This document shows, piece after piece, positions 1-64,000 of a stretch of 64,000 nucleotides of DNA. The stretch is taken from the NCBI GenBank assembly GCA_035221665.1, contig CM069156.1, forward strand, positions 12,028,001 to 12,092,000, written 5' to 3'. The notes beneath the pieces were generated by a model. That model was not told the origin of the DNA and did not search any database. It worked only from the letters and a program-made list of their open reading frames with translations. Source of the DNA: Okamejei kenojei (lineage: Eukaryota). The position numbers and the translations under genes are program-made. Each line of letters opens with the position of its first letter. Positions within the stretch are counted from its first letter, which is position 1.

Positions 1-2045
1 TGATGAATGTCTATGACTTCACTTTATGATGTCTTGTACCATGTGGGTACAGTAGCTCATGCCATTAGATTCCAGCTGTCTGTAAGAGAACCTCAAGGAC
101 CACTGGAATTGATGCCCAGCACTGAATTTTAATCTGCTTTGGCTGGAGCGGAATGTCTATAAATGAGAATATATACATTTTCAAACTTTGTACTTGGTCT
201 ATTATTGTTTTGTTCCACTGCAACACTGCGTATTGCTAATGTGTTGAGTATAGAAACTGGCAATGTTTTGAGGAATTTTGAACAATTGTTTACAGAGTTT
301 AATTTTGTATTGAAGTGATGAATATTCAAAATGTAGAACCATGTAGAAACCATCAACAATTTTTGTATAAATCCAAAAGCAAAATGGCACAGATGTGCAT
401 AAAATAAGATGATCAAATACTCAACTGGTCATGCTGAAATTTAACAAGCCCGATTAGTTGAGCATTTAGGTTTGGGACCTTATTGCCTGGATATATATCT
501 ATGGTTTATATTGATAAAGGTGCCATATAGCACCTTTTTATATAGTGGCAATCAAGATATTTCACTCTCCTCCTAAAATGTTGTTCCATTTATTTGGGTT
601 TATGATACCTCTTGATTCCTCCTGTTTGTGGCTCAACAATTTAAAACTTTGTTTTCGGTCCAGCACTTAAGTTTATATTTGTGTTCCTGAAACAATTAAT
701 TTTGGTTATTAGAAGGGTCATTCATCAAAGAAGCAGCAATGTTTGGTGAATGTAACTAAATCAAAAAAGCAAAGACACAGAATTTTCCCATGTTGGTAAT
801 AGGGTACAGCTTTTCAGTTATTTACTTTGATTTTAAGAAGGACCCTGCTACTTGGACATAGTGATAAAAGGACAATCTTAACTCTACGCTGGCGCTTTGT
901 TTAAACTTGCACAGCAGTTACAGCAAGCTCCCTTTGAAACATGCCAGGGATGGATTTTGCACCAAATGTGATCCTTTAGACTCGATCCCCTGTTAGTTTT
1001 CTTGGCAGGAACATGATTGTGATTGTAAATTCAGAAAGTGAATATATTTCATAAGAATCTCCCCTTCTTTCATGTGATCACACATACCTTTGGCTAGGTC
1101 AGCTATTTGCTGTATTTTTATCCGTGTTTCTACTCCTCCCTCCCCCACCTTTCACATTCCACTGACCAGCACTTTCCACAATAACCTCTCTACAAGCAAG
1201 TGGAATTGATCTGCAGTCAGCATACATGTCTTGTAAGCTACATGTGTTGTAAGCTATATGCAACATTTGAAGTATCAACAAAGAAACAGTAATAAATTCT
1301 AAGTAGGCTTGTGATTTTTATTTTTATTTTTATTTTAGCTTGGTTAAAACAAATAAATTAAGCCCTATTTATATTCACTGAAATATTTTGAAGTGTAATC
1401 ATTAGCAACCAATTTGTACACAGAAAGCTCCTGGAAACAGTAATGTGGTAATTTCAAGATTATCTGCTTTGGTGATGTTTATTGTAGGATAAAAAATGGC
1501 TAGGTGCCAAGAATGGCAATAGGTCTTCAGAGAATGCCATGGAGGAGTTGAACCGAGTCTTAGGTTAATCATTCAAATGAAAGATAGCAATTCCAATAAT
1601 ACAGCACATCCTTGCTTCTGCATTATGTTTTTGTGTCCAGGTGTGTGGATTGGGTATTGAATGCACAGCCTTCTGCCTCAAAGAAATGACACCGATTAAG
1701 TCACCGATTAAATTGACACGCACGTACAATTTAATAATTTGTATGTGCGTATCGCTTTCATAAATAGTTTAACTGTGTACATCTGTGATCGGTTTTATAG
1801 CAGTCATCATCTTTTACGTTGCCCCTTTTTGTTTAGTCCTTTTGCTGACCAGAATTGGTGCTCAAATTGTGTTATATTTGGAACTATGGATAGCTTCCTT
1901 TATAATTTTGATGCTTTTGTATGATAAGTTGTAATTGAGTAAGGCTTTATTATACCAGAGGCAGTGTTTCTAGTTACATTTCTTCCTACAGCATTAATTA
2001 TTATTTGGGATAATAGCAGATGGAAACGCAAATCATTTCACTCAA

Positions 2046-2655
2046 TTCGTCCCTTCCCACCCGAACCACCCCCTTTCCGGGCACTTTCCCTTGCAACCGC
2101 AAGAAATGCTACACTTGTCGTTTTACCTGCCCCCATGACTCCATTCAAGGACCCAAGCAGTCTTTCCAGGTGCGGAAGAGGTTCACCTGCACCACCTCCA
2201 ACCTAATCTATTGCATCCGCTGCTCTAGATGTCAGCTACTCTACATCGGTGAGACCAAGCGTAGTTCTCCGCTCGGTTCGCAATAACCAACCTGAACTCC
2301 CGGTGGCTCAGCACTTCAACTCCCCCTCCCATTCCGAATCCGATCTTTCTGTCCTGGGCTTCCTCCATGGCCAGAGTGAGGGCCACTGTAAATTGGAGGA
2401 ACAGCACCTCATATTTCGCTTGGGCAGTTTGCAGCCCAGCAGTATGAACATTGATTTTTCCAATTGCAGATAGTCCCTACTTTCTCCTCCCCTTCTCTAC
2501 TCTCCCTCAGCCCACTGGCTCCTCTTCCTTTCTTCTTCCCCCTCCCCCCGCCTCACATCAGTCTGAAGAAGGGTTTCGACCCAAAACGTTGCCTATTTCC
2601 TTCACTCCATAGATGCTGCCTCACCCCCTGAGTTTCTCCAGCATTTTTGCCTGCC
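2046..2655 (+). mobile_element. Penelope-like retroelement 3' fragment: GIY-YIG endonuclease plus pseudo-LTR
   Basis: Frameshifted ORFs with CNRKKCYTC, FTCTTSNLIYCIRCSRCQLLYIGETKR, PVAQHFNSPSHS and LIFRLGSLQPSSMN. Followed by the CTGAAGAAGGG...AAACG terminal repeat. Confidence 0.9.
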
Positions 2656-5003
2656 TTAAGTAACAAAGCCATTTCCTAGTGACAGCTGTGATCAACTGTG
2701 TTTTAGTTAATGAGCATATGATGCCTCCTTCTTCAGCCTTCTGATCGGCCAGACACTGAACAGCATGGTATGTAGTAGGGGCCAGGAGACATAGTCACAG
2801 CCTGATTTGTCAGGACAAAAATAGGTATTTTGTCCAGTAGACAGGTTTACAGAATTGTTATTTTTTCATTGCAGCCAGTTGTAACTAGATCTGCAGCAAC
2901 AATGCACAGATCCCATTGACTTAGATACTAGGTATGATCACACCATTTGTCCAGACATGTGGCCTGTGTGTTAGTCCACCTGCTCTTCCTTCCTGCTGCA
3001 GAATCCTTAAGATGGGTCAGACTGGGGCTGCTCCACTCTACAGCCTTTCTGTGAAGGGAAACTGGGCTGCAAGTCACAACCGGGCTCTGGGCAGGAGAAC
3101 GTAGCACAGTCCTGATGAGTTTTGGTAGCGAGCTGCTGTCAGGCATTTTCACAGTTTTTAAATGTTGCAGATATTTAGAGAAATTTAAGAACTGTTCAAG
3201 TGGATTTAAATAATTTAAAGAAAATTAAAATAATTAAACTTTGTTTTAATTTACTGTTTAATGTATTTTAACTATGTGAAATAAAGACAAATGAACCAAC
3301 TAACCTGAACCTTTGCTGGTGTCAAAGCTGAAGAGCCAGGTATCAAGTACATTCACCACTTCAGCTTGGAATGATCTGGTATTTGATGGTGAATCCATGG
3401 TTGGAGCATTAAGTCAGGTGTACGATCATCCCCTCAGTGGGTCTCTGACTTCTTCATCACAATGCATTGTTTTTAAAAAAGTGCTGGGCATTGTGAGCTA
3501 CTGCCCACAATGGAGCTTGTATGAGGAGCTTGAATGTGGCGTCTTATTGCAATACATGATAGAACTTTGATTTTTAAAACATTTTTTGAATGGTTGGCAT
3601 ATTTCTATGTGAAATATTTGAAATTGTATAAATTCATGGGATAACTAATTTATAAAATTGGAAATTACCGTATAAAATAATAACCCAGATTGTAGTTAAA
3701 AATGGGAAATAAACAGTACGCATCCATTAATTGGAACATCAAAATGATGTATAGTGAAGAAATGCAGGGGACAATTGGGGAGTGACAGAATTCCACAGAG
3801 AGCAATGAGAGATGTGACTAGGTTTTGGGTTTGTTTTGGTTGCTGTTTGGCTTGCCAGCACAGAGAATTCCCTACTAACCAGCTCTGTGCACATCGAGGA
3901 TGTATCTTTTGAAACACAACAATTGATCTGGATGTATCTGGTAATGCTTCAAGAGGCCAGACCTCTTCAAATATTTGGAGTGAGTCCCTTTTGTGGATGA
4001 ATGATGAGAAAATGGTGGCACTACAATAGACTGCAGATGCTGTTTGAGGGAAACTTCCTCAGAGTCAAAGACAATGGTGGCCTTGCACAGAGAAAATATT
4101 TGGTTGAACACTACTGAACAGTAAGTTTCCACTCAGTTCACGTACTACGTGCTGACATGACATGAATGACAAGAGGAATTTTACATGTTTTTTTTAGATA
4201 GTTTTGTTTTTTACTGGACCCCTTTAGCAATAAAGTTGCCAAGATTGAATTGGATTTCACTGATTAGTATCTGTGTTTGCATCATTACACTGTTACAGTG
4301 CATGTTCAGATGATCAAAGATGATACTTTAGATTCTTTCCATTGTTCAATCGAATGATACATGTATAATATCAAAAAGGATAGAATTCCTTTTCATTTCC
4401 CATGACTTTACAGAATGCAAGAGATACATTTTACTCTGGCTTCTAGCTGTCAAGAAATACCGATGAACTTCGCAACTACACTGCCATCAGTCCAATAATG
4501 CAGTAATGCCAGTTTAATAGCTATAATCAGCATGCAGGTGAAATCGTTGAAGAATTTGTAGTAGGTTTGAGATGGATTGTTAAATGATTCATGATGTAGG
4601 TTATGGAATGTGTATTTCGTAGCCGTCTCAGTGGCTGATCTGTGGATGTCAGGCAGACATTTGATATTACCCAAGTAACGGAGACAGCAGTCCAGAAAGC
4701 ACAGGATCATCACCAAGCAAAGGCCCAGAGTGCTAATACGATTGGCCCCAGCATCCTTGAGAAAAGGGGCGAACGACCCGAGGGGAAGATGTCATCACTG
4801 TGTGGCAAGTTATATCAAACTGATGACTGCACACACAAAGGCTCTGGTTCCAATAATTGTGGCATGAAGGAATATTTGTTTAAAAGTACATTAAGACCCA
4901 GGCAAACTCAAATAATCACGCTGAAACCTATTGGGAAGAACATTAAAGAGCATTGTACACAGGACTGACTTGTATCTTGACAAGTCAGTCCTGTGTACAA
5001 TGA

Positions 5004-5392
5004 CTAGGCTTGTACTCACTGGAATTTAGAAGATTGTGGGGGGATCTTATAGAGATTTACAAAATTCTTAGGGGGTTGGACAGGCTAGATGCAGGAAGAT
5101 TGTTCCCAATGTTGGGGAACTCCAGAACAAGGGGTCACAGTTTAAGGATAAGGGGGAAGTCTTTTAGGACTGAGATGAGAAAATCATTTTTCACACAGAG
5201 AGTGGTGAATCTGTGGAATTCTCTGCCACAGAAGGTAGTTGAGGCCAGTTCATTGGCTATATTTAAGAGGGAGTTAGATGTGGCCTTTGTGGCTAAAGGG
5301 ATTAGGGGGTATGGAGAGAAGGCAGGTACAGGGTACTGAATTGGATGATCAGCCATGATCCTACTCCTGCACCTATTTTCTATGATTCTATC
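5004..5392 (+). mobile_element. CR1/HER1-like LINE 3' fragment
   Basis: LGLYSLEFRRL.GDLIE.YKIL...RTRGHSL...FFTQRVVNLWNSLP, ending in a CTATGATT-type tail. Confidence 0.92.
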
Positions 5393-5545
5393 CTACATTA
5401 TCCTTGACCTTCATCCCCTTTGATGTCTCGTTTTCACACTTTACACTTCCTTTTCTCTGTGTCTCCCTCTCCCCTGATTCTCAGTCTGAAGAAGGGTCTC
5501 GACCCGAAACATTACCTATTTCTTCTACCCAGAGATGCTGCCTCC
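5393..5545 (+). mobile_element. Penelope pseudo-LTR fragment with hammerhead-like core
   Basis: CTGAAGAAGGGTCTCGACCCGAAAC at 5486-5510 with flanks homologous to the 52203-52605 copy. Confidence 0.7.
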
Positions 5546-7033
5546 CTTTGTATTTCCATTTGTCTGAATTCAATTCCAACTTGCACACATTCCTTATATC
5601 ATGTTGTGACCTCGGACAACCCAATTCACTGTTCACTACACTACCGATTTTGGTGTCATCTTTAAACTTACTCATCCAAATTATTAAAAAATAGATATCC
5701 CAAACAGCAAAGGACCCAGCACCAGTTCCTGCAGCACATCATTGATCACATGCCTAAAAAGACTTCCTTACCACCCTGGATGAATGCAGCAAATGAATAT
5801 TTAACGTGGATAGCTGCTCCTGTAAGATAGATGCTCCTGCATCTCGGGCAATGATTTCACAGCCGAAGATGATCTTTAAGGTTTCCAGGGTTATTTTTGA
5901 CTGACAATTTTCACTGATATTTTATTTGCGGAATTATACTGAAGGAATGTAACCAAGTATGTTGCAGGGCTGCACGCTGACCAAGCTCAGATTGACAGAA
6001 AGGGATGCTCAGACTGAAAGATGAACTGTGCAAGATGACACTGAGACAAAGGCTGCACATTCCTCATTTCATCAATCAAGTACTCCACATGCAACTACTG
6101 GACAGATACCAGTGGAGCTCTGGTGGGTGGACATATCAAAGTGCATTTGGGTCCAGTGAAACCAGAGGTTTAAGATATTGTGTGTTCCTAACGAGGAAGG
6201 TAGAAGTTAAGATTGTCATTTCATAAACGATCTGTTACACACATATTGAGAAAGCTAGTTAGCAGGCCCCTGCCGTTTGAAGTACCAGCAAGACTACATT
6301 GACCATTGTAAGTCTCTCATCAAATGAACAAGATGTGGATTTGCTGGAGCTGGAGGTTTCCTCACTTGTCACTGAGCCTGGTGTAGTGAAGGTCTTGAAA
6401 AGTGATATTCAAGATGAATCAGTGAATGAGAAAGCCACCAAATTGAACCTGTAAAATATTGAAATGTTACTTTGTTTTGTTGTAATGTATTATTTTGAGT
6501 AGATTAACTTGAAGATTTTCATCCACATTTCCTCGGGAGGGAGAGAGAACTGTGATAATTATGTTGTTATGAAGTCCCTCTAGTGGTCAGATGAAGACAG
6601 CAAAATGATTTTGCTGAGGGAAATCAGGCCAACTGCTGCAGAAGTACGACACAAAAAGCTGGAGTAACTCAGCGAGTTAGGCTGCATCTCTGGAGTAAAG
6701 GATTAGGTGAAGTTTAGGGTCGAGACCCTTCTTCAGCCAGAAGTATGTTTTTTTAATTGTTTTATTTTAACTCCGTTCACATTTACTGTAAGGTGCTGTC
6801 CACTTTTTAAACTTTATTTGATGGCATTTAGCAATCGTATGTATCATACATGTAGGTGTCATCACCATAAGTAATTGTGATATAAAAAAATTATTCAGAG
6901 AAATTCAACTAGCAGTCACCGGGCTCAGGGAAGTGGGATTAACTTGGTTGGCATGGTTGAGTTGGGCAAACCGTTTCTTTCCGTTCTCCATAGCTCTGAC
7001 TCTATGGCTGTTTTACCAATGTAGCACAGTGGT

Positions 7034-7175
7034 GGGGTGGGAGATTGCAACATTCACATGGTCCGCCCTGTTTCAACTGATGCAATCAACCCGGCGTGCA
7101 CAATCAAATAAGATCAAATAGAACAAGTTGTCCAAGAACTTTAGGCTGTGCACGCCACACGCAAGATGAGAGAGA
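7034..7175 (+). mobile_element. ~140-bp short retroposed element with purine/(AAG)n tail, copy 1
   Basis: Closely similar to 11980-12120; 11-bp TSD AGCACAGTGGT. Confidence 0.78.
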
Positions 7176-7512
7176 AGCACAGTGGTAAACCTCTGAATTC
7201 CTTATTGCCAGTTCTCAAACTGACTCAGGTGACATTGACTCATCTAGAGTCACATGCATAATTGAGAGTTCCATGTCTTAACGATGCTTTCAAGGTCATA
7301 CAGTGTGGAAACGGGCCCTTCAATCCAACTTGCCCACATCAACCAACTATGTCCCATCGACACTGGTCCCAGCTGCCTGCGTTTGGTTTGTATCCCTATG
7401 AACCTGTCCTAACCATATTGCCTGTCCTATCCATGTCCCTTTTTCTTAAACATTGCGATAGTACCTGCCTCAACTACCTGCTCCGGCAGCTCATTCCATA
7501 CATCCACCACCC

Positions 7513-7790
7513 TTTAGTTTTGTATTGAGAAACAGCGCGAAAACAGGCCCTTCAGCCCACCAAGTTCGCTCCGACCAGCGATCCCTGCAAATCAACAAAT
7601 CATACACTAGGGACAATTTACACGTACACCAAGCCAATTAACCTACATACCTGTATATCGTTGGAGTGTGGGAGGAAACCGAAGATCTCGTAGAAAACAC
7701 ACGCGATCACAGGGAGAACATACAAACTCTGTACAGGCAGCTCCCGTAGTTGGTATCAAACCCGGGTCTCCGGCACTGCAAGCGCTGTAA
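7513..7790 (-). mobile_element. tRNA-derived SINE (HE1-like)
   Basis: Reverse complement of the 62169-62465 family. Confidence 0.82.
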
Positions 7791-8110
7791 AGGGGCTGTC
7801 TCACTGCGGCGACACAATTGGCAAGTTTGGAAGAATTTAGGAGAGTTTGAAACAGTGTCATGTTGAAGACTTCCTTCGACAATGTAGAAGACCTCCCTTC
7901 GACTATGTTGAAGACTTTCTACCACTTCCCTTGATTACCTTCGACTGCCCTCGATTACCTATGAATAACATGCCGACCTACTTCGACTAAACCTACAAGT
8001 AAAAAAAATATCGATTTTTTTTTATTTTTTTTTTCCATGGCGACCTTTTGTTACTCGCAGGCATTTTTCAGCATGTTGAAAAATACGCCGCAACCTAGCT
8101 GAGGCCTCAA
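7790..8110. mobile_element. Partial MITE related to the 49756-50625 element
   Basis: Begins AGGGGCTGTCTCACTGCGGCGAC (TIR-like) and has the same CGAC/CTAC-rich interior; second TIR absent. Confidence 0.55.
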
Positions 8111-9570
8111 GGAATGGCAAAACGATTATAATTCAGGAAAGTATGCAGTGTTTCATCTTGAGAATTCAAACCAGGGTAGGACTTTCATTCTGAATGGTAG
8201 GGGTGTGGAGAATATTGTAGAGCAAAGGTACCTAGGTACATAATTTCCTGAATGAGGTGTCAGAGGTAGTCAAAGGAAGGCCTTTAAGCATGCTGGCCTT
8301 CATCAGTAAGGGCGTTTGAGTATAGAAGTTGAGGTATTACGTAGGCTGCACTTCGAGCATTATTTTCAGTTTTGGTCAGCCTGATATAGGGAAGATGCTG
8401 TTAAGCTGGAAAGATGGAGGATTGGTGCCAGTGAGCAGGCTGTAGAGTTGCCTACTGCTTTCAGAGGCACTTCCAGTGCACAGGGACTGAGGAGGCAAGG
8501 GGACCGCGGGTTCACGGTTTAAGTTGTCGGTAGAGTGGAATGCTGGAAGCCCTGCAGCAGCCAAAGGGTCCTTTGGAAGCCATGTAGAGGTTGTGTGCGG
8601 TTCAGACGCATCCTGCAGCTGCACGCTGTGGCAGAGTAGCAATTGAAGACAATGACAGCATCGCCAGGCCCACTCATACAACACCGACCTAGACAACAGA
8701 CCTTTAAGGCCAAGGTAAGAAGCTATATTTTTAAGAACTTATGGGGAGAAGGCAGGAAAATGGGTTTGAGAGGGAAAGGTAAATCAGCTATGATTGAATT
8801 GCGGAGTAGACTTGATGTGCCAAATGACATAATTCTGCTCCTATGAATTATGAACTTATGAAACTTGAAGGAGACAAGATAGTGCCAAAAATGTGGTGAC
8901 TCTTTGTGTCCGGCCTTGGTGTACTCTACTGCTCTTGTGTGCAAGAGTAGTAGAGTACACCAAGGCCAGATTTTTCCACTTTTGTACATATTTATGATTA
9001 TGCCTATGTATAATATGATTTTACTGAAATGTATGCAAAACAAAGAATTTCACTGCATCTAGGTATGTGCGGCAATGAAAACACCATTAAACCATCGGAT
9101 GGACAACAAAAAGTATGGCTTTTTGTCAGGACGAGGGACTGAGTTAGAGGGAGAGGTTGGGGAGGGTAGGGCTTTATTCATTGGAGCATAGGCTGAAGGG
9201 TGATCTTATAGAGGTGTATAAAATTATGGGCGGCATAGTTAGGGTAAATGTTAGGTTTTTCTCTCCCCTGGTGGGGAAATCAAGGATCAGAGGGCACAGA
9301 TTTCAGGTGAGAATGGAAAGATTTAATAGAAACCAGACAGGCAAATATCTCGCAGTGTACAATGCAGGTGGAACAAACTGCCAGAGGAAGTGGTTGAGGC
9401 AGGTATAATACTATTTAAAAGACATTTGGAAAGGAACATAGATATGAAAGGATTGGAGGTCTAGGGATCAAATATGGACAAATGGGATAAGTGCTAGGTG
9501 GGCATCTTGGTTGGCATTGATGAGTTGGGCTGAAGGGGTTGTTTATGCACTGGATGGCACTATGTTTCTC
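8110..9570 (+). mobile_element. Fragmented CR1-like LINE pieces with nested repeat tails
   Basis: ORF 9157-9408 GLYSLEHRLKGDLIEVYKIM; further CR1-like sequence at 8110-8420 and a 3' UTR at 8745-8865. Confidence 0.7.
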
Positions 9571-10889
9571 TATTGCAAGCAATGTCCTTAGTTGTAAAAA
9601 CTAACTGAATGATAAAGTGTGGTAAATAAACTTCTGCTTCCCAAAAAAAAGAGTTGTAAATAGTGAAAAGCTGGAAGCTATACGTCCAAAGTCCCTAGGA
9701 AGCACTTGTAAATTAGCTCATTTTATTGTTATTTTGCTTTGTTTTTAACTTTTTTTGTTTTACATGTTCGATATAAAATATCTACAAAATGAATGATTTT
9801 AAAATGTCGTGGCCAGCAGAAAATGTCTTTTGATCTGGGTGATTGGAACACCAGAGAAAATAAGTTATATAAAGCGGTGCAAACCCAGTTGGATCACACA
9901 TGAAATATTGTGAGTGGTTGTGTGTGCCGCAGGATATGTACAAGGAATATTGCTGCATTTTTCCGGATAATTGGGCTCCCACGGTTCATTTGCGACTCGA
10001 GGTCACAAAGGATGAAGTTGGATTCCAGCAATTTAGGGTAGGGATCATTTGATCAATATTTTTCAGGCATTAAAGGCAATTGGAGTAGATGGATGCTATT
10101 TCTGCTGGTTTGCTAGCCGAGTACTAAAGGCATAATTTAAAATTTAGAGCTATTTTACTTTACATTGAAAGGGGTGGTAGATATTCAAAACTTTTGTTTG
10201 CAGCCAACAATTGATATTAGATCACGTAAATTTATCACTGATATTTGATAACCAAATGCATTGAGGGATGTAGATTAATATCATGGATTAGCTTTGATCT
10301 CAATGAATGGGAGAATGTGCTAGTGTTAAATAACCACTTCAGTTACTGGAAAATGCAAAGATGGCAAGCGATGGGTGGATGTTCATGAGATGATGACAGA
10401 TATGGTGGAAATAACTGAATATCTGTTGGCGTGGGTGGGTTGTGGGATGGGAGATGTGAAGTTGTTTGCCTTGTTCATGTAGCTGAGTTGCAAGGTTGAT
10501 GATTCAAATTCCAGAGGCTTGAAGCACTTAGACTAAGCTGCCATTTCAGTGCAGTAGTGCTGAATAGTGGAGATGTCATGTTTTGGATGAGATTTTAAAC
10601 TCACTGTTTATGCACCATCCCTCCCATTATTGGAAATGCAGGGAGTTTCTGTTGGCCTGGACAATGTTTATTCTCACCAACATCACCAAAGCATATTATT
10701 TGATTGATTTGGTGATTTATTTTAATGTTCATTATAGAGCCATGGATAGGCATTGCCTATCATTAAATTACTTCATTAACCAACTTGGGTCACCCTGATA
10801 CTGTGCATGAATATACTTTTTGAGGTTTTTGTCTTTGCAATCATAGTATTCAGTCCACTTTCCCAAAGTTCTTCGTTTTCCATAACGAT

Positions 10890-11097
10890 CACCCGTACAC
10901 GACACACCAGAAGCCAATTAGCATTGAAACCCGCACGTCTTTGGAGTGTGGGGGGGGAAAGGAGAGCACACGGAGAAAACCCACGCGGACACAGGGAGAA
11001 TGTGCAAACTCCATACACACAGCACCCGTGATCAGGATCGGACCAGGGTCTCTGGTGCTTTAAGGCCACAACTCTACCACTGCACCACTGTGCCACC
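10890..11097 (-). mobile_element. tRNA-derived SINE, 5' part
   Basis: Reverse of head (GGTCCGATCC B-box-like) and core. Confidence 0.78.
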
Positions 11098-11979
11098 CTA
11101 TGTGTGATAATGTTCAACGTTGTTAAGCATATGCCAGTATTGTTGTTCTGGAACACTGTGGCTAAGGCATGGCTAATTCTAGCATGCAAGTCCTCAGTTC
11201 TACAGCTGGGATATTGTCTGGTCCCATAGCTTTTGTTGAATCTAGGGCTTTCGGCCATTCGTTTATAAGTCTAATGGAATTGTGGAATGCAATTTAGCTG
11301 AAGACTAGGTCCAGTAGGAAGCCAGGATGGATCACCCATTTGACACTTCTTACTGAACATTAGCAATAACATACTGGGCCCTACTATGACTGAGTGTGAG
11401 GAGGTTGTTGCAGCTGCCTGCTCCATTTAGACATTTTATTGTCCATCGCTATCCAAGTTTAGACGTGGCCGGGTTGTTGTTTTGATCTCATCCTTTGGTT
11501 GTGGCATCACATGTCTGAAGAAGGGTCCCATCCCAAAACGAAATCTGGCCCCCATTTACTTCCACAGATGCTGCCTGATCGGCTGAGTTTCCCAGTAGTT
11601 TCTTTTCACTCTGTCTATTAACACCTTTTGGATTATAAGCACTTATGTAGTCCTGTGTGCAGCTTCACATTGTTGGATATACTTGGTGCTGCTTGTTGTT
11701 GAACTAGGGTTGGTCCCATAGTTTGATTACAATGGTAGAATAATGCATAAACTGGGCCAAAATATTACAGAGTGTGGCAGTGTACATTGCTGCTGCTAAT
11801 AGTCCAAGGTGCTTCATGGATTCCCATATTGAGGTGCCAAATTTGTTCTGAGTCCATCCCATTTAGCAGACAGTTGTAGTGCCACAAAGTGTGGAAACCG
11901 AACGTTGCTTCCATTAACCATGTGATGGTATTTTTACCTGTGTTGTTGTGGACCAACAATCAGTAGATTAGTAACGATG

Positions 11980-12120
11980 AAGAGGTGGGAGATTGCAACC
12001 TTCACGTGGTCCGCCCTGTTTCGACAAATGCAATCAACCCAGCGTGCACAGTCAAATAAGATCAAATAGAACAAATTGTCCTACAACTTTAGGCTGTGCA
12101 CGCCATATGCAAGAAGAAGA
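11980..12120 (+). mobile_element. ~140-bp short retroposed element with (AAG)n tail, copy 2
   Basis: Closely similar to 7034-7175; 10-bp TSD AGTAA(C/T)GATG. Confidence 0.78.
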
Positions 12121-14884
12121 AGTAATGATGGAGTAAATTAAAGGTTTCTCTTGTGCTGGTTCACTAATTACCTGCTGGAGTCATGTCCTTCAGAACTCTG
12201 CCAAATTGATCACCTGTGGTCACCGATGCCATGGGACCTAATATTTGGTGTCATTGTTGAGCACTTCTAGTGCTACTCACGACTAGTATTGGATTGCTTT
12301 CTGATGCCACAGCTTTTGTTCCTGAAGCACCGAGAGACTGCGACTCTTTTGTGTACTTTGTATGCAAAAACAAATAAAATTCACTTTTGCCAGGTTCAAG
12401 TGACAATAAAGCATCATCACCATCATCAAAGAAGGGCAACAGAGTAACTTGCTGACAATACTGCAATACTGCCATTGATTATTAACTTCATTCTTTATAT
12501 TAGCTTCAAATTAAAAATTCCATTGTTGTGTTTCAGGACATGTGACAATTAAACACTCTTGACTGAACTTTATGTGGAAACTTGAAAACATAGGACAGGA
12601 GTAGGCCATTCAGTCCTGTGAGCCAGTTCTGTCTCTCCATGCAATCTTCTTAATAATATATTCAGGGCGAACAGGTTCAGGTACTTGGCCTCCACAGCAC
12701 GTTTGCTGCAGAGAATTAGAAAGGTTTATCACCAAGTGAGTGAAGAAATCACCCTTATTTTGGTCCTAAATGTTTTATCACTTCTAGACTGACTCGCCTC
12801 CGATCCATTTACAGGCACAATCTTCCCTGTCAAAATTTGTATGTTTCAATTAAATCCTTTCTCATTTTTCTTGACCTAATCCTGCTCTCGTATTTGACAA
12901 GTATATTCTGTAAAGTCCTTCTGTGAAACATTCCAGGAAATATAAGATGGGGAATAACTTATCTTTCAATTTATCTTTTCTGTTCCTTCAGAGATATGAT
13001 GTAATTACTGTTTAAAGATCCATCTAAAAGGCGAACAATTGCAGCAGACCACACAATATCATTGATCAGAATTGTTTATTTTTGTGTAAGAATTCACAAC
13101 GCAGGAAGCCATTTGCAACCAAAGCATGAACATACTTTACAAGAAGGCAATGGCTGGGGGAGCAGACGGGAGACAGCACCGTCCCTCATTTCTGCAACAA
13201 ACTGCAACACATAAACCAGCACAATCAGCTCTACAGCACAGTTACAAATCAGGGCAATCCTCGCAGAGAGGGCAGAACTGACAACAATGACAGCCATCCA
13301 CATCTTTACAATATCAAGCACTGCTGGTGAGGAGCAGTGGATTAAACGACAAGTTCAATGAGAGTTTCAGACACAGAAAGGAAACATTTTTCACATCCTT
13401 AACCTGTAACATGCAGCATAAATTCAATGAACAAGAAGGACCTGGGGTATTTTGTCCACTTTATTGCACAGTATTAGAAATGCTTATCCCCAGAGATTTA
13501 TTTAAACGAGGCCACAATGATCTCGGATGCAACCTCCGATCTCCTTTCTGTTTGCCCTTGCTGAAGTTCCCCCTTTGTCTGACTTGCACGAGTCGTGCTT
13601 AATACTAGAGCTGGTAATTCCCCCCCCCCCCCCCCACCTGCCCGGTGACCTTTCCCTATCTGGTGTAGTCACCAAACTTGGAGAGCTTTAAATAGAAGGA
13701 CAGTGCTGCTGGATCCTGGTTTCTACCTGAGGATGTAACACTCTCAATGCCTTGATTGAAAAGTTACAAATCCCGTTATGAGAGGTTGATGCTACCAGCT
13801 CAAAAATGTGCAATAAGGAATAGGACGTTCCAATGAGTGATATCCATCACAGTGGACAGGCAATTCCTGCTACTTTGGCATTAGCTTGATATACTTAAGC
13901 AAATAAATAAATAAGTGTCTGTACCAAAATCAATTTGAAACTCTCACTTTTTATGATCAATTCATTGACACTAATCCCTCAATTTTAAGTATCTGACCTT
14001 TCAACCATTGAAGTGCTAAACTACCATTAATGTGCACAATGTCATTTGAAGGATTGGATAATTCAAATTTTCCTAGTGGAATAAAGTTTGAATTACCGGA
14101 TTAGGTTGTAAATCCGAAGATTTCCCTGAGAGCTGTATATAGTTGTGCCATCGGTTTATATCAGAGGAATAGTAGTTTCAAGCATGGTCTGGGTAAATAT
14201 TCACATCATGTTGGTGATCCCAGTCTTTGTGGGCTGTTTTATTTCATTTCTTTACTCATTTGAGATGTTGCAAACTGAATTCTAGGACAGGCCTTGCTTT
14301 AAACGTGAAACGAGGAGTTACAAATAAATTGTGGCAGAGAAGTCCTGTGATACTCCCCTGTTATTATAGTGCCAGAGCTTCACAAAACTCATGCAGGAAA
14401 GATCTCATTTCTTTCTAGAGGCAAATTCTATTCCCGGTTCATTACCAAATTATTTGTGAATAATCCTTCTTTCGTGGAAGTTGAAAACTCAATAAACTGT
14501 CTAAACTGTTCAGCTAAATAAGACTTCCTTGCTGCACCCTGTGGGGTTTAGACGGAATTCTTTACAGTCTTTTAATAAAACCAAACATATTCCCACTGTT
14601 GGTGATTCCAAAGATGAGTGACAATGATGTACTGCCTCCATCCAGCCTCATAACTTCCACAGTAAAATAATCCAAAATGGCTGACGGTGCTGCCAACCCT
14701 TCTTGGTAACCAACAGCTTGGAATCTGTTCCCTGTACCCCACCCATTGGAGATATCCATCAATGTGTTACTTAGGTCATTTAGCTGATTACTGAAATGAG
14801 AATTTTATTAAATTATTCTCTTTTTGGTTAATTTATCCAATAGGAAATTAAGTTTTTTTCCCTACAAAAACACATCTCTAGCTG

Positions 14885-15063
14885 AGATAGACACAAAGTG
14901 CTGGAGTAACCCTGTGGATCAGGCAGCATCTCTGAAGAAAAAGGATAGGGACACAAAATTCACCTGTCCTTTTCCCCCCATAGATGCTGCCTGACCCACT
15001 GAGTTACTCCAGCATTTAGTGTCTACCTTTGGTGTAAACCAGCATCTGCAGTCCCTTCCAATT
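14885..15063. mobile_element. Penelope pLTR-derived fold-back element
   Basis: Inverted arms; 13-bp TSD ACATCTC(T/C)AGCTG. Confidence 0.78.
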
Positions 15064-18000
15064 ACATCTCCAGCTGGCTGGGTTTTGTGCTGCAAGAGGA
15101 CAGCGTTGTCAGTTTTAGTCGAGCCTTGGATTAGTTGCTGAAGCTCTGCAGTGTGCGTACGTGACAAATGGAAAAGTCCCAATGATGGCCGTAATATACA
15201 GAAGGCTTTCCTGATTCTTGGTGTTCTATTACTAATGAGCTGAGCACAGTTCCAAATCCTTGATGTAAAATATGTCTTAAATCCGAAGTGTATGTTTAAT
15301 CCAGCAGCACTGTCCTTGCTTCCATCCATCAGTCTAGGGATGTGCCCCCCTTACCATTGGGATCATGGCCACATATTTCCGGAATATCGTGCGGAATATC
15401 GTGGTACTGCCCTTGTAGTCAGACAAAGGGGACTCTGTACTTTTGCACCAAAAGATTTAGCATTTATTTTTAAATGAGAAGGAAGACATTTTTGTTTTAG
15501 TCGATAAGAGTTTTGAAATTTGCACTCCTGATCAGGGACATGTTTAAATCGCATGCATGCTTCTCTATTATACAAGGTGACTAACTGAGACACCTCAAGG
15601 AACGGTAATTGTCTTCAATTGACTTTCACATGTAAATGACTCAAGCTGTGCAACTTGGAGAACACTAAAACTGAATGGAAACTGGTGGAAACCAGTCATT
15701 AATTTCATCATAATACTACTGATATTGAACACTTGGAATATTAGCTCCGGGTAACCCTCATTGAAAGATGATCTAAAGCTCCCATCTCAGACCAGTGGGG
15801 TAAATGGCACTGAAATAATTAGACCAGGAAAATCTTACACTTTGTCCGTGATCTGTGCTAAGTTAATTCTCTCTGAAGAATTGCTGCAGTGAGGAATGGG
15901 CTTTGCCTCTGATACTGATGTGTTGCTAGTACTGGATCAGCTGCCAGGGAAGGAGGCTGTGTTCAGCATAACCACCAAGGGCAACCAGTCAGGCTGAGCG
16001 GCAGCTTATGTGTTGTACATTTTATGTAATCTATGTGTACTATTCTGGGATCGCATTCATAACTGGTGACTTGATGTCTGCAGGTAAATAAGATCTTAGG
16101 TGGTGAAATACAACTTGCCTTTTGTAACACTCACCTCCTTATGCTGAGACCCCAGAAACCTGTAAAGCTTATTGTTTCAGTTGTTGAAAAAAATAACAAT
16201 AAAAAAACACCGTAACTGCTTACTCCCAAACCATACCACAGTCAGTCCCACACCATTATTCTCCCTCCCATAATTGCATCTTAATCCTCCCCCTACTTTC
16301 AGCTCCTAAACCCACCTCTTCCTTCAGCAGTGGCATCCTAACCATACTTTCATCACCCAGGGATGGAGCTGCAGCCGAACCCTGTGCAATCCTAACACGT
16401 GCTCCCACAATGATCTCCGTAGGATCTCACAGCACCAGAATCTTATTGGGATCCTATGTAACCCCACTGCTCCCTGCTACAATCAGATCTAGCTCCATCG
16501 CTCCGTCCCACAGTGGGATCTAATCCCACCCGCTCCTAGCCACAGTCGGTTCCTAATCTTATCTCTCCCTCCATCAGTGATAGCTGAATCTTGCTGTGCT
16601 CTCTCAAGGACGGTTCCAAACCTTGCCTCGCCCTCCGACAGTAGGATCTGAAATGCACCTTTCACTTTAGTCACCCTTCTTCCTCCACTCTATTTCACCT
16701 CTCTATCTCAAGAACATTGCAGAACCATCGCAGAATGACTTTAAACCCTCCAGCGTTGGGCTCCTAATCCTATTGTTACTCCCACCCAGCAGGGTTCTAA
16801 TGCAGCTGCTTCTGCTCTTTGCTTCGATAACACCTACACTGGCCTCTCGGTTGTTCCCCCCCCAATTAGTACACTGCACAGCCCATGGCAAGCAGCAGCA
16901 GGGGATGGGATGATACTACAGCTGTTCTTGTCTAAGCCCATCCAGATCAGAGAGTGAATTGGAGCACGATGCTTTGCTTTTATTTATTCACCAGACATGT
17001 GGTGCTTTCAAATGTTGGCTAGTAAGGAATGTACTGTTTGTCACACCTTTGCAAGCTGGGTGGTTTCACTGGGGTATAGTAGGTGAAGAATTGTGATTTA
17101 CTGTTGCACATTTATGTTTGTGAGTTTGAAAATAACATCAGGTTTCGCAACGGGCAAAGTATGAAAAGTTGCAGAGGGGGTCGGACAAACAAATTGCAAT
17201 TCAGTAACCAAAATGAGTAATAAGGGAAGGCAAAGGAGAGTGGAAGGGATGGTGCAAGCAGCAACCACTGAGGCTGCCTCTCCTACTAACTGGTTTTTAT
17301 TTCAGCCACGAAGCGTAAACGTTTTGCTTCCACACCCTGTCCTGTGACATTTTCCATCCTTGTGCTTTTCATGGGAAGTGAGGAATTTGGGCAGGTCCCA
17401 TGCCAGCCCATTCAGTGCTTATGGTAACTTTGATTTAAACTAAAGCGTGTAAGCTGCAAATGTAGAAAACACCGAGTTGTTTTTTTAATCTTCAGATCTG
17501 ACACAGGTGCTAATGAAAGAATGCATAAGGGTTTCTCCAGGGAAGGTTTTTTTTTGTACCAAATATCAGAATCAGTGACGTATTTAGAAATCGCAATGGG
17601 GTGCAGATTGAAACTCCCAATTTCTACAAAACATCCTCATCCAGGCTTTTACTTTTCAAAATACAGAGTTTGGACACATTTATTTTGAGACAGATAAGCC
17701 AAAACCAAACTAATCACAGACACGAGACGAAACACTGCTTTTCATAGGCTAACGTGCAAACAATTTGTTAATCAGCGGATGCAGCAGGTTCACAAGTCCA
17801 GGCTTCGGTTTGTGCTACACATTGGTGGGGTGGGTGGGGATAGTGATGGGCAGACTGGAGCTGAGCCAAGCCTGGCTGCAGTTTGTGCTGTACATGTAGG
17901 GAAGGGGTGCAAACTTTAGCTGAGCTCAGCCAGGCTTCCGGTCTGCTCAGTCACAGGCTGGTGACTTGTTTGTGTACATTCGAAAGCAGCTAAAATACCA

Positions 18001-18948
18001 AACACCAGATAATTGGCACAGAACATTGGCTTTAGATGAACAATAAAGTCTTCAAGCAACGCAGGGATCTAGGCCATACAAAAGGCAATTTTGTTGTTTT
18101 TTAAAATCATAACATTAATGAAAGGATGTACCAGATCTGCTTGGAGTGCAATGCCATGGAAGATGTGGTGAAATGAAAGAATCCAGCAATAAGGCCTTAG
18201 TCAGTCATTGCGGATTCACTTTCGCTCAGTGGTTGTCTTAGTGTGTTATTGCCCTGCAGTCTTCATCAGCTGCTACCCTGTAGATTCCTCCAAGAGCCAA
18301 CCTGAATGGTTTCTCAAAAGATATTCAATCATTCTTTATTTCAGAACTCAGTAAGATTGAATCTTAATGAGCTTTGAAGCAGGTTGTTAGATCCCACGTG
18401 GACCGGACTGGAGACATCATTTATTTTTAACTGAACATGTGATCTGGTCTGAAATTCCATTTAATTTCCTTTTACTTTATTTCGGGTGGTTTTATGTGAT
18501 TCATGCCATTCAATGTTGAAACAAGGGAAATAGTCTTGTAACTTCACTGTGGTATTTAACTGGGCTGCTGGCAGGTCTTCAGCAAAGAAGAGTTAAGTTC
18601 ACAAAAGAATGAGGTGTGCGTTATTGGTGAGGAGATAGGTAGGCATTACAATCTCAAATTGTGGAGCTGAAAGGGTATCTGATCTTCCTCGCAACTCACA
18701 AACTATTGTGGAAAAAATAGGGATGAAGACTGGGTTAATCTTGGCTTAGTTGTCACCACATTAATCCTTGATCATTTACAAGGGGCAATTGCATCCAACC
18801 CTTTACAATAAGAAAAACTCAAACCATTTACTTCTCTGACTGATGCTCCAACAATCTAAAGCACCTGGAGCCTGGAATGCTGATGACTGACAGAACGTTC
18901 CACTGAAAGCCACAGTGGAGATTCATACTTCAACGCTGTACTACAAGT

Positions 18949-19100
18949 AGATAGACACAAAATGCTGGAGTAACTCAGTGCATCAGGCAGCATCTCTGGA
19001 GATCGTGGATAGGAGACATCTTGAGATGCTGCCTGACCCGCTGAGTTACGCCAGTATTTTGTGTCAATCTTTGCTGTAAACAAGCATCTGCAGTTCCTTC
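18949..19100. mobile_element. Penelope pLTR-derived fold-back element (short)
   Basis: Inverted arms; 13-bp TSD CTGTA(C/T)TACAAGT. Confidence 0.78.
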
Positions 19101-19579
19101 CTGTATTACAAGTGCCCTGTGAACAACGTTATATGCCTAAACAACTTTAATTATGAATGGACTCATTGATGTAAATGACCATGACTCTAAGATGCACGTG
19201 TACTTCCTTTGCAGCCATTCCCTAGTCCATTTACTTAAAGAAAATAGTGATACTTGTATGTCTCGAAGACACGGATTATAGCTGAAGTCTTTAGGTAGCA
19301 CAAACATAGAATTACTGATAGAATCTGCAGGTTGTTTATCGTCCTACAGAAAGTAACAATGCTATTACCACGTTATGAAGCAGCAGTTTGGCAGCAGTTT
19401 GCAACTCCATGCACTTTGCCTGAAAAATGTGGTGTTCGAGCACAAGACTGAATAGAAAGTCTATGCTATATTCTCCCCAAAGCCAAGGGCCAAAGAAATA
19501 ACAATTAAAGTAAATTTGAGTAGGGAAGTATTACTTTCACTCTCTTTCTAATGCAGAGTAGAAATGCCTGAAGGTTGGG

Positions 19580-20090
19580 ATCATAAAGCTATACAGGCCT
19601 TCTGCCCAACTCTTCCATGCTGACCAAGTTGCCAAACAGAGTTATTCCCACTTGTCTGATCCTGACCTTTCCTATCCAAGTACCTGTCTTTTAAACGTTG
19701 TAATGGTATCAGCCTCTACTCCTTTCCCTGGCAGCTCGTTCCATATACGCACTACCCTCTGTACAAATTGCCCCATAGAACCCTTTTAAAGCTCTCCCCT
19801 CTCACCTTAAATCTATGCCCTCTAGCTTTGATCTCCCCTACTCGGGGTAAAAAGTATGGCTCTGTGCCTTATTTTGCTTAGTGTATAAAATCATCCCTCC
19901 GCCTACTCTGCTCAAAGGAAAAAAGTCCTGGCCTATTCAGCCTCTCCATAGAACTCAAACCTTCCAGAACTGGTGACGTCTTCATAAATCTTCACCCTTT
20001 CCAGTTTAATGACATCCTTCCTATCGCAGGGTGACCTGAACTGTACACAGTGCTCCAAATGTCTTGTAAAGCTGTACGATGACAACCCAG
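19580..20090 (-). mobile_element. Degenerate CR1-like LINE 3' fragment
   Basis: Reverse complement resembles the CR1 ORF2 tail and 3' UTR seen in other copies here. Confidence 0.7.
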
Positions 20091-21203
20091 GGTGGTGGTA
20101 AAATTGAGTAGGTCTACTATGTTGTTAAAAGGACATCTGTAGTACACAGGCTGTCAGTACCGAGCCATAGTTATACCATTTACTTTAATGATCTGTCAGT
20201 CATTGCTTGATATGGCAGCATTCCACGCTGCACATAGGCTGCAACACCTTCTCCCTGGCAAGTGTCCAGACCTCTCCACTAATAAATGAATTGCTAAATT
20301 ATACAGGGCACAGCACTCACAGATAATTTTCAGGAACTCTGAACTTCATAGCTGAAACCCATCTGATTTATATCTTGCTTTGGCATAAAAAGCTTCCCAA
20401 TACATTTCAACGCACTGACTTCATATTTCATTGCTATTTGGATGATATTACTGTACTTGTCAATGGCCGTTGTGATATAGATGAATCTTACTCTGACGTA
20501 CAAGCCCTTTTGCAAAAATGTCTCCAGTCCATCTCTTAATTTAAATGGTATGGACAAAATAGACTACAGCACACTAACTGTTGCTAAGTATCACACAGTT
20601 AACTGGATTAAACTGTAAGATTGGTGTTACATATATATTTTTTACTGAACGTCTGGGATAAAATGTGATCCTGCACTTCATGAAAGCATGCCACCTCCTT
20701 TCCCCACTTATGATATTCCCTTCTTTTCAAGAGGATCTCATAAAATTATTTCTGCTTTGTTACAAACGTTCAGTGATATACAGGAATGGAGAGAGATCTG
20801 TGTAATTAAGCAGATTTAATCCAGTGATTTAGTAAAGTTAAAAACTAGTAATTTAGTAACTAGTTAGTCAGTAAAAACTTTGTAAAAAAAAAATAATTCC
20901 TCAAATTGAAAATACTTTCTTCCCTATCACTGCGCTGTTGTACAGACTTAGAAAAGCATTCGGAAGTGAAGGCCTATTAATTGCAAAAATGGACATTTAA
21001 AATGAAGCATCATTACTTAAACAGCACTGATTTGCAAAAATATAGCAAGTTTGTTGTGGGATCCTTTCCATCAGTATCAATAAAGGCACCGTATAAAATG
21101 GTCAAAGTCAAAACAATTTAGAAACATGATATGGTCAATGCAGGGTTTAAACCTCATCTTCTATTGTTAACTCACACCACTGCCCATGAAGATCTACTTC
21201 AAG

Positions 21204-21409
21204 ATAGACACAAAATGCTGGAGTAACTCAGCGGGACAGGCAGCATCTCTGGGGAGAAGAAATGGGCGACGTTTCGGGTCGAGACCCTACTTCAGACTGA
21301 AGTCTCTCACCATTCCTTCTCTCCAGAGATGCTGCCTGTCCCGCTGAGTTACTCCAGCAGTTTGTGTCCACCTTCGATTTAAACCAGCATCTGCAGTTCT
21401 TTCTTACAC
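21204..21409. mobile_element. Penelope pLTR-derived fold-back element
   Basis: Inverted arms GACACAAAATGCTGGAGTAACTCAGCGGGACAGGCAGCATCTCTGG; degenerate 15-bp flanking duplication. Confidence 0.8.
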
Positions 21410-22089
21410 AAGACCTATTCCAGGTAATTATCCCCAGCTTTAATGTATTTTATCCTGTGTCCAGCTATGTTAAAACGCTTGCTGAATGTATTTGTTTCTC
21501 AAGCATTCATGACTAAATCACTAACCTACCTTTCTTTAAAATACAGACCAAGCCCATCAATGTCTATAATTTATTTTACTTGATTTCCCACAATGAAAGC
21601 TAATTCATTTCTACCCTCCCCGGATTATTTTAGTAAGTGTTTAGATGACGTTATCTACATGTGTAATGGCTTAGTGCAGGACTCTGATCGATTTGTCTGT
21701 GCTTGGGTTTTTATGAATAAACTCTGCTTATTGAAAGCCAGATTTTATTTTAGCTGCAGGTTGCCTAGGCTCTTCCTCTGGACACCCACCAATTCTGCTG
21801 GCAGGATACGTCTCCTTTGAATGACAGGGCCCTTATGTGATGTGCACAGTCTTCTCTTTCACCCTCACATTTCACTTAGTAAAGCTGTGAAGTTTACTTT
21901 TACTGCTGAGATTAAGTTGAGAGTTGAAAAAAAAGTGAATAAATGAAATAAATGAGGTGTGATTAGGAAGAGAAATTCACATGATGAATTGTTAATTCAC
22001 AGCTTGTAATTTTAGACGTCCTGCCCAAAGTATGTGGAACGAAGCACCTACTTCATCCAAGTGATCAAGACAAATACGCGTACTTCAAA

Positions 22090-23010
22090 TTCATAAGTTC
22101 AGAAGTCATAGGATCAGAATTAGCCCGAGTCTACTCACACCATTCAATCATGGCTGATCTATCTTTCCCTTTCAACCCCATTCTCCTTCCTTCTCCCCAT
22201 AACCTTGGACACCCTTAATGAGCAAGAACCTGTTAATCCCTACTTTAAATGTACCCAAGGACGTGGCCTCCACAGATGTCTGTGGCAATTAATTCCACAG
22301 ATTCACCACCCTCTGACTTACTCTTCTCCTTTATAAAGGTAGTGTCCTCTGGTTCTAGACACTCCTACTAGTGAAAACATCGTCTCCAGATCCACACTAT
22401 TCAGGACTTTCAACTATTCGGCAAGTTTCAATGAGATTCCCTCTCATCCTTCTAAACCCCAGCGAGGACATGTCCAGAAAGCTGTCAAACACATCATATG
22501 TTAACCCACTCATTCCTGGGATCATTATCGTCAACCTCCTCTGAACCCTCTCCAAAGCCAGCACATCCTTCCTCAGATATGGGGCCTAAAACTGCTCACA
22601 ATACTCCATATACAGTCTGACCAATGGCTTATAAAGCCTCAGCATTACATCCTTGCTTTCATATTCGAGCCCTTTCGAAATGCATGCTGATATTGCATTC
22701 GCCTTCTACCAGCATTCGATTCAACCAGCAAATTACACTTTTGGGAATTCTGCACCAGCACTCCCACGTCCCTTTACACCTCCAATTTCTGAATCCTCTC
22801 CCCATTTAGAAAATAGTTTACGTCTATATTCCTTCAACTAAAGTGCCTGACTGCACACTGCATTCCATCTGCCACTTCTTTGCCCACTCTCCCAACTTGC
22901 CCGAGTCCTTCTGCAGCCACCCGGCTTCCTCTACACTACCTGCCCCTCTACCTATCTTCAAATCATCCGCAAACTTCGCCACAAACCATCAATTCCATAA
23001 TTCAAATTTG
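22090..23010 (-). mobile_element. CR1-like LINE 3' fragment
   Basis: CCATTCAATCATGGCTGATCT...AATTCCACAGATTCACCACCCTCTG is the reverse of the CR1 3' end; continues into RT-derived sequence. Confidence 0.8.
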
Positions 23011-24354
23011 CTTCAGTATCATCCCCTTCTGTCAATGATTTTTGAATGGCAGCTGATCTGGATAATTACAACTAGCTTTACCTCTTGTGAGTTGATTGGG
23101 GGTGATTCCAAGAGGGGAGTGTATGTTGGTGTTAAAGTGTTTATATCTGTAGGGTTAGTTTGAATGGGTAAAATGTGAGGAGAATGGACAAAAGATTTTT
23201 TTTAAAGCAGAACAAATGAGATTGCAAAAATGTGTTTAAACTGACAATGGATACACATTTTGAAGTTAAACAAGACCGGAATAAGAGCAAAGACTTGGGT
23301 TTTGTTGCCTTGGGAGTGTAAAATGTCAGGGCGGGAAGGAGAGATACTGCAATAAGGAAGGTAGTCCAATGACAAGATGGATAAATGAGGCGTGTAAGGA
23401 GGTTAGAGCATTAATTGGCATTTATTTTCTGGATATTGTATGCTAATCTGGACGCCCGCAGTGACGACTGCGGAGAGTTGTGGTCCCGACCACGGGAAAA
23501 TGGAGGAGGACTGACCACATTTTGTGCCTTCCACCTCAGTGATGAATGCTGTGGTGGATGTTTGTGTTAAATTTTTATTGTGTATTGTGTGTTCTTTTTT
23601 TATTGTACTGCGGCTGGCAAATTCATTTCACTGAATTTTATGTGCAAGTGATGAATAAAACTTGACTTGAGATAAAAATAACTCTAAAGTATGCCTCCAA
23701 AATGGTGAAGGATTGTCTCCTAGTCTGTTATGGTGCTAACATCAATGATGGTTATTCTGGGCCTGTTCTTTAACAATGATAAGTTACCCACATTAATCAT
23801 GTATAGGGAAGCATCAGGATTGAATTGTAATTAAATATTTATGAAGATAATAATGCATGGAAAGGGATGAAAAGATTCAGATGTATTAAGTCCAGCCCAT
23901 TCAATCAATGACATGTCTTTGTACCCTGTTCACCTCGTAACAACTTAAATTTCCCTCCCAATTCTCCATCAATCTCATCATATACCTCCAAGCAGTATTA
24001 AGCTATTTCCTGGGACAACTAAAACTAAATTTAGGAGAATCTTGCAGACTTCTTGTTAATTTTTTTAACTAACTGAGAAAATGGGGTTGGACCAGGTTCA
24101 TCATACATCACAACCAACTCGTAATTTACACCTTGTAACTGGGAATGATCTCATCAAAAACATGCCTTGTTTTCAGCTAAACTTGTATCGCAACATCTTA
24201 CATATCATGGAGAAGAAGCTAAAGGGAAAATATGTTAGTACTCAATGATTGAGGAAATATACTGAGGTGTGTCATTAATAATGAAGATTTAGAGCTCAGC
24301 CGAGAAATAGCGAAGTATTTAAGGAATTGCATATTGTACAGTACAACAATGTAG

Positions 24355-24660
24355 TAGATCCGCTGTCTCACTGCACCAATGACCTGGGCTCAATCCCAAC
24401 CTCTGCTGATGTGTGGAGTGTGCATGTTCTCCCTCTGACCACGTGGGTTTCTCCTGAATGCACAGATTTCCTCCCATATTCCAAATGTTAATCGGCCACT
24501 GTATATTGAATCGATGAATGGTAGAATCTGGGGTAGTTGATGTGAATGTGGGGAGAATAAAATGAGTCTATAGTAGGATTAGTGTAAATGGATGCTTTAT
24601 AGTGAAAATAAACTAGGTGGGCTGAAGGACCTGTATCTGCAATGTATGATTTATGACTAC
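24355..24660 (+). mobile_element. Older tRNA-derived SINE
   Basis: GACCTGGGCTCAATCCC, GTGTGGAGTGTGCATGTTCTCCC core and GGGCTGAAGGACCTGT tail. Confidence 0.68.
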
Positions 24661-27030
24661 AGCCACCAGAAAAAATTAAACCTACAGTCAATATCAGAAT
24701 ATATTAAAGGAGCATAACATCATGAGAATAGTTGAAAATACGAGTAAAGGGATAAGTAGATGGCTTCAGTTAGTATAGCAAATGGAATGCTCAATGTTAA
24801 TTTTCTGAGATTATCTCATTTTCTGTCATTATTTATATGTGAAAACAGTGGGTGAAAATATAATGGCCAAGTTCAAAGAAATGGTGAAAACTAGAATCGG
24901 AGTCGTACTGTGACATTTTCTTTTAGCAATAAGAATGATCTTGAATAACTTTATAATCAGAAAAATCTTCAAATTTATAGCCAACACAAAAAGGCGATAT
25001 AGAATAAATAATAATGAAGCTCAAAGATTATTTAAATAATTTAGATCTCTTTGAAATCAAATCCTCTGATGACAACTATGAGTATAAAATATAGTTGAAT
25101 AAAGACAGAACATGGGAGAGGTTATATCAAATCTTCTTGATCCCACTTGTCAGGGGAAGGAGCAGAAGATACCTCCCATAATGCTGTCTAACATTAAGAA
25201 TATAAATTTAAGATTGTGCATCAGAAGAACTTCGGGGCATTTGAACTCTCCTTTGCATTAACTCCTACAATGTAGTCCTTTGCTCCTGCATGATAAATCT
25301 TACAAAGGCCAGATATTCAGTGTGTAAACTGAATCCACTCTTTTATACATTGCATTCCCATCTAAAACATTTCTTGATTACACAAACATCTATGTCCATC
25401 TCCCTTGCAAAGTAATTCCCAAATTATTTTGAAAATCAATTTGTCTGTTTGTAGTTTTCATACTTTTATCATCTCCGAATGATGTTCAGCTTTCCTGGGT
25501 GCAAAAACATCACCTTCTTCCAAGAATATCTCAGATTTCTCAATTCTTCCCTGGTATCTCATTCACTTTAAGCTGCCTCACCCAATATATTTCTATTACT
25601 TTAATTCTACATTGAACAGAGTTGAACACATCAGCCCAAGATCTGGCCCGATTCCTTTTCAACAACTGAAGATCTCTGTTGGGTATCTGCATTAAAATTA
25701 TAAATATTTATGTAAAGATGCAGTGCTGGAGACAAACAGAGGAAACCTTTGTTTTAGAGACCATTATACCTGGCAAGGACAGTATTTAGCAGTCTCTACC
25801 CATTTAACACCTGTTCATGTCTAACTGTCCTGTATATTCCTGCCGTGTACTAAAACCTTCCAAAAATGTGGAGCTTTATATGTCACCTGGGGGAGCTGGT
25901 CTAGTAATAAATATGTGCAAAATCACCTCATACTAGATGGTGACTCTAAATTTATTCTGGAGAAAGCCTGCTTTCTATTTCAATAAACAGCCTATGTAAT
26001 TGATCTGAATCTATTGGAGATAATCTATTGTCTGCCATAACTCCAGTGCTTTGCATCACTTACAAATATTGTTAAACACATCAGATATTTATGGCAGTTC
26101 ACTTGCTATTTGTTCTCCAGCAATACTTTGTCATTTATCGATCGACCATCCAGTGCAAAATCAATTCTCAATCCACTTAGACAGCCTCTTTTATGAATCT
26201 GCAGCTTCCTTTCTACACTGATTTTTCATTTTATTTTAAAAACCTTTTTTTGACTCCATTATTACCTCCAAGCAATGTCACAACAGGAAGCATTTCTGCA
26301 ACTATAGACCTGGAATATGCTGATAAACATCCAGAATTGGCAGCATTTATCCATTTAAATGGTCTCATAGATAGATGAAAATGGGAAGTAGTGTCTTTTA
26401 AAAAATAATTTGTTTTGTTCAATGATATTAACAATTTACTTTCAGCTGATTTTTAGCAATTTTATTTTTTAACTAATTAAAATAAAATAAATGTTTCTGG
26501 ATATCAGAGGCATTCAGAAATATTTACATATTTGCATAGCTTTGACAGCTGACATAGTTGGGAACAAGGCTTTGCCAGCTGTCAAAGTCTCTGGGGGGTT
26601 TTCTATGTACATTGAAGGATATACCTCTCCCTAAATCTCATTGCTGGATGTTTCCGACTTGCATCTGTATCAATTTGCACGATCTGAGCGATTGCAGGTT
26701 ATGGCAGATTATATTCATTTTTTATGCTTCTGTTCTCCAAATGTTTATTGATTGCATCGTGCTGAATGCCCTTAAATCATTTTTTGTGATATTTAGAAAT
26801 TAATCTGAATTATCATTGTTGCAACTCACTCCTTTTTCTGTTTATTGGAAGCACATTTGCTGGACTGGGGAGCTTGTCACATTCTGTTTGTAAAGGAACT
26901 TAAAAAAAATAAAGCTAGCAATAGGGAATATCTCATTCAATTTCTCAAATACCTTCTCATCTGTCCAAAAAATTTGGAATGATATAATTGCTCTGGAACA
27001 TGTTATTTACTGATTCCTATATTTATTACA

Positions 27031-27219
27031 GGTAGACAAACATGCTGGAGAAACTCAGCGGGTGGGGCAGCATCTATGGAGTGAAGGAGTCTGAGGAAGG
27101 GTCTCGATCTGAAACGTCACCTATTCCGTTGCTCCATAGATGTTGCCTCACCCGCTGAGTTTCTCCAGCATTTTTGTCTACCTTCGATTTATCCAGCATC
27201 TGCAGTTCTTTCTTAAACA
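27031..27219. mobile_element. Penelope pLTR-derived fold-back element
   Basis: Inverted arms; 15-bp TSD CCTATATTTAT(T/C)ACA. Confidence 0.82.
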
Positions 27220-28291
27220 CCTATATTTATCACATGCCACTCTGGAATGTGCCTATACTCCTGGCCTGTGTACACTATCCTGAAGAATCCATTCAAAGTC
27301 TCTGCTACATCTTGAGCATCAGAGGTAGCTTGCAATTAGTCTGTAATGGTGGGTAGTGATCAGTGTCATGGTTTAACCAGACCTTTCCATACTGGTGATG
27401 TCCAGTCAGCAGACATATTTCCTATTCTGCACTGTTCTTAGAAGTGAACTGCAATTTTCCATTTTCTTTTATTCACTCACTCTCAATCTTGTCTTTATTA
27501 TCCCCCACAGACTTTGACGTCACTTGCTAAGTCATGAAAGATGTTAATAGGTCTGCCAGGTTTAGATTTCCTTTTCATATTTACTGTCCTGGTATGACCT
27601 TGCTCATTCTATTTGGTGGCTTAAGCTAAGTGAGAATAATTTTTCCCTGCTGATCTCAGCCATGCCTCACTCACTCAGTTTCACATCGGTGAAAGGTCGA
27701 ATCAATGTGCAAAAGACAGGAAGAAATTCTGAAACATCGGAACTGACAAAAAAAAAACGAGAGGTCTCTGTTGCTGCCAAGGCTACTCACAATGGTGAGA
27801 TTAAGTGAGCAGTTACTTTCAGCAAAACCTGCCTATCAACAGCCAACTGTCACCGGATTAGCGGCGTCAATATATCTGAAGGGAACAAGAGCAGTTTCAA
27901 TAACAGTTGTGCAGATGAGGAATCCCTGTCGTGACAGTGCAATGTCATGAATTTAGTCTCTGTGAATAATGTAAACTATGTAGTTAACGCTGCTTTTGTT
28001 TGAAGGGGTGTACGTTGAATTTGTTATTTCTGATATTTCTAGCTTCAGAAGGCAACTCAAGTTGGATGGTTAAAGCATGGCCTGTCAATTTATCTACCAT
28101 GAACAGCAGGGGAATTTCTGTTCAATATTTGAGGTCTCTTCTGTGCTTAATCTGCTTCAATTTCAGATGGTGTTCTGACATCTATTGACTTTGTTCTCAT
28201 TACAATTACTGACGGGATGTTTCCCAGTCAATCAGATAATTAAGACTGAATATCCAAGTCATAAAGGCAAAGAAAACACTAAAGTTACAAA

Positions 28292-28515
28292 AGTGACACA
28301 AAAAGCTGGAGTAACTCAGCGGGACAGGCAGCATCTCTGGAGAGGAGGAATGGGTGACGTTTCGGGTCGAGACCCTTCTTCAGCTCGGGTCTGAAGAAGG
28401 GTCTCAACCCAAAACGTCACCCATTCCTTCTCTCCAGAGATGCTGCCTTTCCCGCTGAGTTACTTCAGGTTTTTGTGTCTATCTTTGGTTAAACCAGCAT
28501 CTGCAGTTCCTTTCT
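28292..28515. mobile_element. Penelope pLTR-derived fold-back element with hammerhead cores on both strands
   Basis: ~90-bp inverted arms; 16-bp flanking duplication ACACT(A/G)AAGTTACAAA. Confidence 0.85.
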
Positions 28516-29699
28516 ACACTGAAGTTACAAATATTGGTCGAAGCTGAGTTGGTAGATTAAACAGTTGAAGACGTTTTAGACTACAGGGTAAATCAACTGG
28601 TTTCCTGGTGCTCATTGCTGCTCAGCGTGTCACTGGACTAAGTATGCGTCAACTGTCATAGTCACAGTGAAAACAGTGCATCATTAGTGCAGATCTATCT
28701 CAACATACTGCGGTGACAACTGAATTTTAAGGGAAAGTACTTGCAAGTAAATATTATGGAGAAGAGGTAAAATAGGTCAATGTGGTACTAAAAGAAAGGG
28801 GGGAACTTCATTTCCATAGTATACACAAAATGCTGGAGTAACTCAGTGGGACAGGCAGCATGTCTGGAGAGAAGGAATGGGTGATGTTTTGGGTCGAGTA
28901 ATTTCCATAGTAATGGTGAGAACATGGGAAACAGGTAAATGACAGTGAGTATAACATGAAGGCAACATAAACTGGTAGAACTGCTAACCTAAATTGGAAA
29001 ATTATAACATTTGAACTGCTCATCTAAAATGGAAAATGACAAAATTTGGAAAGCACATGCGAGCGATCTGGCAATTTGATTAGTGGTATTATGACAGTGC
29101 CCTGCGTAGGAAGCCTTTTTGCATCACCACTGCTGGAATAGACGAAAAGCTGGAATTTTAAAAATCCAGTTACATTTTTGTTAATACATAAATTGCATAA
29201 ATAAAATGGATTTCTTACTAAGACTGGAAGAAACTTGGCAACAGAACTTTCTGCACCATTTGCAGACTGACATCACCTCAACAACCCAAGGAGCTGCCAA
29301 ACCAGAGTGCAGCTTGATGAAAACTGGCAAGTCTTGACCAACTGCTTTTTAAAGCCCTTTGATACCTAGTTACACAGGGTTACATGTCAGCTGTGCTGGC
29401 GAGGACTTGCAAGTATTCCTGGCAAAACAGTTTGAGTGAAAAAAACAGCCAGAAAAAAAGACTTCATGTCATAGGTAATTAAAAGAAATTAGAATTCAAA
29501 AGCAGGAAAACTCATTCCAGGCCGAGGTACAAAATCTCCAAACACAAGCCCTTTATAGATGTTAACAAGAGAGCTGCATCTGTTTAGGACGGATGATATA
29601 AAGGAGAAGAACGTTGTTCCTCACTGAAATACCTTTCACAATATTGGAGACTGGTGTGAAATCCACAGTCTCTCAAGGTTTCTGGTTCAATTCAAAGGC

Positions 29700-30634
29700 T
29701 GGAAGAATTTATTTTTGATTGGTAGAACAGTTGATGGTTCACCTACCTAGTTCCTGATTTTTATTTTGTTTTGGTAATCCAAAATAATTTTAAAAAATGA
29801 TAACATTTGAAAAGTTCCAACCTCATTTCACTTTAAATAACAAAGAAAAAAAAGCTGAATCCTTTAAAGATACTCTTCAGATCTTGTCAGCCTTTTCTCT
29901 AACATTGCGGGGAGCGATAGCACCACTTGAGAATCTTCATCAGCAAGTCTTCTTCACATGAAGAAATGACAGCGAATAAAAAACTGTTATTAGCAAAGGA
30001 GTAAGGCTGAGATCAAAAGAGAGACTTCAAAGACTGCCTGGCAGCTCCTCACCCACAGTAGCAAACACGGAGTCTTATATTTAGAGCAGAACATTCTTGG
30101 ACCATATCATTTCGCCATCAATGGTAGTGTTATTGTGAAGAAATAGAATTTCCACAGAACACTTGCAGTTGTGCTGATGAGATGTCGATCACTGCATTCT
30201 TCCAACCTTGACAAGATTTGAAAGCTCTTAGGGACTAATTGAGTTTTTAAAAAAAAGATATTGCCATTTTGTGATCAGTATCTTACAAAATGTCGACTCC
30301 AGCCGTTGTGTCTGTTGGTGTTTACTGGGCTTTCTTTGGCTTTGGCAATCAAATGGGTTAAGATCAATCCCTTTAAATGTGAAGAGTTTTGTTTTTCCCA
30401 GGGCCAAATTTTCTTGTGTTTATGGCAAACAGAGCATCATTGAAAAAGGAAAAAGAGGAAAAAAAATGTTACCATACCTTAACAGCCAGAAAGAGCAGGA
30501 CCAGTAAAGGAAGTAATGCTAGATAGTCATGCAGAGGAACTTTTCTCAGTGATACTGAGTGAAAGTCACTTCATCCCACAAAGTGGCTGAAAAGCCCACA
30601 TCACATTGGTAGATTCTTTCCTATTTTGTGTTTC
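29700..30634 (-). other. STX1A: Probable 3' UTR of the canonical STX1A isoform (true end unknown)
   Basis: Repeat-free sequence directly after the TGA. Minus-strand AATAAA hexamers near 29708 and 29760. Confidence 0.5.
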
Positions 30635-30715
30635 TCAAAATCCAAACACTCCCCCAACTGTGGAGGCAATGACGACCCCCAGCACCACACAGCATATAAT
30701 GATCATAATCTTCTT
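30635..30715 (-). CDS. STX1A: Canonical syntaxin-1A terminal exon (transmembrane domain and stop)
   Basis: CTAAC branch-like motif, pyrimidine tract and CAG. Translates KKIMIIICCVVLGVVIASTVGGVFGF then TGA, matching the STX1A tail with the CC pair. Confidence 0.96.
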   Translation of the reverse strand, partial: KKIMIIICCVVLGVVIASTVGGVFGF

Positions 30716-31579
30716 CTGTAGCCCCCAAATCCAAGCAGCATGACAGGAAGAAGAGGAGAAAGTGTTAGTTCTGTAACTTTATTTACATTTAAATGATTCA
30801 GGGTCTTTACAGAATGGAAGATGAAGCAATTCCAAAACAGATTATAACCTTCCCTTTCAGTAAATGTTCTTATTGATATCTTCTTGTTGCAGGCTCTTCA
30901 TTTTAACAAACCATTAACATTTCAGAACCTACCTTGAAACATAAGTCCCTCACATTTCAAACATCTCGCGCACCACACATCTCTCGGTATAAATAGTACA
31001 CCACATATTCCATCACCACACTCCATCATATTAAGAAGCCATCCTCACATTAGACAACTGCTCACATTAGATGCAGACATACAACAACAATGCTCCCACT
31101 TCATATTATAAATCTCTCTTCTTAACAAGTACCTGACATTAAACACTCGCTCATGACATTATTTGTAGCTGGAAACAGCTGGGGAGGTAGAAAGTATGAT
31201 GTCTTCTTTCGACCTTTAATCCCAATGTAAAATGTTTACACATTATTGAATTTAGTTAATAAGTTTCTGACTGGCATCTTACCCTAATCTACTTTTTGCT
31301 GTCAAATTTGTATTTACAGTAATTGAAAAGCTTTGCAAAAGGAGCAGATTTTGGGAGAAAGACGAGAATTAAAAATACAATTTGGTTCAATTCTGAGTTG
31401 ATAATACAATACAATTTTAAGAGAGGGGTGTGATTGCAAGTGTGTGCACAAAGAGGTGTAAAGTGCATATCCGCATGTAAGAATGTTATTTATTGTCAAT
31501 TCACTTACCATCATCAGGCATTGAACTGCATAGGGACACATTTTAGATTCCCTGTTGAGATGTCTGTTAAGATCTAGAC

Positions 31580-31799
31580 CAGGGGTTCTCAACCAGGGGG
31601 GGATTTCAGGTTTTCAGGGGGGGAATTGGGACCACAAATTAGCAAACTCAAACTGTTAGAAATAAAGGATTTTCAGTATTATATGCATATTATTTGGAAT
31701 GCACTTTTTGAGGCAGACAATCTTGGAAAGGAGGGGGGGAATGACATTCTGACATATGTTGAAAGGGGTGCATGGGGCAAACAAGGTTGAGAACCACTG
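31580..31799. mobile_element. hAT/Charlie-type MITE
   Basis: TIRs CAGGGGTTCTCAACC / GGTTGAGAACCACTG and perfect 8-bp TSD ATCTAGAC (31572-31579, 31800-31807). Confidence 0.92.
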
Positions 31800-33294
31800 A
31801 TCTAGACTGTAATATAGACCTAAACTATCTTCTATTCCTTGTGGTTAATGGAATCATCAGCTTCTCCAACTTCTGACAGTCTGTTATAGCAGCTCAACTG
31901 CTTCCCATACAGTCTCTCACTCTTCACCTCACACACACCTTGTGAAAGGGTTGTAAAAGTTTTAACAGTAGAGCAGCCATAAAATCTACAATCATGCAAA
32001 ACAGCAAGCCACATCTTCAGAAATGGACGAAGAGAAAGTGAGGAATGTAATGCTGATACAAGAAGAACTGAGTAAAATCTAGAAAGGTACAAAACACCTG
32101 TAAAACAATGGCACTATCCACGTATTACATAGTGCTGTAGTTTTACAGCTGGATAATACTGTTCCAGTAACACATTCATTAGCAGTAGTGGAGAACGGGA
32201 AAGGGTCCATGCTGTAACACAATACATTTCTCCCATGGCAACAAGGCTCCTTTACTTTTGGGGAGAAATCGTATTACTTTTATTGCATTGTGTATTTATG
32301 TTTTTCCGTGGAGTCTATTATTATTTAGGCAGCTTCACTTTTTTTTTGGCTAAATAACAGCACTTCAGTAGTTTGTATCACAGTTGATAATTTCTTTGAG
32401 ATCAACGAATTATTGTATTTTTATTATTTTGCCTTTGTCATTATTTCCTTTACAAGAATTGTTGTCAGTGTTACATATGCCCATATATAATATGTGATAA
32501 AAGAAATGTTGACAATTATCATTTTCCTTTAGTATGGTGAAAAACAAGCCGATAGAATGGAACTATAATCTTCAATGAATGATTTTTTTTTTAAACTGGA
32601 AGGGCCAAGTGAAAGAATTGTGGAACAAAACTTGTTCAACAACCAGATATTACTACATCTGTTCAAGCCATTGGTTAAACTGCATTCAGAATATGATCCC
32701 AAATTTGGTCAGTACAATTTTGGTAAGAACTTAATAAATAGTGCATAACATTTCAGTGGAGTATGAGGCTTTAGTGGTGGTGAGACTAGAGAAAAAGTAA
32801 TACTTTTGCTACTCTATAAGATTCTAGGAAGTCTGATGGGCATTTTTTGATCCAAGAAGGTATCTTTCTTTATTATCTGTCCAGAAAATACAAATTTAAG
32901 ATTACTACCAAAAATAAGGAAAAGTTAGAATGTTTTTTTTTAATGCAGGGCCTATTGTGTTGACATTTGTCAGTGTCATTAAATTCGATCTATATTTTTT
33001 CCTAAAGAACTGTTCATGACTGCAAATTCATATATGGCAATGTCCATACTCGTTCCTGCATCTGCACATGAACATGGATCTGTGATTTATTTTCCTGCTC
33101 TTTAATTTTTTTTATTTTTATGGGTTTAATGGCTTGGATTTTCCCAAGAAGATGGCAAGAATTTCTCATTGTAACTTATGATACTCGTGCAAACATGAAA
33201 CTTTCAAAAGGAATGCCTGTGGATTAATTCACTGTGATGTTTGTAAAGTTTCTTGGGGAGTTGATCAAGTTGGGAGGTTTTTACCTGGCAAAGT

Positions 33295-33615
33295 ATATTA
33301 AATTATGAAAGGCATAGATAGATAGATTAGACAGTCAGAACTTTTTTTCCCATGAGGGAAATATCAAGTGCTAGATGGCATAGCTTTAAGGTAAGAGGGG
33401 CAACATTTAAAGATGTGTGGGGCAAGCTTTTACGCAGAGTGCCTGAAACCTCTGCTGATGGTCGTGGTGGTGTCAGAAACGATAGTGGCATTTAAGAGGC
33501 TTTTGACAAGGCACATGGATATGCAGGGACATAAGAGTTGGCCTTGGCATCATGTTCAGTATAGACATTGTCATCCGAAGGGGCTGTTCCCGTGCTGTAC
33601 TGTTCTATGTTCTAT
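33295..33615 (+). mobile_element. Degenerate CR1-like LINE 3' fragment
   Basis: Homologous to 38214-38573; ends GTGCTGTACTGTTCTATGTTCTAT. Confidence 0.7.
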
Positions 33616-34354
33616 TTTTTAGGGCCAATTTTCTTCAATATGTGCGTTGGGATAATTTGCATCAAATAACAGCATTTTTTTAAATGAGGACCCATGGATT
33701 GGTGTATATGTCCGATCTGTAGATATTTGCAATGGATCATCTTTACTATCATGTTACAGTAGGCTGTAACTTCCTGGTAGTGGAAGGCTGCCCTTCTTCA
33801 GCAATAACATAGGTGCTAACCATTCATTTATCTTTTGCTGATCCTTCAGTGTCAATATTTTGTATAGTCCCATCTTATTCTAAAAGGGAGAGATTCTACA
33901 CAGTGACGTGGTCATGTTATGCAATGGTGACATCTGATAGACTAGAACAAGCCCAATATACAAAACAGCTGAAAGAAAAATCTGTCAACCAGTAAAGCTA
34001 CATCTCAAGCTTTACCAGCTGTCAAGAACTCTGAATGTCACTGGCATTATAGGAACATCCAAAAACAATTAAAAATGAATAAAGCAACATGTTGTATAAA
34101 TAAATTAATAATTAATAATTAAAAAAGCATTTAAAATAATTAAAAAATATTAGAGCAAACTTATGCATCCAATCGAATGTGAACTACCTTGCTCTTCCCT
34201 CTCATGGTCGTTCCTCTCTACTCAGGTGAAAGGGGCCTGATGCAGGTTCAGTGAAGAAGTTTCCCAACACAACTACTGGGGACTTCTGCAAGTTCATGGA
34301 TCACCACCAGATTCCATAAGGAACACTTGGGAAACTGTTGGCAGAACTCACTTA

Positions 34355-35038
34355 CAATCCCGTTTACATCAACGGGACGATGGTGGAAAAGGTCAAGAAC
34401 TTCAAATTCCTGGGCGTGCACATTTCCGAAGATCTTTCCTGGTCCCAGCACGCTGATGCAATTATAAAGAAACCACATCAGCACCTCTACTTCCTGAGAA
34501 GACTACAGAGAGTCGGTATGTTAAAGAGGACTCTCTTGAACGTCTACAGGTGCACAGTAGAAAGCATGCTGACTGGTTGCATCGTGGCTTGGTTCGGCAA
34601 CTTAAGCGTCTAGGAGCAGAAAGGGATACAGAAAGTTGTAACCACTGCCCAGTCCATCAGCGGCTCTGACCTCCCCACCATCGAAGGGATCTATCGTAGT
34701 TGCTGCCTCACCAAGGCAGCCAACATCATCAAGGACCCACACCATCCTGGCCACGCACTCATCTCTCCGCTACCATCGGGCAGAAGGTACAGGAGCCTGA
34801 ATTCTGTTATATCCAGGTTCAGGAACAGCTCCTTCCCCACAGCCTTCAGGCTATTAAACTCGGCAACAAACAGACTCTGAACTGCAACAGTCTATTGCAC
34901 TTTATCTGCTTATTTATGTGTATATTGAACTAAACTGTTCTGTATTTTTGCTTACAATGTTTTGTGTTGCAGCAAACAAGAATTTCATTGTCCTATCTGG
35001 GACACATGACAATAAACTCTCTTGACTTGACTTGACTT
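34355..35038 (+). mobile_element. Rex1/Babar-type LINE 3' fragment
   Basis: PVYINGTMVEKVKNFKFLGVHISEDLSWS...LYFLRRL...YRCTVESMLTGCIVAWFG; AATAAA plus (CTTGA)n tail. Confidence 0.88.
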
Positions 35039-36649
35039 AGCAAGTTGGAGACTTCCACAATTGCCCGGGAATCTTCCAACCTCCAAAACCTAGGTGTAAA
35101 TTTCAGCAGTTCGGGGCTAAGCATAGTGTTTGCAACAGACCTGAGATCAAGTTATATTCTGAAGAGATACCTAAAATAGCCACCAGGGAATGCCCAAAAC
35201 CTATACTTCTATGGACATCAAGAGGTGTTTTACAAAGAGACCATCAGCTAAATTGGAAGCTCGTGGAATAGAAGAATTAGCAGTTTAAGATTTGACTGAG
35301 TGGCAGCAAACGGACAATAGAGTTAAGGGTGGATGTTCAAATTGGCAGTGTAATTAAGATTAATGTTGGGGTTGCAAAGATCAGTTGTACTTGGATGACA
35401 TGATAGAAAACAACATATTGTATCTGCCTGACATGGCAAAACCGGAAGCATTATAGACAGGAGCATTAATTTATAAGGAGCTAATGGATTAGGCAAATGC
35501 ACAAAACAGGACTGATGTGACAGAATACTTTCCAAATGGTGTTAAACCAGAAACAATGGAGATCCAAAGAGGGCTGGATAAAGTATCACAGAAAATAATA
35601 GGGCAAATATAATACTGGATTTTATATTGAGATTTTATAATATACTGGATTTTATATCGAGAAATAAAATGAAAAGAAATTGAGCAATTCTGCTACAAGT
35701 CATAATTGGACCATCTGTGCAGTCTGTGTGCTACAAGTTGGGAAGGATATTTTGGCCTTAGACAGGGTAAAGCAGATTTATCGCAATAATATCTTAATTC
35801 TGAAATTCAACTGAATCTTAAGGATTTCATAACTGAAATTATGCAAAGGCCGTATTTCATGCAATTTACAAGGTTAAAGGGTTATCTGACAAGATTTCAA
35901 GATAATAAAGGGAACATAAACCAGATAAAGAAACGATTTCCACTGATTTAAGAGTTTAAGATGAAATGGCAGTCTAAAAATTGAAGTGAGGAATGAACAC
36001 TTGTACTCATAAATTAGTCAGTCTGGAACTGTTAAACTCAGATTATGAGGTTGATAGATTTTTATTGGGAACTAGACCGTGCAGACCCGTTGGGAGGGGG
36101 ATTGGGGGTTTGGAGCGCTGGAGTGCCCCTCCCTCCCAGAGTGGCCCGACCTGCCTTGCAAGTGCATTGTGACGTCACTCAGATTTTTTTTTTCAAAATG
36201 GGTGAGTTTGAAGAAATCAGGCTGTTTTTAAAATGTCAACGATTAATAACCAGAAATGTAGATGGAAATGCGACGGGAAGATATTTATCTTCAATTATTA
36301 TCTTTAGATATTATTTATTAAATGTGAGTAGGATTTGTGAAAATGGGAAGGCTGTGGCCTAGCGTTTGGAAGATGATAGGAATTAACCAGATTGACACAT
36401 TCAGAGACACATCGTGGGCACAAACAAGACAAAGACTTTTAGTTATATAGAGATAACAATGGGAATAAGCAAACTTTGTTTTAGACAGTCCCTTAGGATT
36501 TTGGATGAGTTGCTTTCATTCTGGTTCTGAGGTGGCTGATAAGGCCAATGTAAGACCTACATTGGGCAAGTGTGGCTAGTGGGGTGGTCAGGTACGTGGG
36601 GTGTAAAGCAATGAGCTCCTTCTGCTCATTACGTTAACCTTCTGCATGA

Positions 36650-36880
36650 TTTGTTTAGTTTAGGGACACAGGATGGAAACAGACCCTTTGGCCTGCTGAG
36701 TCCATGCTGACCAGTGATCACTCGTTCACACTAGTTTTATGTTATCCTTCTTTCTCATCCAAGTCCATACGGTTAAAGGGAGAACGTGTAAACTCCACAC
36801 TGACAGAACCCAAGGTTGGGATCGAACCCAGGTCTCTGGTGCTGTGAGGCAGCATATCTACCAGGTGCACCACTGTGCAG
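36650..36880 (-). mobile_element. tRNA-derived SINE, internally deleted
   Basis: GGGATCGAACCC is the reverse B-box; TTTAGTTTAG is the reverse tail. Confidence 0.75.
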
Positions 36881-37686
36881 CCCGAAACATGCGGCCGAAA
36901 TTCTCAGCATCCTTCCGAATGCTCCTTATCTACTTTGAGCTGCCGGGATGGGCTCAGAAATCTTACGTTACATTTTTTTTTCTCCAAAGGAGGTGGATAT
37001 ATTAAGTCACTGAATGGGCACAACAAGATCTGGGAACTAAATGGGTGAGTTCTATTCCAACATTAATTTAGTAAAATTTGCTTGGCCATTTGCAGTGAGA
37101 ATGACGACTAGTTTGAGTGAGATATTGACAAAGAGAAAAGAGGGAGTTGAGAGGGAGAAGAGTGGAAAGAAAGACTGAAAGACAGGATAGAAAAAAAAGG
37201 TAAAATAGCAAGATGGGAAAGAGAGAGGAAGGGAATGGAGAGTAATTGATTTTAAAAGTATTTATAAAAATAGAAAAATCGCTGCAGAACTTCACCTGAA
37301 TTCATCGTGAACTAATAAGTTTGTAAAATCATGGATCATACTCTGTTAAGGCAAGATGCAAACCAATAATGCTTCTTAAGATTATAAACATTGAAATTAA
37401 CCCAAAATGATAAATAAAAGAGTGGTGCTTGAATCCTGATGTTGCTCTTCAGCTTATGGAGAAGCCAAAGCAAGCAAGGTCCGCACTGAAGAGAAGTTAG
37501 ACCTGAATCATGCACTTGGGGCCTGTAAGCAGCCTTTCCAGGAAAATCCTAGGTGTTGGCAAAATGAAATGGAGGTGTCCAGGAATGATGAGTTGTCGTC
37601 TTTCCTTTTTACACAAGCATACATGGAACAACAGCCCAGCTTTAGTCTCAGTCAGGATAATTCGGTGGATCATGTGCTTTCGAGCA

Positions 37687-37764
37687 TTAACTGAGAGACA
37701 CAGCCAAAGCAATGATGATAATCAACAGTACTACTGCAATGCATATTCCTATACAGATCATTTT
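37687..37764 (-). CDS. STX1A: Alternative terminal exon encoding a second tail-anchor transmembrane domain (syntaxin-2B-like)
   Basis: Strong acceptor TTGTTTTCTTCCCTTCCCACAG. Phase-0 frame KMICIGICIAVVLLIIIIALAVSLS then TAA, a hydrophobic C-terminal anchor of the expected length. Confidence 0.85.
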   Translation of the reverse strand, partial: KMICIGICIAVVLLIIIIALAVSLS

Positions 37765-38213
37765 CTGTGGGAAGGGAAGAAAACAATTTGGTGAGACTCA
37801 GCATGCAAATACGCACATCACAAAGAAACCACAGTAGCAAATAAAACATTCAAAATGTCTTGCAAATTTCTGGCTGACAACTGGGCATATGTTACACACT
37901 GGAATAATACATTCAAAGACATGACAGGACACCAAACATGTCCTCAAATATCTATGGCTCAAGGTTGGTTAATGTTGGATGGCCAATTGAATAATGAGAT
38001 AAAACCATGGCAGTACCTGTGATGGGACTGTGGCAGTGTGTTCAGGGCACTGTAATCCCCACAGAGCACCTCAGACATTTCTCCAATAAAGAACCTCCAG
38101 AATGAGGTTTTACGACGTTTACTTTCAGCATTAAGATTCAGACTGCTACTAGAGCGCTTGGGTGTCAAGTTAGGGAAAGTCGCTTTTAGTTCGGATGGAG
38201 TCCCATCTTGCTA

Positions 38214-38573
38214 CTTTATAGAGATGTGTAAGATCATGAGAGGAATAGATCGGGTAAATGCACAGAGTCTCTTGCCCAGAGAAGGTGAATTGAGGACCAG
38301 GGGACATAGGTTTAAGATGAAGGGGAAAAGATTTAATAGGAATCTGAGGGGTAACTTTTTCACACAAAGGGTGGTGGAAGTATGGAACAAGCTGACAGAG
38401 GAGGGAGTTGAGGCAGGGACTATCCCAACATTTAAGAAACAGTTAGACAGGGACATGGATATGACAGGTTTGGAGGGATATGGACCAAATGCTGTCAGGT
38501 AGGACTAGTGTAGCTGGGGCAAGTTGAGCCGAAGAGCCTGTTTCCACACTGTATCAGTCTATGATTCTATGAC
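38214..38573 (+). mobile_element. CR1-like LINE 3' fragment
   Basis: KIMRGIDRVN...RTRGHRFK...FFTQRVVEVWNKL; ctatgattctatgact tail. Confidence 0.88.
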
Positions 38574-39705
38574 TCAGTGACCAGTTGCAGACAGGCATCA
38601 CACAAGACTTCAGGGCTTTCATTACAAGCACGAGATCTGCTTCTCACAGATCTACACCCAGCACCAATGGTTTGCCCAGACTATACAAGTGGGTGGCAGA
38701 GCCAACACAGCAGAACATGCATGCTGCCCCCATGCTACTCTCTGCCAGGGCATTGAGGTGACAATCAGTTTTTCCGTTCAGCACATGGTCCATTTTAAGG
38801 CTCGGTTTGTCATAAATAGGCACAGCATCAAATCAAAAACACATCTTAACACACAGCAGCCAAACTCTCAACACAGCATTTGGAAGAAGCATGGAATTCA
38901 AGCTGCAATCATCAAGCCTTAGAATATCTGCAATTCAACAATAGTATGGAGATTGTGTCAAAATGGACAAAAATAAACCAGTAGTAGAGGACAATGCACC
39001 TGTAACTTGCTTTGTGTATCTGTGCAGAACTGCTTAGCTGTTAGATTGTCAGGTTGAAATGTTGCCAGCATACAAGTCCAATGCTGGCGGTCAGTGCAGA
39101 AGTCACTGATAGGATGTCGGATTTGGAGGAAGTGGGCTGTTGACTTGCTAACATTATGGCATCGTCTAGGTAGTCCCATTTAAAAGGCAAAGCTTCCTCA
39201 GACATGATCTATCAGTCAGTTGCTTCTGTTTACGTTATGTGGTGTGACAATATTGGCAACTGGTGCTATATGCCTGCAACTATTCTCTCCCAGAGGGAAA
39301 AAGGACTTGTTGTGATTACATAACTGCCAAATCCAGGTTTCAACCATCATTTTAGATGCACTAATGTTTTTCTATTTAGTTTTAATGAGCATATATTCTC
39401 CTTTTTCAGAATTTTTGTGCATTTCTTTTCAGCAACTATTTTTACCTGGTTTCGCTTGGAATTATATTTTAATCACAATTTACCCAGTAATACTTCTCCC
39501 TAAATGTTTTTAGAAAGCTTTATAATTACCCTTACTTTTCCTGGAATAAAGAGGAATTAAAGATGTTCAAACATCTCCTGGACTATTTTTCCATCATCAC
39601 TATCCCCTTTATATATTTAAAATAATTGCAAGTCATGTTAAACATGCCTTTCTGACCTGCGTAGTATTACCGCATAATTAGGAAAATTCACTGTTTGCCG
39701 TTCTA

Positions 39706-39748
39706 ATAAATCTAATAAATCCAATTTAATTGGATTTATTAGATTTAT
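39706..39748. repeat. Perfect AT-rich palindrome, 21-bp arms with 1-nt spacer
   Basis: ATAAATCTAATAAATCCAATT-T-AATTGGATTTATTAGATTTAT. Confidence 0.9.
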
Positions 39749-39789
39749 CTAACACATTTAATTAATCGTCTTTAAGAATTTCATAAGGG

Positions 39790-40925
39790 TTTTCTGAGTT
39801 TCTAGAGGCGGTAACAAAGGAGATTGATGAAGGCAGGGATTTTAAATGTCGTTTAAATTGACTTTTGTAAGGCATTTGTAAGGTCCCATGTGGTAGGCTA
39901 ATCCAGAAGGTTAATGCACATGGGATCCACGGTGAGCTGGCTAATTGGATCCCAAATTGGGAGTGGTGGAAAGATGTTTTTCTGATTGGAACTCAGTGAC
40001 CAGTGGTGTACCGCACGGATCGATGCTGGGACCTTTGCTGTTTGTGATATATATTAATGACTTGTGTGTTTGTGTAGGAGGTATGATCAGTAGGATTGCG
40101 GAGACACAAAAATCGGTGGTGTTACGAATAGCAAGGAAGCTTGTCTAAGACTACAACATAATTTCAATCAGATGAAAAGTTGTGAAGAAGATTAACAGAT
40201 GGAATTTAACCCCAGCAAGTTTGAGGTAATGAATTTTGGGAGGTCAAGCAGGGCAAGGTTAAATGTTTGGAGACTTAAGGAATACTGATGAACAGAGGTC
40301 TATGGGTCCAAGCCCCTAGTTCCCCCAAAATGGCACGCAGATCAGTAGGGCCGTGAATAATGCATAGAACATGAGGCTTCAGTGGCGGGGCATGGAATGT
40401 AAAAGTTTGGATGTTTTGTGGAAATTTTACAAAACGCTGATTAAGCTACGTGAAGGACAGTATTTTTGCACAGTTCCGATTGCCACACGTGAGGAAGCAC
40501 GTGATTGCACTGGACGGTGCGGAGGAGATTCATCAGGATTGGAGGACATTAGTTATGGGGAGAGAGTGAATAGAACAGGCTTATTTTCACTGAGTAAAGG
40601 ATACCAAAGGGTGACCTGATAGAAGTACATAAGATTCTGAGAGATACAGAGGTACAGAGAGAGGATAGATAGTCACAACCTTTTCTCAAAGTAGGGCATG
40701 AATTTTAAGGTGAGAAGATGGAGCTTTGAGATTGATATCTCAAACATGCTGCCATAGTAGGTGGCAGGATCAGATTAAATGACTACATTTAAGAGGCATT
40801 TAGACATAATTTAAATAAGCAAGCATAGAGTGATACAGTCCTAAAGTCAAATTAGTGTAAATCGCAAAAAGGTTGGCATGGATGTTTTGGCAGAAGGGCC
40901 TACTTTTATGCTGTGCAACTCTAAG
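39790..40925 (+). mobile_element. Degenerate CR1-like LINE, reverse transcriptase to 3' end
   Basis: [28 protein letters not shown] motif and downstream decayed ORF2 tail. Confidence 0.85.
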
Positions 40926-43448
40926 AGTCTTTATATTCACACCCTATACCATCAAGGTTGCAATGATGGGAAATAGTAATTTCTCACTGTGTCCTACTAT
41001 ATCATAGAGACTAATTCTGACATAGTTGTAAAAATTAACCAAAAGTTTCTCTGCTTATTTTCATCAGCCCAATTGGGTGAATTTCTCCAAACCAACTTAA
41101 AAATAGTAGATTTAATTTGAGAGAACACCTATCACCAATTTCCACCCACAAAACCACACCTTACCCCTACACACAAACATGCAAGCAGAGCTGATTAGCA
41201 GAAGTGCAGTGATTATGTTAGTTAAGGATGGCACTTCAATTTATGCTCATAGAAACCTAATTTTTTTTCATTTTTAATAGATCAAAATTTTAATTAAACT
41301 ACCTATGAAGCTATCAGCCGCACACTGATGAAATGATTCAGTCAAGGTTATAAAAGATATGTTTATTGACTGTATCAGATTACCAGAGATTGAAGAGTGG
41401 ACTCATATTAAACATCTCTATTCTGATGATAAATCCATTTTAAATTGTATTAATAAAAATGCCCTAAAGTTATTTCTTGGTGTAGGTGATGAAAAAAAGA
41501 TAAAAGTTCTGTTCTACTGCCCAACTGACCTTCATTGAAGATTTTAATTTAAACAGGTTCAGGTTTGCACAATGAACCACCAAAATTAAACTTTGGGCAT
41601 GGTTGCCTGATTGCCCAACCCAAACTGATCAAATTTGGTTTTTAACCTAAAACAGGCTGCAGCTTATGAATTGTATTTGCTTATTTTGAATTGTGAATTA
41701 ACAAGCTTGCATGTTTTTAGTAACAGAAGGCAGAACACTGGAAGAACTCAGTGGGTCAAGCAACGTCTGTAGATGCAAGTGGGTAAGTAAATATCTCGGA
41801 TGGGATTCTACATCAAATCCAGACCTCTTTGTGTTCTGTTTATCGATCCAGATTCCAGCATCTGCCGTCTCCTTTGTCCTCTTCTAACATTTCTTTATGT
41901 TTCAAACCCATTCCCCATATGACAATTAATTAATCAATTAATTAATTAATGATTAGACTCAACAACATTCTTACCATTCAGTGACATTTGGTGCTCACAC
42001 CTATCAATAGAGCTTATTTCGATTTGAAGTACATGTATCCTTGGTTGCTTGCTTTAGAATAAATGGCAATAATGCTACTGTAACAGACGTATGTGAATCA
42101 GAGTGATTAAATTATAATAAATACACACTACGGATTGCGTTGGAATAGATGAAAATATGATAAATTAGTGGCATTAATTGGATTGTATGAAAGCCAATTA
42201 AGTGAGGACAAAACTGAGGTAGATTTCGCAAAGTGTAATCTTTAGCTTGATTGGCTCCAGATAGGTTGGGCTGGAATTAATATCAAGTAGCAGAATAATG
42301 AGTTGAGATTGATTTGAGGTAGATTATAGTGGACGGATTTTAATAGAAATGATTCAATTATACTGACTGCTTCTGCCCACATCTGCAGAATGAATATTTC
42401 TTATCCGTTGACTGTAAAACTTCAAAAATGGCCCAGACTAAGTGACCTAGTCCAAAACCAAACATAATTAAGCAGATTTTAAAATAAACCAGAGCTAATG
42501 CAGGAAGTTAAAAAAATAATAATGCTGGTACTACGAGGAAGCTTTATCGAGGCACAAGTGAGATATGTGGGTTGTTTGTTGTTGGATGGAGACCTTGCCT
42601 TACACGAGGCCTTGACAACTGGTGAAGATGGGTGATACATACAGTGGCCAAGAAAGTGGAAAATAAAATAGAAGTTGACAGCTGTGTTGTGCTGACCTGT
42701 TATATACCGTTGGGCAAATAACATTGGATTGATTTTATTCAAAATGATTAAATTTAGATAGATTATAAGAGAGTGAATTATATCAGGATAGGTTTATTTA
42801 TAAGACACTGCAGTGGTATTGATTTGACAAGGACATATTGAATTCCCCGATGGGAGGGATACAATAAATAAATACTCCTGGACAAATTGCACCATCTGAG
42901 ATTAGATTCTACTCACTGATATATATTGGAGATAGATTTAAACAGGCAATGCATCATTTATGCATGATGGGTGTCAGGGGTTATGGGGAAAAGGCAGGAG
43001 AATGGGGTTAGGAGAGATAGATCAGTCATGATTGAATGGCAGAGTAGACTTGATGGGCCGAATGGCCTAATTCTGCTCCTATCACTAATGACCTTATGAT
43101 TTATTTGAATATTAAATATATTGCAGCAGAATAAGTTGAATTATGGAATTTGTACAGGGAATAAATTGCACTTAATTAGATGCTGTTAGTATTAGCAAAG
43201 TCTCAAGATAGATGACAAGGGGAAAATAATGGTCGATTTGTTTCTCCTCTGTTCTTCACCATGTCATTGAATGATTGTTAACTCACTGTATGTAAGTCCT
43301 GCCTCAAAATTCTTCCAATCCCTCTGTAAATGGAGCTGGCAAAATGTCATATTACATTAGCTTGTGTGTGACAGATGGTGTATTGGCTGCTTTTGTGATC
43401 AGAGGTATGAATGAAAATGGCCTCTCCAGGCAATGGGCATGAAAGACC

Positions 43449-43663
43449 GTGTGGGAAAGAACTGCGGATGTTAGTTTAAATCGAAGGTAGACACAAAATG
43501 CTGGAGTACCTCAGCGGGACAGGCAGCATCTCTGGAGAGAAGGAATGGGTGACGTTTTGGGTCGAGATCAGTCTGAAGAAGGGTCTCGACCCGAAACGTC
43601 ACCCATTCCTTTTCTCCAGAGACGTTCCCTGTCCCGCTGAGCAACTCCAGCATTTTGTGTCTA
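43449..43663. mobile_element. Penelope pLTR-derived fold-back element with intact hammerhead core
   Basis: ~80-bp inverted arms, CTGAAGA-AGGGTCTCGACCC-GAAAC-GTC at 43573-43600, perfect 13-bp TSD GGCATGAAAGACC. Confidence 0.85.
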
Positions 43664-43959
43664 GGCATGAAAGACCTACTGAATGTAGTAAATGTCAATA
43701 CTAAGAGGTGCACGCATCTCTCCCAGGGTCCCACACCAAAAATGTTGCCCAACTTCTCTTTTACATACATCACAGAATTGGCTAAAGCCTGTGTTCTCTG
43801 CATCACACACCACTCATCAAAAACTATGCCTCGGAGTGTGTTACTGTGCAATGTTGTGAATAGATGAACATATTCACAAAGGTAAGTTTACATCATCGCC
43901 CAAATTTCATGTATCTATTTGAGATGTCAGATCACTTTCTTCACTTAGAGGGAGTACAG

Positions 43960-44483
43960 GGAAGGTTCTTGCCATAGAGGGAGTACAGAGAAAGTTCACC
44001 AGACTGATTCCTGGGATGGCAGGACTTCCATATGAAGAAAGACTGGATAGACTCGGCTTGTACTCGCTGGAATTTAGGAGATTGAGGGGGGATCTAATAG
44101 AAACGTACAAAATTCTTAAGGGGTTGGACAGGCTAGATGCAGGAAGATTGTTCCCGATGTTGGGGAACTCCAGAACAAGGGGTCACAGTTTAAGGATAAG
44201 GGGGAAGTCTTTTAGGACCGAGATGAGAAGATCATTTTTCACAAAGAGAGTGGTGAGTCTGTGGAATTCTCTGCCACAGAAGATAGTTGAGGCCAGTTCA
44301 TTGGCTATATTTAAGAGGGAGTTAGATGTGGCCATTGTGGCTAAAGGGATCAGGGGGTATGGAGAGAAGGCAGGTACAGGATACTGAGTTGGATGATCAG
44401 CCATGATCATATTGAATGGCGGCGCAGGCTCGAAGGGCTGAATGGCCTACTCCTGCACCTATTTTCTATGATTCTATGATTCT
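43960..44483 (+). mobile_element. CR1/HER1-like LINE 3' fragment (young; near-identical to 5004-5392)
   Basis: ORF 44016-44387 YEERLDRLGLYSLEFRRLRGDLIETYKIL...; 3' UTR and (CTATGATT)n tail. Confidence 0.93.
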
Positions 44484-45165
44484 TACTTTTTACTTCTACT
44501 TTCATCAAGAAGATGTTCTGCTTTTCAGAATGTGGGGCAAATAATCATTGCTGAACCATAGTTTCACCCAGGCAAACAACAGCAATGAGATGGGGAAAGA
44601 GATTGCAAGATTTATAGTGTACATCATGGTCTAAGTTTAAATCCAGGTTATAGAGAGGTATATGCAGCACGGGATCGCATGCTCCTGGACGTTATTTTTA
44701 ACGTGCCTCTAGAATATCTTGTTTCTGATTTATAAATGTTTGAGTTACACCTTTTAAATACGTGAAAAACTGTGCAGCAACATAATGCAATGTGTGCACT
44801 TCTGAACTGTCGAAATTTCCTGAGGTGAAGATAGCAGTTACATTTCTGTGAAAGACTCACTGTCCCAGAGCCAATTATAATATGTGAAGAGTATGGCCCT
44901 TATAATTGTTATCACTGACAAGTCATAAAGCCAGTTGTGTGTGCAGAATATATAACCCTCACAAATTTTATTACAGCATGGGGCCCCCTCGGTGGGAGGG
45001 AAGTCGACCAACTGATGGAGTGACAATTATAGACACGCACGTGCACAATGAGATGAATTCAGGGTTGCGAAACATTTTTTTTTGTACGATCTCTTGTGAT
45101 GGAATTGGGGACGTATAGTGAGATGATCCACAACGCATGCAGGCTTGTTGACGTGCACTACTCAC

Positions 45166-45276
45166 CCGTCGCGCTTTACTCTGGTACTTAACCGCCTTTT
45201 TTGTGTCAGACACTGCCCTCTCTACGTAGTCAACTGAGTGCTCGACGTTGTATTCGATCCTGTCTATCATCTCCCC
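45166..45276 (-). CDS. STX1A: Canonical syntaxin-1 exon 9b: C-terminal half of SNARE motif and juxtamembrane basic stretch
   Basis: 111 nt, CAG acceptor, GTGAGT donor. Translates [37 protein letters not shown], essentially the vertebrate syntaxin-1 sequence. Confidence 0.97.
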
Positions 45277-45352
45277 CTGGGCATCGAGGAAAGAGCAGAG
45301 ACGCATGAAAGTAACAGAGGTGCTTCAGCAGCCATTCTCCCCAGTCACTTAC

Positions 45353-45463
45353 CCGCCGGCTTGTACTCTTAAAATTAACAGCTTTTTTTGTGTTTTCTTT
45401 TGCGTCACCTATGTAATCCGTTGCATTAACAACGTTCCTCTCAATGCTGTTGACCACATCACC
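45353..45463 (-). CDS. STX1A: Alternative (putatively mutually exclusive) exon 9a: syntaxin-2-like C-terminal half of the SNARE motif
   Basis: 111 nt, phase 0/0, TTCTTCTTCTGTTTCAG acceptor, GTAAGT donor, open frame [37 protein letters not shown]. Same length as and homologous to the adjacent canonical exon. Confidence 0.88.
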
Positions 45464-45997
45464 CTGAAACAGAAGAAGAAAGATTCACTCTTCCCGAAAA
45501 GCCCCTGGTATCCCAAGGAATTATATCACAAGCATTATATCTGGCAGCATTGTCCTTGAAGGGTGGGGGGCAATGTGAAGCCTCAAAGAGTCCCCACACT
45601 GCCACCCTGCACACTTTTCTGTTGCAAAGAGCCATTCCTCTATTCATGTGGGAACCACTAATGGTTTATTTGAATAGCAACACAGCATAAAAGCCTTACC
45701 CCACAATAACATAATGAGGCACTTATTCTCCCAAGGACTTGCTCATCAGAACATCCAATAACTCCCACATAGAAACCTGATGAAATCAACCAAGGTATGG
45801 GTTGGTTTTGAGTCTCTAGATAATCTTTTTGTTTACCAACTGGAGCATTTTCAGATTGTCATCTTTGCTGTTCAGGGAATTTAAACTGGAATGAATTTCC
45901 TTTGGGAATTTCACTGGAGTCAAAGGTGCAGCATATCTTACATTGCTGCACCTTTGACTTTCTTTAGGCACTTTACCACGTTTCAAGAGTCCAATAT

Positions 45998-46053
45998 CAT
46001 GCGTGTGGTTGGAAGTACATGCAATCATGCAAAGCTGCACTGTTACTGCATGC
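45998..46053 (-). promoter_or_regulatory. Cluster of four (T)GCATG Rbfox-type intronic splicing motifs upstream of exon 9a
   Basis: Plus-strand catgc(a) at 45998, 46018, 46026 and 46049, giving two TGCATG and two GCATG on the transcribed strand within 56 nt. Confidence 0.6.
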
Positions 46054-47622
46054 GACAGAATGTGTTACCTGCAGGACTCCACCGTCCAGTCCAGGGTATT
46101 AGCAGCAGGAGAAAACAGAGGCTGTTACCAGCAATAGGAAGAATAGACTCGCAGTCAGAGCCTCAAGGTGAATTGTGAATTAATGGAACAGAGCTCTTTG
46201 CAACTCTTATTAGATCTTTGCTCTTCTTGACTTTGATATCATTTTCCATACATCACAGTCCCTTCGATCCACACAACAGATCCCTTGTTTCTAACCTTTG
46301 GACAGAAGGTTGCAGAGATGGGGGCAGAAAGCGAGGGAAGGGAAGGAAGGGGGAGTGACACTTGGAGTGAGAAGTCTTTGCAAGTGGTTAGATGGTGTGA
46401 TCAACGAAAATAAGTGGGATGGTAGGGTCTGGCAGTGCAATGACAGAGGCAGCTCCAGGAATGTCTTGGGGGCACTTTCAGAAGCAAAGATTCTGCCTGG
46501 GAATCAGCTGACCTGCCCTTGGCTCTGTGGTAGCACGTTTGGTTCTGAGTGAGGCATTATAGAGCTTCACCTATCCTCCGCCAAGGATCCTCTCAAACAA
46601 TAAACAGGAAGTTGATTGGCAACCTTCACAAAGTGGACAGTGCCTCAAATCAGAGACGAGGTGTGTAAAAGAAGAAGAGGGCTGGGAATGGGAAGAAGCA
46701 CAGATACATGGTACTGCTCATTTTAAATAGCAGAATAAGGTGCATCCTTCCATTGTCCTTATTTTAGGAGACGGAGAGATTACTGCACCACTGTATCTCT
46801 TGTTTGCAGGATTGATGGTGAGACCATGATGGAAGGACTAATTCACTTCCCAGTCTAGTGTGGTGGATCAGTGGTTAGCTGGGTTGGATCACTGAAAATC
46901 AAGTGTACAATACCTCACATGACCAACGAGGCAAACTCCCTTTCCAGTGCATATAAAGTTATGCAGTCCAGGTTCCCTCAAGCCTTGTCTTCTTGGGGTA
47001 CTGGTAAAAGGAGACTACTTAGACTTGCCATTGGCAACTTTGGAGGGCATTAGTTGTTATCAGAGAAACCCAGAAGGAAGGTACAGCGTAGTCTAAAATC
47101 TAAACATATGGTCAATGGGTTCCACATCAGTAGATTACATTTAAGGTTGGCTCTCCGTGTATTTTTGAATGTTACGTGCATCAAGGAATATAGGCTTGGA
47201 TAGGAGAGTGAACAGTCTTGGATAGGAGAGTGGACAGTCATATCCTATTGACAATTGGCACAGACTCACAGTACTCTATGGCCTACTCTTGCTTTAAGGT
47301 GTTGCTCTTGGTCTTATGCTCTTGCTTTATAGGTTATGCTCTTAAACTGAGATTATGTTTTTCCCTGCAGCACGCAGAATGCTTGAACACTAGTCACTGA
47401 GCAGAGACTTCAAAAACTGAAGTGATAATTCTTCAACACACAATTCTTGTCAAATCAAAGTTGTTAAGGCAGTTAAAATCAGCAATAACATGGAACCATA
47501 AAGTTTTGTTTTACACTCAATCCACGATGACAGAGTAAGATGGACCTTTTCTGTTTAGTAACTGGTAGTTCCTGTCACACAGATTCAAAATGAGGTCTTT
47601 CTCTGTTTGATCGACATCTTAC

Positions 47623-47760
47623 CTGGCTTTCCACCAGCATTGCCATGTCCATGAACATATCGTGCAGCTCGCGAATACAGTTCTCCAGTTTGATGATCTC
47701 ATGATGTCGCGTTTCAATCTCATTTAGAGCCTGCTTCGTGATGTTAGAATCCATTATGAT
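47623..47760 (-). CDS. STX1A: Syntaxin-1A exon encoding N-terminal half of the SNARE motif up to the zero-layer Gln (human exon 8 equivalent)
   Basis: 138-nt phase-0 exon with pyrimidine tract+TAG and GTAAGA. Translates [46 protein letters not shown]. Confidence 0.96.
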
Positions 47761-48719
47761 CTAAGAGAAGAGAGAACCATGCAGAATCAGCTGACCAGCC
47801 GGGCATCACAGAACATATGTGGGTGTGACCAAATACTACAAATCCTCGAAGTTACTTTCAATTTGTAGTCTGAACAGTTTAGAAGCAGACTGTGACAAAA
47901 TCAGGGCCAAACCCCCCCCCCCCAAAACAGGTTTTTACCATTCCATCAGGACTTCCACATGTGGCATCACCCTGGTACGGCATGGTATTTTTAAATCAAT
48001 TGGCATCGGTTTAATTTTATATCGTCTTAGCTAAGTCTACATTCCAGGGTTAGACACTTTGTATTTTGCTCTGCAGTTCCTTGTATCTTCATCCTAGAGT
48101 TAAAAGACTGGAAATTCTCCATAAACTAGCAGTCCCGATGGGGTTAAAAAAAACCCCAAAGTGCTGGAGGAATGGTCTTGGAGCACCTATGGACGAAATG
48201 GACAGATGACATGTGAGTCCGGGACCCTTCTGATGTGTTTACTCTTAGTTTATCTTCAGGACTATATCTTTTCTCCTTACAAAGACTGCATCTCCATTCA
48301 CATGTTTAAGAACGAACTGCAGATGCTGGAGTAGAAATCGGTAGACAAAAATGCTGGAGAAATCTCCATTTTCTATACTACTAGGTTTTCTGATTCTGCC
48401 AGAAATACCCTACTATGCATTCCATCAAACGACAAAAGGTGAATCCTGTCAAATCCACTCATTACCGACAGTCTGGTTGGCTTAGCAACAATGTGGAAGG
48501 ATAGGCATTAAAATTTCACTGGCCAACCTGTAGCTCCTTGTTCCACAGCCCACCAGACATTTACTCACATCCTTGAGCAGCCAAAACTGTTACTGCAATA
48601 ATTTGTGTCTGGTTCAGATAATTGTGCCCCCAAGGATGTTGAAGCTGAGAGATTCGGTAATAATCAAGCACTTGAATATCAAGGAGTGGTGGCTTTATTG
48701 GAAACGACAACTGCAAGGC

Positions 48720-49680
48720 TGCATACTCTCTCCTCTCCGCTACTCTCTCTAGACCAACGACTGCACCTCCACAGACACCTCTGTCAAGCTTCTCAAGTTT
48801 GCGGACGACACAACCCTGACTGGACCGATCCAGGATGGGGAGGAATCTGCCTACAGACAGGAAGTGTCACAGCTGGCGTCCTGGTGCCGTAGCAACAACC
48901 TAGAGCTCAATGCTCTTAAGACAGTGGAATTGATTGTAGACTTTAGGAGAGCTCCCCCTCCCCTCACCCAACTCACCATCAACAACACCACAGTCATATC
49001 TGTGGAGTCTTTTAAGTTCCTGGGAACCATCATCTCCAAGGACCTTAAGTGGGGGCAACCATCGACTCCACAGTCAAAAAGGCACAACAGAGGATGTACT
49101 TCCTGTGGCAGCTGAGGAAGCACAATCTACCACAGGCAATGATGGTCCAATTCTACACGGCCATCGTAGTGTCTGTTCTCACCTTCTCCATCATGGTCTG
49201 GTTTGGCTCAGCCACCAAACACGACACCTGGAGGCTGCAGCGAATCGTCCGATCAGCAGAGAAGGTTATTGGCTGCAACCTTCCCTCCATTGATGAACTG
49301 TACACTGCAAGGGCCAGTAAGCGAGCGGGCAAGATCATCTCTGACCCCTCTCACCCCGGCCACAAACCCTTTGAATCACTTCCCTCTGGACGGCGACTCC
49401 GGACTGTCAAAGCTGCCACAGCCAGACATAAAAACTGTTTTTATCCATGAGTAGTTGCTCTACTCAACAGCCAAAAATCGGTAGCCTCACTTTGATCTGG
49501 TATTTTGTTGGTTCACATGCTTGATCAATGGTGTTTTATCATTAATGTTTTATTATTATTAATGTTTAGTGTTTTCTGAGTCATTCGTAACTGTCACTGT
49601 ATGTCATGTTGTTACTTGTGGGCGGAGCACCAAGGCAAATTCCTTGTATGTGAATACTTGGCCAATAAACTTACTTACTC
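48720..49680 (+). mobile_element. Rex1/Babar-type LINE 3' fragment
   Basis: KFADDTTL RT motif, LELNALKTVELIVDFRR, FKFLGTIISKDLKW, KKAQQRMYFLWQLRK; AATAAA plus (CTTA)n tail. Confidence 0.9.
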
Positions 49681-49755
49681 AACACCTGTGTGATATGAAT
49701 ATTATTTGCCACCGAACAGCACAAGTCTGAATATTGTTACACTCTAGTTGCAAGT

Positions 49756-50625
49756 AGGGCCTGTCCCACTTAGGCGACTTTTTAGGCGAGTGCAGGAGAC
49801 TCTGCGCTCGCCTCATGATTGCCACATGTTCGCTGGTGGTCTCTCCTTCATGGTCGCGAGGAGTTCCTGCATTCTGGCAACTAGGAGCAGCCTCAGTATG
49901 GTCGGCGCAAATTTTTCAACGTTGAAAATTTTTCAGCTACCAAAAATTGGTCGCTGTGGAGAAAATTGATAATCCTGTAGTCGTAGGTGCAGTTGTAGTG
50001 GGGTCGCCATGTAGTTATACATAGTCGAGGAAGTCGTAGGTAGTTTTAGTTAATCGCCTTTGCTGACCGGACATTTTCATTGGCTCATTGGGGAAAAATA
50101 ACGTAAGCACGAGTTTTCAGAACCAAGGATAACCGACCGGTAATGTTAAATGCCTGCCGAACTTCACAGCTGTGTATCTCTGGCTTATTAAAAGTTGTCT
50201 GGCTTCTTAAAAGTGTCTCCAATCCTTCTCCCCTGCCCCCTCTTTTACCCCCTCCCCTGCCCTCTCTTACCTAGAAATAGAAACATAGAAATTAGGTGCA
50301 GGAGTAGGCCATTCAGCCCTTCGAGCCTGCACCGCCATTCAATATGATCATGGCTGATCATCCAACTCAGTATCCCATACACTGTGCTAACCGTCTTAAC
50401 CTTCCTGTTCATCGCGGTGTATGTCTGTATCACCTTGGCTTTGCACCGTGTGAATTTCAGACAGCGCTCCCCCGCTTTCCCTGGCCCCCGCCTTTGCGAT
50501 GTGTTTTGTGTGTGTGTGCTCCACTCTGATAGTAGCCTTTCCAGTTCCCGGCTTTTCAGGCAAGTGCTGCGAACTTGACAGTCGCTGGCAGTCCGCTGAA
50601 AAATCGCCTAAGTGGGACAGGCCCT
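49756..50625. mobile_element. Non-autonomous DNA transposon (PIF/Harbinger-like TIRs) with a nested CR1 tail at ~50272-50376
   Basis: Perfect 22-bp TIR AGGGCCTGTCCCACTTAGGCGA / TCGCCTAAGTGGGACAGGCCCT. TSD is not clean, so the superfamily is tentative. Confidence 0.8.
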
Positions 50626-50696
50626 TGTGGCTATTGAGTGATCCATTATTTATGAAACTGAGAAATCAACAGTAAACATGTCCATTTCTGATGAAG

Positions 50697-51170
50697 CACC
50701 GGTACAGTGGCGCAGCAGACGAGTTGTTGCCTTTCAGCTCCAGAGGCCTGGGTTTAAATCTGACTACGGGTGCTGTCTGTGTGGAGTTTGGCCTGTGACC
50801 GTGTGTGCTTTTTCCAGGTGCTCCGGTTTCCTCCCACATTTCAAAGACATGCAAGTTGGCAGGTTAGACAAAAGGCTGGAGAAACTCAGCGGATGCAGCA
50901 GCATCTAAGGAGCGAAGGAGATAGGCGACGTTTCGGGTCGTGCCGAAACGTCGCCTATCTCCTTCGCTCCTTAGATGCTGCTGCACCTGCTGAGTTTCTC
51001 CAGCCTTTTGTGTACCCTCGATTCTTCAGCATCTGCAGTTCCTTCTTTAACGAGTTGGCAGGTTAATTGGCTTCTGTAAATTGTCCCCAGTGCGCAGGAT
51101 AGAGCTGGTGTACAGGTGACCGTCGGTTGCCGTGGGCTGAAGGGCCTGTTGCCAAGCTATATCTCTAAAC
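50697..51170 (+). mobile_element. tRNA-derived SINE split by a fold-back element (50867-51052)
   Basis: Same head, core and tail as 62169-62465; duplicated AGTTGGCAGGTTA at the interruption. Confidence 0.85.
50867..51052. mobile_element. Penelope pLTR-derived fold-back element inserted in a SINE
   Basis: Near-perfect ~70-bp inverted arms; perfect 13-bp TSD AGTTGGCAGGTTA. Confidence 0.85.
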
Positions 51171-52202
51171 GTTTGGGTGCAGGTCACTTCCTTCGGGACC
51201 TGTTGCACTGATCACCTGGTGGATCATTGATCTCTTGTTTGACCTCCAGTAATGACAACTATATTTCTTTACACTAATAATGATTCCAATTGGTGAAGAT
51301 TTTCATCTCGGTTCCCACTGATTTAATTTTTCCCAAGTCTCATTCATATCAAGGACAGTCACTCTCACCCAGTTTCTAGAAGTCATATTTTTTGACTGCT
51401 TGGAATAAGGCTGTAATGAGATAAAACCAGATGAATGGTGACATATGTCATGTGAAGGCACCTATGATGACTAATTTCAGCACAATGTTTAGTTTGACAG
51501 GATGATAACTGCCTACATTGGATTCATCCTGCTTTGATGGGCAGGACTTTCTGGGCAATTTTTTTCATTTTATCAAGTAAATGTGAGTGTTCCAGATTGA
51601 TTTGTGCCTGGTTCAAAGCCACAAACCTTCAGCACTACCACCAAGATGATGTAGGTCCTATGGCTTTTGCCAGGTAGCGAGCACGCAGCATTTTATTAAT
51701 GTCATGTGAGGTGAATGATATGGGTTCACACTGTAGTGTAGGTTTAAGCAGGATTATTTACTTGGCACATTGGCCTGGTTTCAAATGCTTTAGGCTGATC
51801 TTTTGCAATAACAACTGGGCTTCAATGTCAGGGAGGACAGGGATGTTTTGCAGACTTTTAGTTGTTTAATTCTCCACTACTCTCCACAACAATGGATGGA
51901 CCATTTTGACTTAATATGCTGGTCATGGGATCACTTAGCTCCATCTGCAAAATGCAGCTTCAACATGTTGACATCTTGTCTGCTTGATACTCCCTCAGCG
52001 TGCTCTCCTACATTTCTATTTGAACTAGAGATTAGTCCCCTGTCTAAATTGTAATGGCGGGATGAGATGGAAATTGGAGGGGACATTTAGAACTGTTGCA
52101 GATGGCTACTAGTGCCTCATCCACCCAACTGATAATTGGGAAACCATCTTAGGCCAGACTATTAAGCATGTTAGGCAAGGTGGAGACTGCCTTCAATGTG
52201 AA

Positions 52203-52605
52203 GTGTGTAGAAAGGAACTGCAGATGCTGGTTTAAACCAAAGATAGACACAAAACGCTGGAGCAACTCAGTGGGACAGGTAGCATCTCTGGAGAGAAGGA
52301 ATGGGTGATGTTTTGGGTAGAGACCCTTCTTCAGACTGGTTAGGGATAAGGGAAACGAGAGACATAGATGATGATGTGGAGAGATAAAGAACAATGAATA
52401 AAAGATATGCAAAAAACGAAACAATGATAAAGGAAACTGGCCACTGTTAGCTGTTTGTTGGGTGAAAACGAGAAGCTAGTGCGATTTTGGTGGGGGAGGG
52501 ATAGAGAGAGTGGGAATGCTGGGGCTACCTGAAGTGAGAGAAATCAATATTCATACCAAGCTGCCCAAGCAAAATATGAGATGCTGTTCCTCCAATTTGC
52601 GTTGG
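52203..52605 (-). mobile_element. Penelope-like retroelement 3' end and pseudo-LTR
   Basis: Reverse complement matches the KLEEQHLIFRLG region and terminal repeat of the copy at 2046-2655. Confidence 0.8.
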
Positions 52606-53637
52606 CTGTACGTTCAGAGGGGGTGAGGTTAGAGTAGGTAACAGGGAGTGGAGAGGTTGAGATGTTTGATGTAACGGTGGCAGTTAGAAATAAAGAGGGT
52701 AGAAGGCCATTCTGGGGAGTCCAAGAGGAGGGGGAACCGGTGGAGACGGGAGAAGGGGTCATTACTAGGTGCTGAAGATTCCTTCCCATAGAAATAGGCT
52801 ATGTGAAGACAGACTTCAAAAGAACTGTGTGGTCAATCCTACCAATGCTCACAGGCCAGTGTATCTGTGGCTGATATATTAGTGACAAAATGTTTGTGAG
52901 ACGTGGTGGAGGCAAGGTTGAACTTTGAGGGCACCTGGATCTGGCCTCAACTGTGTCCTCACAACGGTGACTCTGCCTTGTAGCTGGGCTGGAGTTACCC
53001 ATGAACCAATTGCAGGAGCCTGGAACTTTGGCTGAATGGAATGATTCTGCACATCCGACCATGACAGGCTATAGTTTTACCAGTTTGTGGGATAGATTTT
53101 TTGATTTAGATAAGATGCCCAAATGTTTCTTGGAGTTTACATGGGTTGAGTATGCTTTCATGCCCAAAATCAGTGTCTAGGCTGATGACGAGTGGTACAA
53201 TCTGTTTTTTTCCCCTTGATATTTGTGACCATGAGATGTAAACAGCTGAGTAGTTTGCTGGCCCATTTTCAGAGGACTGTCACATTACTGGAGTCACATT
53301 TAGGTCATAGCAGCTGCGGATAGATATATTTTCCTACAAATATGTTAGTGAATCATAAGTTTAAAAAGATTTACAAACCAATAGCTGCCTTGACACTATT
53401 AATGATATGAACTTTTAAAATCTAGGATAAAGGATTGTATCTTTCAAGATTTCATCCAGGCTTGGAGCAGTGTGGGCAATTTAAATGCCTGAAATGCAGC
53501 TTAGATTCATTCCTGGGGTGACGATTATACAAGAAATTAAAATTGGCCTATACTAATTGGAGTTTAGAAGAATAAGAGGTACGTCATGGAATTGGGATTG
53601 ATGCAGGATTCTGGTAGGATGAATGTTGAGAGGCTCC

Positions 53638-54093
53638 CAGGAGCGGAAAAGACTACAAAACATAGTAAACACTGCCCAGTCCATCATCAGCTCTGACCTG
53701 CCTACCATCGAGGGGATCTATCGCAGTGGCTGCCTCAAAAAGGCTGGCAGCATCATCAAGGACCCACACCATCCTGGCCACACACTTATCTCCCCGCTAC
53801 CTTCAGGTAGAAGGTACAGGAGCCTGAAGACTGCAATGTCCAGGTTCAGAAATAGCCACTTCCCCACAGACATCAGGCTATTAAAGCCAACTGAAACAAA
53901 TCTCTGAACACTAATAGACCATTATCTGTTTATTTGCACTTTTCTGTTTATTTATTGATGTGTGTATATATTTATATAATGGTGTATGGACACACTGATA
54001 TGATATGTTCTGTATTCGTGCTGATGTAAAGCAGGAATTTCATTGTCCTGTCTGGGACACATGACAATAAATTCTCCTGACTCTTGACTTGAC
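53638..54093 (+). mobile_element. Rex1/Babar-type LINE 3' fragment (same family as 34355-35038)
   Basis: QERKRLQNIVNTAQSIISSDLPTIEGIY...IIKDPHHPGH.L.SPLPSGRRYRS; CTTGA tail. Confidence 0.88.
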
Positions 54094-54844
54094 ACATGAG
54101 AAGGTATAGACAAATTGGTGTTGATAAGCAGTGGCTTTGAGATTCTTGCCTTCAGAGGGCTGTAATTGCTCTTTGAGGTCAAAAGATTTGCCCACACCAA
54201 GGGATCAAGAGTATATGGAGATTGAACAGAAAACCGGACAACAAAAGGTCAGTCATGATCGTCAAGTGACGGAACAGGCTCAGATCTCTAGGTGGTTATT
54301 TCAATTACATATTTGGGTTCTGGATTACTGGACTATTAACATAAACCCCATGCGTCCATTTATCTTTATGCACTCCGTTCATCTCTTACTGCTCCAGACT
54401 GGCAAGGTCAAATATGTATGTGTTTAATTTACAATAGTCCAATATCCATGGAGTGAATTTACCAGAGGTATAATATTATATGTAATAAAATGAATGAAGC
54501 TAATACTCGCTCAATTTACTCACATGGGTCCAAGTAAAATAATAAATAAAATGAATCAAATTAAAGCCAAAATGTTAAAAAAAATGTTTCAGTCCCATCA
54601 GCCCTAAACACTAACTCGCATTGAGGCTATCCACTGTTTATTACTGGCCTGTTGGACTTGAGTGGTTTTTGCTGATTTCACTTTGAAGCAACCTTGTGGC
54701 TGGAGAATATCAGATTCATTACTGAGTCTGGAAATAGACTCAAATGATTGAACACGGCTTTGAAAACTTCTCACACAAAAAAGTGATGCTTGCTTTCAAT
54801 GTCGAGTGGGAGAAAGTATGGATTATTTACAGTAATTATTTTTA

Positions 54845-55545
54845 CTGAGTGCTAAACACCTGTGCGGGCAAATTGGCTGGAGAATTCAAGGTCATTCTCA
54901 GCCTATTGCCTCTGTCGTCCGAGGTTCCCACCTGCTTCAAAAGGGCGTCTGTCAAATCGTTGCCGAACAAGGGCATGGTGCCCTGCCTCGTTGACTACTG
55001 TCCGGTAGGAATTACATCCACCGTAATGAAGAGGTTGGTTACAGCGCAAATTAACTCCTGCCTAAGACACCACAAGTCAACAGCAGATGCTAGCTCACTG
55101 TCTCTCTACGATGCTCTGGACCATCTGGAAAACTGAAACACAATCGTTGGGTTGCTGTTCAGTGACCAGTTTGGAGTTCAACATCAACATCATTCCCTCC
55201 AAATTCATCATTAAGCTCCAAGACCTAAACTTCTGTACCCCCTTTCCAACTGGATCAGTGACTTCCTCATTGGCAAACCTCAATCAGTGCAGATTGGCAA
55301 CAACATCTCCTACTCACTGACCATCAATACAGTTGCACCTCAAGGCTGCTTGCTTAGTCCCCTGCTCCACTCTCTGTCTTGGCTAAGAACTGCAGCCAAA
55401 CCCATCTATAAATTCACTGATGACACCACTGTTGCTGGCCGTATCACAGGTGGAGATAAGTCAACATAAAGGAGAAAGACAAAACACCTGATTGAACATC
55501 AACCTCTTGCTCAACACCAACATAACCAAGGAACTAATCATTGAC
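54845..55545 (+). mobile_element. Degenerate Rex1/Babar-type LINE RT fragment
   Basis: VPTCFKRA..., LTINTVAPQGCLLSPLLHSL, YKFTDDTTV motifs. Confidence 0.82.
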
Positions 55546-55567
55546 TCATTAAATGTCCATCCACTTC

Positions 55568-55733
55568 ATTTAGTTTAGTTTGCAGATAGAGCACGGAGCA
55601 CCCAGGGAAAACCCACGCAGGTCACAGGGAGAACTTTCAAACTCTACTTAGAGGCAGCAGCCATAGTCAGGATCGAACCCGGATCTCTGGCGCTGTAATA
55701 CAGCAACTTCACCGCTGCACCTCTGTGCTGCCC
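55568..55733 (-). mobile_element. tRNA-derived SINE, internally deleted
   Basis: GGATCGAACCC reverse B-box, core and reverse tail. Confidence 0.72.
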
Positions 55734-55949
55734 TTGCAAGATGGTTAAAAGGTAGAATTCCTTGCTTTAGCCCAGCACGCTGCTTTTTCTCCCCTTTGTT
55801 CATCACTTCTTATCTTTATTTTTCTGCAAATCATTCCACAACACAATGACTTTGCTGGAAAGAAATTGAATGAATTTCAGCCTGCTCAGTAGAAATAGTA
55901 TCAGAGTTACAGAGAGCCACAGAGGAAACACACCACATACTGTACTTAC

Positions 55950-56023
55950 CCCTGATGTGAAGATAGCAGGATTCCCACTCTCCAGCATGTCTTCCAGCTC
56001 CTCATTTGTGGTCGTTCTTCCAG
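55950..56023 (-). CDS. STX1A: Syntaxin-1A internal coding exon (Habc-SNARE linker; equivalent to human exon 7)
   Basis: 74-nt exon, TAG acceptor and GTAAGT donor. Translates (T)[31 protein letters not shown] fits STX1A rather than STX1B (GKLAIFTDD) or STX2 (GKPSIFTSD). Length matches the recalled human exon. Confidence 0.95.
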
Positions 56024-57139
56024 CTAGAATAAATTTAAAAAAAAAACAACCTTAAGTTATGTTTATAGCATGAAACGAGGCACCGGTATGTTTACTATTC
56101 AACACTAGTACATTAATATCACAAATCCACAATGTTTGCATGTTCAGTGCATTATGCAACATTACTTACGCTGCTGAAAACCAGCTGCAAGTGTTGGTCA
56201 AAATGGCTTTATCAAAATGTACTTATGATAATTGCTCGTTTCTGACCTTCCGCCCAGTCTAGTTTCAGTAAAAACACTGAATCAAGCACTTGAAATGACT
56301 AAAGTTTATTTTACCAAAAGTGCGTCACAGATCAAACACTGTACCTATCCCCACCGCGGGTTCGATCCCTGCTTCTGTCTGTTCAAGCCCTCTAGGCCTC
56401 GCGCAGACAGAGACACTCCAGAAATTCTCCAGAAGATCGACCTCGAGCCTCGTGATCACGGCTTTTTATATGCCCCGCGAACCTGAGGGCCGAACCACAC
56501 AGGGGGTTGTCTTACAATTATCCAATAACAGATATCGATGAACCCCATACGTAACAGACGTTTTCCTAACCCAATAATACAACAGCCCAATACATTGTTT
56601 TCACAACTGACCTCAGGATGAAGTCAACCATTGAAACATTCACCCTGATTTACAGAGCTTTCAGACAAGGTTTAACACCCCATCCAATAAACATCCAGCA
56701 GAGTCAGATATTTCAACATTATGTACAACTTATTTACAAAATGTATATCTAGTTTGCAACCACCCAATCCATTCTATGCATTTGGTATCAGATTGACAAG
56801 GCTTGCAGGTTCCCTACCCTTTTGCATATGAATTGTATCTAAGCTCAAGACTCTTTGGCACCTCTCGCAGCCCGTCCCATCTCTGCAGAGAGCTATCCCA
56901 ATTTGACCAAATCTCCCAGCAAGCCCTGAAACTTAACCCCATTTAGAAGTCCTGACTGGTCCAATATAGCCAGGATTAATACTTATGCATCCGGATGGCA
57001 TGAGCATCATGAGCAAATTTCAAATGACCATTCCTAATTGCCCATGAACTGAGCTGTGTTATTTCAGTGAGCAATTGGGACTTAACCATATTGCTGTGTC
57101 TGGGGTGACAGATAGGGAAAACCACGTAAGGATTACTGA

Positions 57140-57353
57140 ATGTAGAAACAAGAAAATCAGATGCTGGTTAACACAAAAGGACACAAAGTGCTGGAGTAAT
57201 TCAGGGGGTCAGGCAGCATCTCTGGTGTACATGGATATGTGACGTTTCAGGTTTTTTAGACTGAGTCTGAAAAAGGGTCGCCACCCGAAATGTCACCTAT
57301 CCATGTTCTCCAGAGATGCTGCCTAACCCACTAAATTACTCCGGCACTTTGTC
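57140..57353. mobile_element. Penelope pLTR-derived fold-back element
   Basis: Inverted arms and degenerate hammerhead-like core near 57267-57295; TSD unclear. Confidence 0.72.
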
Positions 57354-57643
57354 CCCTAAAGTCTGAATATTTATCTGAAGAACAATGAATAATATGGTTT
57401 TACGGACAATCTAAGAATTTCATAATGTTCATTACTGGTAATAGCTATTTATTGTATATTTATTTGCGTGTCTGAATTTAAATTCTTCAAACCCCATGGA
57501 GGATTTAAACATGAAATTTGGATCAGTAAGGAAGCTGCCTGATTAGATTAGATACTGGTGATGGTTGTTTGATGTATATTTTACAGCTTCCGTTAGAAAG
57601 GAGCATAAAGTTATTGGAATTGTTTGAGAGCCAGCAGAGACAT

Positions 57644-57715
<72 letters not shown>
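57644..57715 (+). repeat. Poly-G homopolymer (72 nt)
   Basis: Read directly; the length may be an assembly or sequencing artefact. Confidence 0.9.
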
Positions 57716-57716
<1 letters not shown>

Positions 57717-58814
57717 GTAGGGAGGTGGGTGCGTGGTTTTAATCTGTTCCATGATTAGATTCACAAAAGTGGAGCTTGTTGTTCACCTCCATATGAGTTT
57801 TTATCAAACTAATATATTTGAGCTTTAAAAATGAATACAAATTGTATTTAAATGATTATTAGATGAGGCAATGTTCATAGGAGACTTATGATTCTCCAAT
57901 AACACACAGCTTCTACGTAAATAAGAACAATTGGTTCTGAAGTGTCTCACTCCTCCAGGTAGTAAATTCTTAGAATGCATTATTTGAAAAATGTTATATT
58001 TTAAAAAGTAATATATATGGATCAAAAGTACTCCTTTTCTCCTCTCTCTTAATCACTCTATTCCTCTTTCATCCTAAATCTCATTTATGAAACACACTTG
58101 GTCTTTGTATACAGTCCCAGAGGTCCTAATGCTCCATTATCAGTATGCACTCTAGCAAGTTAAGAACGTAAGAATATTGATAACATAAGTGGAAGTAGGA
58201 CATAGAGCCCATTGATCCTGTTCCATCATTAAAAACGGCAAGACAGATCTCATCTTTGGTTTATCCCTTTCTGATCTTCATATCTGTTGTTATCCAACAG
58301 TCCAAAAATCGAATCAGAGCTACTTTTGATCGATAAAATAACTCAGACACCTCTTGGAAAAATAATTCCAGATATTGCCAACCTTAGTGCCATTGAGAGC
58401 TACAGCACAGAAAAAGGACCTTCATCCAACTGAGTCCATTGACAACCATCAACTACTCATTTACACTAATCCCACATTAATCCCATTCTCCACAAATTCC
58501 ATCACTCACTTGCACATTAGAGGAAAATTCACTGTGGCCAATTGATCTACCAACCAGCACATCTCTGGAATGTGGGAGGAAACCTTCCAAGAAGAGAAAT
58601 TCTTCCTTGCGTTGGTACAAACTGTTTCTGAGCAGTAGGACAAGGAAACAAACCTGTCACACAGGGCCTGCTGCAGGAGGCTCCACTCCAGCATATATTG
58701 GGCCATAGTTAAATGCACTGCTCTGCATGAAAAGCAGGCGGTGCACAAAGCAATGTTATTCTGAGTCACAGCACCACAGCCAAGGCCTCAGTGTGATAGC
58801 TGGTGATCAGACAG

Positions 58815-59560
58815 GTCAAGAGTCAAGTCAAGTCAAGTCAAGTGTGTTTAAATGTCATATGTACTGACAACAGAATAATTAAATTCTTACATGCAGCAGC
58901 CTAGCAGGCCCGTAAAAGCAATAATATAGATAACATATAATAACCAACAAATTCAATAAATTAATAATCTTAATACTAAATATTAACCATAACAGTGCCA
59001 AAACCGAACTCTGTAGTGTAATCAAAGACACAGTCCATAGAAGGTCATGGTTTAGAAACAAGGAACTGCAGAAGCTGGTTTATACACGAAGAGATACAAA
59101 GTGCTGGAGTAAGTCAGCAGGTCAGCTGGCATCCCTGGAGAACATGGATTGATGACAATGTGGGTCGAGTCCCTTCTTCACTATTCTTCTCCCTCCCCCA
59201 CCACATACAATCAGCCTGAGGAAGGGTCTCAACCTGAAACATTACATATACATGTTCTCCATGGATACTGCCTGATCTGCTGAGTCACTGCAGTACTTTG
59301 TGTCCTGAAGGTCATAGTTGCTGAGATTAATATTGTGTAGTGCTCAAGAGCCTGATGGTTGTCGGGAAGAAGCTATTCTTGAACCTGGTGGTCACGGTTT
59401 TCAAGCTCCTGTATCTTCTTCCCAAAGGTGGAAGCTAAATGAGAGCATTGCATGGGTCTTTGATGATAATGACTGCCTTTTTGAGCCAGCTTCCACCATT
59501 CTTTATAACCTTCACTCCTAGCCATTCGAGTTGCCAAACCAGGCCGTGATGCTACAGCGG
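58815..59560 (-). mobile_element. Rex1/Babar-type LINE 3' fragment with a fold-back element inserted
   Basis: (TCAAG)n reverse tail at 58817-58842; reverse of the RRYRSL...RFKNSF region at 59340-59430. Confidence 0.75.
59053..59306. mobile_element. Penelope pLTR-derived fold-back element inserted in a LINE
   Basis: Inverted arms; 13-bp TSD GAAGGTCAT(G/A)GTT. Confidence 0.78.
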
Positions 59561-62168
59561 CAAGTCTAGTCTCTGATAGTAGGGTGTCAAAATATTTTCT
59601 ATCTATGGTCTGGTCATTTTCAGTGCTGATTCAATCATGCAGAGATGGCACTGTTATACTGCTTGGCCTACAGCAAATTTTGAATGCACAGTTAGAGTCC
59701 GCAGAGAAAGTTTGTTCACCAGTTTTCAGAAATCCATTACTGGATTGTAAAGGCTGCTAGCTTGGAATGATAATTTATTTCACAAATTGAATACTCTCCT
59801 GGTGACCAAACTGACATTTTCTTTTCTTATTTCTAATTTAAGCTTGCTCTATTTTAAACCCTTCTCCCCATCCCAAACAATGTTTGAGTTGGTGTTGAAA
59901 ATTCTATTTATAAAGAAGTGAAAGCTATAATTATGCTATTTCAAACCTCTCACCCATGGAAATCAATGGAATTCTTGGCAATTTTTGGTTTGCCCTTTCT
60001 CCAGGGAAATGCAACAGTTCCTGCATGTAATCAGGTTACCTGGCGCCCTTTGCTGACAATGAAGTTTAATGAATCAAAAACATCGATCCAGTATAACTTT
60101 CTGGTCTTTGCCAAATGTGTGCCCATTGACACACATTGTAGCACACAGAGGTTCTCCCCCACCAATCCAGTTCCTTTCCCTCATCAACTAAACTGGAAGT
60201 GCTGGATTAAATATGAAGTGGGAAAAAATGTATTACCTTGTGTAGGGGATCTGCCACATTGATTGAAACTAAATATAACAGAAGTATAAGTTTCAAATCA
60301 TAATTAATGAGCAAAACATTTGTGATTGGCAGTTATGAAATTAGTGTGAAGCATGAAAGTTGCCCTTTTGAAAGTCAGGCTCCGAAGAGAAAACTAATGC
60401 AGATTTATATTCTCACTCCCAATAGCATCAGCCATCGTGTTCCAGTATTAAAGGGACAGTATTCCAGTACTAAAATGATGGTGTATGCTTTTACAACATA
60501 GGATTTCCAGTCAGAGAGCAAGGCGTGCCAACAAATTATTTGTATAAAATTAGACCTGATCTTTGTTTGAGCTCCTGGCAGGCGTACAGAATAATAACTC
60601 CTGTCCAGCAGCGGTAAAAAGCATTTCTCTTTGTTGTACATGACACGACAATCAGACTATTGTGGCCAAAATAGTCCTCAGCAACCTCAGCACAGTCATC
60701 GTGGGACAAAGGGCCTTTTCCTCTGCTGAACTGTTCTAATCTTTAACAATACACAGGCACACACTTTGATCATGATTCACGTAAACATATGCACCCAAAC
60801 ACCAATTCACATGCACCCACTGATTCACACATTACATCACTTGGACCCGCAGTGGGAATACCATAAAATACAAGCCAAACGACTCTGTTGAAGTAAATAA
60901 TAACACAAAAGATGGGTTTTGTCCAAGTTTCAGATTTTTTGCAGAAGCTTAACTTATATTTTCATACAACAGAATAAACGACCACTTGGCCCATCATACG
61001 CATGCCGAATCCCCAAGCAATCTCACCTGTCCCAAATCCCTATTCATTTCCCCGCCACTAATTCTCTCTCTCACATACCCATGAATTCTCATTCCACCTA
61101 CTTGAGCGTTAGTTTACAGAAGCCAATTAACGTACCAACCAGCATTGTTTTTGGGTGGTGGAAGGAAAGCACTCAAGGGAAACTCATAGAGTCAGATAAA
61201 CTCCTTACAGATGGCCCCAACATTTGGGATCACAAGAGCAACATGACAGCAGGTCTACCCACTGCATCACTGTGGCATATTTAATATTAACTGTAAATGT
61301 ATTGACATTAGGCAACCAGTCAAACCCAACCTCTCCAGATGGAGATCTTACTTTATCTGGTTTAGTTCTGTGTAAAATTATTTGTTTCAAATCATTTCAG
61401 TTCCAATACAAATCATGTCAAACAGCAGGAAGCACACTTATTTAAAAAAAATCCTCTTCGCCTCTCTTCGGGATTGGGGGTATACATCGCTGCACATATT
61501 AAACCTGAGACATTTGCCCCAAATAAATTCCCCCTGCTTCAGTCCTATACTATAGAGCTGGTGCTGTCAGGCTACTTCAGAAACCAATTACAATGTTGGA
61601 GGTTTATTTATTTTTTCTTGAAGCCCAATAATAACATTATGGCAGTTGTGCAGCATAAACCAAGTAGTTTAAAGTTTGAGAACTGAATCCACAGGTGTTC
61701 GAATAATATCTCTCCACACTTGAACTCTTCTACTCATCTAAATACCTACCAGGCAAATGGGTCTGGATGGAACTTCCCGTAGTTTCTTCTGGAATCTTAG
61801 GCTTGTTTAACTTACTGTCATCACGCAAATCCTTTATTTCAATCTCCTGATTGTTGCCCTTCTCCATCTGTCTTAATTTTCTTATTGAGTTGCCACTTGC
61901 TAAGTGCAGTAAAGAACCAGGAAGATGACATTTCCAGTGGTATTTGAAGGGAGAGCTGCTGGTGGGATAAGTATACCCTTGAAGTGTGTTCTGTATCTCT
62001 GCCGAGGATGTGGATCTGTTTTTTTTTTTAAACCACACCCTCTAAAGCGAGAAATGACAATAGGGCAAGGGCAGATCAGGTTACAATCTGGAGATCAACT
62101 GGAAAAATACTGGAAATATGCTGGGGTTAAAAAATACCCCCATTCTGAGAAAGGGGGAATGCAGACAC

Positions 62169-62465
62169 CGGTGGCATGGTGGCACAGCGATAGTTGCTGC
62201 CTTACTGCACTTGCAGCGCCAGAGACCCGGGTTCGATCCCGACTACGGGCACTGTCTGCGCGGAGTTTGTACGTTCTTTCCATGACCGTATGGCTTTTCT
62301 CCCACACTCTAAAGGAGTACAGGCATGTAGGTAAATTGGCTTGGTATAAGTGTAAAATTGTCCCTATTTGTGTAGGATGGTGTTAATGTGCGGGGACTGT
62401 TGGTCGGTGCGGACTCGGTGGGCCGAAGGGCCTGTTTTCGTGCTGTATCTCTAAATTAAACTAAA
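62169..62465 (+). mobile_element. tRNA-derived SINE (HE1/V-SINE-like)
   Basis: A-box-like TGGCACAGCG, B-box GGTTCGATCCC, central GGAGTTTGTACGTTCT core, and LINE-derived tail GGGCCGAAGGGCCTGTTT...CTAAA. Confidence 0.88.
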
Positions 62466-63219
62466 GACTGAATGGAGCCAAGCAGAATTATAGAGTGAAC
62501 CTTAATGGCCCGTGCTACTGTGTGGGTCCATTGTACCTGTGGTGGATTTCTTTCAGCCTGTCACAGTACCAGTTAAACCAACAGGTTTATCTAGAAATCG
62601 ACAAGCCCCGGGGACTTAAGCAGACATTAAGATAAAAACAAATTATTAATTACCTCGCCCAAAATTTCCCATTCAAATACTCTCATGGACGTGCAAGAAA
62701 ATACAGCCTGAGGTCACAATTGTGCAGTGGAATTGGAACAAGACTTCTTGAAAGCAGATCAAAAATAATTAAACTGCTCTTACTTCAGACAGCTTGGTCT
62801 GGGCAGAGGAGGAATCTGCTCTGTCTCATTTTACCCGACTAAAGTTTGCTGATGCTTGGTTTTGCTTCTTATTACTGCACGGCTCCAAGAGGGAAATTAG
62901 TTAAAGTGATCACCCAAATGGATTAGTTCCCAGTGCATCTCAGACTTTGGCACGCTAATGTTAGGTGTTGTTGGCAGTGCAAGCTGGCGGCACAAAATTG
63001 CCACTGACCTGGTCGCTGAAGCCCAGTTGTGGTCTTGCCAGGATCACTCAGCTTCAGTCTAAACATGGACCAAAGAGCTGAATTCCTAAGGGAATTGTGC
63101 GACTCCAAAGGAACTTTTGACTGAATGTGGTATCAAAGAACCATGGGCAAGTGGAAATTAATGCACATCGTAGGGAAAATACATAAATGGTTGGAATTCA
63201 TACATCATGCAAAGGCTGT

Positions 63220-63736
63220 GGTTCAAGCTCAATCATCTCAGCTTCAGAGCATTATTCCAGGTAGTCACAAATGCTAATTCTTGCTGATGATTGCATAATG
63301 TTCAATTCCACTTGCAACCCCTCACCAATGGAAAAAGCCCAGGCCTGTGTGTTGCTGAATTGGACCACACTCAGGCCTAAACTAATATGTGGCATGTGGC
63401 ATTAAGGCAACATCCATCTCCGAAAAGGGCAAGCTTAAATCATCTAATCTTGATGCTCAATGGTTTTTCCAATGTTAGGCTCCACCATCAACATCCTGGT
63501 GTTGACCAGAACTTCACTAGAAGTCACCAGATGAATACTACAGATACAAAGGCAGGTCAGAGGCTCGGAATGAAGAAGCTAGTGAATCACCTCCTGACAC
63601 TGCAAGTCTTTTCACCATCTACAAGGCATGTCAGTAGCATGATGGAATACTTTTCACTTACTGGGATCAGTACAGTATCGACAATGTTCAAGAAGTTTGA
63701 CACAATCTAGTACATCACACAAACCAGCCTCCGTCA
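63220..63736 (+). mobile_element. Degenerate LINE ORF2 fragment (CR1/L2 group), truncated by assembly gap
   Basis: ORF 63387-63710 KAGQRLG...HLLT...MMEYFSL....STMFKKFDTI resembles non-LTR RT C-terminal sequence. Confidence 0.6.
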
Positions 63737-63903
63737 NNNNNNNNNNNNNNNNNNNNNNNNNNNNNNNNNNNNNNNNNNNNNNNNNNNNNNNNNNNNNNNN
63801 NNNNNNNNNNNNNNNNNNNNNNNNNNNNNNNNNNNNNNNNNNNNNNNNNNNNNNNNNNNNNNNNNNNNNNNNNNNNNNNNNNNNNNNNNNNNNNNNNNNN
63901 NNN
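63737..63903. other. Assembly gap (N run)
   Basis: Run of n characters. Confidence 0.99.
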
Positions 63904-64000
63904 GGCTCCATCTATACTTCATCCCACCTCAGGAAAGCAGCCAACATGGTGAAGGACCATTCACACCCTGGCCAATTTTCTCTTCTCACCTGACCTATCT

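Follow-up and report, generated by a model that had tools for sequence, protein, structure and literature searches.

A second, upstream tail-anchor exon spliced in the syntaxin-1A gene of the ray Okamejei kenojei

The syntaxin-1A gene (STX1A), which is usually treated as encoding a single neuronal t-SNARE, carries in the ray Okamejei kenojei another tail-anchor exon, located upstream of the one encoding the canonical neuronal anchor. This upstream exon is real, spliced, and conserved, and three anchored isoforms are observed, i.e., the SNARE half-exon 9a joined to the upstream anchor, and the half-exon 9b joined to the upstream or to the canonical anchor. We consider it rather probable, as a whole, that STX1A splices 9a or 9b onto either of two tail-anchor acceptors 7 kb apart, and that the upstream anchor is likely an old homologue of the STX2B tail, likely giving a less nerve-specialised t-SNARE. 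Arrangements of this kind are known, since STX2 and STX3 do likewise, and the upstream exon is already present, with 9a and with 9b, in automatic annotation (RefSeq). The present analysis adds a junction map covering three of the four pairings, a probable shared 3′ UTR, a steric reading of the intron between 9a and 9b, and a hypothesis of three ancestral tails.

The STX1A gene and its upstream tail-anchor exon

The window, i.e., the whole stretch of 64,000 nucleotides that was analysed, corresponds to positions 12028001-12092000 of contig CM069156.1 (C26; G000:C26:12028001-12092000) in the 2.76-Gb Okamejei kenojei assembly, and positions given without a prefix are counted from its first letter. 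Exons 2 to 9 of STX1A were located by tblastn with database syntaxins over the window and its flanks. On C26, exons 2-6 fall beyond the right edge of the window, and exons 7, 8, 9a, and 9b lie inside it together with both anchors, on the minus strand: exon 7, which encodes a linker (55950..56023, approximate boundaries); exon 8, which encodes the SNARE motif's N-terminal half and is common to all isoforms (47623..47760); exon 9a (45353..45463); an intron of 76 nt (45277..45352); and exon 9b (45166..45276), which also has a Pfam SNARE match. Matches to PF00804 and PF05739 place the Habc and Qa-SNARE domains on C26 in syntaxin exon order. Identity to crocodile STX1A is 97% in exon 3 and 96% in exon 8, vs 76% and 85% to pigeon STX1B, and exon 9b is identical at 36 of 37 positions to solved Syntaxin-1A chains. 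By sequence comparison, the gene is orthologous to STX1A, which it resembles more than it does STX1B, STX2, or STX3.

The assembly also holds a separate STX2-like locus (G000:C25:42151849-42154379, plus strand), in which one 9a-like exon 9 and one anchor were found; no second anchor of the 2B type was found in the ~35 kb downstream of this anchor, a region holding 500 N. The anchor of this STX2-like gene is identical at 19 of 26 positions to an abalone syntaxin tail. Searches of the assembly, which may lack these genes and for which the results are lower bounds, returned no STX1B or STX3 locus; STX1B records exist in other rays. Another syntaxin, intronless, lies in C13:40290301-40300426 (minus strand; L031-L032) and is presumably STX11/19-like; a partial copy of its 3′ part, carrying a one-codon gap or frameshift, is found 10 kb off. 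Just left of the window, a TBL2-like exon of WD40 type (L017:9727-9903, plus strand; a high-scoring Atlas lead) stands tail to tail with STX1A. We take TBL2 and BUD23 to be the neighbours of STX1A in human; in the ray, the BUD23 matches fall on C8 and not on C26, and BUD23 adjoins stx1a in a turbot model.

Read on the minus strand, the upstream exon (37687..37764) encodes 25 residues followed by a TAA stop, i.e., a basic juxtamembrane stretch followed in frame by a hydrophobic C-terminal helix; the canonical exon (30635..30715, minus strand) encodes 26 residues including C271 and C272. Seventeen of the 20 bases preceding the upstream acceptor (cacAG) are pyrimidines, vs 10/20 for the canonical acceptor. 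A strong acceptor and an in-frame tail of 25 residues ending in a stop had been pointed out here in an earlier note made from the letters of the sequence, and both are found. The upstream tail also has one juxtamembrane Lys fewer than the canonical one, as stated in that note. The upstream exon is in phase 0 after exon 9a and after exon 9b, and ~7 kb separate its acceptor (exon start at 37764) from the canonical one (30715). From exon 9 to the left end of the window, the only hydrophobic stretches above threshold on the minus strand are the two anchors, for which the best 19-residue hydropathy, in a simple hydropathy window, reaches 3.47 (upstream) and 2.83 (canonical). A third anchor exon was sought in the STX1A region and was not found.

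When AG-to-stop peptides were scored against a profile of fish tails (8721 peptides, 264 kb, both strands), the upstream exon obtained 71.2 vs 20.5 for the next best, and none of 20000 shuffles reached its score. This profile was built from 11 distinct fish tails that were hand-picked as relatives, which makes the test partly circular; the independent test of the exon is thus provided by the junction contigs. The latter, in three of the four runs used, contain the upstream tail spliced into mRNA, and they enter the exon precisely at 37764, the position at which the earlier note had proposed to look for junctions.

Splice junctions and 3′ UTR

Ten runs hold sequence from 36000-37800, and we used the assembled contigs of four of them (X1-X4), guessed to be RNA although none of the runs is recorded as such; the RNA/DNA guess labels X2 as 'probably DNA'. 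The four runs belong to one study and to at most three samples, from a close relative that is ~98% identical in the UTR. Assembled contigs drop rare forms and show neither levels nor a single 9-kb transcript, and each junction corresponds to one contig per run. On 44900-47900, the contigs cover exons 8, 9a, and 9b and the 76-nt intron only, and the bins of intron 8 have a depth of 0 in all four runs. This pattern, with joints of the GT..AG type, is that of cDNA, whatever the run label. A retrocopy was considered as the source of the spliced contigs and rejected: several isoforms and a retained intron co-occur, and the exon pieces display 0 differences. Searches of the assembly, which give lower bounds, returned no intronless STX1A copy of high identity, and this also counts against a retrocopy.

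Exon 8 is joined to 9a and to 9b by GT..AG joints in 4/4 runs each. From 9a, splicing proceeds to the upstream anchor in two runs of the four (X1 and X2), and in X2 a single unbranched contig runs from exon 8 through 9a to this anchor. From 9b, the canonical anchor is reached in two runs (X2 and X4) and the upstream one, directly, in one (X3). In X1, the contig of 9b ends two letters past its donor, at the first difference between the two anchors, and that of the upstream anchor begins three letters inside exon 9, at the first difference between 9a and 9b; these contig ends suggest that 9b is joined to both anchors in this run. The contigs, which lose rare forms, display 9a joined to the canonical anchor in none of the four runs, so that the fourth of the 'up to four' anchored isoforms foreseen earlier does not appear. 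A spliced 9a-9b joint is also absent from all four.

On the 3′ side (29000-48000 examined), contigs with ~98% identity tile most of the sequence from 37765 to 29000 in 4/4 runs, with gaps at repeats, and the repeat-poor bins of the intron above 37765 have a depth of 0-4. One contig of run X1 (30687-31601) spans the canonical acceptor from the intron side. These contigs over the 7 kb between the anchors, together with the X1 contig, make it probable that the upstream-anchor isoform shares the 3′ UTR of the canonical one, and they argue against the separate 3′ UTR that the earlier note had given to each isoform. The near-continuously covered segment 30716..37686 (minus strand) would likely be a long 3′ UTR in the upstream-anchor mRNAs and an intron for the canonical isoform, and 28871..30634 (minus strand), covered by contigs after the canonical anchor, would be a probably shared 3′ UTR. 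In other words, the 7 kb and the canonical exon would remain as 3′ UTR in the upstream-anchor mRNAs, and the anchor choice would be made between two acceptors of a single long terminal region. AATAAA sites occur at 36319 and 36066, 1.4-1.6 kb past the upstream stop; contigs run on beyond both, and some molecules may use one or the other. Three contigs stop near 28871; a poly(A) site at this place was rejected, a short repeat having its edge near 28890, and the true 3′ end of the STX1A UTR, which was not found, is further left than 28871.

The coupling between the 9a/9b choice and the anchor choice is one-sided, not strict. Its 9a side holds in both of the runs where 9a is spliced onward; as for the coupling proposed in the earlier note, the pairings of 9a with the new exon and of 9b with the canonical one stand, but their strictness does not, 9b being joined to the new exon in X3 and in RefSeq. 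A strict switch between two isoforms with separate 3′ UTRs, in which 9a would be used only with the upstream anchor and 9b only with the canonical one, could be drawn from run X2, which shows exactly these two unbranched contigs, from the two AATAAA sites, and from human STX3, described as 9A/10A vs 9B/10B (PMC8263458). We nevertheless regard it as very improbable: 9b goes to the upstream anchor in X3 and, from the contig ends, would branch to both in X1, six named fish models pair 9b with this anchor, and the contigs pass both AATAAA sites and reach the canonical exon. Taken together, X3 and the database models depart from a coupled switch of the STX3A/3B type. Alternatively, pairing could be free, all four combinations being made and 9a+canonical having been missed; both donors and both acceptors are in phase 0, so that all four are in frame, and contigs from three samples only lose rare variants. 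This is unlikely, because the 9a contigs run unbranched into the upstream anchor in both runs, the joint of 9a to the canonical anchor is found in 0/4, and both database models composed of exon 8, 9a alone, and an anchor use the upstream one. The one-sided coupling, in which 9b uses both anchors and 9a the upstream anchor, is the reading that we retain.

Contigs of three runs (X1, X3, and X4) retain the 76-nt intron that separates 9a from 9b. The reading frame is thereby shifted and continues for 40 more codons to a stop placed 64 nt ahead of the 9b end. A stop lying farther than 50-55 nt upstream of an exon junction triggers NMD; intron-retaining transcripts would hence be NMD targets, or give a tailless product. 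An equal reading of the same contigs is unspliced pre-mRNA. By a simple pattern match, the branch point could lie at 28, 41, or 47 nt from the 9a donor, and splicing across a short intron meets a steric limit at <50 nt (PMC5740500); with the branch point of the 76-nt intron less than 50 nt from this donor, 9a and 9b would be mutually exclusive. In the contigs, the 8-9a, 8-9b, 9a-anchor, and 9b-anchor joints are all found and the 9a-9b joint is not, which is how a mutually exclusive pair is recognised (PMC5740500). Fish models P0013, P0021, P0024, P0027, P0034, and others chain 9a and 9b into proteins of 320-330 aa; with the 9a-9b joint in 0/4 runs, such chained models may be artefacts. In catfish-type records, the 9a-9b intron is ~45-55 codons long.

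Conservation and likely origin of the upstream tail

Conservation was followed in thirteen hand-picked, named fish proteins that end in the upstream tail. Identity to the Okamejei tail reaches 21/25 in Narcine, 20/25 in Scyliorhinus, and 18/25 in Anguilla; it is 15/25 in two Acipenser rows and in Polyodon, and 12-14/25 in six other teleost rows, one further row being out of register at 7/25. Puntigrus, additional to these thirteen, has 15/25. These alignments show conservation of the upstream tail across sharks, rays, sturgeons, and teleosts, and its presence in other chondrichthyans, which the earlier note had proposed to check, is borne out by Narcine and Scyliorhinus. Gly6, Cys8, Ala10, Ile18, Leu20, Leu24, and Ser25 are near-fixed. 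The C-x3-C motif singled out in the same note is present in Okamejei but is not a feature of the tail, only the second cysteine being conserved (Cys8 in 13 of 14 tail rows, Cys4 in 2 of 14).

The same exon is found at the same place, after 9a or 9b, in fish RefSeq/UniRef isoforms (XP_069766522.1, XP_043115838.1, XP_035241235.1, XP_058854271.1, XP_041096854.1). The models joining 9a to the upstream anchor are those of Narcine (XP_069766522.1) and Puntigrus (XP_043115838.1); database models joining 9b to it come from Anguilla, Acipenser, Polyodon, Scleropages, Paramormyrops, and Maylandia, with RefSeq models in eel, sterlet, paddlefish, and arowana. These records differ from the present description in being X-isoforms without names, and several others chain 9a and 9b. 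The nearest database protein to the Okamejei gene is that of an electric ray, and a homologue search with 9a yielded one protein from six candidates, too few to map the range of 9a. In the 23 tetrapod-named rows within the best 120 of 140 matches, where clustering at 90% can hide isoforms, the upstream tail was not found, which gives a hint only of its loss in tetrapods. Among titles and abstract openings, subscription literature being mostly outside this scope, we found no description of such splicing in fish STX1A, and syntaxins do not occur in PMC4494069.

The closer architectural parallel, one absent from the earlier note, is STX3A/3B rather than STX2. STX3A and STX3B are unlike each other in the SNARE motif's C-terminal half and in the anchor (PMC11476516, PMC11119284, PMC8263458), and the order in human STX3 is 9A, a 119-nt intron, 9B, 10A, ~6 kb, and 10B (PMC8373072). 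Okamejei STX1A displays the same order: two SNARE half-exons of 111 nt separated by a short intron, a non-neuronal anchor, ~6-7 kb, and a neuronal anchor of the CC type. Unlike STX3A/3B, however, the gene is STX1A, its upstream tail is nearest to the STX2B type (by eye, 7/25 to the human STX3A tail), and the upstream anchor is used by 9b as well; nothing equivalent to STX3 exon 11A was seen in it, the upstream isoform seeming to read through. On the other hand, the resemblance to STX2B resides in the 25-residue tail, with its single Lys at the start, its Cys at position 8, and its shared ending, and 9a resembles STX2 exon 9. Alternative STX2A and STX2B tail anchors occur in mammals and birds (PMC8373072; Quinones 1999, as cited in PMC11119284), and in human STX2 the 2A exon lies upstream of 2B (PMC8373072). 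There, of two non-neuronal tails, 2B is encoded by the downstream exon, and a single exon 9 precedes them, whereas in Okamejei STX1A the 2B-like exon is upstream and its partner is the neuronal tail.

The upstream tail shares 13/25 residues with bird (blue tit) STX2 of the 2B type and 10/25 with the tail of the ray's own STX2-like gene, vs 7/25 with its own canonical tail and 6/25 with bird STX3B. Compared by eye with human rows taken from the supplement of PMC8373072, it gives 12/25 for STX2B, 6/25 for STX2A, 7/25 for STX3A, and 6/25 for STX3B; the earlier note had given about 12 identities with the STX2 tail, and the tail that it quoted is the human sequence of this supplement. Exon 9a is identical at 25/37 positions to exon 9 of the own STX2-like gene and at 16/37 to 9b. 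An exon-9 tree (37 columns, 24 rows; Ciona, hagfish, mudskipper, Tetraodon, grenadier, and P0006 left out) sets 9b, rat STX1A, ray STX1B, and all invertebrate exons against 9a and STX2 exon 9 with a support of 100/99, the latter side forming no rooted clade. In a tail tree of 26 columns, the neuronal group obtains 96/97, and the STX2B type groups with the new tail, bivalve X1, the mosquito, and the hagfish row at 92/93, a value below the starred threshold; an open group is formed by the tails of the own STX2, abalone, millipede, and grouper STX2. Outside fish STX1A, the best identities of the upstream tail are with STX2B and bivalve X1 tails; the grouper STX2 and hagfish rows are out of register in the ungapped identity table, and their identities were left unused. 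The hagfish protein P0340, which bears the label Syntaxin 4, combines a 9a-like SNARE half with a tail grouping with the upstream anchor.

From these comparisons, homology to the STX2B tail is likely for the upstream anchor, which would be an old exon, an option seen in syntaxins 2 and 3. A real exon duplicated within gnathostome STX1A, with a likeness to STX2B due to the convergence of hydrophobic tails, is quite unlikely. The peptides are short and of low complexity, the tail tree is weak, the mosquito tail scores 62.5 on the fish tail profile, showing that hydrophobic tails can converge, and such duplications recur, e.g., in Pinctada and Penaeus, where exon 9 is doubled and both copies are of the 9b type. 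But a copy made within the gene is difficult to reconcile with an upstream tail nearer to STX2B than to its own canonical exon, with a 9a nearer to STX2 exon 9 than to 9b, and with an exon order equal to that of STX3. Doubled exon 9 is seen in several invertebrate syntaxin-1 genes (P0006, P0014, P0018; pearl oyster Pinctada, shrimp Penaeus, and a record with a 22-codon spacer), and these doublings, with both copies of the 9b type, are probably separate duplications.

Starting from an old STX2B-type exon, we tentatively propose, as a reading that is possible but still short of probable, that the ancestral animal syntaxin-1 had three ordered tails (STX2A/STX3A, STX2B, and neuronal), that the vertebrate ancestor added two SNARE halves, and that the paralogues divided the tails: STX2 would have kept the first and second, STX3 the first and third, fish STX1A the second and third, and STX1B only the third. 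The exon orders in the window, in human STX2, and in human STX3 all fit a single ancestral order, and the tails of molluscs and arthropods also sort into these three groups. The alternative-exon events of STX2 and STX3 have been dated to Bilateria (PMC8373072); the text and table of this source contain no STX1A entry. If the three-tail reading is true, fish STX1A still makes an STX2-like, poorly palmitoylated t-SNARE that was lost from tetrapod STX1A, and the 'neuronal' STX1A became purely neuronal through exon loss.

Predicted properties of the isoforms

In STX1A numbering, 9a puts a Thr at 260, in the place of K260, and the upstream tail keeps C271 and loses C272. The basic residues at 260-265 number three in 9a+upstream, four in 9b+upstream, and five in 9b+canonical. 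Palmitoylation and spontaneous release are supported in mouse neurons by a basic residue at 260 and by the two cysteines, features absent from STX3A (PMC9183232). Because of Thr260, of three vs five basic residues, and of the missing C272, the 9a+upstream isoform is predicted to be less palmitoylated, and would be more like STX2/STX3A in non-synaptic exocytosis. The 9b+upstream isoform is predicted to be intermediate, so that the isoforms would grade from a neuronal t-SNARE to one like STX2/STX3A; the upstream-anchor form is, on its residues, likely less nerve-specialised. Fish STX1A would in this way make natural chimeras swapping the SNARE motif's C-terminal half, K260, basic juxtamembrane residues, and transmembrane cysteines, which are the parts tied by mutagenesis to palmitoylation and spontaneous release (PMC9183232). 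This is relevant for fish stx1a mutants, for antibodies, and for gene models in which 9a and 9b are wrongly chained, as well as for reconstructions of how an ancestral set of splicing options was shared out among STX1, STX2, and STX3. In the SNARE layer numbering that we assume for 9a, all eight C-terminal layer positions are occupied by small or hydrophobic residues, so that the 9a half should still zipper.

Follow-up and report, generated by a model that had tools for sequence, protein, structure and literature searches.

A four-exon alternative cassette in a skate gene assigned to syntaxin-1A

Introduction

The STX3 gene carries an alternative cassette that is already known, and fish STX1A isoforms are already present in RefSeq and in automatic annotations. 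As described in four papers (PMC8263458, PMC11476516, PMC9183232, PMC8373072), the 3A and 3B forms of STX3 part at the zero layer of the SNARE motif. A soluble form, STX3S, is made from exon 9A (PMC8263458), and the STX2 and STX3 events have been dated to Bilateria with the help of Daphnia (PMC8373072).

The functional weight of this segment has been measured in mouse neurons. An 8-fold higher rate of spontaneous release, and an RRP of 0.2 nC instead of 0.5 nC, followed when Q226-I255 of STX1A was swapped for the STX2 sequence, and the STX2 residues tested were D231N, R232N, Y235R, E238V, V248K and S249E (PMC10957171). Palmitoylation of C271/C272 and spontaneous release both depend on a basic residue at position 260, and neutral residues at this position lowered both (PMC9183232). 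A search of the literature outside subscription journals returned no report of a second, alternative exon 9 in the STX1A of fishes; the supplement of PMC8373072 contains 0 rows for STX1A, and PMC9741552 and PMC4417111 name no STX genes.

Here we analyze a 64,000-nt stretch of the Okamejei kenojei genome, called the window throughout (contig C26:12028001-12092000; GenBank CM069156.1), that contains the 3′ half-motif and anchor exons of a gene assigned to STX1A.

Results

Anatomy of the locus

Upstream STX1A exons lie further along the same contig. The features of the window are, in window coordinates:

55950..56023, minus strand: exon 7 of STX1A, 74 nt, common to all forms (found by tblastn with a Narcine STX1A-like protein, ends read)
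47623..47760, minus strand: exon 8, shared, ending in the zero-layer Gln; its donor is used in contigs
45353..45463, minus strand: exon 9a, 111 nt, A-type second SNARE half-motif and juxtamembrane stretch, residues 227-263; its acceptor is used in runs X2 and X4
45277..45352, minus strand: 76-nt intron separating 9a from 9b, retained in contigs that hold 9a
45230..45232, minus strand: stop codon that ends the frame of 9a if the intron is retained, 64 nt ahead of the 9b donor
45166..45276, minus strand: exon 9b, 111 nt, canonical STX1 second SNARE half-motif with KARR; both ends are used in contigs
37687..37764, minus strand: coding part and stop of exon 10a, a 25-residue anchor without a Cys-Cys pair, joined to 9b in run X4
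30635..30715, minus strand: coding part and stop of exon 10b, an anchor of the canonical STX1 kind that includes Cys271-Cys272; runs X2 and X6 join it to 9b

The initial annotation of this DNA described two intact exons of equal length and phase with canonical splice sites, downstream of an exon ending in the zero-layer Gln, and the window sequence bears this out. Exons 9a and 9b are each 111 nt long, in phase 0, bounded by AG and GT and open throughout, with translations exactly as given there, and the upstream exon is exon 8 (47760-47623). Recounting their shared residues also returned the same figure (16/37); they have 65/111 nt in common and are spaced 76 nt apart. The 9a donor is a perfect GTAAGT, and the 9a peptide aligns to residues 227-263 of syntaxin-1A in PDB 9ojz. 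A DNA search of its own genome matched the stretch a single time, and an exon-9 profile search of the window found exactly two copies (E = 1e-22 and 7.5e-20; next match E = 3.3). A third exon 9 or a third anchor exon in the window was ruled out by profile searches.

The switchable segment had been drawn as the 9a/9b pair; the pair is real, but its extent was understated, since a second exon pair, 10a/10b, encodes the membrane anchor. After the layer-0 exon the cassette runs 9a-9b-10a-10b, the order of human STX3 by the coordinates in the PMC8373072 supplement. The 10a anchor resembles the 10a anchors of fish STX1A as well as the second anchor of STX2. A tree of anchor exons (25 columns) resolved little of the branching and did not reject 10a and 10b as one clade (p = 0.061); an ant anchor exon groups with 10b in this tree (90/99). 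Anchors of at least three kinds occur in Hymenoptera rows. Contigs of runs X1, X2 and X4 cover much of the 7 kb that separate 10a from 10b (window 30716-37686), with intron 8 uncovered; the 3′ UTR of the 10a transcript may be very long and extend to the 10b region, the first AATAAA being at 36319. High-copy repeats occupy the 9b-10a intron at window 42500-44900 and 37713-38914, with depths of thousands to hundreds of thousands.

Splice joints in transcript-type contigs

Splice joints were read from contigs of four runs over 45040-47860 (2.8 kb), as an 18-kb joint table was made uninformative by repeats. The runs are RNA-type by our guess, none being on record as RNA; we treat them as cDNA because splice joints are present and intron 8 is uncovered. 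Exon 9a was seen in one study of one organism. The joints have short sides of 25-29 letters, below the advised 31, with canonical GT-AG ends, and depths are rough.

Both junctions that the initial annotation had named for checking, 47623->45463 and 47623->45276, are present in these contigs. Exon 8 is joined to 9b in 3/4 runs (X2, X4 and X6; depth 44.2, 7.6 and 3.2) and to 9a in 2/4 (X2 and X4; depth 11.3 and 8.9), the latter with no letter differences. Loose contig ends at the 9b donor continue into exon 10b in X2 and X6 and into exon 10a in X4, while run X11 held only an unspliced piece of 9b with intron. The contig that holds 9a (241 nt) reads 8-9a-intron-9b, with the 76-nt intron retained. 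The contigs of the four runs contained no 9a-10a, 9a-10b or 9a-9b joint. They speak for presence only, because X2 covers much of 30849-37501 behind 10a and yet has no joint into 10a.

Retention of the intron bears on one alternative, namely that 9a in cartilaginous fishes mainly acts as an off-switch or yields soluble syntaxin: the 76-nt intron, unsplicable, would stay in place, and the transcript would be degraded or translated without an anchor. We consider this unlikely, though it deserves serious weight. It fits the retention seen in both 9a-holding contigs at the depths just given. The decay rule asks for a stop 50-55 nt or more ahead of the last exon joint, and the stop at 64 nt before the 9b donor lies beyond this distance, so that the intron-retained 9a form is predicted from its sequence to be either a decay substrate or the source of an anchor-less protein. 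The soluble STX3S made from 9A is a known precedent (PMC8263458). Against it stand the perfect 9a donor, the fact that contigs drop branches, as X2 does behind 10a, and the expectation that a retained short intron is also an intermediate before removal of the 7.6-kb intron.

The same intron is informative about how the two exons might exclude each other. Its adenines are at positions 3-18, 28, 29, 32, 41, 47, 69 and 75, with none at 48-68, and no AG occurs from position 30 to the acceptor; every adenine usable as a branch point is at most 47 nt from the 9a donor. The steric limit for the distance from donor to branch point is about 50 nt (PMC7969005). The likely barrier between 9a and 9b is a branch point lying too near the 9a donor, the adenines above being candidate branch points only. 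This exclusion may leak, because tandem 9a and 9b occur together in models of at least 16 species, and models of four sharks and of Hucho read from 9a into the intron.

Identity of the gene

Exon 8 has syntaxin-1A as its best PDB match and is identical at 46/46 residues to the STX1A models of Narcine and of shark (RefSeq). All 11 matches to the GTF2I repeat lie on the window's own contig, 5.9-6.3 Mb away; GTF2I is a Williams-region neighbor of STX1A. A synteny test with BUD23 failed, the BUD23-like gene lying on another contig (C8:17196262-17203988), unlinked to STX1A here, and a synteny search with the BCL_N family was swamped by 150 repeat-like matches. Searches of this assembly turned up neither STX3 nor STX1B, so it is annotation and linkage, and not a full-gene tree, that support the STX1A label. 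On these two grounds the gene is the STX1A of a cartilaginous fish.

It is very improbable that the gene is instead STX3 or STX1B, or that the two exons stem from a more recent duplication or conversion within the gene. The first possibility gains from the absence of STX3 and STX1B among the genes found in this assembly and from the position of the BUD23-like gene, which in a turbot gene model is fused to STX1A; against it, exon 8 and exon 9b are identical to annotated STX1A, the teleost STX3 exons match the window's 9a at only 17-18/37 residues, and GTF2I is linked. It also counts against these possibilities that 9a shares only 73/111 nt with exon 9 of the skate's own STX2. That STX2 gene, on contig C25, shows a single exon 9 and a single anchor exon over the 30 kb examined (500 N within).

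Several other syntaxin sequences of this genome were noted along the way. Exon 8 of the own STX2 has Cys in the LHDMF motif where the skate row and most others have Asp, and contig C2 holds a lone, degenerate STX3-like exon-6 fragment. On contig C13 an intronless Qa-type open frame of 306 aa (C13:40290343-40291155) ends in a short, hydrophobic, Cys-rich tail, and a partial second copy lies 10 kb off (C13:40300256-40300429). The intronless syntaxins on C13, C8 and C12 have Asn at 231, a mark of the A type, which hints that they came from an A form.

Distribution of exon 9a

We collected rows by hand from about 210 proteins, using 9a-containing queries (the best 120 of 2153 matches) and cluster look-ups. 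Exon 9a occurs in annotated STX1A-type proteins of at least 34 fish species: 7 cartilaginous fishes, the coelacanth, 4 sturgeons, the bowfin, an eel, 3 bony-tongues, 7 carps, a catfish, a salmonid and 8 percomorphs. The initial annotation had suggested looking for 9a in related fishes, and it is indeed kept in sharks, ray and coelacanth; its further statement that this lineage kept both exons is too narrow, 9a being present in at least 34 fish species. Among the matches listed, 0/43 amniote STX1A rows contain 9a, 40/43 contain 9b and 3/43 have another tail; the best 120 of 2153 matches included no STX1A rows of lamprey, chimaera, gar, lungfish or amphibian.

The window's 9a is identical to that of Narcine at 31/37 residues, of five sharks at 27-28/37, of Scyliorhinus at 24/37, of Latimeria at 23/37 and of ray-finned fishes at 13-21/37. 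Exon 9b is the same at 37/37 residues in shark, sturgeon, eel, bird, turtle and ruminant rows, as in most vertebrate rows. The only vertebrate rows seen with a 9b far from invariant are those of carps, where one STX1A copy has a diverged 9b (26-28/37); an apparent third exon-9 copy in carps was ruled out, being this diverged 9b.

Gene models differ in what follows 9a. At least 14 other species have models joining 9a to 10a, including Narcine X1/X4 and Latimeria X1, and these argue against a mere off-switch. The models with 9a and 9b in tandem (many of them ab initio) are matched by others, in at least five species, that read from 9a into the intron; those of Carcharodon, Cetorhinus, Chiloscyllium punctatum and Stegostoma stop 3-6 residues into it, as an off-switch would have it. 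In percomorphs the layers +7/+8 and the juxtamembrane part of 9a are replaced by a Pro-, Cys- and Lys-rich stretch, and 9a is joined to 9b in 8/8 models seen, a possible change of role.

Constraint on exon 9a

The frame of 9a is open in all of the at least 34 species, with 37 codons in sharks, ray, coelacanth, sturgeon, bowfin and eel. The exon drifts fast while 9b is frozen, and percomorph 9a lacks layers +7/+8. At layers +1 to +8, 9a has V, I, V, A, I, A, T, A where 9b has I, I, V, S, V, A, T, A (5/8 identical, 3/8 conservative), and the differences sit on the outer face. The initial annotation had proposed an exchange of layers +1 to +8; the layers hardly change, and it is the outer surface that does. 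In a comparison of 10 lineages, conservation within 9a is 0.86 at the 8 layer positions and 0.66 at the other 20 (permutation p = 0.016), as expected of a translated helix.

This preference for the layers is something a pure decay exon would not need. It also weighs against another explanation, that 9a is a slowly decaying ancestral exon whose splicing is noise and which has no selected role in this lineage; we regard this as improbable. That explanation draws on the 6-14/37 sites at which 9a differs from its orthologues while 9b is invariant, on the absence of 9a from the 43 amniote rows among the matches listed, and on the drift of the C-terminal half in percomorphs. It is opposed, besides the layer constraint, by the preservation of frame, length, phase and splice sites across rays, sharks and coelacanth, and by an acceptor depth for 9a near that of the 8-9b joint in run X4 (8.9 vs 7.6, both rough).

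On its outer surface 9a carries N231, S232, R235, V238, K248 and E249, which are five of the six STX2 residues tested in mouse neurons, with Ser at 232. It has Thr260, and exon 10a is without the Cys pair. Because Thr260 and the Cys-less 10a would pull against unclamping, no net change in spontaneous release can be predicted in either direction; by analogy with the mouse chimera, that the 9a form primes less well is the safer prediction.

Evolutionary history

An exon-9 tree was built from 44 rows and 37 columns and has few well-supported forks. One branch (89/88) sets the B-type copies on one side, comprising the window's 9b, mammalian 9b, teleost STX3 9B and all invertebrate copies, and 17 STX1A 9a rows were placed among the STX2 rows. 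A single clade of all STX1A exon-9 copies was rejected (p-AU = 0.015). In this exon-level tree, of the kind suggested by the initial annotation, 9a does not group with all STX1A 9b as a recent duplicate. Together with the exon order of human STX3, this rejection supports the earlier proposal that the duplication predates the STX1/2/3 split, and it speaks, as do the 9a orthologues of coelacanth and ray-finned fishes, against a young duplication. The one tree result that leans toward a young duplication is the clade of chondrichthyan 9a and 9b alone, which was not rejected (p = 0.064). A grouping of STX1A 9a, STX2 and STX3 9A was not rejected (p = 0.25), nor was it recovered outright, teleost STX3 9A standing next to the B side.

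The kinship of 9a with STX2 needs to be stated by segment. The human STX2 peptide quoted in the initial annotation agrees with the one printed in the PMC8373072 supplement. The match of 9a to it stands at 22/37 by eye, but 9b matches the same peptide at 25/37, and raw identity was discarded as proof of STX2 kinship: 16 of the 18 distinct STX2 exon-9 peptides are closer overall to 9b. The label "STX2-type" therefore holds for the SNARE half and fails for the whole exon. Over residues 227-255, 12/18 STX2 exons are closer to 9a, 4 tie and 2 are closer to 9b, whereas over residues 256-263 all 18/18 are closer to 9b. The TSRR of 9a had been read as STX2 chemistry, and this reading fails, as the skate's own STX2 keeps KARR.

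In Syx1 of ants, a beetle, a moth, a mite and an oyster there are two exon-9 copies, the canonical copy first, both on the B side; the second copies may be separate duplications.

Discussion

The locus has four alternative exons, with joints 8-9a, 8-9b, 9b-10a and 9b-10b, retention of the 76-nt intron, and conservation across fishes. Our preferred reading, which we hold to be probable though by no means secure, is that an ancestral STX3-type cassette was kept in fish STX1A, with 9a and 9b exclusive by geometry and 9a-10a a real protein. A vertebrate gene that preceded the paralogue duplications would have held both exon types; STX2 would then have kept only A and amniote STX1A only B, with both retained by STX3 and fish STX1A. 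Exon 8 is spliced to 9a or 9b, and 9b to either anchor exon, 9a-9b splicing presumably being sterically excluded. By the gene models of other species, the skate would also make 9a-10a, a membrane-anchored STX1A with an STX2-like outer helix surface, and from the mouse chimeras this form would be expected to clamp spontaneous fusion less and to prime vesicles less well. Where the 9a donor is not carried on to an exon 10, the short intron would be kept, giving an anchor-less product and a predicted decay substrate.

If an ancestral cassette was indeed kept, synaptic STX1 and general STX2 likely go back to a pair of splice forms made by a single gene, which parted among paralogues while fish STX1A and STX3 still hold both. 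Exon 9a would be a natural version of the chimera that changed priming and spontaneous release in mouse neurons, a directly testable prediction, and fish STX1A models and C-terminus-directed tools may involve up to four tails. More speculatively, and we rate it as rather doubtful, fishes from rays to teleosts would use splicing to adjust release at synapses: certain neurons or secretory cells would leave 9b-10b for 9a- or 10a-containing forms. The clamp on spontaneous release (the D231/R232 face) and the palmitoylation of the anchor (K260, C271/C272) would then be set separately, in a two-by-two arrangement that amniote STX1A would have lost when STX2 and STX3 took the A form.

The cassette resembles that of STX3 in its splice point at layer 0, in having two adjacent 111-nt exons followed by two anchor exons (gap 119 nt in human STX3, 76 nt here), and in B forms that are STX1-like with Cys-Cys. 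It differs in its host gene, STX1A. The forms described for human STX3 are 9A-10A and 9B-10B, whereas a mixed 9b-10a joint is seen here, and in the weakly supported anchor tree 10a is closer to the second STX2 anchor than to STX3 10A. STX3B is retinal, and in cassettes of this type B use is neural and A use broad, while the STX1A forms here are known from sequence and from contigs of coded tissues.

The STX1A-2(Cter) chimera exchanges almost the same segment (Q226-I255), with identical surface positions; unlike natural 9a, which has T260 and is modelled with anchor 10a, it keeps K260 and the Cys-Cys anchor (PMC10957171). STX2 has a single A-type exon 9, and human STX2 has two alternative anchor exons. 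Over residues 227-255 the skate's own STX2 shares 22/29 with 9a, among them N231, V238, K248 and E249, and 15/29 with 9b; over 256-263 the likeness is reversed, 9a sharing only 3/8 and 9b 7/8. The alternative exon pair of SNAP-25 swaps another region than 9a/9b does. Exons 5a/5b of SNAP-25 (PMC2581893) and exons 8a/8b of C. elegans unc-64 (PMC4946901) are alike to the present pair as duplicated alternative exons in a neuronal t-SNARE; the unc-64 forms, of which A is mostly neuronal and B non-neuronal, differ in the anchor only.
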